Source of the DNA: Mobula hypostoma
Lineage: Eukaryota
Reading direction: 5' to 3'
NCBI RefSeq assembly: GCF_963921235.1
Contig: NC_086097.1
Coordinates: 161,574,001 to 161,638,000, forward strand
Length of the DNA: 64,000 nt
In this document: in pieces, positions 1 through 64,000 of the stretch
Position numbering within the stretch: position 1 is the stretch's first letter
How the letters are laid out: each line of letters starts with the position of its first letter
Made by a program: the position numbers and the translations under genes
The notes under the pieces: model-generated
What the model saw: the letters and a program-made list of their open reading frames with translations, nothing else
Databases searched by the model: none
What the model was told of the DNA's origin: nothing

Positions 1-1900
1 GATTATTAACATAAATAGTAAACAATTGAGGGCCATGAACCAATCCCAAGGATACTCCACTAGTCACAACCCTCCAGTCTGAAAGATACCTGCCTATTCA
101 AAGTCTTCTTTTTCCATGAAACTGCCAGTTTTCAATCCATGCTAACACACAACTTCCAGTGCCCTGAGCTTTTAATTTATGCACCGTTCTCCTTATGAAG
201 AACCTTGCCAAATGTATTTTGGGAATCTAAATACATTACGCCTATAGGTTCCCCACAATCAATTTTTCCATTATAACTTCAAATAACTCATGCAAATTTA
301 ACCTAAGAAGATAAGAAATAGGAGAAAGAGTGAGCCATCTGGCCCATTGAGCCTGCTCCACCATTTTAAAAGATCATGGCTGATCTGACAACAAATTCAA
401 CTTCATCTATATTTTAATTAATTTATTTATCAATACAGTGTGGAGTAGACTCTTCCAACCCTTCAAGCCATGCCACCCCAGCAAACCCGATTAATCATAA
501 CCTAATCACAGGACAATTTACAATGACCAATTAACCTACCTGGCATTCCACAGAGACTTCCTACAGAACGGCACCAGAATTGAACTCCGAACTTCAGAAT
601 GCTCTGAGCTGTAATAGCATTGCAATAACCACTACACTACAGTGGTGCATGCTGACCTGGTTTGATAATATTCAGCTTTCCTAAATGATTAGTTATTTCC
701 ACTCTGATCGTTGTCTCCAGCATCTTGCCAATAATAGATGTTAAACTCGCTGGTCTATAGTACCCTGTCTTCTATCTTCCTCCATTTTCGTACAAAAGAG
801 TTGCATTGGCCATTTTCTAATTTTTGACACCCTCCTAGAATTTAGTAAGTTTGAAAATTTTCAACCAGTGCTTTGCTTTGCAGGCACTTCAGTTAAAACC
901 CTCAGATTAAAAGCCATCATTTAAAGCCATCAGATCTCAGCAATTCATCAGACTTTAGCCTTATCAGTTTCTTTAATACTCTATCCCTAGTGATTGAGAT
1001 TTTTAAAGAGGTTCCTCCTCTTTATTTAAAATTAACTCATCTGTTATCCTTACAGTACACTCCACATCAAAGGCTATGCAAAACATCAATTTAGTAAATC
1101 TGTCACTTCTTTTTTTTCTATTTATAGTTCACCAGCCTTGTTCTGTGGAAGTCCCACACTTACCTTAGCCATCTTCTTGCTATTTATATGTCCAGAGAAA
1201 CTTTAACTGTTTGTTTTGCTAACACAAGTTTTCTCTCAAAATATTTTTTCTCTGTTCCTAGAGCTTTTTTGGTCCTCAATAAAAACTTGCCATCCTAAAA
1301 ACTTCCCAGATTTCTATCCACCAGCTACCACCACTTTATTTTATTTAGAGATACAGCACGACCAGGCTGTTCTGGTCCAACAAGCCGCACCAACCATTAG
1401 CCCACTTATTTAACGCTAGCCTAATCACAAGACAAATTATAATGACTGACTAACCTACGTCTTTGGAATGTAGGAGGATACCGGAGCACCCAGAGGAAAG
1501 TCACGCACTCCGAGGATTGCCGTACAAACTTCTTACAGAGGATACTGGAAATGAGCTCCAACTGTAATAGTATCGCCCTAACCTCTTCGCTACTGTAACA
1601 CCGTATTATTATGCTTTTTCATCTTAGCATTATCCTTGATTTCCTTTGTTAACCACACATTATGTTTTTTTTTCCCTCTCTCATGGAATTCCTATATCTA
1701 AATTGGGTGAATTTCTGCTGATCTTCATGGACTGGTTATTTGAAGATCTAGTACTGGTCACTTGCTGACTAGTCTCTTCACTATTTTTCTAGTTCACCTT
1801 TGAAAATTCCGTCTTCATACCTTTACATTTGCCCTTGTTTAAGTTGAAGACATTGCCTATGGTGTTCCTGCATCTGGAAATCTGTAATATTATTCTTCAA
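1..1900 (-). mobile_element. Highly decayed CR1 LINE ORF2 fragments interrupted by two V-SINE-like copies (~420-650, ~1335-1600)
   Basis: Reverse strand gives CR1-like RT remnants (YLDS.NTFGKV, YRPASLTS). The SINE copies carry V-domain-like sequence (ggagcacccagaggaaa, gtacaaac). Boundaries approximate. Confidence 0.55.
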
Positions 1901-3399
1901 GAGATCAAAGGCGATATCCTGCAGACAGTTCATGAAACTACTTCTTTTATTTCTTCTTTCAAATATGATTCTACTACTCAGCTGTGTGCGAATGGAACCT
2001 ATGACTCACATTTTGGTGGTGTGTTTTTGGGTCGATTGAGCAATCTGGTGCTCTGCTGTCTCCAAGGGAGCTGATGAGATTTGGAGTGGAGACTGCAACC
2101 AGGAGGCCTGACAGCCTGGAAATGGACACAAGTCCATGATCGACTTCTTTGCTTCTCTCCCGTTGAGGTGTCGAGCAAGGCTGAAATCAACAAGAACGAG
2201 AGTGGAGGACAGGTGGGTGTTTTTGGCCGTTTGCCTGCATTTGACTGATCTTCCTCTCCTTGCTAGCTGCTGTCAGAGGAAAGTGCAGGGGTCCTTGGAT
2301 CCACGCTGTAAGGATTGATCAGCAAGGTTCTGGACCCATTTTGGGGGACTTTGTGGCTCATGTTGCATGTGTTTCTGGATTCTGATTACTCTTTTTTTTG
2401 CTGTTTTTAAATGATTTGATTGGGGTGATCAATGTGAGTGGGGCGCTTCGGCAAAAAATAGCTCTGTGGCCTGCTGGTGGGCTAGTGGCACGGTGCTGAA
2501 CTGAACTAAACTGAATACCACTGGACTCATTGTTTGATGTTTGATATTCTATGCGTTGTTTGTTCGTTTTCTGCCATTTGCGCAATTTGTTCTTTTTTTG
2601 CTGGGTGTTTAATGTTTTCTTGAACAGGCTCCATGGTGTTTTTTTTGTTTCATGGCTGCCTATGGGAGGACAAATCTCTGCAGACGTACTTTGAACTTTT
2701 GAATATTATGACCAATACCTCTAAGGGTAACTTTGGCCACAAAATATCTAATTAATCTTCCTTATTATTCACATGTTTTTTGAATGCATTTGCAGAGCTT
2801 GTCTTCTTTTGTACATTGGCTGTTTGTCAGTCATTACTTGTGTGTAGTGCTTCCACTAATTCTACTATATTTCTTTGTTCTGCTGTGAATACGTGCAAGA
2901 AAATGAATTTCAGGGTAGTATATGGTAACATATATGTACTTGGATAATAAATTTACTTTCAACTTTGAGCTAAAATAGCTTGTTTCCAGGTTGGTTCGGT
3001 TACCTACTGCTCAAAGAAGCAATCCCAAATGTACCCTACAAAATATTCTTCTAATTAATCAGACCATTCAATTACACGTCATTTATATCCTGCAACAATA
3101 TATTTCTTAGCCACAATGCCAATGGTACTTCCTTTGCATTTTGAAAATTCAGTAGCTTCAACATTAATATAAATCCTTTCTAAGCACCCTTTACTGCAAT
3201 GATCAATCACATCTTCCAAAAAGAAACAATTTAGCAGGTACTGATGGAGTCCGTCTTGCTACACTACATTGAGGAAATGGGATAGAAAGGAAAAGACAAA
3301 AAATAAATAAATAGAAGGTAAGATCAAAGAAATACAAGTGGATAAATACTTAAAGATTGAAATTATATATAATTATAATGATAAAACCAAACTAATTAC

Positions 3400-3519
3400 C
3401 TGCAGGATACATTTTGGCTTGAAGCAAAGAAAAGGGATATGAAGATCTAGATCTGCTACTGGATAATGAGGACCTTCCCTTGAAGGCAACACAACCATCA
3501 GAGGATTCATGTTAAATAC
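3400..3519 (-). CDS. DENND3: DENND3 coding exon (VFNMNPLMVVLPSREGPHYPVADLDLHIPFLCFKPKCILQ); the gene continues beyond the left edge
   Basis: ttctctcag| acceptor, CAG|gtaatt donor, 120 nt, phase 0. DLDLH.P.LCF.P..LQ motif; lies inside ORF 3373..3600. Confidence 0.95.
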
Positions 3520-3829
3520 CTGAGAGAAAAAATAAAAAACTTCCAATTCGAAAACGTATTTCAATTGGTCAAAAAAATGAAATATGGCATTCTGAATCAA
3601 CAGTAAAGGAAGAAGGTGAACATGGCAAATGTACCTATAAAATGAAAAGATTCATTAATATAGAATGCTGTCAGACCATGAGTTAATGGAAACAAAGAAT
3701 TTGTATTTATATCACTCACACACAGGGCAGTATACGGAACAAGCTATGAGAGCTGGGTACAATGACAGCAATTGATACACATTTGGAAAGGTTCACAGTC
3801 AAAAAGGTTTTAGAGGGATATGGGCCAAA

Positions 3830-5230
3830 TGCAGGCATCTTTACATCTGCTGTTGAGGTAGACCCATTGTTTCTGCTTGCACCTGTCCCACTGAAATTAT
3901 ATATGCATAACTCAACTTTTTTATTGACCTCCCCCCCCCCCTCCAACCTACATCTGTTACACTTCGCACACTCTTAATCTTTTCAATGACCAAATTCTCT
4001 GGCCCTGATCGTCTCATTTTCACTATAGATATCCAGTCTCTCCATCCCCCTTCAGGAGGGCCTTAAAGCTCTCTGCTTCTTTCTAGACAACAGATGCAAC
4101 CAGTTCCCCTCCACCACTCTCCTGTCTGGCAGAAAAAGTTATCGCCCTCAATAATTTTTCCTTCAGTTCCTCCCACTTCCTTCAAACTAAAGCTGTAGCC
4201 ATGGGCACTTGCATGGGTTCCAGCTATGCCTGCCTTTCTGTCGGCTACATGAAACAGTCTATGTTCCAAGCCTACACCGGTATTGCTCAACCCTTCCTAC
4301 GCTACATCGACAACTGCATTGGTGCTACTTCCTGCACCCACCTGAGCTCACCGACTTCATCAACTTTGCCTCCAAATTTAATTTCCAACACTTCCCTCCC
4401 CTTTCTCGATCTCTCGACCACCTCAGGAGATGGTCTATCTACTGTTATCTTTTATAAACCCATTATTCTTACAGCTACCTCAACTATACTTATTCCCACC
4501 TTGTCAGTTGTAAAAATGCAATCCCCTTCTCTCAGTTCTTCTGTCTCTGCCACACCTGCTTTCAGGATGAAGTTTTTCATTCCAGTACTACTGAGATGTC
4601 CTCCTTCTTCAAAGAAAGGGCCTTCCTCCACCATCAACGCTGCCCTCACCTGCATCTCTTCCATTCTGCATATGTCTCCCCTCACCCCATCCTCCTGCCA
4701 CCCCACTAGGGATAGGGTTCCTTGTCCTCACCTACCACCCCACTCCATGTCCAGCACATAATTCTCCATAACTTCTGCTGTCTCCAATGGGATCCCACCG
4801 CCAAGCGCACCCTTCCCTGCCCCCGGCTCTCCACTTTCCATGGGGATCGCTCTACGCGACTCCTTTGTCCACTTGACCCTTCCTACTGATCTCCCTCATG
4901 GTACTTATCGTTTCAAGCAGAACCAAGTGCCACATCAGCCCCTGAAACTCCTCCCTTGCTACCATTCAGGGCTCCAAACTGTCCTTCCAGGTGAGGTGAC
5001 ACTTCACCTGCAAGTCTGTTGGAGTCATCTACTCTATCCAGTGCTCCCAGTGTGACCTCCTATATATTGGTGAGACCCAATGTAGACTGGGAGATCACTC
5101 CATCAGAAAAAGCTGGATCTCCTGGTAGCCACCCATTTCAATTCTACCTCCCATCCCATTCTGTCATGTCTGCTGCAATGAGGTTGCAGGAGCAACATCT
5201 TATATTCCACTTGGATAAGATATTCCAATC
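3830..5230 (+). mobile_element. Penelope-like retroelement (RT plus GIY-YIG remnant), decayed; resumes at ~7325-7730 after an L1 insertion
   Basis: Translated motifs NNFSF.SSHFLQTK, AMGTCMGSSYACL, FLRYID, RDRVPL, YIGET. The pLTR-like tail at 7340-7730 has a degenerate hammerhead core. Confidence 0.8.
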
Positions 5231-5231
5231 G

Positions 5232-7326
5232 TTTTTTTAAAATTATTTTTAAAACTACAGTGAAACTACAGAAAAAAACCCAACAACAAAATGGAGATTT
5301 ATACAGTGCAAAACAATCCAATATGTAATTCTAACAATAAGAAAAAGCACCCAAAAGAGAATTATATAAAATTAGTATCCACTCCAACCGCCCACTGAAA
5401 AAAAAACCCAGGCCAACCATTTCTGCATATAAAAGAAAAAAAATTAATTGGCGCATTCAACCCCAGAGAACTGTAAATATATATATAGGAAAAAAGTATA
5501 ATGCCGACTACCAAAAGTATAATGTAATTCACAACAAAAAACCTGTATAACATACAAAAAAAGCTGAAAGTAAGGGATTGCAGCATACAGAAAAGGATAA
5601 ACTTAACCTACAGAAGAGTTATGAAAATATTCAAGAAAAGGTCCCCACACCTTATGAAACATTATGTCCAAATTAAGGAGTGAATAATTAATCTTTTCGA
5701 GGTCTAAACAGGCCATAACATCACTAAACCATTAAGTGTGAGTGGGTGGGGAAGCACCTTTCCACCTAAGAAGAACCAACCATCCAGCCAAGAGAGAGGC
5801 AAAAGATAATGTTCGACATTTAGTCGGATTCAAGTTCATATTTACTTCACCCAAGGTGCCAAAAAGAGCAACCAGAGGGTTAGGTTCAAACCAGTAATTA
5901 AGAATATGAGATAGGGTTGAAAAACCTTCTCTCCAGAATTTCTCTAGACTAGGACAGGCCTAGTACATATGAATAAGGGAAGCCTCAGCCCCTTTACACA
6001 TCACAGACAGGACTAATGTCAGGATAAAACTGCGATAATTTAGTTTTAGACATATGAGCCCTGTGTACAAACTTAAACTGCAAGAGGCAGTGGCGAGCAC
6101 ATAGAGAGGTTGAGTTGACTGACTTAAGAATTGAATCTCAAACCGCATCAGATAAGGAGATATTTAGATCTTGTTCCCAGGCAGTTCTAATTTTATCGAA
6201 AGGGGCACGCCTCAAAAATCACTAACTTATCCCGAATAGCAGCTATTAAACCTTTACCCAATGGATTGATACAAAGAAACAAGTCCAGAACATTTTTCTC
6301 AGGCATCTCAGGAAAGTTTGCTATCAAAGGGTTAATGAAATGTCTAATTTGAAGATATCTAAAGAAATGAGTATTAAGTAGATTAAACTTTACAGACAGT
6401 TGTTGAAAAGTTGCAAAACGATTATCTATGAAAAGATCTTCAAAGCGCCTAATACCCTTTCTATATCAGTCATAAAATGTTGAATCCCACATAGAAGGTA
6501 GGAAAAGATGATTGTGTAAAATAGGGCTAGAGAGAGAAAAACCATCAAGACCATTAAATTTTCTGAACTGAGTCCATATTCTTAAAGTATGTCTGATAAG
6601 AGGATTATCAATAAGTCTAGGGAAATGACAAGGAAGTGCGGAACCGAGAAGTGCAGAAATTGAAAGATCCTCAGTAGAGTTCAACTCCATTGCCACATGT
6701 TTTGGGCAGTCAGACTTATTATGGAAGAAAGACCAAAAAATAAGACAACGAATATTGGCTGCCCAATAATATAAATGAAAATTAGGCAAGGCCATACCAC
6801 TTTCCTTTTTAGATTTTTGAAGATGAGCATTATTAAGTCTAGGGCGTTTACCCTTCCATAGATAAGACAAAATAATAGAAGCTAACCCATCGAAAAAAGT
6901 TTTAGAAATAAAAATAGGTAAAGACTGAAATAGATACAAAAATTTAGGAAGGATATACATTTTAATAACATTAATATGACCTACAAGAGACATAGACAAG
7001 GGTGGCCACAGTGTCAAACTCTGTTTTGTAGAATTTAGAAGATTGGTAAAATTTTCTCGAAAAAGATTCTTGAAGTTCCTTGTTACCGTAATACCAAGAT
7101 AAGTGAATTGATTGTTAACTACTTTAAAAGGGAGGTCATGGAATACTAAAGCTTGTGCTTCTCTATTAACTGGAAAGAGTTCACTCTTATGTAAATTAAG
7201 TTTATAACCAGAAAGTTGACTAAATTTATTAAGAAGGGAAAACATTGAGGGCAAGGAGGTAATCGGGTTTGATATAAAAAATAAAAGATCATCAGCATAA
7301 AGGGAAACTTTATGCTCAACACCTCC
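5232..7326 (-). mobile_element. 5'-truncated L1/Tx1-clade LINE (RT C-terminal half through 3' UTR) inserted in the Penelope element
   Basis: ORF 6466..7356 has KVSLYADDLL, SGYKLNLHKSE, YLGI and LPKFLYLFQSLP. A-rich 3' end near 5232; tccaatc on both flanks is a possible TSD. Confidence 0.85.
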
Positions 7327-7739
7327 AATCTGACTGCATGAACATCGATTTCTCAAACTTTCACAAATTGCCCCCCTTCACCATTCCCTATTCTTGTTTT
7401 CCTCTCTTATTTTATTTTCTTAACCGCCCATCACTTCTCCTTGGTGTTCCTCCTCCTTCCCTTTCTTCCATGGTCTCTTGTCAGATTCCCCCTTCTCCAA
7501 CCCTTTAGCTCTTTCACCAATCAACTTCCCAGCTTTTCACTTCACGCCCTCCCCCTCTCCCGGTTTCACCCATCATCTGCTACCTTGTACTTCTTCCTCC
7601 CCTCCCCCCACCTTCTTACTCTGACCTCATCTTTCTTTCCAGTCCTGATGTCGGATCTCGGCCTGAAACATCGACTGTTTACTTTTTTCCATAGATGCTA
7701 TCTGGACTGCTAAGTTCCTCCAACATTTTGTAATAATGA

Positions 7740-8090
7740 TTATTGACTGGGCTTGTCAGGCAGATATATGGTGGATGTATCCACCGGATGGAGATTATAA
7801 ACCAGGGGTCAAAATCTCAATATAGAGTGCAAGGCATTTAGGATCAGAATGAGGAGAAATTTCAAGGCGTGGTGAATCCTTAAATGTCTTCGGTAATCTA
7901 GCCTCCACAGAACACTGGAGTCCAGATTGCCAAATACATTTAATGAAGAAATAGAAGATCTCAAACACAAAGGCATCAAGGATTGTGGAGGGGAGTGAAA
8001 CAGGAATAAGGTGCTCTGATAAAGAATCAGTTATCAAAGTGTGGAATGGTATCAAAGGGCTAAGTGCTCCAATGTTTCTATGTTCTTATG
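7740..8090 (+). mobile_element. Decayed CR1 3' end
   Basis: F..EMRRNF remnant and a ttctatgttct-type tail. Confidence 0.5.
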
Positions 8091-8110
8091 ATGAAGGCAC
8101 AATGTCTTAC

Positions 8111-8222
8111 CAAATGGAGCATTCCAGGTGGTGGACTGGGCACCAAAGCTAATTTTGCTGCAAATTGTCTCACTCTATGATCAAAATCCAGCTCTTGACA
8201 TGATTTCATATGCACCATCAGA
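8111..8222 (-). CDS. DENND3: DENND3 coding exon (SLMVHMKSCQELDFDHRVRQFAAKLALVPSPPPGMLHL)
   Basis: ctcttttag| acceptor, TTG|gtaaga donor, 112 nt (phase 2 to 0). FAAKL.L.PSPPPG.LHL motif. Confidence 0.95.
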
Positions 8223-8979
8223 CTAAAAGAGATCACAAATCTTGTAAGCACAATATATAAGACAATGCAGTTCCTAACTTCTATTAAAAATGTAAAATAA
8301 CAAGATGCTTCTTGATTTTGAAAAACTAAAACTACTTATTTTTAGTTATTAGAACTGTTTCTTATTCTAGTCCTATATTTCTAGGACTCATTTCCTGGCT
8401 TTTCTTACCAGTAAAATCAACTAACCCATGCAGCTTACAAGAGTAGGCAGGGGCTCTGCTTTGCACGAGCCAACTGATCACCTTCTAACTCTTCACTACC
8501 AATTATGCCTAAGAAAGAAATTATTCCATATTTGCCATAGCAAGCCAGGCCATTAGGACAGCATTTGTGCCTAGCCACATCTACCAATTCTACTGCTAGT
8601 CTGATGTATGAAAATTTGAAGCTCTCCGAAGTATCCAGTTACACAATTTCAGGAGCAGAGAAAAGGTAAATGATTACCATCAACTTCAATTTCTGCATTA
8701 AGTCAAAGACTTACTTGTAAAGCTATATGGCATTATTTCACCATCAAAAATAATTAAAATCAAAGCTCCTTAATGAATTATGGAGAAAACTCAGAACCAC
8801 CTACAGGGAATATTTAGAGATAAATGTCCCACATAATATTGTACCCTCCTTAAATAATTCAATTATAACAATGAAACCACACTTGTGTTTTGCTTGGAAA
8901 CTATCCATAGATTCTGGAGTCACATCTTAAAACAATTTGTGTGCCTTTCACAAAATGTACTAGAACCCATCTATAAGTG

Positions 8980-10230
8980 AAAAAATAAAGCAGCCACGAG
9001 ATTTAAGGATGTTATTGAAAATTTGAAGGCTAGGCCTTGGCTACAGAATGATATTGATGAACTAATAATTTAACGGAAGACATAATTTAACCCTGAAAAG
9101 TGTGCGATGATATACTTTTGGAGGATGTACAACTAGGATATCAGAATATATCACAGGACCTGAGGAAAATCTGACAGAAGAACCTTAGCATATCTGTTTA
9201 AATATCGCTGAAGGAAACAGCACAGATAGATAAAAGTGCTCAAGACGGCATGCAGTATACTTGCCTTCATTAAAAGGGTACATCAGGGTATTTATGGGAC
9301 ACATGTAGGCTATTCAACCATACAAGAAAACAGGAGCAGGACTAGGCTATCGGAACTTTCAAGTCCACCTTATAATTTAAAATAATCACAGCTGATCATT
9401 GGTAGTGCCATTTCTCCACACTCCTCTGTTCATTATTCAATAAGCATCTACGCACAGTCAGTTCATATACTTCTAAAGCTCCAGCTTTCACCACCCTCTA
9501 GAGAAAAGAATTCCAGAAATTCTTCATCTGTGGCAAGGAATTTCAATGTGCCTCTGTTTTAAATGACACATCACATTTTGTAGTGATGGCCTGTCATGTT
9601 CACTGTACTCCAGCTGGAGTACAGTTTGCGGTTTTTGTTCCTACACTAGGAGGAATGAGATGGCACTAGAGAGAATATGAAAAAGAGATTCACAGAACAT
9701 AGAACAGCACAGAATGGGACTTTAGGTCCACAATGTTGCGCCGACTAGTATAAATCTACACTGAGGTCAACTTAACTCTTCCCTCCTACGGACCCCATAC
9801 CTCTTCATTTTTCTTGCATCCATGTGCCTATCTAAGAGTCTCTTAAGTGCCCTTATTGTATCAGCCTCCACTATCATACTTGGCAGTGCATTCCAGGCAC
9901 CCCCTACTTGGCGTTTTAAAAAAAAATACTACCTCTGACATCTCCCCTAAATTTTTCTCCATTCACCTTAAACAGATGTCCTCTGGTATTGGTCAGTTCC
10001 GCCATGGGGAAAAAGGTGCTGTTTTGTTTTCCCCTGCAAATAAGGTGGTTGAAGTTTAAACTTCCATAAGGAGTGATGGAGGTAGATACTCTCATACAAT
10101 TTGACATTTTGATGAGCACTCAAAACCACATGGCTGGAAAAATGGGATTAGTACTAATAAATACATAATGGCTGGCATGGGCAAGGTGGCCCAAAGGGCC
10201 TGTTTTCTGGCTGTATGACTATGACTGTAA
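8980..10230. mobile_element. Nested decayed CR1 3' fragments in both orientations
   Basis: FNPEKC remnant, agaacatagaac tail, and TRGHLFKVNGEKFRGDVRG in ORF 9916..10119. Confidence 0.55.
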
Positions 10231-10602
10231 CAAAAAAAAACTTTCAGCATCTTCAACACTGCAACTAATACAACAGAATCAATCTTCAGTTTAAGCTACA
10301 AGTTTTTTTTCTATCACTAGCCATGCAAGATTGTTCAAGAAATTCAGAGAACAAGTACGTGTTGCGGATAATAACTCTTAAAAAACTTAAATCATTCTAT
10401 TGAAGGAGGTAGTTAAGAAAAAGACACAAATTCCAGATGTCTTGAATAACCTAACAGAGCCAGATACTGACTTCATTCAATCAAGGTTTGACTGACTTGA
10501 GCGTATTGCAGGACAACCACCAAAAATCATGTAACGCAACTAGCAGTTAAAGCGATGCAAATTCACTTCAAGATAAAATTGCAACGATTTCCTCGTGCTT
10601 AC

Positions 10603-10739
10603 CTGGAAAGGCAATCCTTAAAGGCTGTATAATAAGGGAATTTGGATATTACACAGACACTGAAGGGAGCATAGAAATTGGGTAACTTTGGTTTGTGCAT
10701 ATTCAAATTTGCTAGTCCATATTGGAAACTATTTTCTTC
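10603..10739 (-). CDS. DENND3: DENND3 coding exon (EENSFQYG...FYAPFSVCVISKFPYYTAFKDCLS)
   Basis: ttgcag| acceptor, AG|gtaagc donor, 137 nt (phase 0 to 2). PF.VCV.S.FPYY..KDCLS motif at the start of the DENN domain. Confidence 0.95.
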
Positions 10740-13220
10740 CTGCAAATTACAAGGTATTGTTAATTTTAAAGTGGATATCAGCAATAAAATGTTTATTTTG
10801 CAACAAAATTATAACTCTGAATTTATAAACTGAATAACCTACCAACCCATATCAGAATGTTGTAACTTCCATTTACAGAAATCAAAAGATAAAAGCATTT
10901 CATGCCCATAATATTAATTTACAAAGAGCCTTCTGATAATTTCTCCAGAAGCAACAAACTGAATAAAATAGGACTCACAACAAGAAGCTTTGATCTATGT
11001 AAAAGAAAGCCTAAGAAGAGAAATGTGGAAACAAAGATATGGAAGGGTCAAAGACACATGACAGTTCAGTACAAAGGAAAGAAGATGAGTGTGACTTCAT
11101 ATTATACTGTTAAAGATTATATTTATATGCTTACAATGTGTAAGTTAAAATACAGGGAGAAGAATATCAGAGAAGAAAATATCAAGGCATAAAAATGGTG
11201 TAACCAAAAGTTCATAAAGTCATAAAAATTTACAGCAGAGCTAGTGGTTAAATGTATACTCCAGCACTTGGACCAGAGCCAAATACATTAGTTCAAGGGT
11301 TAATTTATTATCGAAATATAAAATTCTGAAATTCTTCAATTCTTGTCCTTCAGATAGCCATGAAACCAAGAAAGGAAAGAACGACAGCATGATCATCAAT
11401 GCCTAAATCACCTCACCCTTGCCCGCACAAAAAAAAATGAACAAAATCAGAACAGGCACATCGACTCCCAAATCCACAAAGATCAGGCAAAAAACACTGA
11501 ATATAGAAAACTATAAGTCTGAAAAAAAAATCCATAGTCCAATTCCATGTTCAAAACAGAGAAAACAGGGGTAACATTCTCCGGGCACAGCGGCAGGCTC
11601 GCCCCTCTCCAGCAGCTGGCGCTCACCTTCCGCATTCGCCTCAATGTTTCATTCTCCCTTGTCGCTTTAATTGGCAAACTATGGAAGCTTTAATCGGCAA
11701 AATAGAGTTGAACTTGGCTTGCGCCCTGTCCCGCGGTCCTGTCGCCATGAGAGTCGCACACACTGCTCGTCTCCTAGAATCCTCTCGGACACTGCAGAGC
11801 GCTGGAACACCCAAACGCTCTTCAAACTGCAAATCACAGGCTCCAGCGGTTTCAGAATCACAGTCAAGACGATAAACAAACTTAAATGACCAAGCAAGTG
11901 TAATATATGGTTTCATGATCTATCCAGAAGATGTTGACCATGTACACAGGCACCATCTTCCAGAAAGTGGTTTATATGTAAAAGAAATAAATTGGTGTGT
12001 GTAAATTAACAATTGCAAAGTGAGTGAGCTTGAAATGTGCACACTGAGAAAATGGGATAACTCCAAATTTCATAGATCAATAATAATAACACTCCAGATC
12101 AATCACTTTTGTTTCACATGCTCTTCTTGCTAAAGTAGTAGCTGCTACATTTTTTATCCTTACAAGAAGCACTTTAAGAGATTTTCTAAATCTGCAATCA
12201 TTTCCTAAGTATGTTCAAATCATCTAAGTCAGGCACTCAACTTTTCAAAACATTAGCTTCGTGAACTTTGTATTGGAAGTACCTACAATGGTAACTCTAA
12301 ACCTTTTCTGAAGGTATTAAATAGAGGCTCCAAGCAGACTAAATAAAATAAAGAGGATTAAAAATACAATTAGAAGAGCTGAGGCGATTGCAAACAAATG
12401 TTCAAAATTATGAGTTTTTATAAATCACCCTTGATGATAAAGAAGTTGATAACTAGAAAATATTAAAATAAAGATAAATCATTTAAAAAAGTGTTAAGAT
12501 TTAAAGTGTGGAGGCTGGCTAAGGAGTTTACCTGGAAATTTTGCAGAAAAAAAATTGCAAAAATATGATAAAAGCTATGATAAAAGGATTTTGGTAAGTT
12601 TTAAAAACCAGAGTTGAGTTTTCTGTGGTAACTGTAGTTCGAAATGAAATTAGAACAAAGAAAAAAAACAATGAAATGTATAAAAATCTTTAAAAAACGG
12701 GTGTGGGGAAAGGGCATGGTACTTCATCTAATTAATAGCTTTTCAATTTCCAAAGTTGGCAATCTAACACATTTTGTAACACTTGTTTTTTTTCCACTTT
12801 CATTTACAAGAAAAGGGAAGTTACATCAGTTCCTTATGCACAGAGGAATAGCTTGCCATACTTCTTCATCTTCCCACAAACCCTCACCAAAATCCAACAA
12901 TTTCCTACTTAACATGATTAGCATCCAAGATTAGTTAAACAGACAAAAAAATACAAACAAAATACTGCAGGATACTGGAAATCTAAAAGAACAACAGAGA
13001 ATGGCGGAAATACTCAGCATTTCAGATAGCACATAGAGAATCAATGTCTACAATAATTTCCATTTCTCCATGAAGAAATAATTCCACCTTGCATATTATT
13101 TAGAGAAAAGCACTGACTATAAACATGTACATACATTAAGAAATAGCCTAATTAAGACAACTTGCAAAACATAGTTCCTCTGGCAATCTACAAGTGGCAT
13201 AAAAATGCATTTTTATGTAC

Positions 13221-13336
13221 CTGAATATGCCTGTAGAATTGCACTACCACACCATAGGTCCTTGTTCCAAAAACATCTGTGAACACCAAGAAATGATAGT
13301 GGTCCTCCTTTGCTTCAGTTTCTATTTGCAGTCCTC
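13221..13336 (-). CDS. DENND3: DENND3 coding exon ([39 protein letters not shown])
   Basis: tttatag| acceptor, CAG|gtacat donor, 116 nt (phase 1 to 0). Carries the uDENN motif HFLV.TDV.G.RTYG. Confidence 0.95.
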
Positions 13337-14021
13337 CTATAAATTATTGTGCAGGAAGAATTCTTGGGAAGATGTGTTAAACAACATACACACACATTTG
13401 TAAAATCTGCGTAAAAACTGCCATTAATTTGCAAACAAACAATGCTTTCACATTTTTCAAAATAATCATCGCTTCACTACGTGGATTCTGTTGCCCCATT
13501 TTAGCTCAAATTGTTACAAAGTATAGTATGCATTCAAGCTTTTCCATCAGGAGCACAACACGGACCATTTGTCATCTTCCTGAAACATATCTTTTAGTTC
13601 ACGCCCACGTGATTGCCAATTATTATTTAAAGGCATCCGTTAGTCTTGCGAGACCATGGATCTGCGCCTGGAAAGTCTTCACTCTCCAGGGCGTAGGCCT
13701 GGGCAAGGTTGTATGGAAGACCACAACTATAATAGTATGGGGACAACAGAAACTCTACTTAACCTTTAACAATAAATTAACTTTGTCATAACTGTAGAAT
13801 AAATAGCTGCAATGTACTATGTTGCAAAAAGCTAATTTTCAAGACATTTATACCGAGTATTTGTGCCAATGATAATAACTTGAACGTAAAATTGAGGTGG
13901 AAGCAATGTAAAGCCTTAAGGCATGCAAGCACATGGACAATGCATGCCACATGTTTTGGGTTGGAATTCCAAGCAAGGAACTCAGGAGAATAAATATAAT
14001 CTTCAAATATAAATAACTTAC

Positions 14022-14304
14022 CTGGGAAACACAGCTGAGGTAGTCCTTGGAGATCTACCTCATTTGGAATGCTAAATTCCTCACTCTGTGGCTCTTTGTG
14101 ACCTGCATTTGCTTTGCTTGTGGCAGGATTTGTGTGCTTGAATTCCTTTCTCTTTCTAAATGAATGGCGTCTTGAAGATCTTGTAAAATGCCCTTCAAAA
14201 TGACTAGACCGATTGTCCTCTTTAGTAACAAATGGAGGAACATGAACAGATCGAACCTCTGGTGTAAGATAGTGATGTGATCGAGTACTATCTTTACTGA
14301 TTGC
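14022..14304 (-). CDS. DENND3: DENND3 coding exon (AISKDS...LTPEVRSVHVPPFVTKED...VDLQGLPQLCFPG), uDENN region
   Basis: Pyrimidine tract plus ttcag| acceptor, CCAG|gtaagt donor, 283 nt (phase 0 to 1). PEV.S..VPPF and LPQLCFPG motifs match DENND3. Confidence 0.93.
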
Positions 14305-14952
14305 CTGAAGAGAGAGAAAGAAACTAATGTATATAAGTAAAATAAAAGCACACTGATAGTATTAAAGGACAATAAACACTGCTGACATTAAATTACATAA
14401 AATAAATGCATTGTCATCATTTTGTACTTTGCACTGACATTTACAACAGGGCAAGATAGATTACTAGATTAATCATCAGGAGATATGATGCTGAATTTAA
14501 AAATCAGAATTAATCTGAAATCATTGTAAACTCGAGTCAGTAAGAACCTAGATTTGGGGTTTTTTCCAATTATAGAAAAACATATTTCTTAAAAATTTCC
14601 CTAGTACACTTCACAAATAAATTTTACATGACCAAAACAGCTCACTTTGCTAAAAGGAAATAAACTGAGAAAAGGATGTAATTAGGCACCAAGGAAGTTG
14701 ATGAACACATTTCAGCTTAAGAAAACAATTCAGCTCATTGGGTCCATGAAGGCTCCCAAATTATTCCCATACCCATATACTTTTTCACTGCAATTTATTC
14801 TCTTTCATAAACATCCATGAACTCCTCTTTGATCGTTTATTTGCCAGTTACCTAAACAAAGTTACCTACCTAAACCATAACACCATAAACACATACTGTA
14901 GGAGCAGAATTGGGCTAGTCAGCCCATCGAGCTTACTCCACCATCCTATTAT

Positions 14953-15217
14953 AGGCATCCGTTAGTCTTGCGCCTTGGCAGGACTGGGCAAGGTTGTATG
15001 GAAGACTGGCAGTTGCCTGTGCTGCAAGTCTCCCCTCTCCATGCCACCGTTGTCCAAGGGAAGGGCATTAAGGCCGATACAGCTTGGCACTGGTGTCGTT
15101 GTAGAGCAATGTGTGGTTAAGTGCCTTGCTCAAGGACACAACACGTTGCCTCAGCTGAGGCTCGAACTCGCGACCTTCAGATCACTAGACCAACACCTTA
15201 ACCACTTGGCCACGCAC
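14953..15217 (-). mobile_element. tRNA-derived SINE; a 3' fragment of the same family lies at ~13632-13722
   Basis: Minus-strand head has A box TGGCCAAGTGG and B box GTTCGAGCC, followed by CORE-like tgtgtccttgagcaaggcacttaacc. The end ggcatccgttagtcttgcg is shared with the copy at 13632. Confidence 0.75.
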
Positions 15218-15254
15218 CATCCTATTAATTCCTCTTTATGAATGTGGAAGGAAA

Positions 15255-16310
15255 TAACCATAAGACCAAGGAGCAGAATTGGGCCATTCAGCCTATCATT
15301 TGCCAGCCATTTTATCATGGCTGGTTTATTATTCCCCTCAACCCCATTCTCCTGCCTTCTCCCTGTAACCTTTGATGCCCTGATTAATCAAGAACTTATC
15401 AAACTCCACCTTAAATATACCCAATGACTTGGCCTGCACAGCCGTCTATGGCAATGAACTCCACAGATACACTACCCTTTGGTGAAAGAAATTGGTCCTC
15501 ATCTCTGTTTTAAATGGATGTACCTCTTTTCTTAGACTGTGCCCTTTGGACCTAGACTCCCCTACTAGAGGAAACATTCTCTCCGTGTCCACTCAATCTA
15601 GGTTTCAATGAGAACGCTACACATTCTTTTAAATTCAGCAAGTACAGGCCTGAAGCCATCAAACACTCCTCATACATTAGCCCTTTTACTACTGGGATCA
15701 TTCTCATGAGCCTTCTCTGGACCCTCTCTCACGCCAACACATCCTTTCTTAGATAAGGGGTGCACAACTACTCACCATATTGCAAATGTGATCTGACCAA
15801 TGCGTTATAATGACTACTGCATTACATCAAGTCAAGTCACTTTTTATTGACATTTCACCATAACTGCTGGTACAGAACATAGTAAAAATGAGACATTTTC
15901 CAGGACTATGGTGTTACATGAAACAATACAAAAACTACACTGAACTACGTAAGAAAAAACACAAAAACTACACTAGACTACAGTCCTATCCAGGACTGCA
16001 TCCTTCCTTTTACAGTATATTCTCGTCTTCTCAAAATGAATGCTAACATTGCCTTAGCATTCCTTATCAATAACTGAGCCTGCAAGTTAACCTTTAGGAC
16101 TCCAAGTGCCTTTGAACATCTGATTTCTGAATTTGCTCCAGTTTAGAAAATAGTCTATGCCTTTATTCCTTCTACCAAAGTACATGACGTATGCTATCCT
16201 GCACTATATTCCATCCACCACATCTTTGCCCATTCTCCTAATCTGTACAAGTCCTTCTGCAGACTCCCTGCTTCCTCAACACTACCTATCTCTCCACCTA
16301 CCTTTGTCAG
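15255..16310 (-). mobile_element. Decayed CR1 ORF2 3' region with a short inserted LINE tail (~15827-16000)
   Basis: Reverse-strand CR1 C-terminal remnants and an accataagacc-type tail. Confidence 0.55.
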
Positions 16311-16433
16311 AAAGTTTTCAATACATTTGAAAAGAAATTACATATTATTCCAGGTCAAAGAACAATACAACCTGCACAAGATTTATTTTCACAGCGTACA
16401 ACTGCAAAAGCTATTGATCAGGTCTTAATAGGA

Positions 16434-17220
16434 TGCCACAGCAGTGTAACGATTAGTGTGCACAATTACAGCATAGGGTGTCAAGAATTCAGACTTCAAT
16501 TCCAGCATCCTCTGTAAGAATGTTTGTACATTCTCCCATCTGCAGATGGATTTCTTCTGGGTTCTTCAGTTTCATAGTCATAGTCATAATTTATTGATCC
16601 CGGGGGAAATTGGTTTTCGTTACAGTTGCACCATAAATAATAAATAGTAATAAAACCATAAATAGTTAAATAGTAATATGTAAATTATGCCAGTAAATTA
16701 TGAAATAAGTCCAGGACCAGCCTATTGGCTCAGGGTGTCTGACCCTCCAAGGGAGGAGTTGTAAAGTTTGATGGCCACAGGCAGGAATGACTTCCTATGA
16801 CGCTCTGTGTTGCATCTCGGTGGAATGAGTCTCTGGTTGAATGTACTCCTGTGCCCACCCAGTACATTATGTAGTGGATGGGAGACATTGTCCAAGATGG
16901 CATGCAACTTAGACAGCACCCTCTTTTCAGACACCACCGTCAGAGAGTCCAGTTCCATCCCCACAACATCACTGGCCTTACGAATGAGTTTGTTGATTCT
17001 GTTGGTGTCTGCTCCGCTCAGCATGCTGCCCCAACACACAACAGCAAACATGATAGCACTGGCCACCACAGACTTGTAGAACATCCACCCACAGTGCAAA
17101 GACTTACTGGTCAGTTGGTTAATTGGTCATTGTGATTAGGCTAGGATTAAATTGATGGGTTGCTGGGTGGTGCGGCTCAATGGGCCTAAAGGGCCTGTTC
17201 CATGCTGTATCTCTAAATAA
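16434..17220 (+). mobile_element. V-SINE (HE1-like) split by a Rex/Babar insertion at ~16574-17085
   Basis: The V-domain tttgtacattctccc...ggatttcttctgggttcttcagtttc resumes as cccacagtgcaaagac...ggttaattggtc after the insert. Confidence 0.7.
16574..17085 (-). mobile_element. Rex1/Babar LINE 3' fragment
   Basis: ORF 16722..17099 has FY.SVVASAI.FAVVCWG and HPLH...SFLPVAIKLYN. Near-identical to 29698-30195. Confidence 0.9.
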
Positions 17221-17439
17221 AATTAAAGTAAATAAACCATTTTGGGTATTACTAAACAGTTTTAAAAACAAAGAGTTCTGTGTTTGAGGCACAGGAATAA
17301 GAAATGGCTACTGTAGCACGTGCAGTAACATGCAACTCCTGCTTCCAAATACCTTCTCGTCAATTATGCTTATCTGTAATTCCTTGGCCGAACTTCTGGT
17401 TCTTGGGCGATGGGGTGGGGGTGAGAAATCATTAGATGG

Positions 17440-18900
17440 AGAACAATTTTTGAGAGAGCACAAAAAAAAAACTGCAAGAAGCTGAAGGCAATGCAGAGCC
17501 AAAATGGGAAGATAGCAGGAAGGTGGGTAAGTAAGTTTGATAAAAACATGCAGTGCCTTGGGATCCAGTGGGAAGAATGGCAGAATGACAACCGGGGGAA
17601 TCATGAAAGTCAGCGACCACCTCTTTTGAGAAGAGTTAGACCAACTGGAAAATGGATTCTCTGGAAGACCTAAAGTGTGTATTTAAACAAAAGGATGCTT
17701 TCAAGGACAATAAATGGGTGATAGGCACAGGCCAGAAAAAGGACTTGCTCTGACAAGTACCTACCAGACTGGGCAGAGCATCCAATGCAGATGAAAGTGG
17801 GCTGCTAGCTCTATCAGAAAGATGATGTGGAGGATTTTTATCATAGTTATTTTATCTGTGCAATGCATGATCCAGACGCACAAAAGAGGAAAGAACTTCC
17901 CAACACAAAGACCTGAATGACCCTGAAAGCAGCAACAGATAGATTTCATTGGATCTTTTCGAACTTCCAGCTGGAGAGATAAATAGTCTAGTATTGTTGA
18001 GTCACTTTACTAAGTGGATTAAGGGCCTTCCAGACAACCACTGCCATGATCTTAGTGGTGCAGGCCTTTTCTAAGATGGAGACCAGAGAGGATTGTAAAA
18101 TCAGATCAAGTCACCTTATGAAGCAAGTATGGCATGTAGCTTGGTTATGGTTGGCTATTGAAAGAAAGGGACAAGAGGCATTTGGTTCGTAATCCATAAT
18201 CTCCAGGAATTATCAAGCACATGAATAAATCAAGAGAGCCATAAAATGATCACCTGAACAGAATACCATCATGCCCTTTGCGTTGATAAACATCAGGGAA
18301 TAAAATCCCATAAAACAGGATATTCAGCTCATTAAATGCAGAGTCATCTAGTACATTTCTTACTCTAACTCTCAAATGCACTTAGTCTAACTGGAGGATG
18401 GAAAAAAAGGGAACTGAAAAGATAGTTCAAGAATACTTATAAACAAGCTGCAGGGAATATTGGCAAAGAAATCAGAGCCAATGAAAAGACTTAGAACTAA
18501 ATAAACCTTAGGAATGATTAGGCACCAGAACACAAGATAGTAAGGAGGAATTACACATTGGGAGGAGTATTTGGACTGCAGTGTAAGATTTTGTACAGTA
18601 TTGTGGGAAAAGCCAGCTCAATGGTTTATTTTGAGCAACTATCCAAAAAGGTAAAATCAATCAGATGAAACAATATGAACCTCACAAGCAAGAGACAGCA
18701 AAAGGAACCAACATAAGTTAACTGAATGTAAAAAAAAAGAGGAAGAGGTTTTATTTTACAGTAGTATCACTACCAGTATCAATCCCACACCTTCAGAAGA
18801 TATACTTGAAGAGTCAAACATGCCAAGGTGCCATATGAAAATGTTATCAATACACAAGTTGTTAATTTAACCAGATTTGTGTAGCTTTGATTGCTTAGAA
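17440..18900 (+). mobile_element. Heavily decayed LTR-retroelement/ERV pol remnant (RNase H end, integrase, possible env start)
   Basis: Colinear motifs across frameshifts: EAEGNAE, DVEDFYHSYFICAMHDP, QIDFIG, HFTKWI, SDQ, P*SPGIIKHMN, TGYSAH, YSIVGKASSMVY, NQMKQY. Confidence 0.7.
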
Positions 18901-19254
18901 CAGTCAACACAGAGGAAATTTTTATTTCAATTTCTGTGGATAAAAATGGACAAAGCTCTGGCATTTATCTTGGAACTCATGTGGATGGAGATCATGACAG
19001 CTGAAGGTCATCAGATGTCATTGGGGAGAGTGACTGAAGTCGGAAAATACCCAAATGAGCTGTACTTCACATGTCCTCCTGACAAAAAATGCCATCTCTG
19101 GGAAAGGAAAAGAAGGATGCAATGGCAATTTAGCTTTAGTACAGCGAAAGAAGGGAGATTTATTTTTCAGAATCAGGTTTAATACCATGTGAAATATGTT
19201 GCTTTGTGGCAACTGTAGAATGCAAGAGAATATAAAATAAATAGAAAAAAGTGG

Positions 19255-19935
19255 AATAGTGAGGTAGCATTCATGGACTATTCAGAAATCTGATGCCAGA
19301 GAAGAAGCTGTTCCTATTCCCCATTAAAAAGAGGGAATGTCACGGATGATGAGGGTCCTTAATGATTGATGCCACCTTCTTGAGGACCCACCTTTTGAAG
19401 ATTTCTTTGATTGTGGGGAGGATTGTGCCAGTGACAGAGCTGGCTGGATCTTTTACTCACTGCAGCTTCACGATCCTGTGCATTGGTGGCTCTATACCAA
19501 GTGGTAATGCAACCAGTCAGAGTGCTCTCCACAGTATATCTGTAGAAATTGGCTAGAGTCTTTGGTGACACACCAGATTTCCTCAAATTCCTAATGAAGG
19601 CCAGCCACCAACGAACCCTCTTCAAGAATGACTCAAAATTCAGGGTAGATACTCTGAAACGTGAATGCCCACGAACTTGAACTTGAACTTGCTCCCCCTT
19701 TCCTCTGATGACTCCTCAATAAGGACTGGTGTGTGTTCTCCCAACTCTCCTTTCCTGAAGACTACAACCGATTTCTTGGTCTCGCTAATACTGAGTGTAA
19801 CACCACTCGACCAGCTGATCCATTTTGCTCTTGACTGCCACTTGTCGCCATCTGAGATTCTGCCAACAAGTGGTGCCATCAGCAAATTTATAGATGATAT
19901 TTGAGCTTTGTCTAGTCACACAGTCACAAATGTAG
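19255..19935 (-). mobile_element. Decayed Rex/Babar-type LINE RT C-terminal fragment
   Basis: LANFYRYTVESTLTGCITTWY and SETKKSVVVFRK...FKFVGIHVS in ORFs 19359..19625 and 19640..19885. Confidence 0.75.
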
Positions 19936-20025
19936 GAATCAGCACATTGCAAAACACCACTGAAATAATCATCCCTAGATCTGTACCAAAAAAGTCACAT
20001 GGGAAAGTTAAATGTAGAATCTGTG

Positions 20026-23000
20026 TGTAGTGGCAAAATTAAACCAAAACAGAAAAAAAAACAATTGGTGCTAGCCTGCGACCATTACAGAGTTGTATGC
20101 ACCCCCTGCTCCAACGCTTGCTCTAAAAGTTGAATCCTTTAATTCGCTCCTTCACTTGCAATTAGCAAGCATACAATCTTGGTGAAGAACTTCCACATAC
20201 CCAAGCGTAAACTAAGCATTATTCAGTGCTATTCCAGCAAAAGATATGACTTCCACCAGTCCCAAGCAATAAACTGCCACGAAATAAACAAGAATACGTA
20301 ACTTATTCCCTTCGCTTTTACCACGTCCCCACTTATAAAGACTAGTTACCATAACGAACATAATAAATGAGCAAAAGAAAATACAAAGCAGATAGGAAAC
20401 AGATGCATGGCTCCTACATTCCAGCCCCTTAATTATTCTACTAGAATAATTACAACTGCATGCTACCAAGACACAGAAGACATGAAATCTCAACATTCAC
20501 AAAAATGTCTTCTTTTGGTAAGCAGTCTATCCTGCTGGTGGTATTCTCCTGCCAAACCAGATCACCCCTCTTGACTGGATTCTGGAAAATGTCTTGAATT
20601 AATGCTGCCAAATCTCAGTTAAATGCCAAACTGAAATCCCATTAACTGTCCACTCTGGCCGAGTGTGGTCTTTTCCACTATCAAGGACTCCTTTCAATGA
20701 TCCATTAACAGTTCAATCCAGCATTTTTCTGATTGCATAAGGTCCACCACTAATACTGTGAATCACTTGCAAAAGCTCAATGCCTTGGACACATTCACCC
20801 TTATCAACAGCTCAATTTCTGAATCAATTTCCAGCAAATGAATACACTTCAGGTGAGACCCTTCCTGAATATCTCTCTGACGAGCAATGTTCCCTTTGTA
20901 GACAGGTGCAGGTTCCTGTGTATTGATGTTAGGCAGTTCACAATAGTTTTCACTATCCAAGACGGCCACTTCCAAAGCAGAAATGATGTAATTACTCAGA
21001 ACATTCTCCCGACCTTTGGTGCATCAGAGAATGTGTGTTCCTCTTCCTGTTAGGTTGATCTTGTTCATGAATTTCACTGTGCAGAACACTGCTGTACTTC
21101 TTTAATCTAGGAAAGCATAAGTAACCACTGTCTTGTTACTCTTCTTAGAATTCACCTGAACTGGAATTATAGGAACTTTATCATCATGATCACTAGACCT
21201 CGTAAGACCATTAGACACTAGGGCAGTAGTCGCTGCTGTTTGCTTCATTCATGGCTGGTTTCAAACTGCACCCTTTTCACCAGTTCCAGGCTCAGTTTCA
21301 GCTTCACTTTCCACAATAACCACAGTAGTGACAAAGCTGCTTCCTTTGATTTGAGAACAAATTTGTGATCTAGTTTTGTTCACACCTTTACTTACTGCTG
21401 ATGATATAACATTGTATTTTTCCCCCAAATGCTGGGGGTATAGCAATTTTTACTTGCCTTTCAATTATGTCAACAACGACTGATCTCCATTTTCCCCAAA
21501 GTTCACCAGACAATTTATAAATGACAATCCTCATATTAGCAGACATGTTCAACTCATGCATGTCTTATATCACCAAAGATTTGAATCTCCCTTTTAAGCA
21601 TAGATGCAATGCCTTATTGTTGCATCACTATGCTTGTTACTATTTTTCGTGTCCTTCTGGTATCCAGTGCGACATTTGGACTTTTATCATCTGAAACACT
21701 CGTGTCTCCATACAGTAAATTAATGTCCTCCAAAACACATATTGGATATGGCATAGGTTCAGAATGCCTCCTTGGTACAGGCTGAATATGCTGGATTTTC
21801 TCTGTTCAATGTCAACATTGAACTCTCACCAGAGAACTACTCTGCTGGAGCATGTTTAGCACCCATAGCACTTGAGGTCCTTGAACCTTAACTCTGGCAA
21901 TTTTCCGTCTGCAACTTAAGCTGCTCCATCTTCCTTCAAAGTTGCTTTTCCATCTGTTCCTGATTTCTTAGAAGCTATTCTGCCCGTTCTTCCTGGCTTC
22001 TCCAAAGCTGTTCCATTTTTTTCTTCCAAAGCATGTTTATCCCTCAATACCTGTTGTCTTGTGTGTAACTCAACTAAATCAGCCTCAATTTTAATGCATG
22101 CCAATGTGCTATCAGACACACGGGTCAATCTGCAAGCAACAGAACCAGCTGCATGTACACTAGACACGCTGTCTTCAGCACATATATAACTCATCATCTT
22201 TCTATGTAGTCACAGCCTGGTCTGAGGCTTTTTAAATATTTTCATTTCCTCCAATAAACTGATCTTCGTCATTGCATGTTTGTTAATTTCTCTCTTAACC
22301 TTGCTTCAAGATTGCTGCTTCCAACTGGATTCAAGTTGTTCTCCAAGTGAGCAAACCAGAAAAAACGATGACAAATTCGATTCAGCTTTCAACAATGGAA
22401 ACAATTCAATTCTTCACTTTTCAACAGAACCAAGTGGTCAAACTATCAGGTAAACATCACTATACAGCTTGACAAGGCAACAATGATCATTCAAAACTGT
22501 TTCAAACCCAGACACACAGCATGAATCAACAAAATGTTGTTACTTGCCACAAGCTCTTTCAGGCTGTGGTGCTCCTAAATTGCACGGCCACATCTGAATG
22601 CTTATGTTCATTTGCTATAACTGTCGAAAACTTTTGCTGACAGAATGTAGCAGCAAAACCAAACCAAAGCAAAGCAATTACCACTAGATTGTGACTGTTA
22701 CGGAGTTGTTATATTTGTAAGAAGCGCCCTCAATTTCAATGATTGCTCCAAAAGTCAAATCCTTTATTGATCCTTTATGAGGAATTAGCAAACATACAAT
22801 CTTGAAGTGATGAACTAAAGTGTATCCAAGTGTAACCTAAGCATTATTCTGCAATATTGAGCATAATCTCAGCAAAAGATATGACTGCCAGTCTCAAGCT
22901 ACAAACTGACATGAAATAAGCAAGAATACGCAACTTATTCTCTTTGTTTTCACCACACCCCCCACTCATGAGACTAGTGACCATAATAAACGCACATCAC

Positions 23001-23041
23001 AGAACACAAAGCAGATAGAGAACATACGCATGGCTCCTATA
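20026..23041 (-). mobile_element. BEL/Pao LTR retrotransposon, internally deleted, with both LTRs (20026-20418 and 22646-23041)
   Basis: Two diverged ~395-bp direct repeats bounded by TGTAG...CTACA/CTATA. PPT-like aaggggctggaa next to the left LTR on the minus strand; flanks ctgtg/ctgta. BEL protease-region motifs TYAFLD and ELP...TQ...PV.KGNI..Q.D...HL..IHL.EIDSEIELLI. Confidence 0.85.
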
Positions 23042-23555
23042 CTGTAAAATCTTTAAGGCTGAACAAAGAGTAACCATTCTGTCAACAATTTCATCAGGTT
23101 TGAGTCCTGAAGAAGGATCTTGGCCCAAAATGTCGATTGTTTACACTTTTCCATAGGTGTTGCCTGGCCTGAAGTTCCTTCAGCATTTTGTGTGTGTCGC
23201 TTGGATTTCCAGCATCTGCAGATTTTCTCCTGTTTGCTGTCAACAACTGTATAGTATACATTAACCAAAGTAGAATAAATGATGCAAGGAAAATTATTAC
23301 ACTAGAACTCTGATAATCTGGTATGTACTATTGAATCTGATTATATATAGGAATTAACTTTGGGATACGCAGTGTAACCACAATTGCAAAATCTTTTACT
23401 TACAGAAATAACTTCACAAGTCCACACCTGACTTCTTGTACTGTGCCAATTTTGTGTCAAAAGGACATAAAATCATAAAACTTTTTATATCGGGAAAGAA
23501 ATGAATATCCATGTACCTGATTAAATCCCTAGTTTAAACCACCAGAAATATAGTA

Positions 23556-24728
23556 CAGGTTTCCCCCGCCATCCAGAGGTAGAATGCTCCTACGAAATGG
23601 TTCATAAGCTGGAATGTTGTAAAGTGAAGAAGCAATTACCATTAATTTATATGGGAAAAATTTGTGAGCGTTCGCAGACCCAAAAAATAACCTACCAAAT
23701 CATACCAAATAACACATAAAACCTAAAATAACAGTAACATATAGTAAAAGCAGAAATGATATAAATACACAGCCTATATAAAGTAGAAATACTTTTCTAC
23801 AATCATTGCCGCACTGTTCTCCATAGCAAAAATCTCACGCAAGTGCTCTCAGCAGAAACACTCTCTCCAGTAACACTTAAGCTACGAAACTGCCAAATCA
23901 TACCAAATAACACATAAAAATACACAGCCTATATAAAGTAGAAATAATGTATGTACAGTGTAGTATCACTTACGGGAATTGGGAAGACAGTGCCAAGCAC
24001 ACTGATGATGGTGTGTTAGGCTGAGTCATCGGAGGTTGGGGTGGTTCAGTGGTCCCCACCCTCCAGGCTGCCGACTGATACCAATCCGCGAAGAATGCAG
24101 CGGTAGGTGGTACGCACCCAGCACATCTTTAAGAAAAAAGCCGAAATAAACAAGCTATTAGGTGCCGCCCAGCACGTAAATGTCAGCCCAGATCAGAGGT
24201 GACGCAATCGGCAATCGCCTCTGATCTGGGCCGACATTTACGTGCTGGCCTTTTTCTTAAAGATGTGTTGGGTGCATCCCAGCTACCGCTGCATTCTCTG
24301 CGGCAATGTATCGGTCCACGGCCCAGGAGTTGGGGTGGTGGGACACTGGGGTGTCATCTCAGCGTCATCTGTTTCCATCAGGGCAAGCAGGTCATCTTCC
24401 TTTATCTCGAAACGCTTAATTATGTCTAGTTTTACGCTACGTGTAACAGCTTTACGAGCTCTTTTAGGCTTTTCCGATACCTTAGAACTCATCTTGCTAA
24501 TGGTTGCTCACAGGCACGTGTTTAAGCAATGCCGGCTAGAATGCAGTTCTGGGGGAGGAGCTTGGCTGCTCGGGGCACGCATTGCTTTGTATCGTGCGCT
24601 GTTTTTTTCGCGCACTGCCTTTTTTCGTAACAGTGAAAACACCTGTTAGCGAAAACAGGTGACTAATGTAGGTCTTTTGTAACAGTGAGGTTTCGTAAAG
24701 CGGATGTTTGAAAAGCGGGGGACACCTG
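23556..24728 (-). mobile_element. Tigger/pogo-type non-autonomous DNA transposon (copy 1)
   Basis: TA flanks at 23554-55 and 24729-30, imperfect TIRs CAGGT(T/G)TCCCCCGC, and a Tigger-like N-terminal peptide MSSKVSEKPKRARKAVTRSVKLDIIKRF. Confidence 0.88.
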
Positions 24729-24812
24729 TAACGGATTCAGATATTGACAAACTTAAACCTGAAGTTCAGACCAAAATAATTAAACTTCTAATCTTGGTGT
24801 CAGATAGCACAC

Positions 24813-25335
24813 ACACTCAGAGGCCACTTTTGGTGCTTATTGTACCTAATTAAGTGGACACTGTGAACACTCATGATCTTCTGCTACCATAGCCCATCCA
24901 CTTCAAGGTTCATATTGTGCATTCATCATTGTAACATATGTTTATTTGAAATAATGCCACATTCCTGTCAGCTTGAACAAGTCTAGCCATTCTCCTCTGA
25001 CCCCTCTCATTAACGAGGCATTTTCACCCACAGAACTGCCACTCAATGGCTCTTTTTTTTTGTTTTTCACACCATTCTCTATAAACTCTAGAGGTCGTTG
25101 TGCATGAAAGTCCCAGGAGATCACCAGTTTCGAACCACCCTGTTTGGCACAAAACAATCATTCCATGGCCAGTGTGACTTAGGTCACATTTCTGCCTCAA
25201 TCTGACATTTGGCCTGAACAAAAGCAGAACCTTTTGACCATGTTTGCATGTTTTTATGCATTAAGTTGCTGCCATATGATTGGCAGATTAGATATTTGCA
25301 TTAATGAAGTGTACTTAATAAAGCAGCTGCTAAGT
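24813..25335 (-). mobile_element. Tc1/mariner-derived non-autonomous element
   Basis: cactcagaggccacttt TIR remnant. ORF 25024..25221 (GMIV...ETGDLLG.S.TT.SRVYREW) resembles the Tc1 transposase HTH. Confidence 0.7.
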
Positions 25336-25799
25336 AAATTATGGAAATTGATACAAACAGAAAATAAAGTGGGACGAGACAGAAGACTTCATAGCAGCAA
25401 TAATTTTGGATTTAGAGGATCACAACTGAAGTAAAATCCTTTGATAATAACTATGAATCATTTGCTAGCTGAGACACACTTGGCCACTGTCATTCACAGT
25501 GAAAAGGAATCAACAACTGAAGAAGCAGCAACAGCAATAAGAGTTACTGCATGAGACTCTGACTCAGCAAGAGCGAGAGATACTGACTGGAAGTGATCTT
25601 TGCCATAAGGTGTCATGAGCCATGTGGGCTCCTGTAGCCTGACACATTCAGCACACAGTGAACCAAAAAAATGATCATAATCAATTGAAATTCCCATTCC
25701 AAAATGTTGTAAAGCCTTTCTTTTGTTCCAATGTTACATCACTGAAGTTACAACTCCCATAGACAAGATAGCTCCAGTGTATCCTCATTGTCCTCGTTA

Positions 25800-26430
25800 A
25801 GCCCCCATGATTTAACATTAGAAAAACCTATTCTAAGATTAAACAGGATTGGGAAAAGAAACTTAATTTGACTTTTATGACGGAGGATTGGATGCGGATA
25901 TTGAAGTTGGTTAACTCTTCTTCAATTTGTGCTAGCCACTCATTGATTCAATTTAAAGTTGTACATCCTTACCATTTGACAAAGGAGAGACTTTCTAAAA
26001 TCTTTCCTAATGTTGATAGTCATTGTGATAGATGTAAAACTGAGATAGCTACACTGACACATATGTTTTGGTCTTGTTCTATATTGGAACAGTTCTGGAA
26101 GTCGGTTTTCTCAACAATTTCTAAAGCACTTAAAATTAATTTACAACCTAATAAATTAACTGTGCTTTTTGGAATAGTTCCTCAAAATATTCATGGTATT
26201 TCTGTGTCTGACCAACATGTTATTGCATTTGTTACATTGATAGCTAGGAGGGCCATTTGTTGAAGTGGAAGGATACATCAGCTCCCACTTTGTCACAATG
26301 GTTCTCTCAAGTGAGGCTATGTCTCAGTTTGGAGAAAATTAGAAGTCGAACCTTTGAACCTTTATTTGATTTTGAGAAAAGGTAGGGCTCATTTGCTCGT
26401 TATTATCATTTGAGTTACTTGATATAATTG
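25800..26430 (+). mobile_element. L1/Tx1 ORF2 C-terminal fragment (CCHC zinc finger)
   Basis: ORF 25868..26263 has LIQFKVVH and CDRCK...LTHMFWSC. Confidence 0.85.
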
Positions 26431-26432
26431 AT

Positions 26433-27485
26433 ACAAAGTGAGTTTGGCTTGTGGAAGGTGACGAAGATGATGTTGAAGAGGTTTTGGCATCCCATGACCA
26501 AGAACTGATAGATGAAGAGCTGATGCAATTGGAAGAAAAAAGGATAACAATCGAAACCGAATGAGTAATGATAAAGTACGACTTTAATTTTGAAAGGGTA
26601 CGTTGGTTTAGAGGATATTTGCAGGATGGTTTGAGTGCTTACAAAGAACTGTATGATAGAAAAATGTGCCAGGCTCAGTAGTCAAGCAAGCCTTCCACAT
26701 CAGCCACAGCAGAAGACGAACCTCGATCTTCGACATCGAGGCGGGCAGTCATAGGAGAAGATGAGCTGCCTGCTTTAATGGAAAGAGACGACGAGATGGC
26801 ACCCCGGTGTCCCACCAATCAGCAATCGGCACTGATCTGGGCCGACAATTACATGTCGAGCGGCACCTAATTAATTAACATGTTTATTTCGGCTTTTTTC
26901 TCAAAGATGTGCTGTGTGCCTCCCGGCTACCACTGCATGCTTCGCGGATTGGTATCGGTTCGCTGACCGGAGGGTGGGGGCCACTGCACCACCCAAACTC
27001 CGTCGACTCAGTCTAATACACCACCATCAGTGCGCTCCGCACCTTCCCAATTCCGGTAAGTGATACTACACCCTACATACATTATTTCTACTTTATATCA
27101 GCTGTGTATTTTTACATGTTATTTGGTATGATTTGGCAGCTTCATAGCTTAAAGGTTACTGGAGAGTGTTTGTGGCGTGTTTTTGCCGATGGTGCTTGCA
27201 TGAGATTTTCGCTACGGAGAACAGTTCAGGCAATGATTGTGGAAAAGTATTTGTACTTTATATAAGCTGTGTATTTATCGTATCATTCCTGCTTTTACTA
27301 TATGTTACTGTTATTTTAGGTTTTATGTGTTATTTGGCATGATTTGGTAGGTTATTTTTGGGTCTGTGAACGCTCACAAAATTTTCCCATGTAAATAACT
27401 TTTAATGGCTTCTTAGCTTTATGACATTCCAGCTTACGAACCATTTCATAGGAACGCTCTACCTTCGGATGGCGGGGGAAACCTG
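26433..27485 (+). mobile_element. Tigger-type MITE copy 2 (left end missing)
   Basis: Matches 53500-54824 and ends ggcgggggaaacctg followed by TA. Confidence 0.85.
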
Positions 27486-27813
27486 TAATAGAAGGCTATG
27501 GTGAAACAGTGGAATTCAAAACCATGTTAGAAATCTTGATAAATGAACACAAATCATAATATTGACCATCAGGGTCATGGGAAACATAATTTATTTTAAA
27601 ATGTATTTAGATACTGCACGGAGAAACGTACAAACTCCTTACAGGCTGTGGCAGGTCGCTGGCTGGATTATCACAGAGAAAGTCATCCTTATACTCTCAG
27701 GCAATTCCAGTTTAAGTTTATTAAACTATAATAGTCATTGACTAGAACAGGTTATATGCCCCTATTTTAATTTTCTTAATCATAATCAGAAATAATTTTT
27801 TTAAAAAACTTAC

Positions 27814-27897
27814 CTGGCAAACTTCTTTCAGGTTTTCATTAGATGCCCCCACAATGACACATATTTCCAATATTCCATTGGGTAGAACATCAGCCAT
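27814..27897 (-). CDS. DENND3: DENND3 first coding exon (MADVLPNGILEICVIVGASNENLKEVCQ); the exon extends to an acceptor at 27919 with 22 nt of 5' UTR
   Basis: ATG at 27897, 84 nt, donor CAG|gtaagt, upstream acceptor acttag|GG. Resembles the DENND3 N-terminus (LPSGLLELCALLGA type) and joins the next exon in phase 0. Confidence 0.85.
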
Positions 27898-28159
27898 AAC
27901 TGACTTGCCTTCTGTGGCCCTAAGTTATACAAGAAGAAAGACGGAGATAAATACTTAAATCCAGCAGTAAATTAATCAATATTTTAACAAGTTGTCTGCA
28001 AATCATGTTAAAAATAGACAAAAAGGCAGAATAATATCAAGTTTAGAGATTGATAATAAATGCTGTCCTTCCCAGACGTCCAAGAAAGAAACAAAACAAA
28101 AAAATCACTAAGTCAGCAAGCACTGTAAGCATTGAAGATGAAAATATGGGAATCTTAAA

Positions 28160-29697
28160 AGATACCCAAAGATGAGAAAATCTGCAAATACTGGAAATCC
28201 AAACAACACACACAAAACTCTGAAGGAACTCAGGCCAGGTGGTATCTACGGAATAGAAACATAGAAAACCTACAGCACCATACAGGCCCTTTGGCCCACA
28301 AGGCTGTGCTGAACATGTCCTTATATGAGAAATTACCTAGGATTACCCATAGCCCTCTACATTTCTGAGCTCCATATACCTGTCCAGGAGTCTCTTAAGA
28401 GACCCTATCGTATCCGCCTCCACCACCATTGACGGCAGCCCATTCCACGCACTCACCACTCTCTGCATAAAAAACTTACCTCTGATATCTCCTCTGTACC
28501 TACTTCCAAGTGCCTTAAAACTGTGTCCTCTCGTGCTAGGCATAGGAACAAACAGTTGATGTTTTGAGCCGAGACCCTTCATCAGGATTGAAAAGTTAGA
28601 GCAAGAAGATAGGGGGAGGGGAAGAAGTAGTTGAAGCTGGCAGGTGATAGATGAAACTGGGAGGGGGGAGGGATGAAATAAAGAGCAGCTAAGCTGATAT
28701 TTGGAAGAGATAAAGGGCTGGAGAATGGGGAATCTGAAAAGAGAGGGAAGAAGACCACGAAAGAAAGGGAAAGGATAGGTACACCAGAGGGAGGTTATGG
28801 GTAGGGAAAGAGATGAGGTGAAGGGGGGGCAACTACCGGTAGTTCAAGAAAGCTATGCTCATGCCATCAGGCTGGAGGCTACCCAAACATTTGTTATTCC
28901 TCCAAACTGAGTGCAACCTTAACCTAACAGTAGGGGAGGCCATGGATTGACATGACAGAATACGAATGGGAAGTAGAATTAAAATGGATGGCCATCGGGA
29001 GATCCCACTTTTTCTGGTGGATGGAGCATAGGTTCTCGGGGAGGCAGTCACCCATTCTAGGTCAGGTCTCACCAATATACAGGAGGCCACACCAGGAGTA
29101 CCAGATACAGTAGATGACACCTCACCTGGAAGAACTGTTTGGGTCCCTGAATGGCAGTGAGGGAGGAGTAGGAGTAGGGGCAGGTGTGGCACTCGTTTCG
29201 CTTGCAAGGATAAACACCAGGCCAGAGATCAGTGGCGAAGGATGAATGGACAAGGGAGTCACATAGGGAGCGATCCCTGCAGAAAGCAAAAGTGAGGGGA
29301 TAGGGCAAGATGTTCTTGGTGGTGGAATCCTGTTGGAGATGGCGGAAATTACAAAGAATGATGTGCTGGACACAGAGGCTACTGGTGTGGTAGGTGAGGA
29401 CAAGAGGAACCCTATCCCTGGTGGGGTGGAGGGAGAATGGGGTGAGGGCAAATGTGCACAAAATGGAAGAGATGCGGATGAGGGCAGTGTTGATGGTGGA
29501 AGAAGGAAAGCCCCTTTCTTTGAAGAAGGAGGACATCTCATTAGTTCGGGAATGAAAAGCCTCATCCTGCGAGCAGATGTGGCAAAGGCAGAGGAACTGA
29601 GAGAAGGGGATAGCATTTTTACGAGTGACAGGGTGGGAAGAGGTATAGTCAAGTAGCTGTGAGAATCAGTGGGTTTGTAAAAGATTTCAGTAGATAG
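28160..29697 (-). mobile_element. Penelope-like element fragment with a nested CR1 3' end (~28255-28540)
   Basis: ORF 29069..29536 has MSSFFKERGFPSSTIN and RDRVPLVLTYH, with a GIY-YIG remnant. pLTR with a degenerate hammerhead near 28552-28590. The nested CR1 reads STRGHSFK...FFMQRVV. Confidence 0.8.
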
Positions 29698-30675
29698 ACA
29701 TAGTCATACTTTATTGATCCCGGGGGAAATTGGTTTTCGTTACAGTTGCACCATAAATAATAAATAGTAATAAAACCATAAATAATTCAATAGTAATATG
29801 TAAATTACACCAGGAAGCAAGTCCAGGACCAGCCTATATGGCTCAGGGTGTCTGACCCTCCAAGGGAGGAGTTGTAAAGTTTGATGGCCACAGGCAGGAA
29901 TGACTTCCTATGACGCTCTGTGCTGCATCTCAGTGGAATGAGTCTCTCGCTGAATGTACTCCTGTGCCCAACCAGTACATTATGTAGTGGATGGGAGACA
30001 TTGTCCAAGATGGCATGCAACTTGGACAGCATCCTCTTTTCAGACACCACCGTCAGAGAGTCCAGTTCCATTCCCACAACATCACTGGCCTTACGAATGA
30101 GTTTGTTGATTCTGTTGGTGTCTGCTACCCTCAGCCTGCTGCCCCAGCACACAACAGCAAACATGATCGCACTGGCCACCACAGACTCATAGAACATCCT
30201 CAGCATCGTCCGGCAGATGTTCAAGGACCTCAGTCTCCTCAGGAAATAGAGACGGCTCTGACCCTTCTTGTAGACAGCCTCAGTGTTCTTTGACCAGTCC
30301 AGTTTATTGTCAATTCGTATCCCCAGGTATTTGTAATCCTCCACCATGTCCACACTGACCCCCTGGATGGAAACAGGGGTCACCAGTACCTTAGCTCTCG
30401 TCAGGTCTACCACCAGCTCCTTAGTCTTTTTCACATTAAGCTGCAGATAATTCTGCTCACACCATGTGACAAAGTTTCCTACCGTAGCCCTGTACTCAGC
30501 CTCATCTCCCTTGCTGATGCATCCAACTATGGCAGAGTCATCAGAAAACTTCTGAAGATGACAAGACTCCGTGCAGTAGTTGAAGTCCGAGGTGTAAATG
30601 GTGAAGAGAAAGGGAGACAAGATAGTCCCCTGTGGAGCCCCAATGCTGCTGATCACTCTGTCGGACACAGTGTTG
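29698..30675 (-). mobile_element. Rex1/Babar LINE, 5'-truncated, with open RT C-terminal half
   Basis: ORF 29805..30746 has GAPQGTILSPFLFTIYTSD, KFSDD, LNVKKTKELVVD and YKYLG. Confidence 0.92.
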
Positions 30676-30754
30676 CAAGACAGATAAACTGTCTCCAGAG
30701 ATAGAGACAGAGAGATAAACTGGAGATAAGCGTGATTCACACACAATAGGCATT

Positions 30755-31118
30755 AACCATATAACAATTACAGCACGGAAACAGGCCATCTCGGCCCTTC
30801 TAGTCCGTGCCGAACTCTTACCCTATCCTATTCCCACCAACCTGCACTCAGCCCATAACCCTCCATTCCTTTCCTGTCCATATATCTATCCAATTTAACT
30901 TTAAACGACAACATCGAACCTGCCTCAACCACTTCTGCTGGAAGCTCATTCCACACAGCTACCACTCTCTGAGTAAAGAAGTTCCCCCTCATGTTACCCC
31001 TAAACTTTTGTCCTCTAATTCTCAACCCATGCCCTCTTGTCTGAATCTTCCCCACTCTCAATGGAAAAAGTCTAACCACTTGAACTTTATCAATCCCCCT
31101 CATAATTTTAAACACCTT
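30755..31118 (-). mobile_element. CR1 3' end fragment
   Basis: ORF 30828..31115 has FKIMRGIDKV and TRGHGL...NFFTQRVV.VWNELP. Confidence 0.85.
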
Positions 31119-31171
31119 TGATAAATGACCCTTTGATAGAAGGAATAAAGGTGTAGACTATTTTCTAAACA

Positions 31172-31560
31172 GGGAGCTAGGGCTTTACTCTTTGGAGAGA
31201 AGGAGGATGAGAGGAGACATGATAGAAGCATACAAGATATTAAGAGGAATAGATAGAGTGGATAGCCAGTGCTTCTTCCTCAGGGCACCACTGCTCAATA
31301 CAAGAGGACATGGCTTTAAGGTAAGTGGTGGGAAGTTCAAGGGGGATACTAGAGGAAGGATTTTTACTCAGAGAGTGGTTGGTGCGTGGAATGCACTGCC
31401 TGAGTCAGTGGTGGAGGCAGATACACTAGTGAAGTTTAAGAGACTACTAGACAGGTAGATGGAGGAATTTAAGGTGGGGGCTTATAGGCAGGGTTTGAGG
31501 GTCGGCACAACATTGTGGGCTGAAGGGCCTGTACTGTGCTGTACTATTCTATGTTCTATA
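31172..31560 (+). mobile_element. CR1 3' end fragment (same family as 47265-50790)
   Basis: ORF 31192..31458 has LERRRMRGDMIEAYKILRG; tattctatgttcta tail. Confidence 0.88.
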
Positions 31561-32734
31561 ACAATTAGATAGGCTTGGATCATCCAACCCACTGCCCCTC
31601 CTCCACTTACCAGCAAGTCACTATACGGTGGTACCTCAGGGCAGTATTTTCACAGTCTGCTGAGCTCAAGTGAGTTTGGCAGGCCATCCTGCCATTCACA
31701 CACTCCCAAAACCCAAATAAGGACACAATGTCACCAGGGCTTCCACATCTTGTTAGCTAGTATTTTAGTCAAATAACTGTATAGGCAATTAGTAAAGTCA
31801 CCCACTCTCCATTAACTATGACACCACAGACTGGAACCTTGGGAAAAGCCTAAGCCATATTGCTGAATGGCAAAGGCTTTCTGCCAATTTAAGGGCAAGA
31901 GATTCAACTTTCAGCAGCAGAGCAGAGGGTCAGCCTAATACTTATCCAGCATAAAAACAGTGGCTGTTCTGTGAGCGAAAACATCTTGTTAAATCCACTC
32001 ACTGCATGTTTTTTTGTTTCTGGCACCATTCTTTGTAAACTCCAGAGTCTCTTGTGTGTAAAAATCCCAGGAGACCAGCAGTTCCTGAGATACTCAAATC
32101 ACCCTGGGCGGCACCTAATTAATTAGCTTGTTTATTTCGGCTTTTTTCTTAAAGATGCGCCGGACGCACTCTGGTGTGCTCCGGCTAGCACTGCACCACT
32201 GTTTAAAAGATGTATACTCAAACAAGTACATGCAGCACAGCGGAATCATCAGGTAGAAAGTGTTGTAAAGTCTGATATCAGTGGGTGAATGAGTGAGGGG
32301 AGTGTAAAGGTCTACTTTTAGAAAAGGAACTATGGTTATCATTTTACTGGAAATGGAAAAGTCAGGACTTTAGCAGTTCACTACTTCACACGAGGTTTAT
32401 TACAAAGTCGGGTGGAAAAAAAAATCTTAAATACTACTGCTACGAGCAGCTAAACAATGTGGCAATCATTTTTCTCCAGTTATTTCCTTTTTAACAGCGC
32501 CCGTGGAAAATGTTATCTTGAAAGATGTTCTTAAACACTTCATTTATACAAAATAATATTTACTTAAAATATGCTGCACTCTCGCAGCACAATTGTATAC
32601 TATTCTCATTCTGCAAATTCTGTTTGCATTTGCCAAAGAACCTGGCCTGGAGGTGATACCAAACCTTGAGGTGATATCTTCAGAGTACTAAAGGCAACAA
32701 CAACCCTATGTTTGCCTTCTAATGTATATTTCAG

Positions 32735-33660
32735 TACATAGAGCAGCACAACACAAGAACAGGCCTTTTGGCCACAGCCTCGTGCCAAATTAATTAAACT
32801 AATAATGCCAAGTTACACTAATCGATCTTTGCATATGTGGTTTATATTCCCCCATTCTCTGCATATTCATGTGCCTATCTAAACAGCTTTAAAACAACTT
32901 TAACATTTCTGCCTCGACAACCACCCGTGATAGTGCATTCCAAGCACCCACCACTCTCTGTGTCAAAAAAGATTGCCCCTACACATCTACTTTGAACTTA
33001 TGCCTCCTCACTTCAAATGAATGCTCTCTAGATGTAGACATTGTGACCTTGGGAAAATGATACTTGACTGTCTGAAGTATCTACGCATCTTAAATTTTAT
33101 AAACCTTTTTTGGGTCTTCCCTCAGTCTCTGCTGCTCCAGAGAAAACAATGCAGGTTTGTCTCATCTTTCCTTGTAGCATCTGCCCTCTAAACCAGGCAG
33201 CACCCTCACCAAAGCCTCCACATCGCTCTTATACTGGGCCGATCAGACTTGAATGCAATTCTCCAAATGCAGCCTAAACAGAGTTTTATAAAGCTGCAAC
33301 ATAAATTCCTGATCCCTAAACTCAGTGCCTCGACTAATATAGGTAACTATGTCATTCACCACTTTTACCCCTCTATCAACTTATGCAGGAGCTACGAACT
33401 TGGACCCCAAGATCCCTCTGTGCATCAACACTGCTGGATCTCTTTTCTTTTACATTCGATCTCCCAAAGTGCATCACCTCACACTTGCCCAGATTAAACT
33501 TCAACTCCCATTTCTTCACCCATATCTGCCACTGATCAAAATATTCCATTGTACCTTTCAGCGATCCCTTACACTACCCACAACACGACCAATCTTTGTA
33601 CCATCTGCAAGCTTACTAATCCACCCATCAACATTTTCTATCAAGTCATTTAAATATAAT
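32735..33660 (-). mobile_element. Decayed CR1 ORF2 3' region
   Basis: Reverse-strand RT C-terminal remnants (KLADGTKIG, LYKTL.RLHLE). Confidence 0.6.
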
Positions 33661-34232
33661 CACACTCGAGAACATCAAAATGTGTTAATTTTAAACCAAA
33701 ATCCTTACTGAAATAATGGACTAACATCCAAAGGACTAGACATTAATCCAAAAGTGAGAGTTCCATTGCATCAGTTGGATGGCTTAAATTTAAATAATGA
33801 AATAAATCAGGAATAAAATAAAATCAAGACCCATAACAATATCCCACCTCCTCCTGATCAATAATGACTTGCTTGCACTCCATTTCTGAGTAATTTTGTA
33901 CATCAGCTGCTCCACAATTTTCACAGAACATTTTCGTTCAAAACCAAGAAGATCCAAGGCAACTGCAGATGAGATTCTGCGGCACAAAATCAGCATACAC
34001 ATGTACACAAATGCTAACATACAATTCAATTTCAAGGGTACTCTGATGTACCTTTCCCACTCCTCTTAAGCAGTCCCTCAGGATGAAGGATAACTTCCTG
34101 TGGGTTCTGAGGCAATCAATGAGGCCAATGTGAAAACCACTAAGTCTTCCACTGATAGGGCAGGAGATACCTGATGGGGTTGGCAGGTGGGTTGTTCGAG
34201 CGTCAAGAACTCCTTTCATCATTGATGTAGGG

Positions 34233-34804
34233 TAGTGGTCACCAACCTTTTTTAAGCCCAAGGTCCCCTAACTTGACCTTAGTGAAAGGCAAGATCTACC
34301 TACTAAACAGTTTAGAGAAAAAACAGCAATCGGCAATCGCCTCTGACCTGGGCCGACATTTATGTGCCAGGCGGCAACTAATTAATTAGCTTGTTTATTT
34401 TGGCTTTTTTCTTAAAGATGGCTGGGTGCATTCCGACTACCACTGTATTGCTGCATTCTTCGCGGCCCGGTGGTTGGGGACCACTGCGTATCTAATTTAA
34501 TTGGTCACTTTGATGTAGCACAGGCTACGCTGAAAACACAGTTCATGGAGGGGGTGCTACACACATGCGCACTGGGCAGAAAGAACGGAACTAAAACCCC
34601 GCAACCCGGAAACAATCTCTCCTTACAAACAGCTTTGTAGCAAAAGTATTGCTATATTACCATTATCCTAATTAGTATTACTTATTTTTATAATGCTCAC
34701 ATTACAACAGTATTTGTGTATTTATTTTTGATTTTTTTCAGGAGCTATTGGGAAAGTCTCAAAGATCGACCAGTCGATCACGATTGACGGGTTGGTGACC
34801 CATA
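34233..34804. mobile_element. hAT (Charlie-like) MITE
   Basis: Exact 8-bp TSD atgtaggg (34225-34232 and 34805-34812); TIRs tagtggtcaccaacc and ggttggtgacccata. Confidence 0.85.
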
Positions 34805-35619
34805 ATGTAGGGCTTCCACATGCTCCTGATAGAAGGACTTAAGTTTTTCTATATCGATCAAAATGTTTGATCCTTGTTTTACCTATCATAAGCCAAGAAT
34901 TCCCTAGAGTTGGGTGAGGGGTGGTATTATAGTTGTCATAGAAGCTTTCTGCAAATCTTTGAATCTTTTTTGGACCTAAAATTAAGTTAAACATCTTAGA
35001 TAAAGATTGAGGTATTTTAGCATCCTCCAGATCCAACATATATTTCTTTACTAATCCAGTTAATACATTCCTTTGCCTTGCATAGTCACCTCTTCTTCTC
35101 CATTTTTTCCTCACTTCACCTTGCATAAAAATTTGCTTTTCTTCTTCCATCTCCCTTATTCCCGACTGTGAATGCCACCGTACTTAAACCTCTGCATGAA
35201 ATTACAGTAAGACCAAATGTAGACTCAGCAGTGATGCTCCGCACTTGCAAGTACCTCATATACAGATATGTCTAAACTGAACTGCTGCCTCAGATACTTA
35301 TTTAATAGGCTAACACAGCCACATTCATAAAATAGCTTTTCAGCCAACATCCTATTATATAACAATCCTTTTGTATGTTGCAGATGCATTACTTCATGAA
35401 GTATCAGTAGGAACAGCCGTTATAGAGTCCTTGTAGAGACAATATCCCACCCTCACAGTAGGTAGACCTTCAGTGATGTTGTGACTAAATAGGATAGATT
35501 CAGAATAAATGTGACAGCACAAAATTACCCACAGGTAATCTTCCGACACAAGCAGCTCCACAATTACATTCCATCACAATCTATAACCTCATCATCAGCA
35601 CCAAGTTTATCATAACTGA

Positions 35620-36745
35620 TATTAGTTGTGAATTTTGTTGCTCTGCGGCAGCAGTACAGGACAGGCATAACATATTACTTACAGTCACAATAAAAATAAA
35701 TAAACAGTAGAAAAGAGAAATAGCAAGGACTTTGTAAATCATTCAGAAGTCCAATGGCAGAAGGAAAGAAGCTTTTCCTAAAGCATTGAGTTTGGGTCTT
35801 CAGGCTGATACCTCTTCCCTGATGGGAGAAGCGTAAGCCCTGGATGGTGACGGTCCTTCATTAAGGATGCTGCTTTCTTGAGGCACCACATTTTGAAGAT
35901 GTCCCCAGTGGTGAGGAGCTTAGGCCTGTGATGGAGCCATCCGAGTCTACAAGCCTAGAGAGCATCTTTCGATTTTGTACATTGGCATCTCCATATCAGA
36001 CACTGATGTAACCAGTCAGACTGCTCTCCACTGTACACTTACAGAAATTTGCTAGAGTCTTTAGACACATTGCAAATCTCCTCCAACTTCTAATGAAGTA
36101 CAGCCATTGGTGTGCCTTGTCATGATTTCATCAAAGTGAAATAGATCTGTGCTGTTGACGCCCAGGAACTTGAAACCTTTCACCATTTCCACTGCCCAAC
36201 TCCTCAATGAGGAGTAGCAGATGTTCTCCAAATTTTCCCTTAAGTCCACAATCAGTTCTTTGGTCTTGCTGATGTTGAGAGCAAGGTTGTTGCTTCGAGA
36301 CCACTCATCCAACCTATCTATTTCACTGCTGTACTGTTCTTTGTCACTAGCTGCAATTCTGCCAACAGTGGTGTCATCAGTGATTTTACTACATGGCATT
36401 TCAGCTGTGCTAAGCCACACAGTCAAGAGCGTACAGTAGAACAGAGCAGTGGGCATGGTGTTGAATGCAGAGCAGTAATCAATAAACAGGTGTTCCAAAG
36501 CCCAGTGAAGAGCCAGTGAGACCGCATCTTCTGTAGACCTGTTGTGGTGGTAGGCAAATTGAATGGTTCCAAGTCCTCGCTCAGGCAAGAGTTAATTCTA
36601 GCTACGACCAACCTCTCAAAGTACTTCATCACAGTAGATGTGAGTACTACTGGGTGATAATCATTGAGGCAGCTCACCTTGCTCTTTCTGGGCACTGGTA
36701 TGATTGATGCCCTGTTGAAGCAGGTGGAACCTTTCACCGTAGCAA
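35620..36745 (-). mobile_element. Decayed Rex/Babar-type LINE RT
   Basis: IIPVPRKSKVSCLNDYHPVVLTSTVMK, QFAY..NRSTEDA, LFIDYCSAFNT and NNLALNISKTKELIVD. Confidence 0.82.
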
Positions 36746-38465
36746 TGAGAGGCTGAAAATGCTCTAACTTTACTATCAAACCAAAGGACAAATCATGACT
36801 TTAAGAGTGCAGAATAGCAAGCCAAAAGCAGAATCATAAGCATCTGATCACAAGTGTACAAAACAGTGAGACAACAAGCCAAGTCTTTAGCCAATGGATC
36901 CTATCAAAGCTCTGCAACACTGTACATCCAATCATGAAAAGAGATTGACTGTTAAAAAGAAAATGGGAAAAGGCAGGGAGACTAGGGGTGTGAAGGGTCC
37001 AAGAACACTCTCTTCTACAATATGAATGCTTAAAGCAAAACCAAATCTGACTATTTCATATGTCTATTTTAACAACAAAATAGTTTTATGTTTCAATACT
37101 GCTGGTTAGGTTTCCAATGCACCCCAATAATTTCAAACCAACCAAGCATACACAGTATAAATGGAGTTTTCTCACAATTAAAATGAATGATTGGAATTAG
37201 ACAATTATAGTTAAAACTCCCTATAAATTATTTTCATGTTCTTATCAATTTATCAAAATAGGATGTGACTATACTGCACACACAAACCTGTTCATTCATA
37301 TCCACTGCTTATTATGAAGAATCACATTTTCCTATTTCACAAATTCCCCTTTCTCCTAGATCCTTCACCCTTCCTCCGCCCACGACCCCATCCCTGCCAA
37401 CAGTCCATGGTAATCTCCTGTAGAAGTCTAGGACCATAGATGGATCCTGCTACTGGCATCTCCTCAAGGAAGCAACTGTAGAGAAATACCCATCAGGCTC
37501 AGGGAATTACAAGACAAATGCTTGTTGCAAATATTTCTAAATTTTTTTTTGTCTCGAAGAAAATTTGCTCTGTATATAACGGATAACTTTGTGTAAAAAT
37601 GGCCTTTAACACTTCCTTCAAAATATCTCAAACTCTCTACCTTCCACAAATGGGTGGATAAGTGGAGGGGCAGCAGCTGCCTCCTATAACCCAGCTTCCT
37701 AAAATTTGTTATGTCAAAAGGATATCATGAATAAATTCTGTAAATATGAGATGGCGGCCAAGCACAAGATCTGAAGCAGAACAGTACAGCAAGAATTGGA
37801 AACATCTCTACCACTGATGTTGTAAAGATGTCCAAACAGATATAAAACTTAAAAATACCTATCTGCATCTTTAAACAAAATATATTGTGTCCTTTTTTTT
37901 TTACTGAGAAGGATTTGGAGAATATTGAAGGCGGAGTGGAACATATTAATGTGCTGGGATATTTCTAGATTAAGGAGAAGGGAGTATTGTGTCTTCTGAA
38001 AAGCATTAAAGTGGATAGATCCCTAGTACCTGACAGAGCATGGGGTTGGAAGGTTGTTTTTCTGGCTGGTGGCCAGTGACCAGTGGTGTTTAGCAAAGAT
38101 CAGGGCTGCAACCTCTTGTTTAATCAAGTATATTAATTACTTGGATGAAAATTTAGACGGATTGATCAGAAAGTTTGTGGATTACACCAAGATTGGTAGA
38201 TTTGTGGGCATTGTGACTGACAATCAAAAATACAGCAGAATCAAGATCAAATATGAATATATGGCCAGAGAAGTAGCTGATGGAGTTTAATATGGCAAGC
38301 ATGAGGTGTTACACTTGCAGCGTATCATTAACTTAAAGAATGCAGATAGTGGCAAGTCCCTTAATAATGGCTCTCATTCCATAATTCACTGAATGTGGCT
38401 TTATGATTGGATAAGATAGTGAAGAAGGTGTAAGGCATGCTCGCCTTCATTGGTCGGTGTGTGAA

Positions 38466-40415
38466 TTTATTGTTTCATATGGTAGGTGCTATTCTCTTCA
38501 CATTTCTAATTGTTTTTTGTCAAGCCACTCCTCCAGCTCGTGGCCGCATCCATGGATCGTGGCAAGGCCGTCTCAGAATTTGGTGAGGGAGCATGTCTGA
38601 ACCAGGTGGAGGACGCCCTGGGCTGGGGCACCACAGAGGCAAGCTGAGGTTTGTCGGGCACCTCATCGGTGTAGTGTTTGGGCTATTTTGGCATGTCAAC
38701 TTCTGAGTCTATTTGTGGCTGTCCAGTTTTTTCTCGCAGCTGTAGTAAAGCACGGGAGGAGCGAGGTGTGGTTGTCGATCAGATCTCCACTGCGGAGGTG
38801 GGGCGGGGGGGGCGCGTTGGTGTGTTAGTAGTGGCACCATTCAGTGTGTTTGTCACAGGAGTCGAGGTTTTTCAAGTTGTAGAAAGGATTTTGGGATTTG
38901 AGTAGGAAAGATGGATCAGTGTTTTAGATGAGTTTATGAACTGTAATTTTGTTGGGCATATTTTGGATACACTTGTAGAATTTTGCTGAAGCTGCTCTTC
39001 TACAGATCTCCAGGGGGCCTATTCCACTCTTGTTGGGAGCCATTGGGCAGGTATGAATTTTAGGGCTCCTGAGATTATTCTCATAGAAGCACAGAGCTGT
39101 GTACTGATGATGTTTGTGTGAGCACTTCTCTCCCAGGTGGGTGCGCAGTATTCAGCGACTAAGAAACATAGTGCTAGGCTAGATGTTCATAGGACTGACT
39201 GGTTAGCACCCCATTTGTTTCCTGCTATCTTCCCAATCATGCCCATTCTAGATTTTAGTTTCTTTGGAACACTTTGAAGTGGATCTTATATGAGAGAGTT
39301 CGATCTAGTGTGACTCTTAAGTACTTTGGGTGTGGATCATTGGGTAGCTGTTTGTCATTTAGATTGACATTAAGTTTAAGTTTGGTTAGCCGGTTGTCCA
39401 GATGAAATATGGAAGTTACTGTTTTGATGACATTCATACTTTAGGTACCACTTTGAGAAGTAGTTGGATAGAGTGTTGACAACTTGGGTAAGGTTTTTTT
39501 CAATGGATTTGATATTGTTCAATTGGGAGGCTATGGCCCAGTCATCAGCGTATCCAAAATTAGCAGATTTGGTTTCAGGAAGGTCACTGAGGTACAGATT
39601 GAACATTCCCTTGGGGAACGCCATTGCAGAAGTTAATAGTATAACTGGTGTCACTTCCTAGGCAGGTGAAGAAAGAACGGGTGCCTGTCATTTTGTGAAG
39701 GAGGTATAGGATCTTTTTACATGGAATGATTTGGGCTAGTTTTAACATTAAGCCTTGCTTCCAAACAGTGTCGCATGCAGCGGATAAATCGCTAAAAATT
39801 GCTCCAGTTTTCTTTTTGAGTTCAAATCCTAACTCAATACAGTATGTGATGTGACTAGGAGAACTTAGTCACTGGTATTGTGGTGTTGTCTGAAGCCAAC
39901 ATGTTTGGTCAGTATGCAACCATCTATAAGAGGTAATATCCTGGATAAAACAATATGCTCAAGTTTGTAGGTACAGTGGAGGAGAGAAATTCTGCTGTAA
40001 CTTGCTGGATCATCAGCAGGCTTTCCTGGTTAAGTACTGCAATGACTTTGGCACATTTCCACGTGTCAGGGTATTTTCCTTTTGTTATAACATCAGTGAA
40101 AGCACCAGTTAGCCACTTGATGCTCTCTTCTCTGAGGTGGTTTAGCCTTTCTGGATAGATACCGTCCGTGCCGGGTGCTTTTTCTGATTTAGTGTTTTGC
40201 AAAGCAGATTTTACTCTGGTTGGTGTTATTGGAAATCTAAGTGTGTCATAATCTTCTGGTATGTTATTGTAAAATTTTTGGTATTTATGTCTGACTTGTG
40301 TTTCAAATTTATGATTGGGGTGTGCGTTCCTCTTCGTCTGATGTGTTTTGCTACTGTACCTGCACTGACTGAATAATTGGTTTGTTGCTTTGGTGCTGTG
40401 TTGGGGGTCAAGTTT
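38466..40415 (-). mobile_element. Vingi/Ingi-like (I-group) LINE, decayed, inserted in a plus-strand CR1 (~37900-38460 and 40420-40830)
   Basis: KAPGTDGIYPE, GYADDWAI, PKYLRVTLDRTLSYK, WGANQSVL*TSSLALCFLVAEYCAPTW, and a C-terminal CLCG...HLVQTC. Confidence 0.65.
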
Positions 40416-40834
40416 TTTGAGTATGAAGTCATGCTGCAGCTATACATAACCTTAGTCAGACTGCACTTGGAGTACTTCATAGTTATCGTTGACCCATTAT
40501 AGGAAGGATGTGGAGAGGGTGCAGAAGTAATTTATCTACATGCTGCCTGGAATACAAGGTCCGAGCTAAAAGAAAATGTCGGACAAACTTGGGTTGTTTT
40601 CCCTACAGTGTTGGAGGCTAGGAGGAGACCTTAAAGGTTTTTAAAATTATGAGAGACATGGAATCTTTCCCCAGGGTAGAAATGTCAAACACCATAGGAC
40701 ATGCTTTTTAAGATTAGAGGGATCAAGTTTAAAGATGGTGTGAGGGGTAAATCTTTATTAAATGTGCAGGGAGTGGTAGATGCCTAAATGAGTTACCAGC
40801 GTAGTAGCAGAACCAGGCTGTTTGGTAGCGTTTA

Positions 40835-43030
40835 GTTACTGCCTGTTACACCACTGGGGTTTAGGGTAGCAATGAAGATCCTCCATCACTGTCTGTCCTT
40901 GGTCATTTTCTCTATTGTGCCCCAGGTGTGGTTCAGGGTTCTCATTTCTGCCTCTGCAGTACGGTGCCCAGCTGTCTTTAGTCTCCCACGTTTCCTCTGC
41001 CTTTCAGGGGGTCCAATAAGTGCTATCTTGATGATGGAGTTGTCCTCTCTTCTCATCACATGCCCAAGCCATCTCCAACGTTTCTTCATGATGATTGTCC
41101 TCTTGGTGACACTGAAGAAGTAGGGCATGGTTGGAGATCTTTCTCGGCCAGAAAATACAAGGATCTCCCGAAGGCTCATGGTGTGGAATAATGAGAGCTT
41201 GGCAAGGTTGTTCTCTGTCATGTGCCAGTATTCTGACCCATACAAGAATGTGGACAGAACACAACTCTGGAACAGCTTCACCTTGGTGTGGACGCTGTAC
41301 TTGGTTGATCCCCCATGTATCACTCATTGATCTGAAGATATTTCTAGCTTTGCTGAGTCTGCACTGGATGTCATCCTTGGTCCTGCCATCCTGCCGAATG
41401 ATGCTGCCCAGGTACATGAATGTGCTGATAGTGGGCAAGCCTTGATGGGAGGGGGAGACTCTACATTGAGGGTTACGGTCTCAGTCTTTCTCTGGCTGAC
41501 TCTGAGTCCAACCTGTCCATCAAAGGTACACAGGCAGCAAGTTTTCTCTAGCATGTGCAGGTACATATATGATAGTAATGTGAGGTCATCCACAAATTCA
41601 AGGTCTTCTGAAGTAGAGTATAGAGTCTACCTAATTATCTTTCATTGTTTGGCTCATCACCCAGTCAATCACCAAGCTAAATAATATCGCCAAAATCAAT
41701 AGCCTTGCCTGACTCCTGTCTTGACTTCAAAGCTTAAATTGAAGTCCCCAACTGTGCAGGTGAAATTATCATAGAAACTCTGGATACGCTGGACAATTTT
41801 GAAAGGGATGCTGCATGATCTGAGAATTTGCCAGTGGCTCTCCCAGATGCCATCAAAATTCTTTTCAAAGTCCACGAAATTCACATACAGTAGTCTCTGT
41901 CACTCTGTACACTGTTCTATGATATCACACAGCATGAAGATCTGGTCAATGCAGAGTCTGTTTCTCCTGAAGCCAGCTTGCTCTTTCCTCAAATACACAC
42001 TGAGAGCATCTGTAATCATAGGAAAATGACTTCGGCGAGAATCTTGCTGGGCACTGACAAAAGTGTGATGCCACACCACTTGTTTCAATCGCTTAGCACT
42101 TTTTTCTTGGGGCTCCTAATAATAACTCTCTTTGACCGGTTCTTGGGTACTTGTCCCAGATTACAGATCTTGGGTACTTGTCCCAGATTATAATAAGCAA
42201 TAGCTGCAGGATGGCTGCTGCAACCTTTGATTCAGCTTTGACCAGTTCAGTGTTCAAATTGTCACATCCTGGAACTTTGTTGTTTAATGATTTAATCACA
42301 GAAACAATCTCTTTTCCTTGGTGGATCTGTGTTGATGTCAAGGTCCTCTCTTGCCTCTTGTATATCAGATTCTTCATTTGGTGGCGATCCATTCAGTAAT
42401 TCTTTGAAATACTCTGTCCACCGTCCGTCATCTTGCTCTTTCTCAGTTGTCAAAAGCAGACTGTTCTTATCTCTTACAGGACCACTGGATCTGGCCTGGA
42501 ACTTTCCAGGTACCAATTTTGAAATCTTGTACATATTTCCCTGATCACCTCAAATAGCTGCTGCTTCGGCCTCCTCTCCAAGGTCTTCTACGTAGACTCT
42601 CTTATCCTTTCTTACAAGTCCCTTCACTTTCTTGTTAGATTCAGTATATGTTTGTTGCAGCTCCATCTTAATTAATGTTGACTTTGCATCTAACAATTCC
42701 TTCTTAATTTTCCGTCTTTCTTCTAAGTCTGTCCATGTTTTCTGTTGTATCCATTTTTTGTTCTTCATTCCAGCTCTGTATCCTAGATAAGCTTCGCTGC
42801 TCTCCTTGAAGACTGAGGCAATCCGTTGCCACATTGTGTCAATCCTATCTCCTGACACATCCTCATCAAGGTCTTGCAAGGCCCGGAATGTGTTCTTTAG
42901 CTGAATGGTGAAGACAGATCTCACACTGGTGTCCCTGAGCTTTTCAATCTCAAAACATCTTTGTACATGTGTCCTGGTCCCAGTGCTTCTCAGCTTGAGT
43001 TTCATCACTGCTACAACATGGTGGTGATCA
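40835..43030 (-). mobile_element. RTE-clade LINE, decayed
   Basis: DHH.VVAVMKLKL, EQAGFR.NRLCIDQIF, FVDFEK.FD, GVRQG, FMYLGSII and RWRWLGHVMR. Confidence 0.88.
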
Positions 43031-43094
43031 AAACACTGGTTAAAAATGCAATTGTTTACAAATACACCAGTTGTAAACCAACCAGGAAATAAAT

Positions 43095-43220
43095 TTCTAG
43101 CAACATACATCAAAGTTGCTGGTGAACGCAGCAGGCCAAGCAGCATCTATAGGAAGAGGCGCAGTCGACGTTTCAGGCCGAGACCCTTCGTCAGGACTAA
43201 CTGAAGGAAGAGTGAGTAAT
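43095..43220 (-). mobile_element. Penelope pLTR fragment containing a hammerhead ribozyme motif
   Basis: Homologous to 52575-52693; the reverse strand reads AGTC-CTGACGA-AGGGTCTCGGCCT-GAAACGTC-GACT. Confidence 0.8.
43163..43198 (-). ncRNA. Minimal type I hammerhead ribozyme motif
   Basis: Stem I AGTC/GACT, core CUGACGA, stem II GGGU/GCCU, GAAA, palindromic ACGU and a GUC cleavage triplet. Confidence 0.75.
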
Positions 43221-43454
43221 TGGGTCATAATTTACAAAGGGAGGACAAATAGATCAGTTTCAACAACTTTTTAAAAGCAAATCTCAGAAGGTACAAAAGG
43301 TAACAACCATTTTTTTTTACCTGCTAACATCTACATCTTTTTGAAAGTATCCAAATTAGACTGTGTTGAAGCACCAGGTAGAAAGAATCCAAAGACTACA
43401 CTGGCATTTAAAGAAAAGTGAGCTACATGTGTGTCAGGAATGAAAGGTCATAAG

Positions 43455-46400
43455 CAATTTTTTTTTAATTGAAGGAATGACACAATACAGAATATATAAT
43501 GGATTACATTTTCCTCCATTTTGCTTTTATATCGTACCCCCAGAACAAACCTACCCCCACCCGCCCTCCCCGAACATATCATGGCAGCTAATATATTTAC
43601 AACACAGCAATTCACAAATACAAGTACGGACATTTCACAACCATACCCCCACACTACTCCAAGATGACGGCTCACACATATCTGCAACATGTCAGATGAT
43701 CCAAAATACACTCATATTTACAATTCATCAACCACCCTGTGAGGTAAATTATAAGCGTGTTAAATGGGAGGCAACTTCCCAAGTACAATCAAATGCCCTC
43801 AACTAGTAGGTAATTCCTTAAGACTCCCAAAATATAATAAGAAAGGTCCCCATTTCGAATAGAACTTTTTCACAGACCCCCTCAAAGTGAATTTAATCTT
43901 TTCTAATTTCAGAAAAAACATTACAGCTTCTAACCAAGCAGCAGCAGTTGGGGGAGTGGCAGATTTCCAAACCCGCAAAATTCTCCTACGGGCCAATAGC
44001 GATATAAATGCAATGATATCCGACTGGCTTGCATTTAAACCCAAATCATCATCTGCAACACCAAATACAGCTATAAGCGGACAAGGTCTCAGTGTCACCC
44101 CCAAAACGTCACTGATAATTTTAAAAACCCGTGCCCAATAGTTGTCAAGCCGAGGGCATGACCAAAATGCATGTACTAAACCAGCCGGAGAGAAGGAACA
44201 CCTGTCACAGCCAGCGTCTGTCCCAGGGTATATGTCTGCAAGTCTGGCTTTACTTAAATGTACCCTGTGTAAAACTTTAAATTGTATGAGCCCCAGTCTA
44301 GCACATGATGATGAGAAATGAACCCTATTCAATACTTTTGCCCAATATTCCTCAGCCAGATCCATACCGAGGTCATCCTCCCACCTACTCTTAGTTTTGT
44401 TCAGATCTTGAACTCCCAAAGACATTAGCTGAGAGTATAGTTCAGAGATCAGCCCTTTATTGTTAAAGCTAAGAGTGAGTTTTTCCCATAACATAGCAGG
44501 TGGTAGATCAGGAAAAGAGGGAGATTTTTCCTTGACAAAGTGGCAAATCTGCAGGTATTTAAAAAAATGATTATGCGGAAGGCCATACTTGCCGCTCAGG
44601 CTATCAAAACTATCAAATATGTTATGAGTATACAATTCCTTAATGCGCACAAGACCCTTCAAACCCCATTGTCTGAAAGCTGAATCGAATGTGGAGGGAA
44701 GAAATAAACGTTTTTTATGAATGGGGCCCAAAACTGAAGCTGATATGAACTTATAGTGGCAGCGAAATTGATTAAGAATTTTGAGGATGGAGAGCACGAC
44801 CGGGTTAGATGTGAATTGAGAGGATTTCAATGGTAAGGAAGAATACACCAAAGCTGGGAGAGACGAGGAGTGGCAAGACCGTAACTCAAGCAGGCACTAG
44901 ATCATACCTGGCTGATGGAGCCAAAATAATACTTTTTGAATGTTCGATGCCCAGTAATAATGAATAAAGCTGGGAAGACCCATTCCACCTACGTCACGAC
45001 CTCTTTGGAGAGTGTGCTTATTAACCCTTGGGACCTGATTTTTCCAAATAAAGGAGGTTATAGCTTGGTCAACTGATTTAAAAACTAACTTAGATAAGAA
45101 AATTGGCAAACACTGAAACAAATAAAGAAATCTAGGAAGTATAGTCATTTTCACTGACTGAATTCTCCCAGCTATTGTAAGGGGTAAACTGTGCCATCTC
45201 TCGAAATCAGCCTTCATTTGGCTAACCTGAGGGCTGTAGTTAGCTTCAAACAGAGATGTAAAAGAGCGAGTAATATGTATTCCTAGGTATACAAAACCAG
45301 CCTGAGATAAAGGAAAAGGCAAAGATTCCTGTCGAATCTGTAGGGCCAAGTTATTAATGGGAAAGCATTTGCTTTTTTGAAAGTTCAGTTTATAGCCAGA
45401 GAAGACTCCAAAGTGACCTAATAATGACACAATAGCACGACCACTATCTACAGGGTCGCTAATATAAAGTAAGAGGTCATCAGCATATAGGGATACACGG
45501 TGCTCCATGTCCCCTTTTCTAACACCTTGAAATAATGTAGTTGACTTAAATGCAATAGAAAGAGGCTCAATTGCAATTGCAAAAAGAAGAGGGGACAATG
45601 GGCAGCCTTGGCGAGTGCCACGTGTTAATGGGAAATACTCAGATCGAAAATAATTTGTCTGTATACATGCTAAGGCGAGTGGTATAATAGCTTAACCCAA
45701 GCTATAAATATTCTGCCAAATCCAAATTTCTCCAAAACACTAAACAAATATACCCACTCCACTCTATCAATCGCCTTCTCCGCGTCCAAGGAGATAACAA
45801 CCTCCGGACTTGGAGAATCACTGGGTGAATAAACCACATCAGCCAGTCGACGGATATCAAAAAAAGAATGGCAATTTTTAATAAAACCTGTTTGATCGTC
45901 TGAAATTATCTTGGGAAGGGGACGTTCTAAACGGCATGCAAGCACTTTAGCCAAAATTTTCACATCTACATTCAAAAGTGAGATGGGGTGATATAATCCA
46001 CATTGAGTCGGGTCCTTGTCCTTTTTAAGAAGTAGTGAAATAGCTGCCTGTGGAAGAGAAGGGGGTAAGGATCCGTTCCCCAAAGATTCCTGAAACACTT
46101 CTAGAAGGACCGGTATGAGCTTATCCTTAAATTTTTTAAAAAATTCTATTGGATAACCATCAGGACCTGGGGACCTACCACTCTGCATAGCCATGATGGC
46201 GTTATTAATCTCTTCCTGCCCAAGAGCTCGGTCTAGGTTCTCCACCTCCTCTGGTTCAAGAGTTGGTATTTCCAAATTATCTAAAAAACATTCCATATTT
46301 GTGTTATCTGAGGGGACCTCTGAGGCATACAGAGAGGAATAAAAAGTTGCAAAGATGTTATTAATCTCTTTTGGATTGCTTGTCAAGTTTTGGTGCGTGT

Positions 46401-47035
46401 CTCTTATCTGGGGAATAAGTCGTGATGCAGCTTGATGTTTCAACCGATGAGCCATAAGCTGGCTCGCCTTGTCAACATATTCATAATAGAGGCCACATGT
46501 CTTAAGAATTAATTGTCCTGATAGGTTTGTAGATAGAAGATTAAACTTCGCTTGCAAATCAACCTGGCTTTCATATAATTCCGCAGTGGGTGCCTCAGAG
46601 TATTTTCTATCCAGGTCCAAAATAGATTGCAATAACACTTGCATTTCCTTCCTATGCTCTTTAATGGCATGTGAAGTATAAGATATTATTTGACCCCTCA
46701 AGTAAGCTTTTAAAGTTTCCCAAAGTAAAAAATACGATTCCGACTCAGTTTTGTGAGTCTCGAAGAATGTGTCAATGTTAGCCGATATATAACTACAAAA
46801 TTTCTCATTAGAAAGCAAACGGGGGTTAAGTCTCCACAGAGGCCGTTCTCTAACGTTTAAAGGAAAACATAGGTCCAGTTTCACGGGCGAGTGATCAGAT
46901 ATAACTATAGCAGTGAATTCAGTTTGTTTAATCATTGGTATCAAGGAGTTCTCTATAAAGAAATAGTCCAGCCTAGAATGGGAGTGGTGAACATGAGAAA
47001 AGAAAGAGTATTACCTAACTGATGGATTCGAAAAT
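43455..47035 (-). mobile_element. L1/Tx1-clade LINE with near-complete ORF2 (end of EN, RT, CCHC); one frameshift and one nonsense codon
   Basis: ORFs 45670..46944, 44897..45598 and 43799..44851 give SDHSPV, SPGPDGYP, DQTGFI, LDAEKA.DRV, LYADDLL and CDRC...H.FWSC. 1-nt frameshift near 45670; in-frame TAG at 44897. Confidence 0.93.
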
Positions 47036-47264
47036 CATTGTGAGTGACTTCAACTTCCCCAACATAGACTGGGAACTCCTTAATACACAAAGTCAGAGAG
47101 GGCAGGATTGGTTAGAAGTCTCCAAGAGGATTTCCTGAAGCAGTATGTACAGTCAATTACAGGAGAAGCTATACAGTTATTGTACTGGGGAATGAACCCA
47201 GCCAGGTTACTGACCTGTAAGTGGGTGAACACTTGGGAAGCAACTTTAAGCTAGCTATGAATAA

Positions 47265-50200
47265 GAACATAGAACATAGAATAGCACAGCACAGTACAGG
47301 CCCTTCAGCCCAATGTTGTGCCGACCCTCAAACCCTGTCTCCCATATAAGCCCCCACCTTAAATTCCTCCATATACCTCTCTAGTCGTCTCTTAAACTTC
47401 GCTAGTGTATCTGCCTCCACCACTGACTCAGGCAGTGCATTCCATGCATCAACCACTCTCTGAGTAAAAAACCTTCCTCTAATATTCCCCTTGAACTTCC
47501 CACCCCTTACCTTAAAGCCACGTCCTCTTGTATTCAGCAGTGGTGCCCTGGGGAGGAGGCGCTGGCTATCCACTCTATCTATTCCTCTTGTTATCTTGTG
47601 CGCCTCTATCATGTCTCCTCTTATCCTCCTTCTCTCCAAAGAGTAAAGCCCCAGCTCCCTTAATCTCTGATCATAATGCTTACTCTCTAAACCAGGCAGC
47701 ATTCTGGTAAATCTCCTCTGTACCCTTTCCAATGCTTCCACATCCTTCCTACAGTGAGCCGACCAGAACTAGATACAGTACTCCAAGCGTGGCCTAACCA
47801 GAGTTTTATAGAGCTGCATCATTACATCGCGACTCTTAAACTCTATCCCTCGACTTATGAAAGCTAACACCCCATAAGCTTTCTTAACTACCCTATCCAC
47901 CTGTGAGGGAACTTTCAGGGATCTGTGGACATGTATCCCCAGATCCCTCTGCTCCTCCACACTACCAAGTATCCTGCCATTTACTTTGTACTCCGCCTTG
48001 GGAGTTTGTCCTTCCAAAGTGTACCACCTCATACTTCTCCGGGTTGAACTCCATCTGCCACTTCTCAGCCCACTTCTGCATCCTATCAATGTCTCTCTGC
48101 AATCTTTGATAATCCTCTACACCATCTACAACACCACCAACCTTTGTGTCGTCTGCAAACTTGCCAACCCACCCTTCTACCCCCACATCCAGGTCGTTAA
48201 TAAAAATCACGAAAAGTAGAGGTCCCAGAACAGATCCTTGTGGGACACCACTAGTCACAATCCTCCAATCTGAAAGTACTCCCTCCACCACCACCCTCTG
48301 CCTTCTGCAGGCAAGCCAATTCTGAATCTACCTGGCCAAACTTCCCTGGATCCCATGCCTTCTGACTTTCTGAATAAGCCTACCGTGTGGAACCCAGTCA
48401 AATGCCTTACTAAAATCCATATAGATCACATCCACTGCACTACCCTCATCTATATGCCTGGTCATCTCCTCAAAGAACTCTATCAGGCTTGTTAGACACA
48501 ATCTGCCCTTCACAAAGCCATGCTGACTGTCCCTGATCAGACCATGATTCTCTAAATGCCCAGAGATATATCTTTAAGAATCTTTTCCAATAGCTTTCCC
48601 ACCACAGACGTAAGGCTCACTGGTCTATAATTACCTGGACTATCCCTACTACCTTTTTGAACAAGGGGATAACATTCGCCTCCCTCCAATCCTCCAGTAC
48701 CATTCCCATGGACAACGAGGACATAAAGATCCTAGCCAGAGGCTCAGCAATCTCTTCCCTAGCCTCGTGGAGCAGCCTGGGGAATATTCCGTCAGGCCCC
48801 GGGGACTTAACCGTCCTAATGTATTTTAACAACTCCAACACCTCCTCTCCCTTAATATCAACATGCTCCAGAACATCAACCTCACTCATATTGTCCTCAC
48901 CATCAAGTTCCCACTCATTGGTGAATACTGAAGAGAAGTATTCATTGAGGACCTCGCTCACTTCCATAGCCTCCAGGCACATCTTCCCACCTTTATCTAT
49001 AATCAGTCCTACCTTCACTCCTGTCATCCTTTCTTTCTTCACATAATTGAAGAATGTCTTGGGGTTTTCCTTTACCTTACTCGCCAATGCCTTCTCATGT
49101 CCCCTTCTTGCTCTTCTCAGCCCCTTCTTAAGCTCCCTTCTTGCTTCCCTATATTCCCCAATAGACCCATCTGATCCTTGCTTCCTAAACCTCATATATG
49201 CTGCCTTCTTCCATCTGACTAGATTTTCCACCTCACTTGTCATCCATGGTTCCTTCACCCTACCAATCTTCATCTTCCTCACCGGGACAAATTTATCCCC
49301 AACATTCTGCAAGAGATCTCTAAACATCGACCATATGTCCATAGTACATTTCCCTGCAAAAACATCATCCCAATTCACACCCGCAAGTTCTAGCCTTATA
49401 GCCTCATAATTTGCCCTTCCCCAATTAAAAATTTTCCTGTCCTCTCTGATTCTATCCTTCTCCACGATAATGCTAAAGGCCAGGGAGCAGTGGTCACTGT
49501 CCCCCAGATGCTCACCCACTGAGAGATCTGTGACCTGACCCGGTTCATTACCTAGTACTAGATCTAGTATAGCATTCCCCCTAGTCAGCCTGTCCACATA
49601 CTGTGACAAGAATCCGTCCTGGACACACTTAACAAACTCCGCCCCATCTAAACCCTTGGAACTAATCAGGTGCCAATCAATATTAGGGAAGTTAAAGTCA
49701 CCCATGATAACAACCCTTCTATTTTTGCACCTTTCCAAAATCTGCCTCCCAATCTGCTCCTCTGTATCTCTGCTGCTACCAGGGGGCCTATAGAATACCC
49801 CCAGTGGAGTAACTGCTCTCTTCCTGTTCCTGACTTCCACCCATACCGACTCAAAAGAGGATCCTGCTACATTACCCACCCTTTCTGTAGCTGTAATAGT
49901 ATCCCTCACCAGTAATGCCACCCCTCCTCCCCTTTTTCCACCCTCTCTATCCCTTTTAAAGCACTGAAGTCCAGGAATATTGAGAATCCATTCCTGCCCT
50001 GGTGCCAGCCAAGTCTCTGTAATAGCCACTACATCATAATTCCATGTATGTATCCAAGCTCTCAGTTCATCACCTTTGTTCCTGATGCTTCTTGCACTGA
50101 GGTACACACACTTCAGCCCTTCTACCTTACTGTCTTTACACGGTTTATTCTGCTTCTCTTTGCTCAAAGCCTCTCTGTATGTTAGATCTGGCTTTACTCC

Positions 50201-50790
50201 ATGCACTTCTTTCACTGGTCTATCGCTCTGGGTCCCATCCCCCTTGCAAATTAGTTTAAACCCTCCCGAACCACGCTAGCAAACCTACCTGCAAGGATAT
50301 TGCTCCCCCTCGAGTTCAGGTGCAACCCATCCAATCTGTACAGGTCCCACCTTCCCCAGAAGAGATCCCAATGATCCAAAAATCTAAAACCCTGCCCCCT
50401 GCACCAACTTCTCAGCCACGCATTCAACTGCCATCTCCTCCAATTCTTACCATCACTGTCACGCAGCACTGGCAGCAATCCTGAGAACGCCACCCTTGAG
50501 GTCCTGTTCTTCAGCCTTCTGCTTAGTTCCCGAAACTCTCACTTCAGGACCTCATCCCTCTTCCTGCCTATGCCGTTGGTCCCTACATGTATCACAACTT
50601 CTGGTTGCTTTCCCTCTCGTACCAGGATGTCGTGCACCCAGTCAGAGACATCCCGGACCCTGGCACCCGGGAGGCAACAAATCATGTGGGTGTCCTTCTC
50701 ACATCCACAAAATCTCCTGTCTGCTCCCCTGACTATAGAGTCTCCAGCTGTCCTCTTCTCCGTGCCGGAGGCCCTGCCACCGTGGCTCAC
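47265..50790 (-). mobile_element. CR1 LINE, nearly full length: ORF1 SGNH esterase (~50251-50740), ORF2 EN+RT (47328-50260) with a few frameshifts, 3' repeat tail
   Basis: GDSIVRG, HVGTN and DGLHLN in ORF1; ITETW, GVFYRPP, GDFNFP, SDH, SPGPDGI, DFSKAFD, GVPQGSVLGPLLF and FADDTK in ORF2; (agaacat)n tail at 47265. Confidence 0.95.
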
Positions 50791-51604
50791 ACCTGGTCGG
50801 TCGTCCCTGCCAAAAGTATCCATAAAAATGTGTGGAGCTTGCAGTAAAGTATTAAATTGCAGGATTGAAAATTATATCATACAGGAGCAAAGTAAAAGTT
50901 AATTGGGAAAAATGTTTTCGGGCAAATCAACATCTGACATGTGGAGCTTGTTTAAAGATTAGATGCACTGAGTTCAGGACTGGTACGTTCCAGCAGAAGG
51001 AAGAACACAGATGGGAAGGTACACACTTTGGAAGATCCACAATTAATGGTAGGACCTTAAACAACAATGAAGAACAGAGGCACATGGGTCCACAGGTACA
51101 TGGCTCCCTAAAAGTGGCTGCACAGGTTGATAGGATGGTAAACATAGTATATATATGCATGCCATCATTAGTCAATATTGAGTTCAAGAGCCAGTAGGTT
51201 ACAAAACTGCTTTACAAAACTCTGATTAGGCTACATGGATGAATAAAGATATACGTAAAAATTATTGAAGACATTAAATTAGGAATACAGAAAAAAATGT
51301 AATGATGTTAATGCTAGGCCATATGAAAATATGAGAGCTAAAGTCAAGAGGGAAATTCGATTTCCAAAAGGCATCCTGAGAAGAATATTGCTGATGATCC
51401 TATGATTGACCCCAAGAGATTTGTTCAATACTTCAGGAATAAAAGAAGTCAAGGAGGAAGTTAATTGTATTAGAAATAATAGTGGGGTGTTAAATTATGC
51501 AGAGAAGGACAAACCGAATTCTCTGAACTCATATTTTGCTATAGTATTCACTGTGAAGAAGTTAGCAATCTGCCAGTAAATGTAGAGAAAAATAAGGTTG
51601 TTTT

Positions 51605-51879
51605 CTTTTTTCTTTTTAAATCTTTTTATTGAGTAAGTATACAAAAAAGGTAAGCCATATAAACATTAATACAATGTTAAAGTATAATAAAATTCCAAAA
51701 GATAACAATACCAAAAAGAAAATACTACAATGTAATTTAAGCATAAGAAACCAAGATAACATAATAGTTTACTAAATTTTATATATATCAATGGAAAAAA
51801 AGAAAAAAAAAACCCCCAAAAAAAAACCCACCGTGCAACTAACTAAAAGCAAGGCAAAGCAATGGGCTAACTTGAAACC
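51605..51879 (-). mobile_element. Short 3'-end retrocopy (L1-type 3' UTR with poly-A)
   Basis: 11-bp TSD aaggttgtttt (51594-51604 and 51880-51890), T-tract, and tttatt (AATAAA on the minus strand). Confidence 0.7.
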
Positions 51880-52455
51880 AAGGTTGTTTTAAGTGACTGA
51901 GAAAGTCTCCTGCTTCAGCTGAAAGGGCTGAAAGTTAACAAATCTCCAAGGCCTGACAACATTTATCCAAGGGTACTTAAAGAGGTTTGTGATTACATAT
52001 ACAAACCCTGAACATGTATGTTTCAAGTCACTGAAGACTGGTGAAATCCCTAAAGGACTGGAAATTGGCTAACATTGTCCCAGTATGTAATAAGGGTTAC
52101 CACACTGACCCTGGTAACTAAAGGCCAGTAAGCTTAATGTGTATTGCAGGCAAGTAATGGAAACAATGATTACAAATGAGGTGGAAAAGCAGCTGATAAG
52201 AACAAGCAGGTTAGCAGAAACCCAGCATGGGTTCAGAAAGGAGAAATCATGTTGTACTAATATGCTGGTGTTCTATGATGAGCCAACTAAAATTTATGAT
52301 AACAACAGAGCAGCTGATATCATTTACTTGTGCTTTAGAGGGTTTTTGACAAGGTACCCCATGAGAGGTTAATAATCAAATTACAGGAGGTAGGGATTCT
52401 TGTAAAGGTGTGTGAATGGATGCAGCATTGGCTCAAAAACAGAGAGCAACGAGTT

Positions 52456-52693
52456 GTCCCATGATCCTCTCATATCCCTTCTGCCAATCAACTGTCCAGC
52501 TCTTGTGGCTCCATCCCTCCCCCTCCTGTCTTCTCCGATCATTTTGGATCTCCCCCTCCCCCTCTCAAATCTCTTACTAGCTCTTCTTTCAGTTAGTCCT
52601 GACGAAGGGTCTCGACCCGAAACGTCGACTGTACCTCTTCCTAGAGATGCTGCCTGGCCTGCTGCATTCACCAGCAACTTTTATGTGTGTTGC
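52456..52693 (+). mobile_element. Penelope pLTR-derived 238-bp insertion
   Basis: Exact 12-bp flanking duplication gagcaacgagtt (52444-52455 and 52694-52705); homologous to the other Penelope tails. Confidence 0.85.
52595..52630 (+). ncRNA. Minimal type I hammerhead ribozyme motif
   Basis: AGTC-CTGACGA-A-GGGT-CTCG-ACCC-GAA-ACGT-C-GACT, with the full catalytic core and perfect stems I and II. Confidence 0.8.
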
Positions 52694-53135
52694 GAGCAAC
52701 GAGTTATGGTGAGAGGATCAATTTCACACCAAGATGTTAAAAGTGAGATTCCGCAGGGTTTGGTTTCACAGCCACTGCTATTTTTAATATACATTAATGA
52801 TTTGGATAACCACAAAACAAATTACTAGTAAAGTTTACCGAGGCACAAAATTAGGGGCAAGCGGATAACATTCTGACAGCAGCATCAATACAGTTAAATA
52901 TAAAAAAAATCCAGATGTGGGCAGACAATGGCAGATGAAATTTAATGTAAGTTAATATAAAGTACTACATATAAGTAGAAATATTAGATATAACTATACA
53001 ATGGGGATGGGGGATCTTGAGTTAGAAAGTGCACTGTATGAGAAGGATTTGGGCATCCTGGTAGACTCATCACAGTGAGCATCTGGACCATGCACACAAA
53101 GGATTAGGAAAGCTAACAGAATGTTGGGCTGTATA

Positions 53136-54824
53136 CAGGTGTCCCCCACTTTTTGAACGTTCGCTTTATGGAACCTCACTGTTATGAAAGACATACATTA
53201 GTTACCTGTTTTCGCTAACAGAAGGTGTATTCACTGTTACGAAAAAAGGCAGCACGTGGGAAAAGCAGCGTGCGATAAAAATCAGCGTGCGAGAAAACGT
53301 AGCGCACGCCCCGAGCAGCCACTCTCCCCCCGGATTTGGAACTGCATTCTCGCCAGCATTGCTTAAACACTTGCTTGTGAGCAGCCGTTAGCAAGATGAG
53401 TTCTAAGGTATCGGAAAAGCCTAAAAGAGCTCATAAGGGTGTTACACTTAGCGTAAAACTGGATATAAATAAGCATTTCGATCGTGGTGAACAATTAAGG
53501 ACAAAGTGAGTTTGGCTTGTGGAAGTTGACGAAGATGATGTTGAAGAGGTTTTGGCATCCCACGACCAAGAACAGATAGATGAAGAGCTGATGCAATTGG
53601 AAGAGGAAAGGATAACAATCGAAATCGAATGAAGTAGCGAACGGACTGAAAGTGAATCGTCCAGGAAGTGAACGTGAAGCAACTGCGTGAGATTTTCACT
53701 GCAATGATAAAGTATGACTTTAATTTTGAAAGGGTACGTCGGTTTAGGGCATATTGGCAAGGTGGTTTGAGTGTTACGAAGAACTGTATGATAGAAAAAT
53801 GCGTGAAGCTAGCAGTCAAGCATACTGTCATTTTTCAAGCCTTCCACATCAGCCACAGCAGACGACCAACCTCGACCTTCGACATCGAGGCAGGCAGACA
53901 TAGAAGAAGATGACCTGCCTGCCCTAATGGAAACAGATGACGATGAGATGACACTCCAGTGTCCCACCACCCCAACCTCCGAGCCGCGGACAGATACCAA
54001 TTCGCAGAGAATGCAGCGGTAGCCGGGAGGCACACAGCACATCTTTAAGAAAAAAGCCAAGATAAACAAGGTAATTAATTAGGTGCCGCCCGGCACATAA
54101 ATGATGGCCCAGATCAGAGGCGATGCAATCGGCAATCGCCTCTGATCTGGGCCGACAATTAGGTGCCAGGCGGCACCTAATTAATTAGCTTGTTTATTTC
54201 GGCTTTTCTCTTAAAGATGTGTTGTGTCCCTCCCGGCTATCACTGTACACCTAGATGCTTCGCGGATCGGTATCAGTCAGCGGCCCGGAGGGTAGAGGCC
54301 ACTGCATCACCCCAATCTCCGACAACTCAGCCTAACACACCATCATCAGTGTGCTCGCTGTCTTCCTGATTCCAGTAAGTGATACTACACTGTACATACA
54401 TTATTTCTACTTCATATCGATTGTGTATTTTTACTTGTTATTTGGTATGTTTTGGCTGGCTGGCTTCCTAGCTTAAAGGTTACTGGAGAGATTGTTTTTG
54501 CCAATAGTGCTTGCGCCGTGTTTCTGCCGAGAGCGCTTGTGTGAGATTTTCGCTACGGAGAACAGTTCAGTAATGATTGTGGAATAGTATTTCCACTTTA
54601 TATAGTCTGTGTATTTATCATATCATTCCTGCTTTTACTATATGTTACTGTTATTTTAGGTTTTATGTGTTATTTGGCATGATTTGGTAGGTTATTTTTG
54701 CGTCTGCGAACGCTCATAAATTTTTTCCACATAAATAGATGGTAATTGCTTCTTCGCTTTACGACATTCCACTCACGAACCGTTTCACAGGAACACTCTA
54801 CCTTCGGATGGCGGGGGAAACCTG
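53136..54824 (+). mobile_element. Tigger-type MITE copy 3 (longest)
   Basis: TA TSDs at 53134-35 and 54825-26, TIRs caggtgtccccc and gggggaaacctg; interrupts CR1 ORF2 at LGCI. Confidence 0.92.
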
Positions 54825-55312
54825 TAATGTGCTTAATGGAGTTCAAGTCTAGAGACATTCCCCTTAAGCTGTATAATGCACTTTTGAGGCCACACCTTGA
54901 ATACTGTGTACAATTTTGGTCTCCATATTGTGTGAAGGATGTGAAGGCACTGGACAGAGTCCAGAGAAGGGCGACTAAACACATTCCAGGTCTTCAGGGT
55001 ATGAACTATGAAGAAAGATTGAAAGAATTAAATCTTCTTCGTCTAAGTAGATGTAGAATGAGAGGAGACATGATAGAACTGTTCAAAATCATTAAGGGTA
55101 CAAGTAAAGTGCATGCCAGCTGCTACTTCAAAAGTGAACTATCATCAAGCACACGTGGCTGTAGTTAGAGACTGGTTAAGGAGAAATTTCAGGCTAACAT
55201 CAGGAAGCATTTCTTTACAGAGTGAGTTGTGGACACATGGAACAAGCTACCCAGTTGTGTAGTTAACAGGAGTACCTTAGAGACTTTCAAATCTAAACTT
55301 GATAGTTACTTC

Positions 55313-56169
55313 TGTTACGAGAATACACATAAAATTAAGATGTTTGCTGGCCTGGGCTAGCATCAGTGGCATCAGCAGTTGGTCTGCCACCTGCCCTCAG
55401 GGGAAGGAGAGATAAGGAACAATGGAGCAGCGTCTGGAGATGTGTAATGAAGGGATGTGGGAGGAAGAGCTGTCTGGAGCGGCTCCCCCCTTTGAACCCT
55501 GAACTGTTTGAAGTGATGGACAGGCGATACCCCAGCAGGGGGATAAAAAGGGACAGGTTCGCTAAGACAGACACACGCCACCCGAGGTAACGAGACCCTG
55601 GAAGCGGTACGCTTCTCACGAGTGGGTGAGAAGTGCCAGACAACGACCAGGGTGGAAAGGTACGATCAGCGGGAACCCGGTGTGTGTCCGCCCTTGCCTG
55701 GGTGCCGGGTTCACTGCAGAGGATCGACCGCATCTGGAGGAGGGGTCACAGTCGGTGACCTCAGGTGACATCACCAAGGACCCGCCCAAATGCTGTTTGT
55801 GAGCCATCCCGCTGGTCTGTGAGTGAAGCAGTGTTCTGAATGATCAGTTGTTCCTATTCTGTCTCTCTTCCCCCACCTTGTCCATCGCCATGGCAACGAT
55901 TACTGCGAACTGAACTACAAACTGGACTGAACTTTGAGTCATTTTGAAATTGGTCATTTACCCCTAGACAACGATAGAGCTTGATTGATGCTGTTATCTT
56001 AATTCTGTGCACATGTGCGTTTATCATCGCTGAACTGTTGCATTTATTATCCTTTCGATTAATGTGTTGCTTGTTTCTTTAATAAAACTTTCTTAGTTCT
56101 AGTACTCCAGACTCCAACTGAGTGATCCATTTCTGCTGGTTTGGCAACCCAGTTACGGGGTACGTAACA
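55313..56169 (+). mobile_element. Solo LTR (857 bp, Gypsy-like)
   Basis: Terminal inverted TGTTACG...CGTAACA, exact 4-bp TSD cttc, TATA-like ggataaaa near 55541 and AATAAA near 56081. Confidence 0.88.
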
Positions 56170-56968
56170 CTTCAACAAACTATGTGAATAGGAATTTGGC
56201 ATGCTTTATTGGGCCAAATGGCCTGGGTTTGTCAAAAACTTTCTAATGCTCTAATTTTCTAATTTAGACTATTGCGTTCAATTCTAGTCACCTTGTTTCA
56301 GGAAGGATGTGGACGCTTTGGAAAATGTGCAGAGGTTTACCAGTATGCTACCTGGTTTGGAGGTTATGTGAGAGGCTTGATAAGATTTTTTTCTCTAGAG
56401 CACTGGAGGCTGAGGGGAAATACAAAAGAAATTGATAAAATTATGTGAGGGATAAAGTGTACAACCAGCTTCTTTTTCCCATGACTGAAGAAAGGTACTG
56501 GGCGGCATGAAGAGTACTTAAGTTGAGAGGTGGAAGTACAAGGAGGTGTAAAAGACAAGCTTTTTTTAAAAAGAGTTGTGGGAGCCTGCAATGCACTGCT
56601 GGGGTGGTGATAGAGGCAGATAGCATCGGAGCATTTAAGAGATTCATGGATAGGAACGTGATTGTGCAGTAAAAGGCAGGATATAGTCAATGTGTGGGGA
56701 AGAAGGATTAAATTATTTAGGAGTCATTGGTTTAATTAGTTTGGCAGAGCATCGTGGTTTGAAGGGCAGTGTTCTATTGAGTTTATATATAGGCCAAACC
56801 AGACTGAAGGAAGAGGAAATCTCTGGTTTCATGATTTCTGTTGGCGAGAAGTGTTTTAATATTTTAGATTTAATTAATTACTTAACACTGAATTGTCTTC
56901 ATTGTAGGCACCAGCCTACAAAGTACCCAGGACATCTTCAAGAAGTGGTGTCTCAGAAAGGCAGCGTC

Positions 56969-57512
56969 TGTTAGAGTGAGTTTTTTGGGTAGATGATTTG
57001 TTTACACTTAAATGACTTTGGCCACCAGACTTCTATTTGACAAAGTACTGTGGATTGAGTCCACAACACTGCGCTTCCTAAAAAGGTGTGAATATCAGAT
57101 GCTTCTGGCGCCGTAGTTCGACCTGATGCTGTAATTTCAAAGACAGTATTATATATACACATTATAAATATTAATTGTCTTCTGTGTTAGCAGGTAAAAT
57201 GCCAAATAAATGTATTGTAGATTTAACTAAAGGCTGTGGATACCAACCCAGACATGCTGGCGTCGGAAGGAAAGGATGAAATCCGAAGGTGATGTTTGTA
57301 TGTAGCTTCAAAAGGAAGCATTGTCTATAACTTTTTATGTAGCGATTGCCTTTGTGTTTAGCGTATAAATATCGAGCCCACATTGAACTAGCAGACCTTT
57401 CTGCAGAAAGCGTCTCCATCCGTATAATGCCTGCGTGTTGTGTCGAATAAAGAAGCTGCTTTGTATCTACCAGTGACTCTGTCTCTCCGGTGATTTTATC
57501 CATGCTACAACA
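56969..57512 (+). mobile_element. Solo LTR (544 bp) inserted in a Rex/Babar 3' fragment (~56915-57870)
   Basis: TGTT...AACA ends, exact 5-bp TSD gcgtc, AATAAA near 57446. The host reads KAASIIKD..HPGH..FSLLPSGRRYRSL across the insertion. Confidence 0.82.
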
Positions 57513-59239
57513 GCGTCTATTATTAAAGACCTCCAGCACCCAGGGCATGCTCCTTTCTCACTGTTACCATCAGGTAGGAGATACAGAAGCCTGAAGGTAC
57601 ACACTCAGCGATTCAGGAACAGCTTCTTCCTCTCTGCCATCCGATTCCCAAATGGACTTTAAAGCTTTGGACACTACCTCACTTTTTTAATATACAGTAT
57701 TTCTGTTTTTATACATTTTTTAATAATCTATTCAATATACGTAATTGATTTACCTGTTTATGTTTTATTCTATTATCATTTTTTCTCTCTGCTAGATTAT
57801 GTATTGCATTGAACTGCTGCTGCTAAATTAACAAATTTCACATCACATGCCAGTGAAAATAAACCTGTTTTGAATTGCCCAGCTACCATGAACTCATGTT
57901 GCTGCATCAATGATACCGTACCTTATTTAACACACCATTAAAAAGTATACATCACAATGTCAGTTTGTATTTAAAGTTTTTGGCATTGATTAATTTGAAA
58001 AGATTCTATTCAAAGCCTCGTTGAAAACTGTTAACATTCCCACTGACTCAAGGATTCCTGATCAAAGTGGAGAAGGAGTTTTTGACTGGTATGTAGAGTC
58101 CATGAATTGAAAGCACAAAGAAAGGTTATGTGACAGAAAAGAGAACACAGCATTCACAAATTACCCACTCATCTGTCAAGCAAGCCTTGCCCCATGGAGG
58201 ATCTTACATTGATCATACAAGTCACCTCAGAACCTTCCAAACCAGAGGGGAAGCAAATCATCCATGATCCCAGGACACGGCCTAAGTAGATTGATGACTT
58301 TTTATGTGACACCTTTATGTTCAAAATGAAAGCCTGGAACCAAATTTGTTTTTAGTAGTATTGTGCAAACAGTAAAGTGGTGTTGACTGATAATATGTCT
58401 CAGTAATGTTGGGCGAAACAGCAATCATGTCAGTGAGAAGATCTTCATTGCTCTTTTTTAAAAGAGTGTTGTCAATGTAAACAAACATTTACAGCTTTAA
58501 ATTTAAAGCAATATACAAATAAAAGGAAATGTGAGTAATTAATAAATTTTGTAATTGATGAAAGTAGTAAAACTGAAAGTACTCAACAATGAGTTGGCAA
58601 TCTGCATTCCTAAGAGTTACAAAAAGATCTATCTATAAAGGCAAAGATGTCTAGAACCCCCATCGCTCCCCAGCCCAATGCTGCCCCAATTTTGGCCCAG
58701 GTCCTCCTGCATCACTAACCCAATACTGGCCGTGGTATGGTCCCAATAATGCCTCTTCTTGGTCCAGGTAACAACGTGGTGGCACCCGAGATTTTTTCTT
58801 GCTGGTGCTACAGTGGGGCTGAATTATTCAGTGATGGTGCTGAGGGATGTACCCTATGGTAATATGTATTCGCAAGGCCAGACGCGTGGCGGTCAAAAGT
58901 CAGTTTCAAGCATTATGTGCCTACTATAAATGCCCCTGTTGATTCACAAGAAACAGCAATTGAAAAATATAATATAGAAGTGAATTGTGACAGTGTCAAC
59001 AGCATCGGAGACAACCTGGGCTACACAGAGCATAAACAAACAAACCAAAGCATCCGATCCACAGCGCACAACGTGAATCACGCACCAATCCCGCAAGCAG
59101 CGTCAAATGCGTGCTTTTCAACCGAAAAACCTAACACTAACCCACAATGTTCACTGCTATTCACTTTACATAGACAGACAATGCCAAAAGATACACCGTT
59201 ATTAAAGTCAAGTAAGGCAAACAACAGATGCAAGGCTTT

Positions 59240-60420
59240 AGACAATAGACAATAGGCAATAGGCGCAGGAGTAGACAATAGGCAATAGGCGCAATAGGCC
59301 ATTCGGCCCTTCGAGCCAGCACCGCCATTCACTGTGATCATGGCTGATCGTCCACTATCAGTATCCAGTTCCTGTCTTATCCCCATAACCTTTGATTCCA
59401 CTATCTTTAAGAGCTCTATCCATCTCTTTCTTGAAAGCATCCAGAGACTTGGCCTCCACAGTCTTCTGGGGCAGAGCATTCCATATATCCACCACTCTCT
59501 GGGTGAAAAAGTTTTTCCTCAACTCTGTTCTAAATGGCCTACCCCTTATTCTTAAACTGTGGCCTCTGGTTCTGGACTCACCCATCAGTGGGAACATGCT
59601 TCCTGCCTCCAGCGTGTCCAATCCTTTAATAATCTTATATGTTTCAATAAGATCCCCTCTCAGTCTTCTAAATTCCAGAGTATACAAGCCCAGTCGCTCC
59701 AATCTTTCGACGTATGACAGTCCCGCCATCCTGGGAATTAACCTTGTGAACCTACGCTGCACTCCCTCAATAGCAAGAATGTCCTTCCTCAAATTTGGAG
59801 ACCAAAACTGCACACAGTACTCCAGGTGTGGTCTCACCAGGGCCCTGTACAGTTGTAGAAGGACCTCTTTGCTCTTATACTCAATTCCCCTTGTTATGAA
59901 GGCCAGCATGCCATTAGCTTTCTTCACTGCCTGCTGTACTTGCATGCTTGCTTTCAGTGACTAATGTACAAGAACACCTAGATCTCGTTGTGCTTCTCCT
60001 TTTCCTAACTTGACTCCATTTAGATAATAATCTGCCTTCCCGTTCTTACCACCAAAGTGGATAACCTCACATTTATCCACATTAAACTGCATCTGCCAAC
60101 TCACCCAGCCTGTCCAAGTCACCCTGCATTCTCATAACATCCTCCTCACATTTCACACTGCCACCCAGCTTTGTGTCATCAGCAAATTTGCTAATATTAC
60201 TTTTAATTCCCTCATCTAAATATATATTGTAAACAGCTGCGGTCCCAGCACTGAACCCCGCAGTACCCCACTGGTCACCACCTACCATTCCGAAAGGGGC
60301 CTGTTAATTGCTACTCTTTGTTTTCTGTCAGCCAGCCAATTTTCAATCCATGTCAGGACTCTGCCTCCAATACCATGTGCCCTAATTTTGCCCACTAATC
60401 TCCTATGTGGGACTTTACCA
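59240..60420 (-). mobile_element. CR1 LINE 3' portion with open ORF2 C-terminus
   Basis: ORF 59358..59945 has LVRPHLEYCVQFWSP and RRLRGDLIETYKI; KFADDTKLGG upstream; tail of (ctattg(t/c))-like repeats. Confidence 0.92.
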
Positions 60421-61686
60421 GGAGTTGGACAAATCGTACTCTGACCATGCAATACCTCAATTAATTCGGCTACTGAATTTAAAACAAAAATCAACAGAAT
60501 TACCGCTTGGAAGTCTAAGCAAAACCAGTAGACTTAATAGCAGTAAATGTAATAGTTTAGGATTTGCAGGAAACATAAGGACTATGGGGTATCCACCACA
60601 AAATAATAATAAGAATACTCAGCATTAGTTTTGGCCCAAATTTTTTTAAAAATCAACTGCACTCACAATTGATGTTTTCAGAGAAGTACAATCTGTCTGT
60701 TGTTGTGACTGGTGGTGAAAGCATCAATGATTTTCTGGATGTCAAGTGCTTTGGTCCTCCGGCTGCTTATGGCCAACAGGGCTAAGTAGCTGTTCCAAGC
60801 ATCACTGCTGCTATTTCTTAGGTAGTTTTTGAGGCGTATTCAACAAGATAAACTCCGTTTGCATGAGGAGATGTCACAGGTAGAGTCAGTGATATGCGGA
60901 TTAGTTTGTATAAATCTATAAATGCATCGCGGCAGGGTCTCATTGAAGCTAGAAATTCCACAGTGTCATTCACTCTCTGTCCTTGCTAGAGACTCAACCA
61001 CAGCTCTCATATACTCACGATTTTCTTGGACAATCTTTGCCCTTGTCAAGCATATTTCCCAATCTTGAATCATCTTGTTTTCTCAATCTGAATTCGGCCC
61101 GTGCTTCCATAGCAAACTTATGAGCTGCACTTATATGGTGGGTTTTGAAAGCTGTTGTAGTTTTCCACCAGTTGCAGTAACCGGTGACAGTGAAGGTAGA
61201 CTCAGAATGGAACCCATGTCCTCCATACAGGAAATGCCTGCATGTGAAGCAGAACGTAGTACCTTTCGTGATCGAATATTCCAGTCAGTCAAACCAGCCA
61301 CAAATAAAACTCCTCTGCTGATTGCCAAGCTTGTTCCAATCAGCGAAGGGTACTTTCTCAATGCTGGCCAACGGGGTCCTTCCTCAGGCTGCTGGCTAAC
61401 ATCACTGACAGTATTGCCACTAGCACTAAGAGCAACTTCATCCACGTTCTCTTCCAAATCCCGTTCCATTTCTTGTTCTTCCACCTCGTCCTCGCACTCC
61501 TTCGATGAACTACTGTTGTCCTCATCCCCACTTACTTGTTTCTGCATGTCACTTTCAATTAAGACATGCTCAGGCCGAGACACCAGTGATTCCTCTGGTT
61601 GAGGTCGTTGTCTCACTAAAAATTGATCCATTTTTCATGCTGGCCAAAATAATGCACGTGCCAGGCCCACGCTAGCTTGTAAAAAC

Positions 61687-61688
<2 letters not shown>

Positions 61689-61746
<58 letters not shown>
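61689..61746. repeat. (TG)29 microsatellite
   Basis: Perfect dinucleotide run read directly from the sequence. Confidence 0.98.
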
Positions 61747-61748
<2 letters not shown>

Positions 61749-62229
61749 TGAGAGTGATCCGTTAGTATCGCGAGACAATGGATCTGCCCCTGGATGTATA
61801 CTATCAATCTCTCGCATGGGTGAGAGTGAGTGATGTCACCACCTGAAGTGATCTGAGATCAGTTTAACTGATCTGAGGACAGCAACGGCAAGACATTGAC
61901 GACGAACAAATAAGCAGAAATGTAGAGTGGATCTGACAGAGTTTATAACTTTATTACTGCATGGGTGCTGTGGTACTTGAGGGCGCAATTTCACTAGATC
62001 AACTGGAAAAACAAGCTGCATTGAAAACTATACAGAGAATGCAAAGCAGCTGCAACTGTATGTGAAATTTCACTTAATTTCTTGGTGGTGCTACGCTGGT
62101 GCTATTGCAATTTCTGCTGGGCCTATAGCACCAGCTAGTACCACCTTAGCGCCGCCCGTGGTTTTACTGATGAATAACAATAGAATACCTGTGTATTAAG
62201 ATTCACATTGGTTAGACAAGCTTGAAGAA

Positions 62230-64000
62230 CAAGAACAAGACTGCGCAGACGTGTGACGTCGGGCAGTGAAGCGCGGGAGATTTAAAAGGAACAGAGCTTC
62301 GTACAGTGGGCAGCATAGTTTGCGGGCGGCAGAGTGAGCCGGGAGCACAGTGAAGGCTTAAGGGCTTTGGCTCAACGGGCTTAGGCGGAAACGGGTAAGG
62401 TGAGGAAGGTTTGGTATTCATTTTTTGTTGTTATTTGAGGAGAGGGGCAGTATGAGGGTAAGGGCAGCTTGTTGTTCTAGGTGCCGGATGTGGGAGGCCC
62501 TGGAGTCTCCAAGCCTCCCGGACGTCCACATCTGCGCCAGGTGCACCGAGATGCAGCTCCTAAGGGACCGCGTTAGGGAACTGGAGCTGTAGCTCGATGA
62601 CCTTCGTCTGGTCAGGGAGAGCGAGGAGTTGATAGAGAGGAGTTACAGGCAGGTGGTCACACCGGGGCCACGGGAGGCAGACAAGTGGGTCACGGTTAGG
62701 AGGGGGAAGGGGAAGAGTCAGGAAATAGAGAGTACCCCAGTGGCTGTGCCCCTTAACAATAGGTACTCCTGTTTGAGTACTGTTGAGGGGGACAGCTTAC
62801 CTGGGGGAAGTGACAGTAGCCGTGCCTCCGGCACAGAGTCTGGCCCTATAGCTCAGAAGGGTAGGGAAAGGAAGAGGAAGGCAGTTGTAACAGGGGACTC
62901 GATAGTAAGGGGGTCAGATAGGCGATTCTGTGGATGCAGTCCAGAGACCCGGATGGTAGTTTCCCTCCCTGGTGCCAGGGTCCGGGATATTTCTGATCGC
63001 GTCCAAGATATCCTGAAGTGGGAGGGTGAGGAGACAGAGGTCGTGGTACATATAGGTACCAATGACATAGGTAGGAAAAGGGAAGAGGTCCTGAAAGGAG
63101 AATATAGGGAGTTAGGAAGGGAGTTGAGAAAAAGGACCGCAAAGGTAGTAATCTCGGGATTACTGCCTGTGCCACACGACAGTGAGAGTAGGAATGCAAT
63201 GAGGTGGAGGATAAATGCGTGGCTGAGGGATTGGAGCAGGGGGCAAGGATTCAAGTTTTTGGATCATTGGGACCTCTTTTGGCGCGGGTGTGACCCCTAC
63301 AAAAAGGACGGGTTACACTTGAATCCTAGGGGGACCAATACCCTGGCGGGGAGATTTGCGACGGCTACTGAGGTGACTTTAAACTAGAATGGTTGGGGGG
63401 TGGGAAGCAAATTAAAGAGACTAGGAGAGAGGAGGTTAGTTCACAAAAGGGGGATGGGAACAAGTGCAGAGAGACAGAGGGGTGTAAAATGAGGGTAGAA
63501 GCAAAAAGTAGTAATGGCAGGCCAGCAAATCCAGGGCAAAAATCAAAATGGGCCACTTCTCAACAAAATTTTATAAGGGCTAAGAGTGTTGTAAAAGCGA
63601 GCCTGAAGGCTTTGTGTGTCAATGCAAGGAGCATTTGTAACAAGGTGGATGAATTAAAAGTGCAGATTGTTATTAATGAATATGATATAGTTGGGATCAC
63701 AGAGACATGGCTCCAGGGTGACCAAGGATGGGAGCTCAACATTCAGGGATATTCAATATTCAGGAGGGATAGACATGAAAGAAAAGGAGGTGGGGTAGCA
63801 TTGCTGGTTAGAGAGGAGATTAACACAATAGAAAGGAAGGACATTAGCCGGGAGGATGTGGAATCGATATGGGTAGAGCTGCATAACACTAAGGGGCAGA
63901 AAACGCTGGTGGGAGTTGTGTACAGGCCACCTAACAATAGTAGTGAGGTTGGGGATGGTATTAAACAAGAAATTAGAAATGCGTGCAATAAAGGAACAGC
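62230..64000 (+). mobile_element. CR1 LINE 5' end: CpG-rich 5' UTR, ORF1 (62452-63387; Zn finger, coiled coil, SGNH esterase; one TAG at 62590) and start of the ORF2 endonuclease, running off the window
   Basis: CCSRC...HICARC, LRDRVRELEL, GDSIVRG, HIGTND and DGLHLN in ORF1; NARSI.NK.DEL, ITETW, GGGVALLV and GVVYRPP in ORF2. Confidence 0.93.

Follow-up and report, generated by a model that had tools for sequence, protein, structure and literature searches.

A probable −1 ribosomal frameshift at the ORF1/ORF2 junction of esterase-bearing CR1-type LINEs

Introduction

The locus described here raises the question of how ORF2 of a LINE, which encodes an endonuclease and a reverse transcriptase (RT), can be translated when it overlaps the end of ORF1 in the −1 frame and offers no ATG ahead of its endonuclease. 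In the available parts of PMC3894237 and PMC3708506, ORF2 translation in LINEs is treated as an unresolved matter, and stop–start, IRES and 2A routes are discussed. The window (the whole stretch of DNA that was analysed, 64 000 nucleotides in length) is repeat-rich animal DNA with a GC content of about 41%, and it holds only two copies of the ORF1 esterase, which belong to element A on the minus strand and element B on the plus strand. An earlier note on this DNA had proposed that a T_TTA_AAC heptamer followed at once by a stop codon forms a conserved recoding signal, for which the two elements were taken as independent support within one window. The signal is indeed present in both elements; however, their independence was overstated, as the two are related by descent (their esterases are 62% identical in amino acids and 73% identical in nucleotides). 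A conserved recoding signal is nevertheless the best reading and is backed by distant lineages that use different heptamers, and the comparison of junctions reported below makes it likely that programmed −1 ribosomal frameshifting yields an ORF1–ORF2 fusion in these CR1-type LINEs.

Materials and methods

Loci for the comparison of junctions were fetched with protein alignments of ORF1 or of the endonuclease, and the heptamer was not used in the search. The ORF1 queries gave 26 metagenome loci, 20 of which were examined (L012, L013 and L021–L024 were left out); six of these 20 were esterase LINEs, and the remaining 14 were dropped as having no endonuclease frame at the stop. The endonuclease queries gave four loci (L027–L030), from which L029 was taken into the tally, while L027, a weak non-LINE match, was rejected as a LINE relative and L028 was rejected for the tally as being without a junction. 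The tally comprised eight junctions (A, B, L001, L003, L004, L005, L006 and L029), L002 being a near-copy of L006; L003 and L006 are close kin, and in L029, the ORF1 of which is broken upstream, the frame was set from the DGLHL motif. A tally of methionine positions in 120 ORF2 proteins was set aside as a count, since gene calling and missed regex matches had skewed it. For the C-termini of ORF1, a profile was built from LN-ending proteins; out of 7290 cluster representatives the 150 best were taken, and 103 of these contain the DxxH motif. Public contigs were compared with window positions 50040–50440; one of the runs concerned, X15, is an RNA run by guess only.

Results

Element A (Table 1) is very probably a CR1-clade LINE, judging from its domains (PF03372/PF14529 for the APE endonuclease, then PF00078 for the RT). 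A gene model of Mobula hypostoma matches its endonuclease at 89% identity, and the nearest named proteins are those of rays, skates and sharks, which makes a cartilaginous fish the probable host; its RT is 46–58% identical to that of the swallow protein P0210, the ORF1 of which ends in LN, and 43% identical to that of the esterase-less locus L030, these values being identities only. The ORF1 remnant contains one premature TGA (50541–50539), and no target-site duplication was found around the element. About 250 nt from element A lies a long L1/Tx1-like ORF2 fragment (43799–47010, minus strand), and further long fragments of this kind are found at 6466–7377 (minus) and 25811–26263 (plus). Another LINE family is represented by two near-identical 3′ ends (29805–30752 and 16722–17126, both minus), each of which is adjoined by a similar 25–26-nt tandem unit (29750–29798 and 16630–16678).

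Table 1. Coordinates of elements A and B and of the features at their ORF1/ORF2 junctions in the window.
Feature	Position	Strand	Remarks
Element A, 5′-truncated, decayed CR1-type LINE	47264..50820	−	5′ end approximate
Element A, ORF1 remnant, SGNH esterase	50251..50820	−	C-terminus ...FASVVREGLN*; 62% identical to B esterase
Element A, TAG shutting the −1 frame 5′ of the junction	50276..50278	−	
Element A, slippery heptamer T_TTA_AAC in ORF1 phase	50254..50260	−	Context GAG GGT TTA AAC TAA
Element A, ORF1 stop TAA	50251..50253	−	Immediately 3′ of heptamer
Element A, G5-N2-GGGA motif	50233..50243	−	Candidate 3′ stimulator
Element A, AUG-less linker, 48 codons	50117..50260	−	Open in −1; the two remaining frames have 6 and 5 stops
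Element A, ORF2 endonuclease and spacer	48617..50116	−	
Element A, ORF2 reverse transcriptase and C-terminus	47328..48597	−	Broken by stops and frame changes
Element A, 3′ microsatellite tail	47264..47281	−	TTCTATG repeats
Element B, ORF1	62452..63387	+	ATG, CxxC..CxxC finger, esterase, C-terminus ...ATEVTLN*
Element B, heptamer T_TTA_AAC and TAG	63378..63387	+	ORF1/ORF2 overlap 16 nt
Element B, G6-T-GGGA motif	63395..63405	+	
Element B, ORF2 in −1 frame	63378..64000	+	Linker, then endonuclease running past window end

Reading of the sequence confirmed what had been described for the junction of element A, namely the heptamer, the TAA that follows it and a −1 frame that continues into the endonuclease. 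ORF1 and ORF2 overlap by only 25 nt. An open stretch of the −1 frame extends from 50275 to 48617 (552 codons from stop to stop), and from the heptamer onwards the frame reads FKLICKGDG..., leading into the APE endonuclease (Pfam PF03372, E = 5.7e-18). The first ORF2-frame ATG is found at 49705–49703 (IMGDFN), inside the endonuclease and 555 nt past the start of the heptamer, and the SARS, ITETW and YRPP motifs of the endonuclease all precede it. The earlier note had placed the start of the endonuclease ORF at the GTG at 50215; this codon is an ORF-finder call only, the linker having 12 such near-cognate codons, and was rejected as a demonstrated start of ORF2. A second in-phase heptamer, G_GGT_TTA (50263–50257, minus), lies one codon 5′ of T_TTA_AAC, and the overlapping pair (50263–50254) could offer two slip chances. 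TTTAAAC occurs 18 times in the window against an expectation of 15.3; as the heptamer by itself is not rare, and no commoner than by chance, the argument rests only on where it lies and in which phase.

In element B, the esterase was recognized as PF13472 (E = 4.4e-16), and ORF1 contains one premature TAG (62590–62592). The claim that heptamer, stop, phase and downstream G-run are kept in both elements is sound: T_TTA_AAC plus a stop, ORF2 in −1 and a G5-N1-3-GGGA motif are found in each. Two further claims stand only in part. The linker peptides had been called unrelated, which is true of most of their length; however, the first nine or so residues are related (FKLICKGDG in A and FKLEWLGGG in B). 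The statement that ORF2 has no early ATG is true of A; it fails for several relatives and for B, in which an ORF2-frame ATG at 63489, common to the relatives P0248 and P0252, lies in the linker before the endonuclease.

Among the tallied esterase-LINE junctions, ORF2 overlaps ORF1 in the −1 frame in all eight, with an overlap of 16–52 nt in the seven junctions measured. T_TTA_AAC directly followed by a stop is found in A, B, L003 and L006, G_TTA_AAC TAG in L001 and G_GGA_AAC TAG in L005, whereas L004 has A_AAA_AAC 33 nt 5′ of the stop and L029 has T_TTT_TTA one codon 5′ of it; five different known slippery heptamers are thus distributed over the eight junctions. A canonical in-phase X_XXY_YYZ lies inside the overlap in seven of the eight, the eighth being L001 with its G_TTA_AAC. 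In the control, in-phase canonical heptamers were found at nine of 2644 codon positions (0.3%), which corresponds to 0.010–0.050 per junction; multiplication over the four distinct canonical heptamers gives about 1e-6 under an assumption of independence, which is overstated since the loci are related. In all eight junctions no stop interrupts the −1 frame of the linker between the heptamer and either the first ATG or the endonuclease, with P values on shuffling of 0.014 (A), 0.061, 0.079, 0.153, 0.062, 0.445, 0.184 and 0.0005 (L029). Because these relatives were found without use of the heptamer, and because the heptamer changes while the −1 rule holds, they provide better support than the pair of A and B.

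Several observations were made alongside the tally. At 1675–1684 of L003, in-phase T_TTT_TTA and T_TTA_AAC overlap and could give two slip chances. The ORF1 queries gave no matches in the viral contigs or the genome contigs, and a scan of the viral contigs for the pattern of heptamer plus G motif gave 22 loci, none of which had an esterase or endonuclease HMM match. A 10-kb contig of the viral collection, L040, contains C_TTA_AAC TAA and then a long G-rich tract (1501–1527, minus) and had no LINE domain match. Several records that are named as bacterial (Pseudomonas, Proteus, Aeromonas and two MAGs; P0016, P0050, L028, L029 and L030) contain LINE sequences, which points to contamination of public assemblies with animal DNA.

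Downstream of the heptamer, a G5-N1-3-GGGA motif begins 7–10 nt after the start of the stop codon in A, B, L001, L003 and L006. The motif is unique in A (3551 nt), L001 (3186 nt), L003 (4133 nt) and L006 (1389 nt), and B contains two more copies elsewhere. Its register relative to the ORF2 codons varies, which points to selection at the nucleotide level, and we infer that it may act as a stimulator in A, B and related elements. Within their elements, the G-rich 25 nt lie at the 88th–99.5th percentile. In the linker of B, a second motif, G5-AT-GGGA (63449–63459, plus), lies 54 nt past the first and reads KGDG like the junction-proximal copy in A; it is possibly an old duplication, for which the 24 of 60 positions identical at a 60-nt offset are not convincing. 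The usual 3′ stem-loop 5–9 nt downstream was not found in A or B, and no significant local 3′ stem was found in A, B, L001 or L003 (z from −2.0 to +1.5); the values for A were +0.5 with 80 nt and −2.0 with 120 nt (stem start about 48 nt away), and the value for B was +1.5. Stems about 8–11 nt past the heptamer are present in L005 (z = −3.76), where the usual spacing is found, and in L029 (z = −2.40, at about 11 nt). An Rfam search of the junctions gave no match, no consistent or shared long-range pairing partner was found across them, and a G-quadruplex was rejected as the stimulator in A, which has too few G tracts and no predicted G4. According to the part of PMC5009743 that was available, spacers are of 5–9 nt, and there are unstructured 3′ stimulators that presumably act by pairing with rRNA or by binding a protein.

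The alternative that survives best, and which we nevertheless consider improbable, is that ORF2 is reached by termination–reinitiation of the L1/SART1 or TURBS kind at a nearby AUG or near-cognate codon, the heptamer being incidental or secondary. Reinitiation is documented for SART1 and favoured for L1, and an ORF2-frame ATG lies before or at the first endonuclease strand in five of the eight junctions (B, L001, L003, L005 and L006), that of B being shared with its relatives as noted above. In A, an ATT overlaps the stop (TAATT) as a near-cognate echo of UAAUG, and TGGGA, which presumably resembles the TURBS core, is found 96–117 nt upstream in A, B and L001. In addition, in L030, a LINE that has a CR1-like RT but no esterase, ORF2 lies in the frame of ORF1 and has its own ATG 3 nt past the ORF1 stop (TAG GAC ATG at 2360–2372); the −1 overlap is therefore not universal, and this junction is a candidate reinitiation or readthrough site. 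However, the nearest ORF2-frame ATG of the eight tallied junctions is 44–107 nt from the ORF1 stop or is absent before the endonuclease (as in A, L004 and L029), and none of the eight has the ORF2-frame AUG within 30 nt of the stop that a stop–start arrangement calls for, while TURBS needs about 20–30 nt (PMC10275272, in the part available). B, L003 and L006 do have ATGs next to the stop, but not in the frame of ORF2, the near-cognate codon varies in identity and place across lineages, and the upstream TGGGA consists of Trp-Asp/Glu codons and is absent from L003–L006 and L029. Reinitiation would also leave the fixed −1 overlap and the five slippery heptamers unexplained. Both routes, frameshifting and reinitiation, could coexist in some families.

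A second alternative is that Leu-Asn-stop is kept for the sake of the protein, as the end of the last esterase helix, and was inherited together with a −1 phase and codons that are ancestral leftovers. Leu174 and Asn175 are indeed invariant in alignment A2, and A and B are of common ancestry; the C-termini of ORF1 proteins make this reading very unlikely, and we regard it as largely refuted already. In the initial search, 28 of 36 DxxH-motif matches ended in LN. Among the 103 representatives with the motif, 66 have a C-terminal dipeptide compatible with a heptamer (LN in 49, GN in 11, KN in four and others in two) against a background of 5%, and the 37 with an incompatible ending include some broken copies and some with an internal dipeptide. 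The residue before the dipeptide is Gln in nine of the 11 proteins ending in GN and in one of 55 before LN (p = 1.4e-8, a value that overstates independence because representatives and loci are related and several are near-copies), and Glu, Gln, Lys, Met or Trp, the codons of which are unable to end in T, precede LN in two of 55 against 17% expected. These endings count in favour of frameshifting. The Gln-before-GN pattern matches the codon endings of the heptamer and is not predicted by a peptide constraint, under which it would also be difficult to see why endings switch to GN, KN and FL as the heptamer rule permits, why TTA AAC and the preceding T are retained across proteins that are 37–62% identical, or why the heptamer of L004 lies so far ahead of its stop.

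The named LN-ending members, which extend the ending to amniotes at the protein level, include swallow, snake, lizards and turtles (ten were looked up and nine were named, one of these nine not ending in LN). Two copies, P0050 and P0099, are already shifted upstream and read ...FKL... at the junction. In P0141, P0168, P0176, P0179 and P0203 a Lys-Asn pair is fixed about 12 residues before the stop, as in L004, which suggests an A_AAA_AAC site in a longer overlap.

It is likewise very unlikely that ORF2 is read from a spliced or a separate transcript, or that this copy belongs to a single-ORF element and owes its −1 offset to mutation. Element A is decayed and has other frame breaks, and one gene model among the longer proteins, the only one to do so, fuses ORF1 to the endonuclease in frame: P0208, the Hypanus sabinus RefSeq model `hydroxyacid oxidase 2', is a CR1 ORF1 esterase joined to an endonuclease between ARGG and FKL, probably through an indel in the G run or as a model artefact. 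Against damage to this copy, the −1 offset recurs in all eight junctions, and a contig of X15 (319 nt, depth 259) spans 50040–50338 with six differences and no gap. None of the six falls in the heptamer or the stop and none makes an ORF2-frame ATG, two of them making ATGs in the ORF1 frame; the supposition that a family ATG near 50215 was lost by mutation here is accordingly without support. At a threshold of 5% no indels were listed for either X15 (267 contigs) or X1 (16350), no joint at the junction was among those listed (15/51), and no other letter at 50219–50267 was among the rows listed (40/87), which leaves room for rarer variation in the heptamer. Transcriptional slippage, which is unlikely on runs of three bases, was rejected, as the runs here are only three long.

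Discussion

The reading that we prefer is programmed −1 frameshifting at the end of ORF1. Most ribosomes would terminate at the TAA and release ORF1p, whereas a minority would slip back by one base on Leu-Asn, with the P-site codon UUA re-pairing as UUU and the A-site codon AAC as AAA. The slipped ribosomes would then cross the variable linker into the endonuclease and reverse transcriptase, and the minor product would be an ORF1–linker–endonuclease–RT fusion comparable to Gag-Pol. Such a route would keep ORF2p scarce and attached to the particle of ORF1p. The stimulator may, with less certainty than the slip itself, be the adjacent stop together with an unstructured G5-N1-3-GGGA at the mRNA entry channel in A, B and their kin, and in two other lineages it would be an ordinary stem-loop. 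The fact that LINEs are without a protease to free ORF2p counts against a fusion.

A broader proposal may be put forward tentatively, as one that we think could be right but would not yet expect to be: the esterase-bearing CR1 elements, which are dominant in birds, reptiles and cartilaginous fish, would make their RT only as an uncleaved fusion through an ancient −1 frameshift, the main lineage having acquired a new stimulator that consists of the adjacent stop and the unstructured G5-N1-3-GGGA, acting via rRNA or a bound protein and not through an RNA fold. Frameshifting at this junction, if it does occur, would answer how very common elements (CR1 makes up 11.8% of the chicken model chromosomes according to the available part of PMC11835228) make their copying enzyme, and would be a second solution besides reinitiation. 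It would predict an ORF1–ORF2 fusion protein, would mean that CR1 ORF2 models begun at the first Met are truncated, would show those who build active CR1 assays what must stay intact, and would add a genome-encoded frameshift site of animals with an unusual stimulator.

The elements resemble the CR1 clade in the cysteine finger of ORF1, which is present in B, while the 5′-truncated A retains only the esterase, in the SGNH esterase itself and in the APE and RT of ORF2. Element A ends in a microsatellite, the repeat of which is the 7-mer TTCTATG; CR1 elements have a 3′ hairpin and a microsatellite tail, with an octamer repeat in amniotes (PMC4316615, in part). The elements differ in the route proposed for ORF2, as the available parts of PMC4316615, PMC11835228, PMC8665684 and PMC3708506 are silent on a frameshift or on how ORF2 is translated, the word `frameshift' having no occurrence in that of PMC3708506. 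No report of a CR1 frameshift was found in the accessible literature, including the available parts of PMC4255032, PMC5006619, PMC1925062, PMC8665684, PMC4316615, PMC10275272 and PMC11835228; Haas 1997, Kajikawa 1997 and Kapitonov and Jurka 2003 may mention one. The supplements of PMC8665684 and PMC4316615, with the exception of one file of the latter, contain no ORF1/ORF2 junction, and two matches to TTTAAACTAA in them are in 3′ ORF2 sequence.

SART1 and mammalian L1 share with these elements a bicistronic LINE RNA and a low output of ORF2, but SART1 uses a UAAUG stop–start and L1 a spacer with unconventional reinitiation, and neither makes a fusion. The ORF1s of A and B are homologues of PDB entry 4C1B, which we take to be the zebrafish ZfL2-1 ORF1 esterase, and contain the same domain (profile E = 2.8e-38). 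In contrast, the representatives with the DGLHP motif of the 4C1B type have a compatible ending in two of eight cases, compared with 64 of the 95 others, so this branch probably has no frameshift at the end of ORF1.

The Dictyostelium elements TRE5-A and TRE3-A are likewise APE-type LINEs, for the ORF2 of which a figure legend in the review PMC5911963 states a −1 frameshift; they belong to another clade with an unrelated ORF1, and the available text of that review gives neither heptamer nor stimulator. The viral −1 sites (U_UUA_AAC of IBV, G_UUA of equine arteritis virus and the retroviral gag-pol sites) have the same arrangement of an in-phase heptamer at the end of ORF1, a −1 ORF and a polymerase downstream (PMC5009743, in part), and differ from A and B in that the latter show no detected 3′ stem, have a stop at once after the heptamer and have no protease for the fusion. 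As given in the same part of PMC5009743, T_TTA_AAC, G_GGA_AAC and A_AAA_AAC are among the four most shift-prone sites, and the G_TTA_AAC of L001 is of the equine arteritis virus type. Of the features by which such sites are recognized, an in-phase heptamer, an open ORF in −1 and conservation of the signal at the nucleotide level were found here, and a structured stimulator was not found in A or B; the comparative evidence that the esterase-bearing CR1 LINEs use a −1 frameshift is strong.

Follow-up and report, generated by a model that had tools for sequence, protein, structure and literature searches.

A -1 frameshift operates at the retroviral gag-pol junction, as in RSV, and at the coronavirus 1a/1b junction, as in IBV with the heptamer U_UUA_AAC, which together with G_GGA_AAC and A_AAA_AAC makes up three of the four heptamers named as most shifty, with U_UUU_UUA also among the slippery heptamers listed (PMC5009743). 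In PRRSV, a short motif, CCCANCUCC, lies 11 nt on the 3' side of the shift site, where it is bound by nsp1-beta and PCBP, and the shift site of pea enation mosaic virus requires a nearby stop codon of any identity (PMC5009743). Natural quadruplexes that stimulate frameshifting were anticipated, with none known as of 2016 (PMC5009743). Among retroelements, the ORF1 of Penelope-like elements can be set apart by a frameshift at which a pseudoknot is annotated (legend to Fig. 1 of PMC8557442), a frameshift has been proposed for HeT-A gag (PMC5009743), and a +1 frameshift or reinitiation has been suggested for groups 1 and 2 of Paramecium LINEs (PMC5405496). Other two-ORF LINEs are described differently: SART1 uses translational coupling at UAAUG (PMC3894237), L1 makes ORF2 by reinitiation (PMC3708506), and the translation of ORF2 in such elements is treated as an open question (PMC3894237, PMC3708506). 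In most vertebrates, no LINE group is more abundant than CR1; vertebrate CR1 and L2 carry an esterase as their sole type of ORF1 (PMC13343379), and this esterase is self-associating and lipid-binding (PMC3905857).

For Dictyostelium TRE5-A, a frameshift has reportedly been proposed as well. No text supporting it was found in the excerpt of PMC5006619. Our search of the literature, by title and abstract start, found no report of frameshifting in CR1; the chicken and turtle CR1 papers of 1997-2001, Kojima 2005, Kapitonov and Jurka 2003, Repbase notes, and supplements lie outside that coverage and may mention the site. The main text of a 2026 survey of vertebrate CR1 (PMC13343379) contains none of the terms frameshift, slippery, overlap, and start codon, and the excerpts of PMC3894237, PMC3905857, and PMC3708506 do not mention frameshifting. 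The first 300,000 of the 449,034 characters of PMC5009743 do not contain 'CR1', and the excerpts of PMC6609765, PMC11835228, and PMC8535693 contain nothing relevant.

Here, we analyzed a window of 64,000 nucleotides from the genome of the ray Mobula hypostoma, for which an earlier note had proposed that a CR1 element joins its two proteins by programmed -1 frameshifting. Comparison with related sequences supports this proposal, and we consider it likely that a conserved in-phase heptamer at the end of ORF1 drives a programmed -1 frameshift, from which a fusion of esterase, endonuclease, and reverse transcriptase (ORF1p-ORF2p) would result.

The ORF1 end of the window element

The CR1-type ORF1 in the window (Table 1) combines a Cys-rich, coiled-coil-like N-terminal part with a C-terminal SGNH/GDSL esterase (Pfam Lipase_GDSL_2, E 4e-16), and the ORF2 that follows begins with an AP-type endonuclease (Exo_endo_phos, E 5e-6), both as in a canonical CR1 LINE. 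Its closest homologue is another Mobula sequence with 91% identity, and a profile built from its relatives matched chain 4c1b, the ORF1 esterase of zebrafish ZfL2-1, with an E of 9e-44. In the esterase tree, the window ORF1 stands beside bird-type (Calypte) ORF1s at a fork with a support of 91, which we count as open. A premature TAG breaks the reading frame of ORF1, so this copy is dead and incapable of producing a frameshift fusion, and the frameshift claim therefore concerns the family and not the single copy. An unrelated acidic ORF fragment lies beside a (GT)n microsatellite (61069-61634) a short way upstream of the element, and the minus strand at 59349-60416 holds the 3' part of a further CR1 that is close to the family of the window copy.

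Table 1. Features at the CR1 junctions; positions are those of the window unless a locus is named.
Feature	Position	Strand	Remarks
CR1-type LINE ORF1	62452..63387	+	ATG 62452; 311 codons; interrupted at 62590-62592
Slippery heptamer T_TTA_AAC	63378..63384	+	final two sense codons of ORF1 and the preceding base
ORF1 stop, abutting the heptamer	63385..63387	+	TAG here; TAA/TGA in relatives
G-tract, candidate stimulator, unstructured	63395..63404	+	GGGG 63396-63399 invariant in the vertebrate rows reaching it
ORF2, -1 frame	63378..64000	+	~75-codon leader; AP-type endonuclease from ~63603; window ends before RT
First in-frame ATG of ORF2 (rival start)	63489..63491	+	third ATG after the stop
Second CR1 copy	47260..50823	-	5'-truncated; end of ORF1 decayed; EN and RT in ORF2; 3' tail of short repeats
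Second-copy junction	50233..50260	-	TTTAAAC, TAA, G-tract; heptamer 50260-50254
Heptamer U_UUU_UUA of L067	L067:1182-1194		in phase, one codon before the ORF1 stop; Met-free leader

The earlier note had read the end of ORF1 as ACT TTA AAC TAG, and this reading holds: TTTAAAC lies in the X_XXY_YYZ phase, that is, in the zero-frame phase of a classical -1 frameshift site, with the stop codon immediately 3' of it. When all 309 codon positions of ORF1 were scanned for canonical heptamers in phase, TTTAAAC was the only one. The 9-mer by itself is not rare in the window, being found 3 times against 0.93 expected, a count that 6 of 100 shuffles reach, and our case is built on position, phase, and conservation. 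An occurrence of TTTAAACTA at 23530-23538, outside all LINE matches, was set aside as chance.

A second CR1 copy in the window, with an esterase 65% identical to that of the first, ends its ORF1 with GGT TTA AAC TAA. From the heptamer through the endonuclease, its -1 frame runs for 187 codons without a Met, and tblastn with PF00078-bearing proteins placed its reverse transcriptase at ~48650-47370. CR1 elements end in short tandem repeats and have no poly(A), and the 3' end of this copy consists of short TTCTATG-type repeats.

Conservation and exchange of the heptamer

Relatives were collected from DNA by a metagenome scan that used peptide patterns from the N-terminal part of the esterase and was thus blind to the junction. 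The scan gave 55 loci, 36 of which stop short of the junction or have no match there, leaving 17 amniote-like and 2 distant loci that span it; the label "amniote-like" follows from two of the loci, which group with hummingbird ORF1s. TTTAAAC is exact in 14 of the 17 amniote-like loci, and the remaining three read TTTTAAC, TTTACGA, and TTTAAAA. For 13 of the 17, the end of ORF1 was set by tblastn alone, and 11 of these carry exact TTTAAAC; in the other 4, which have upstream indels, the end was placed by the best motif match within 20 nt, a procedure that biases these four. The esterases of the ray copies and of the amniote-like copies tested are 31-34% identical.

The earlier note had asked whether TTTAAAC, the stop, and the -1 phase are more conserved than neighboring synonymous sites. 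Across 19 vertebrate rows, the third-codon positions of the heptamer are T in 19, A in 18, and C in 17, and at ten third positions upstream the commonest base accounts for 0.37-0.68 of the same rows. In the 12 rows whose frame is intact, the 60 codons ahead of this point use TTA for 4 of 80 Leu and AAC for 8 of 31 Asn. The Leu-Asn codons at the junction therefore show almost no synonymous variation, whereas neighboring codons vary, and the heptamer is conserved beyond coding need, as in a classical -1 frameshift site. TTTAAAC and the -1 phase are kept, but the identity of the stop is not, as it switches among TAG, TAA, and TGA in relatives and is absent from three decayed rows.

Within the family of the window copy, sampled through sequencing-run contigs from four organisms (15,452 contigs over 63240-63560), no variant falls in 63375-63406 among the rows listed (40 of the 64 variant rows), and the same rows hold 10 variants in 63357-63374 and 7 in 63407-63428. 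Loose ends of other families that cross the junction carry TTTAAAC followed by TAA or TGA in 5 of the 6 rows listed, and the one that differs is a single contig. Nothing useful was found for relatives in viral contigs; prokaryote genomes gave 31 bacterial SGNH loci, phages two weak esterases, and the count for plasmids scanned for relatives was zero. Two shark-type CR1 proteins, P0029 and P0229, are deposited under bacterial names (Pseudomonas and Carnobacterium), likely as host contamination.

The two distant loci are sisters with 39% identity to each other. One of them, L063 (~30% identical), ends its ORF1 with AAT TTA AAC TAG. The other, L067, ends with TCT TTT TTA GCG TAG and has in place of TTTAAAC the HIV-type heptamer U_UUU_UUA; no stimulator was found 3' of it. 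Both loci have -1 frames free of Met and stop codons that lead into the endonuclease, over 49 codons in L063 and 67 in L067.

ORF1 proteins point to further exchanges. Of 223 sequences, 154 have intact ends (query included), and these comprise 100 ending in LN, 9 in GN (8 QGN, 1 SGN), 1 in KN, and 44 in other residues. LN, QGN/SGN, and SKN fit what would be the products of T_TTA_AAC, G_GGA_AAC, and A_AAA_AAC, where the GN and KN heptamers are deduced from protein. The residue before LN takes 13 values, and a residue without a T-ending codon (E, Q, K, M, W) stands there in 1 of 82 distinct ends, as opposed to 112 of 656 nearby residues (p 1.4e-5, a value that overstates independence, given the relatedness of the rows and the excess of cartilaginous fish among them) and 717 of 3440 residues ahead of interior Leu. 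A quick ORF1 tree of 85 thinned rows, made with the last residues removed and with 29 of 82 inner branches open, places LN ends in at least three deep groups and GN and KN together in one clade. The esterase clades P0161-P0220 and P0167-P0226 are without LN, GN, or KN ends, and the ZfL2-1 chain ends before the LN columns; the LN-type end is wide yet not universal among esterase LINEs. Elements without such ends would make natural negative controls that reach ORF2 in another way.

These ends bear on the idea that the protein itself, through a C-terminal Leu-Asn, or an unrelated nucleic-acid signal (a splice acceptor, poly(A), or nuclease site) keeps the motif in place and that the -1 phase is passively inherited. 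L and N are indeed invariant columns in protein alignments, and a conserved motif may act outside translation. However, a protein constraint cannot fix the rare TTA, the AAC, and the preceding T, and the ends shift to GN, KN, or FLA in relatives; nor would a passive phase account for leaders of 33-84 codons that hold it and stay free of stops. We regard this idea as very improbable. The splice acceptor in particular is excluded, since the TAA and TGA stops of relatives do not keep the AG of TAG.

The -1 frame and the start of ORF2

As the earlier note had it, the -1 frame of the window copy runs on into the endonuclease; it contains no stop between 63372 and the window end. Fourteen loci contain both the junction and the start of the endonuclease (11 were scored by script and the window copy separately), and 12 of them have the endonuclease in a stop-free -1 frame, which is the open downstream ORF of a classical -1 frameshift site. 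In the other 2, the endonuclease is in the +1 frame, and no other open frame into the endonuclease was found in the 11 loci scored by script. Decay, as a putative cause, explains both these 2 loci and the 3 heptamer deviations among the 17 amniote-like loci. The leader between heptamer and endonuclease measures 33-84 codons. Of 21 rows, 20 have no Met in the -1 frame upstream of the heptamer, and in 12 that frame is closed by a stop within 5 codons, which means that ORF2 does not start upstream of the heptamer; a start at an upstream AUG was rejected on the same count.

A search for longer fused proteins gave 2 matches. In the ray proteins P0227 and P0038, esterase, FKL, and endonuclease are continuous, and one of the two is named 'hydroxyacid oxidase 2'. 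They are single gene models, most likely mis-annotated LINE copies with an indel, and hence count only as evidence for an open -1 leader.

The earlier note had also offered the in-frame ATG at 63489 as an alternative start of ORF2. This ATG is present, preceded by out-of-frame ATGs at 63389 and 63454; it has a good context (A at -3), and the Met is kept in two relatives, P0238 and P0241. ORF2 could accordingly be made as a separate protein by termination and reinitiation, at a nearby AUG, at a UAAUG as in SART1 (PMC3894237), or independently of AUG, and TTTAAAC-stop-GGGG would then be a signal that holds the ribosome after termination. An in-frame AUG within 0-2 nt of the stop (-1-frame codon 3-4, at +9 or +12) occurs in 6 of the 12 in-phase loci, and TAATG is found in L055, the only one of 21 rows to have it, as well as in some loose ends of other shark families. 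The window copy has no TAATG, though, and coupling of the SART1 type is not what the rows show. Four of the 12 in-phase loci (W2, L053, L063, and L067) have no Met before the endonuclease, two more have their first Met at codon 22 or 37, and the +12 AUG is not conserved, its codon elsewhere being TTG, TCG, TGG, TGC, GAC, or GAA. The out-of-frame ATGs ahead of 63489 also speak against reinitiation there. Because human L1 reinitiates ORF2 even without an AUG, the lack of a Met alone does not dispose of this route. Reinitiation predicts neither a switch to another canonical heptamer nor a frame that opens exactly at the heptamer, and we find it unlikely to be how ORF2 is made.

A mixture of routes is also conceivable, in which free ORF2p would be reinitiated, in addition to the frameshift fusion or instead of it, wherever an AUG lies close to the stop. 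An intact heptamer and an in-frame AUG at +9 or +12 coexist in about half of the amniote-like loci, but the AUG is unconserved even among amniote-like copies, and we are doubtful of this mixture. It refines our preferred explanation, and its frameshift part is already contained in the likelihood that we give to the latter.

In the preferred explanation, programmed -1 frameshifting, most ribosomes would end translation at the stop codon next to U_UUA_AAC, setting ORF1p free. In a minority, tRNA-Leu and tRNA-Asn would slip back by one base on the heptamer, and these ribosomes would continue through the linker of variable length into the endonuclease. From the observed position, phase, and nucleotide-level conservation of the heptamer, its exchange for other slippery heptamers, and the open -1 frame, we infer the slippage, the fusion product, and a role of the stop and the G-tract. 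No protease domain was detected between the CR1 esterase and the endonuclease, so the fusion would likely remain uncleaved or rely on a host protease.

The downstream region and known frameshift systems

The G-rich tract that the earlier note had pointed out does start 7 bases past the heptamer, at 63391. In the vertebrate rows that reach it, the GGGG at offsets +18 to +21 is present in 18/18, 18/18, 17/17, and 17/17 rows; it begins 11 nt past the heptamer with a spacing that is free of gaps from rays to birds, and a second run of G follows. Because GGGG covers the third position of a -1-frame Gly codon, the constraint is on the nucleotides. As in PRRSV, a short conserved motif thus follows the shift site at ~11 nt, though here it is G-rich.

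The folding that the earlier note had called for did not bear out a structured stimulator. In the window copy, the 80-150 nt that follow the heptamer fold no more stably than shuffled sequence (z +0.41 to +1.35), the 17 vertebrate rows have no conserved 3' fold (z -1.39 to +1.13), and 3' of the heptamer we found neither a conserved hairpin nor a conserved stem of a pseudoknot, pseudoknots being considered without explicit modelling. The stem-loop or pseudoknot 5-9 nt downstream that marks a classical -1 frameshift site was therefore not found, and the stimulator is neither a classical stem nor a classical pseudoknot. L063 alone has a hairpin where one would be expected (z -2.73). At L063:1618-1655, T_TTA_AAC is followed at a spacing of 7-8 nt by a compact hairpin, which replaces the vertebrate G-tract. 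Only 3 of 19 rows have a predicted two-tier quadruplex, Rfam gave no match and no frameshift family at the junction, and a duplex scan of 8 elements found no long-range partner of the G-tract common to them. In the same scan, pyrimidine-rich codons of a CLPGA motif ~420 nt upstream (62958-62987; also in L035, L044, and L053) pair with the G-tract and are among its four best duplex partners in 4 of the 8 elements, probably as a by-product of composition.

The junction is deeply conserved, and it would function like a viral -1 site while failing to show the classical structure. The pause would most likely come from the adjacent stop and the unstructured G-tract 10-11 nt downstream with no classical pseudoknot, and the G-tract may act through a bound protein or a weak quadruplex. 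A bolder and more tentative version is that canonical CR1 LINEs, which dominate the retrotransposons of most vertebrates, use a -1 frameshift to join their reverse transcriptase to a lipid-binding esterase in the manner of Gag-Pol. The stimulator would be of a new type, kept from rays to birds: an adjacent stop plus an unstructured G-tract at a fixed 11-nt spacing, and this G-tract would either be recognized by a trans-acting protein (ORF1p itself or a host protein that binds G runs) or form a natural quadruplex; we hold this to be possible and no more than that.

If true, frameshifting in CR1 would answer how such elements translate ORF2, and the conserved slippery site would offer a precise and cheap handle on this step. 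ORF2p would carry the self-associating, lipid-binding esterase of ORF1, a functional parallel to Gag-Pol, and annotations of CR1 ORF2 that begin at the first Met would be wrong. The G-tract would also be a natural stimulator of the kind anticipated for quadruplexes.

The CR1 junction shares with the frameshift sites of retroviruses and coronaviruses the class and phase of the heptamer that closes the first ORF, and in both cases a structural or RNA-packaging ORF comes first and the polymerase ORF follows in the -1 frame. Unlike these viruses, CR1 is a non-LTR element, and no stem of a stem-loop or pseudoknot was found 3' of its site. PRRSV is similar in that both have a short unstructured motif at a fixed spacing of 10-11 nt, but the PRRSV motif is C-rich and has known binding proteins, whereas that of CR1 is G-rich and only a candidate. 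As in pea enation mosaic virus, a stop of variable identity lies close behind the shift site, and in CR1 it is directly adjacent.

Among retroelements, Penelope-like elements resemble CR1 in being LTR-free and in having ORF1 joined to the reverse transcriptase by a frameshift, which in CR1 is our reading of the sequences; they belong to a different class, with a GIY-YIG endonuclease and an annotated pseudoknot that has no counterpart found in CR1. The proposals for HeT-A, Paramecium, and TRE5-A concern other clades and a shift in another direction or within gag, and none of them involves CR1 or a heptamer shared from rays to birds. SART1 and L1 are, like CR1, APE-type LINEs with two ORFs on one mRNA, but where they reinitiate, CR1 is without a conserved stop-start overlap or AUG and conserves a slippery heptamer instead.
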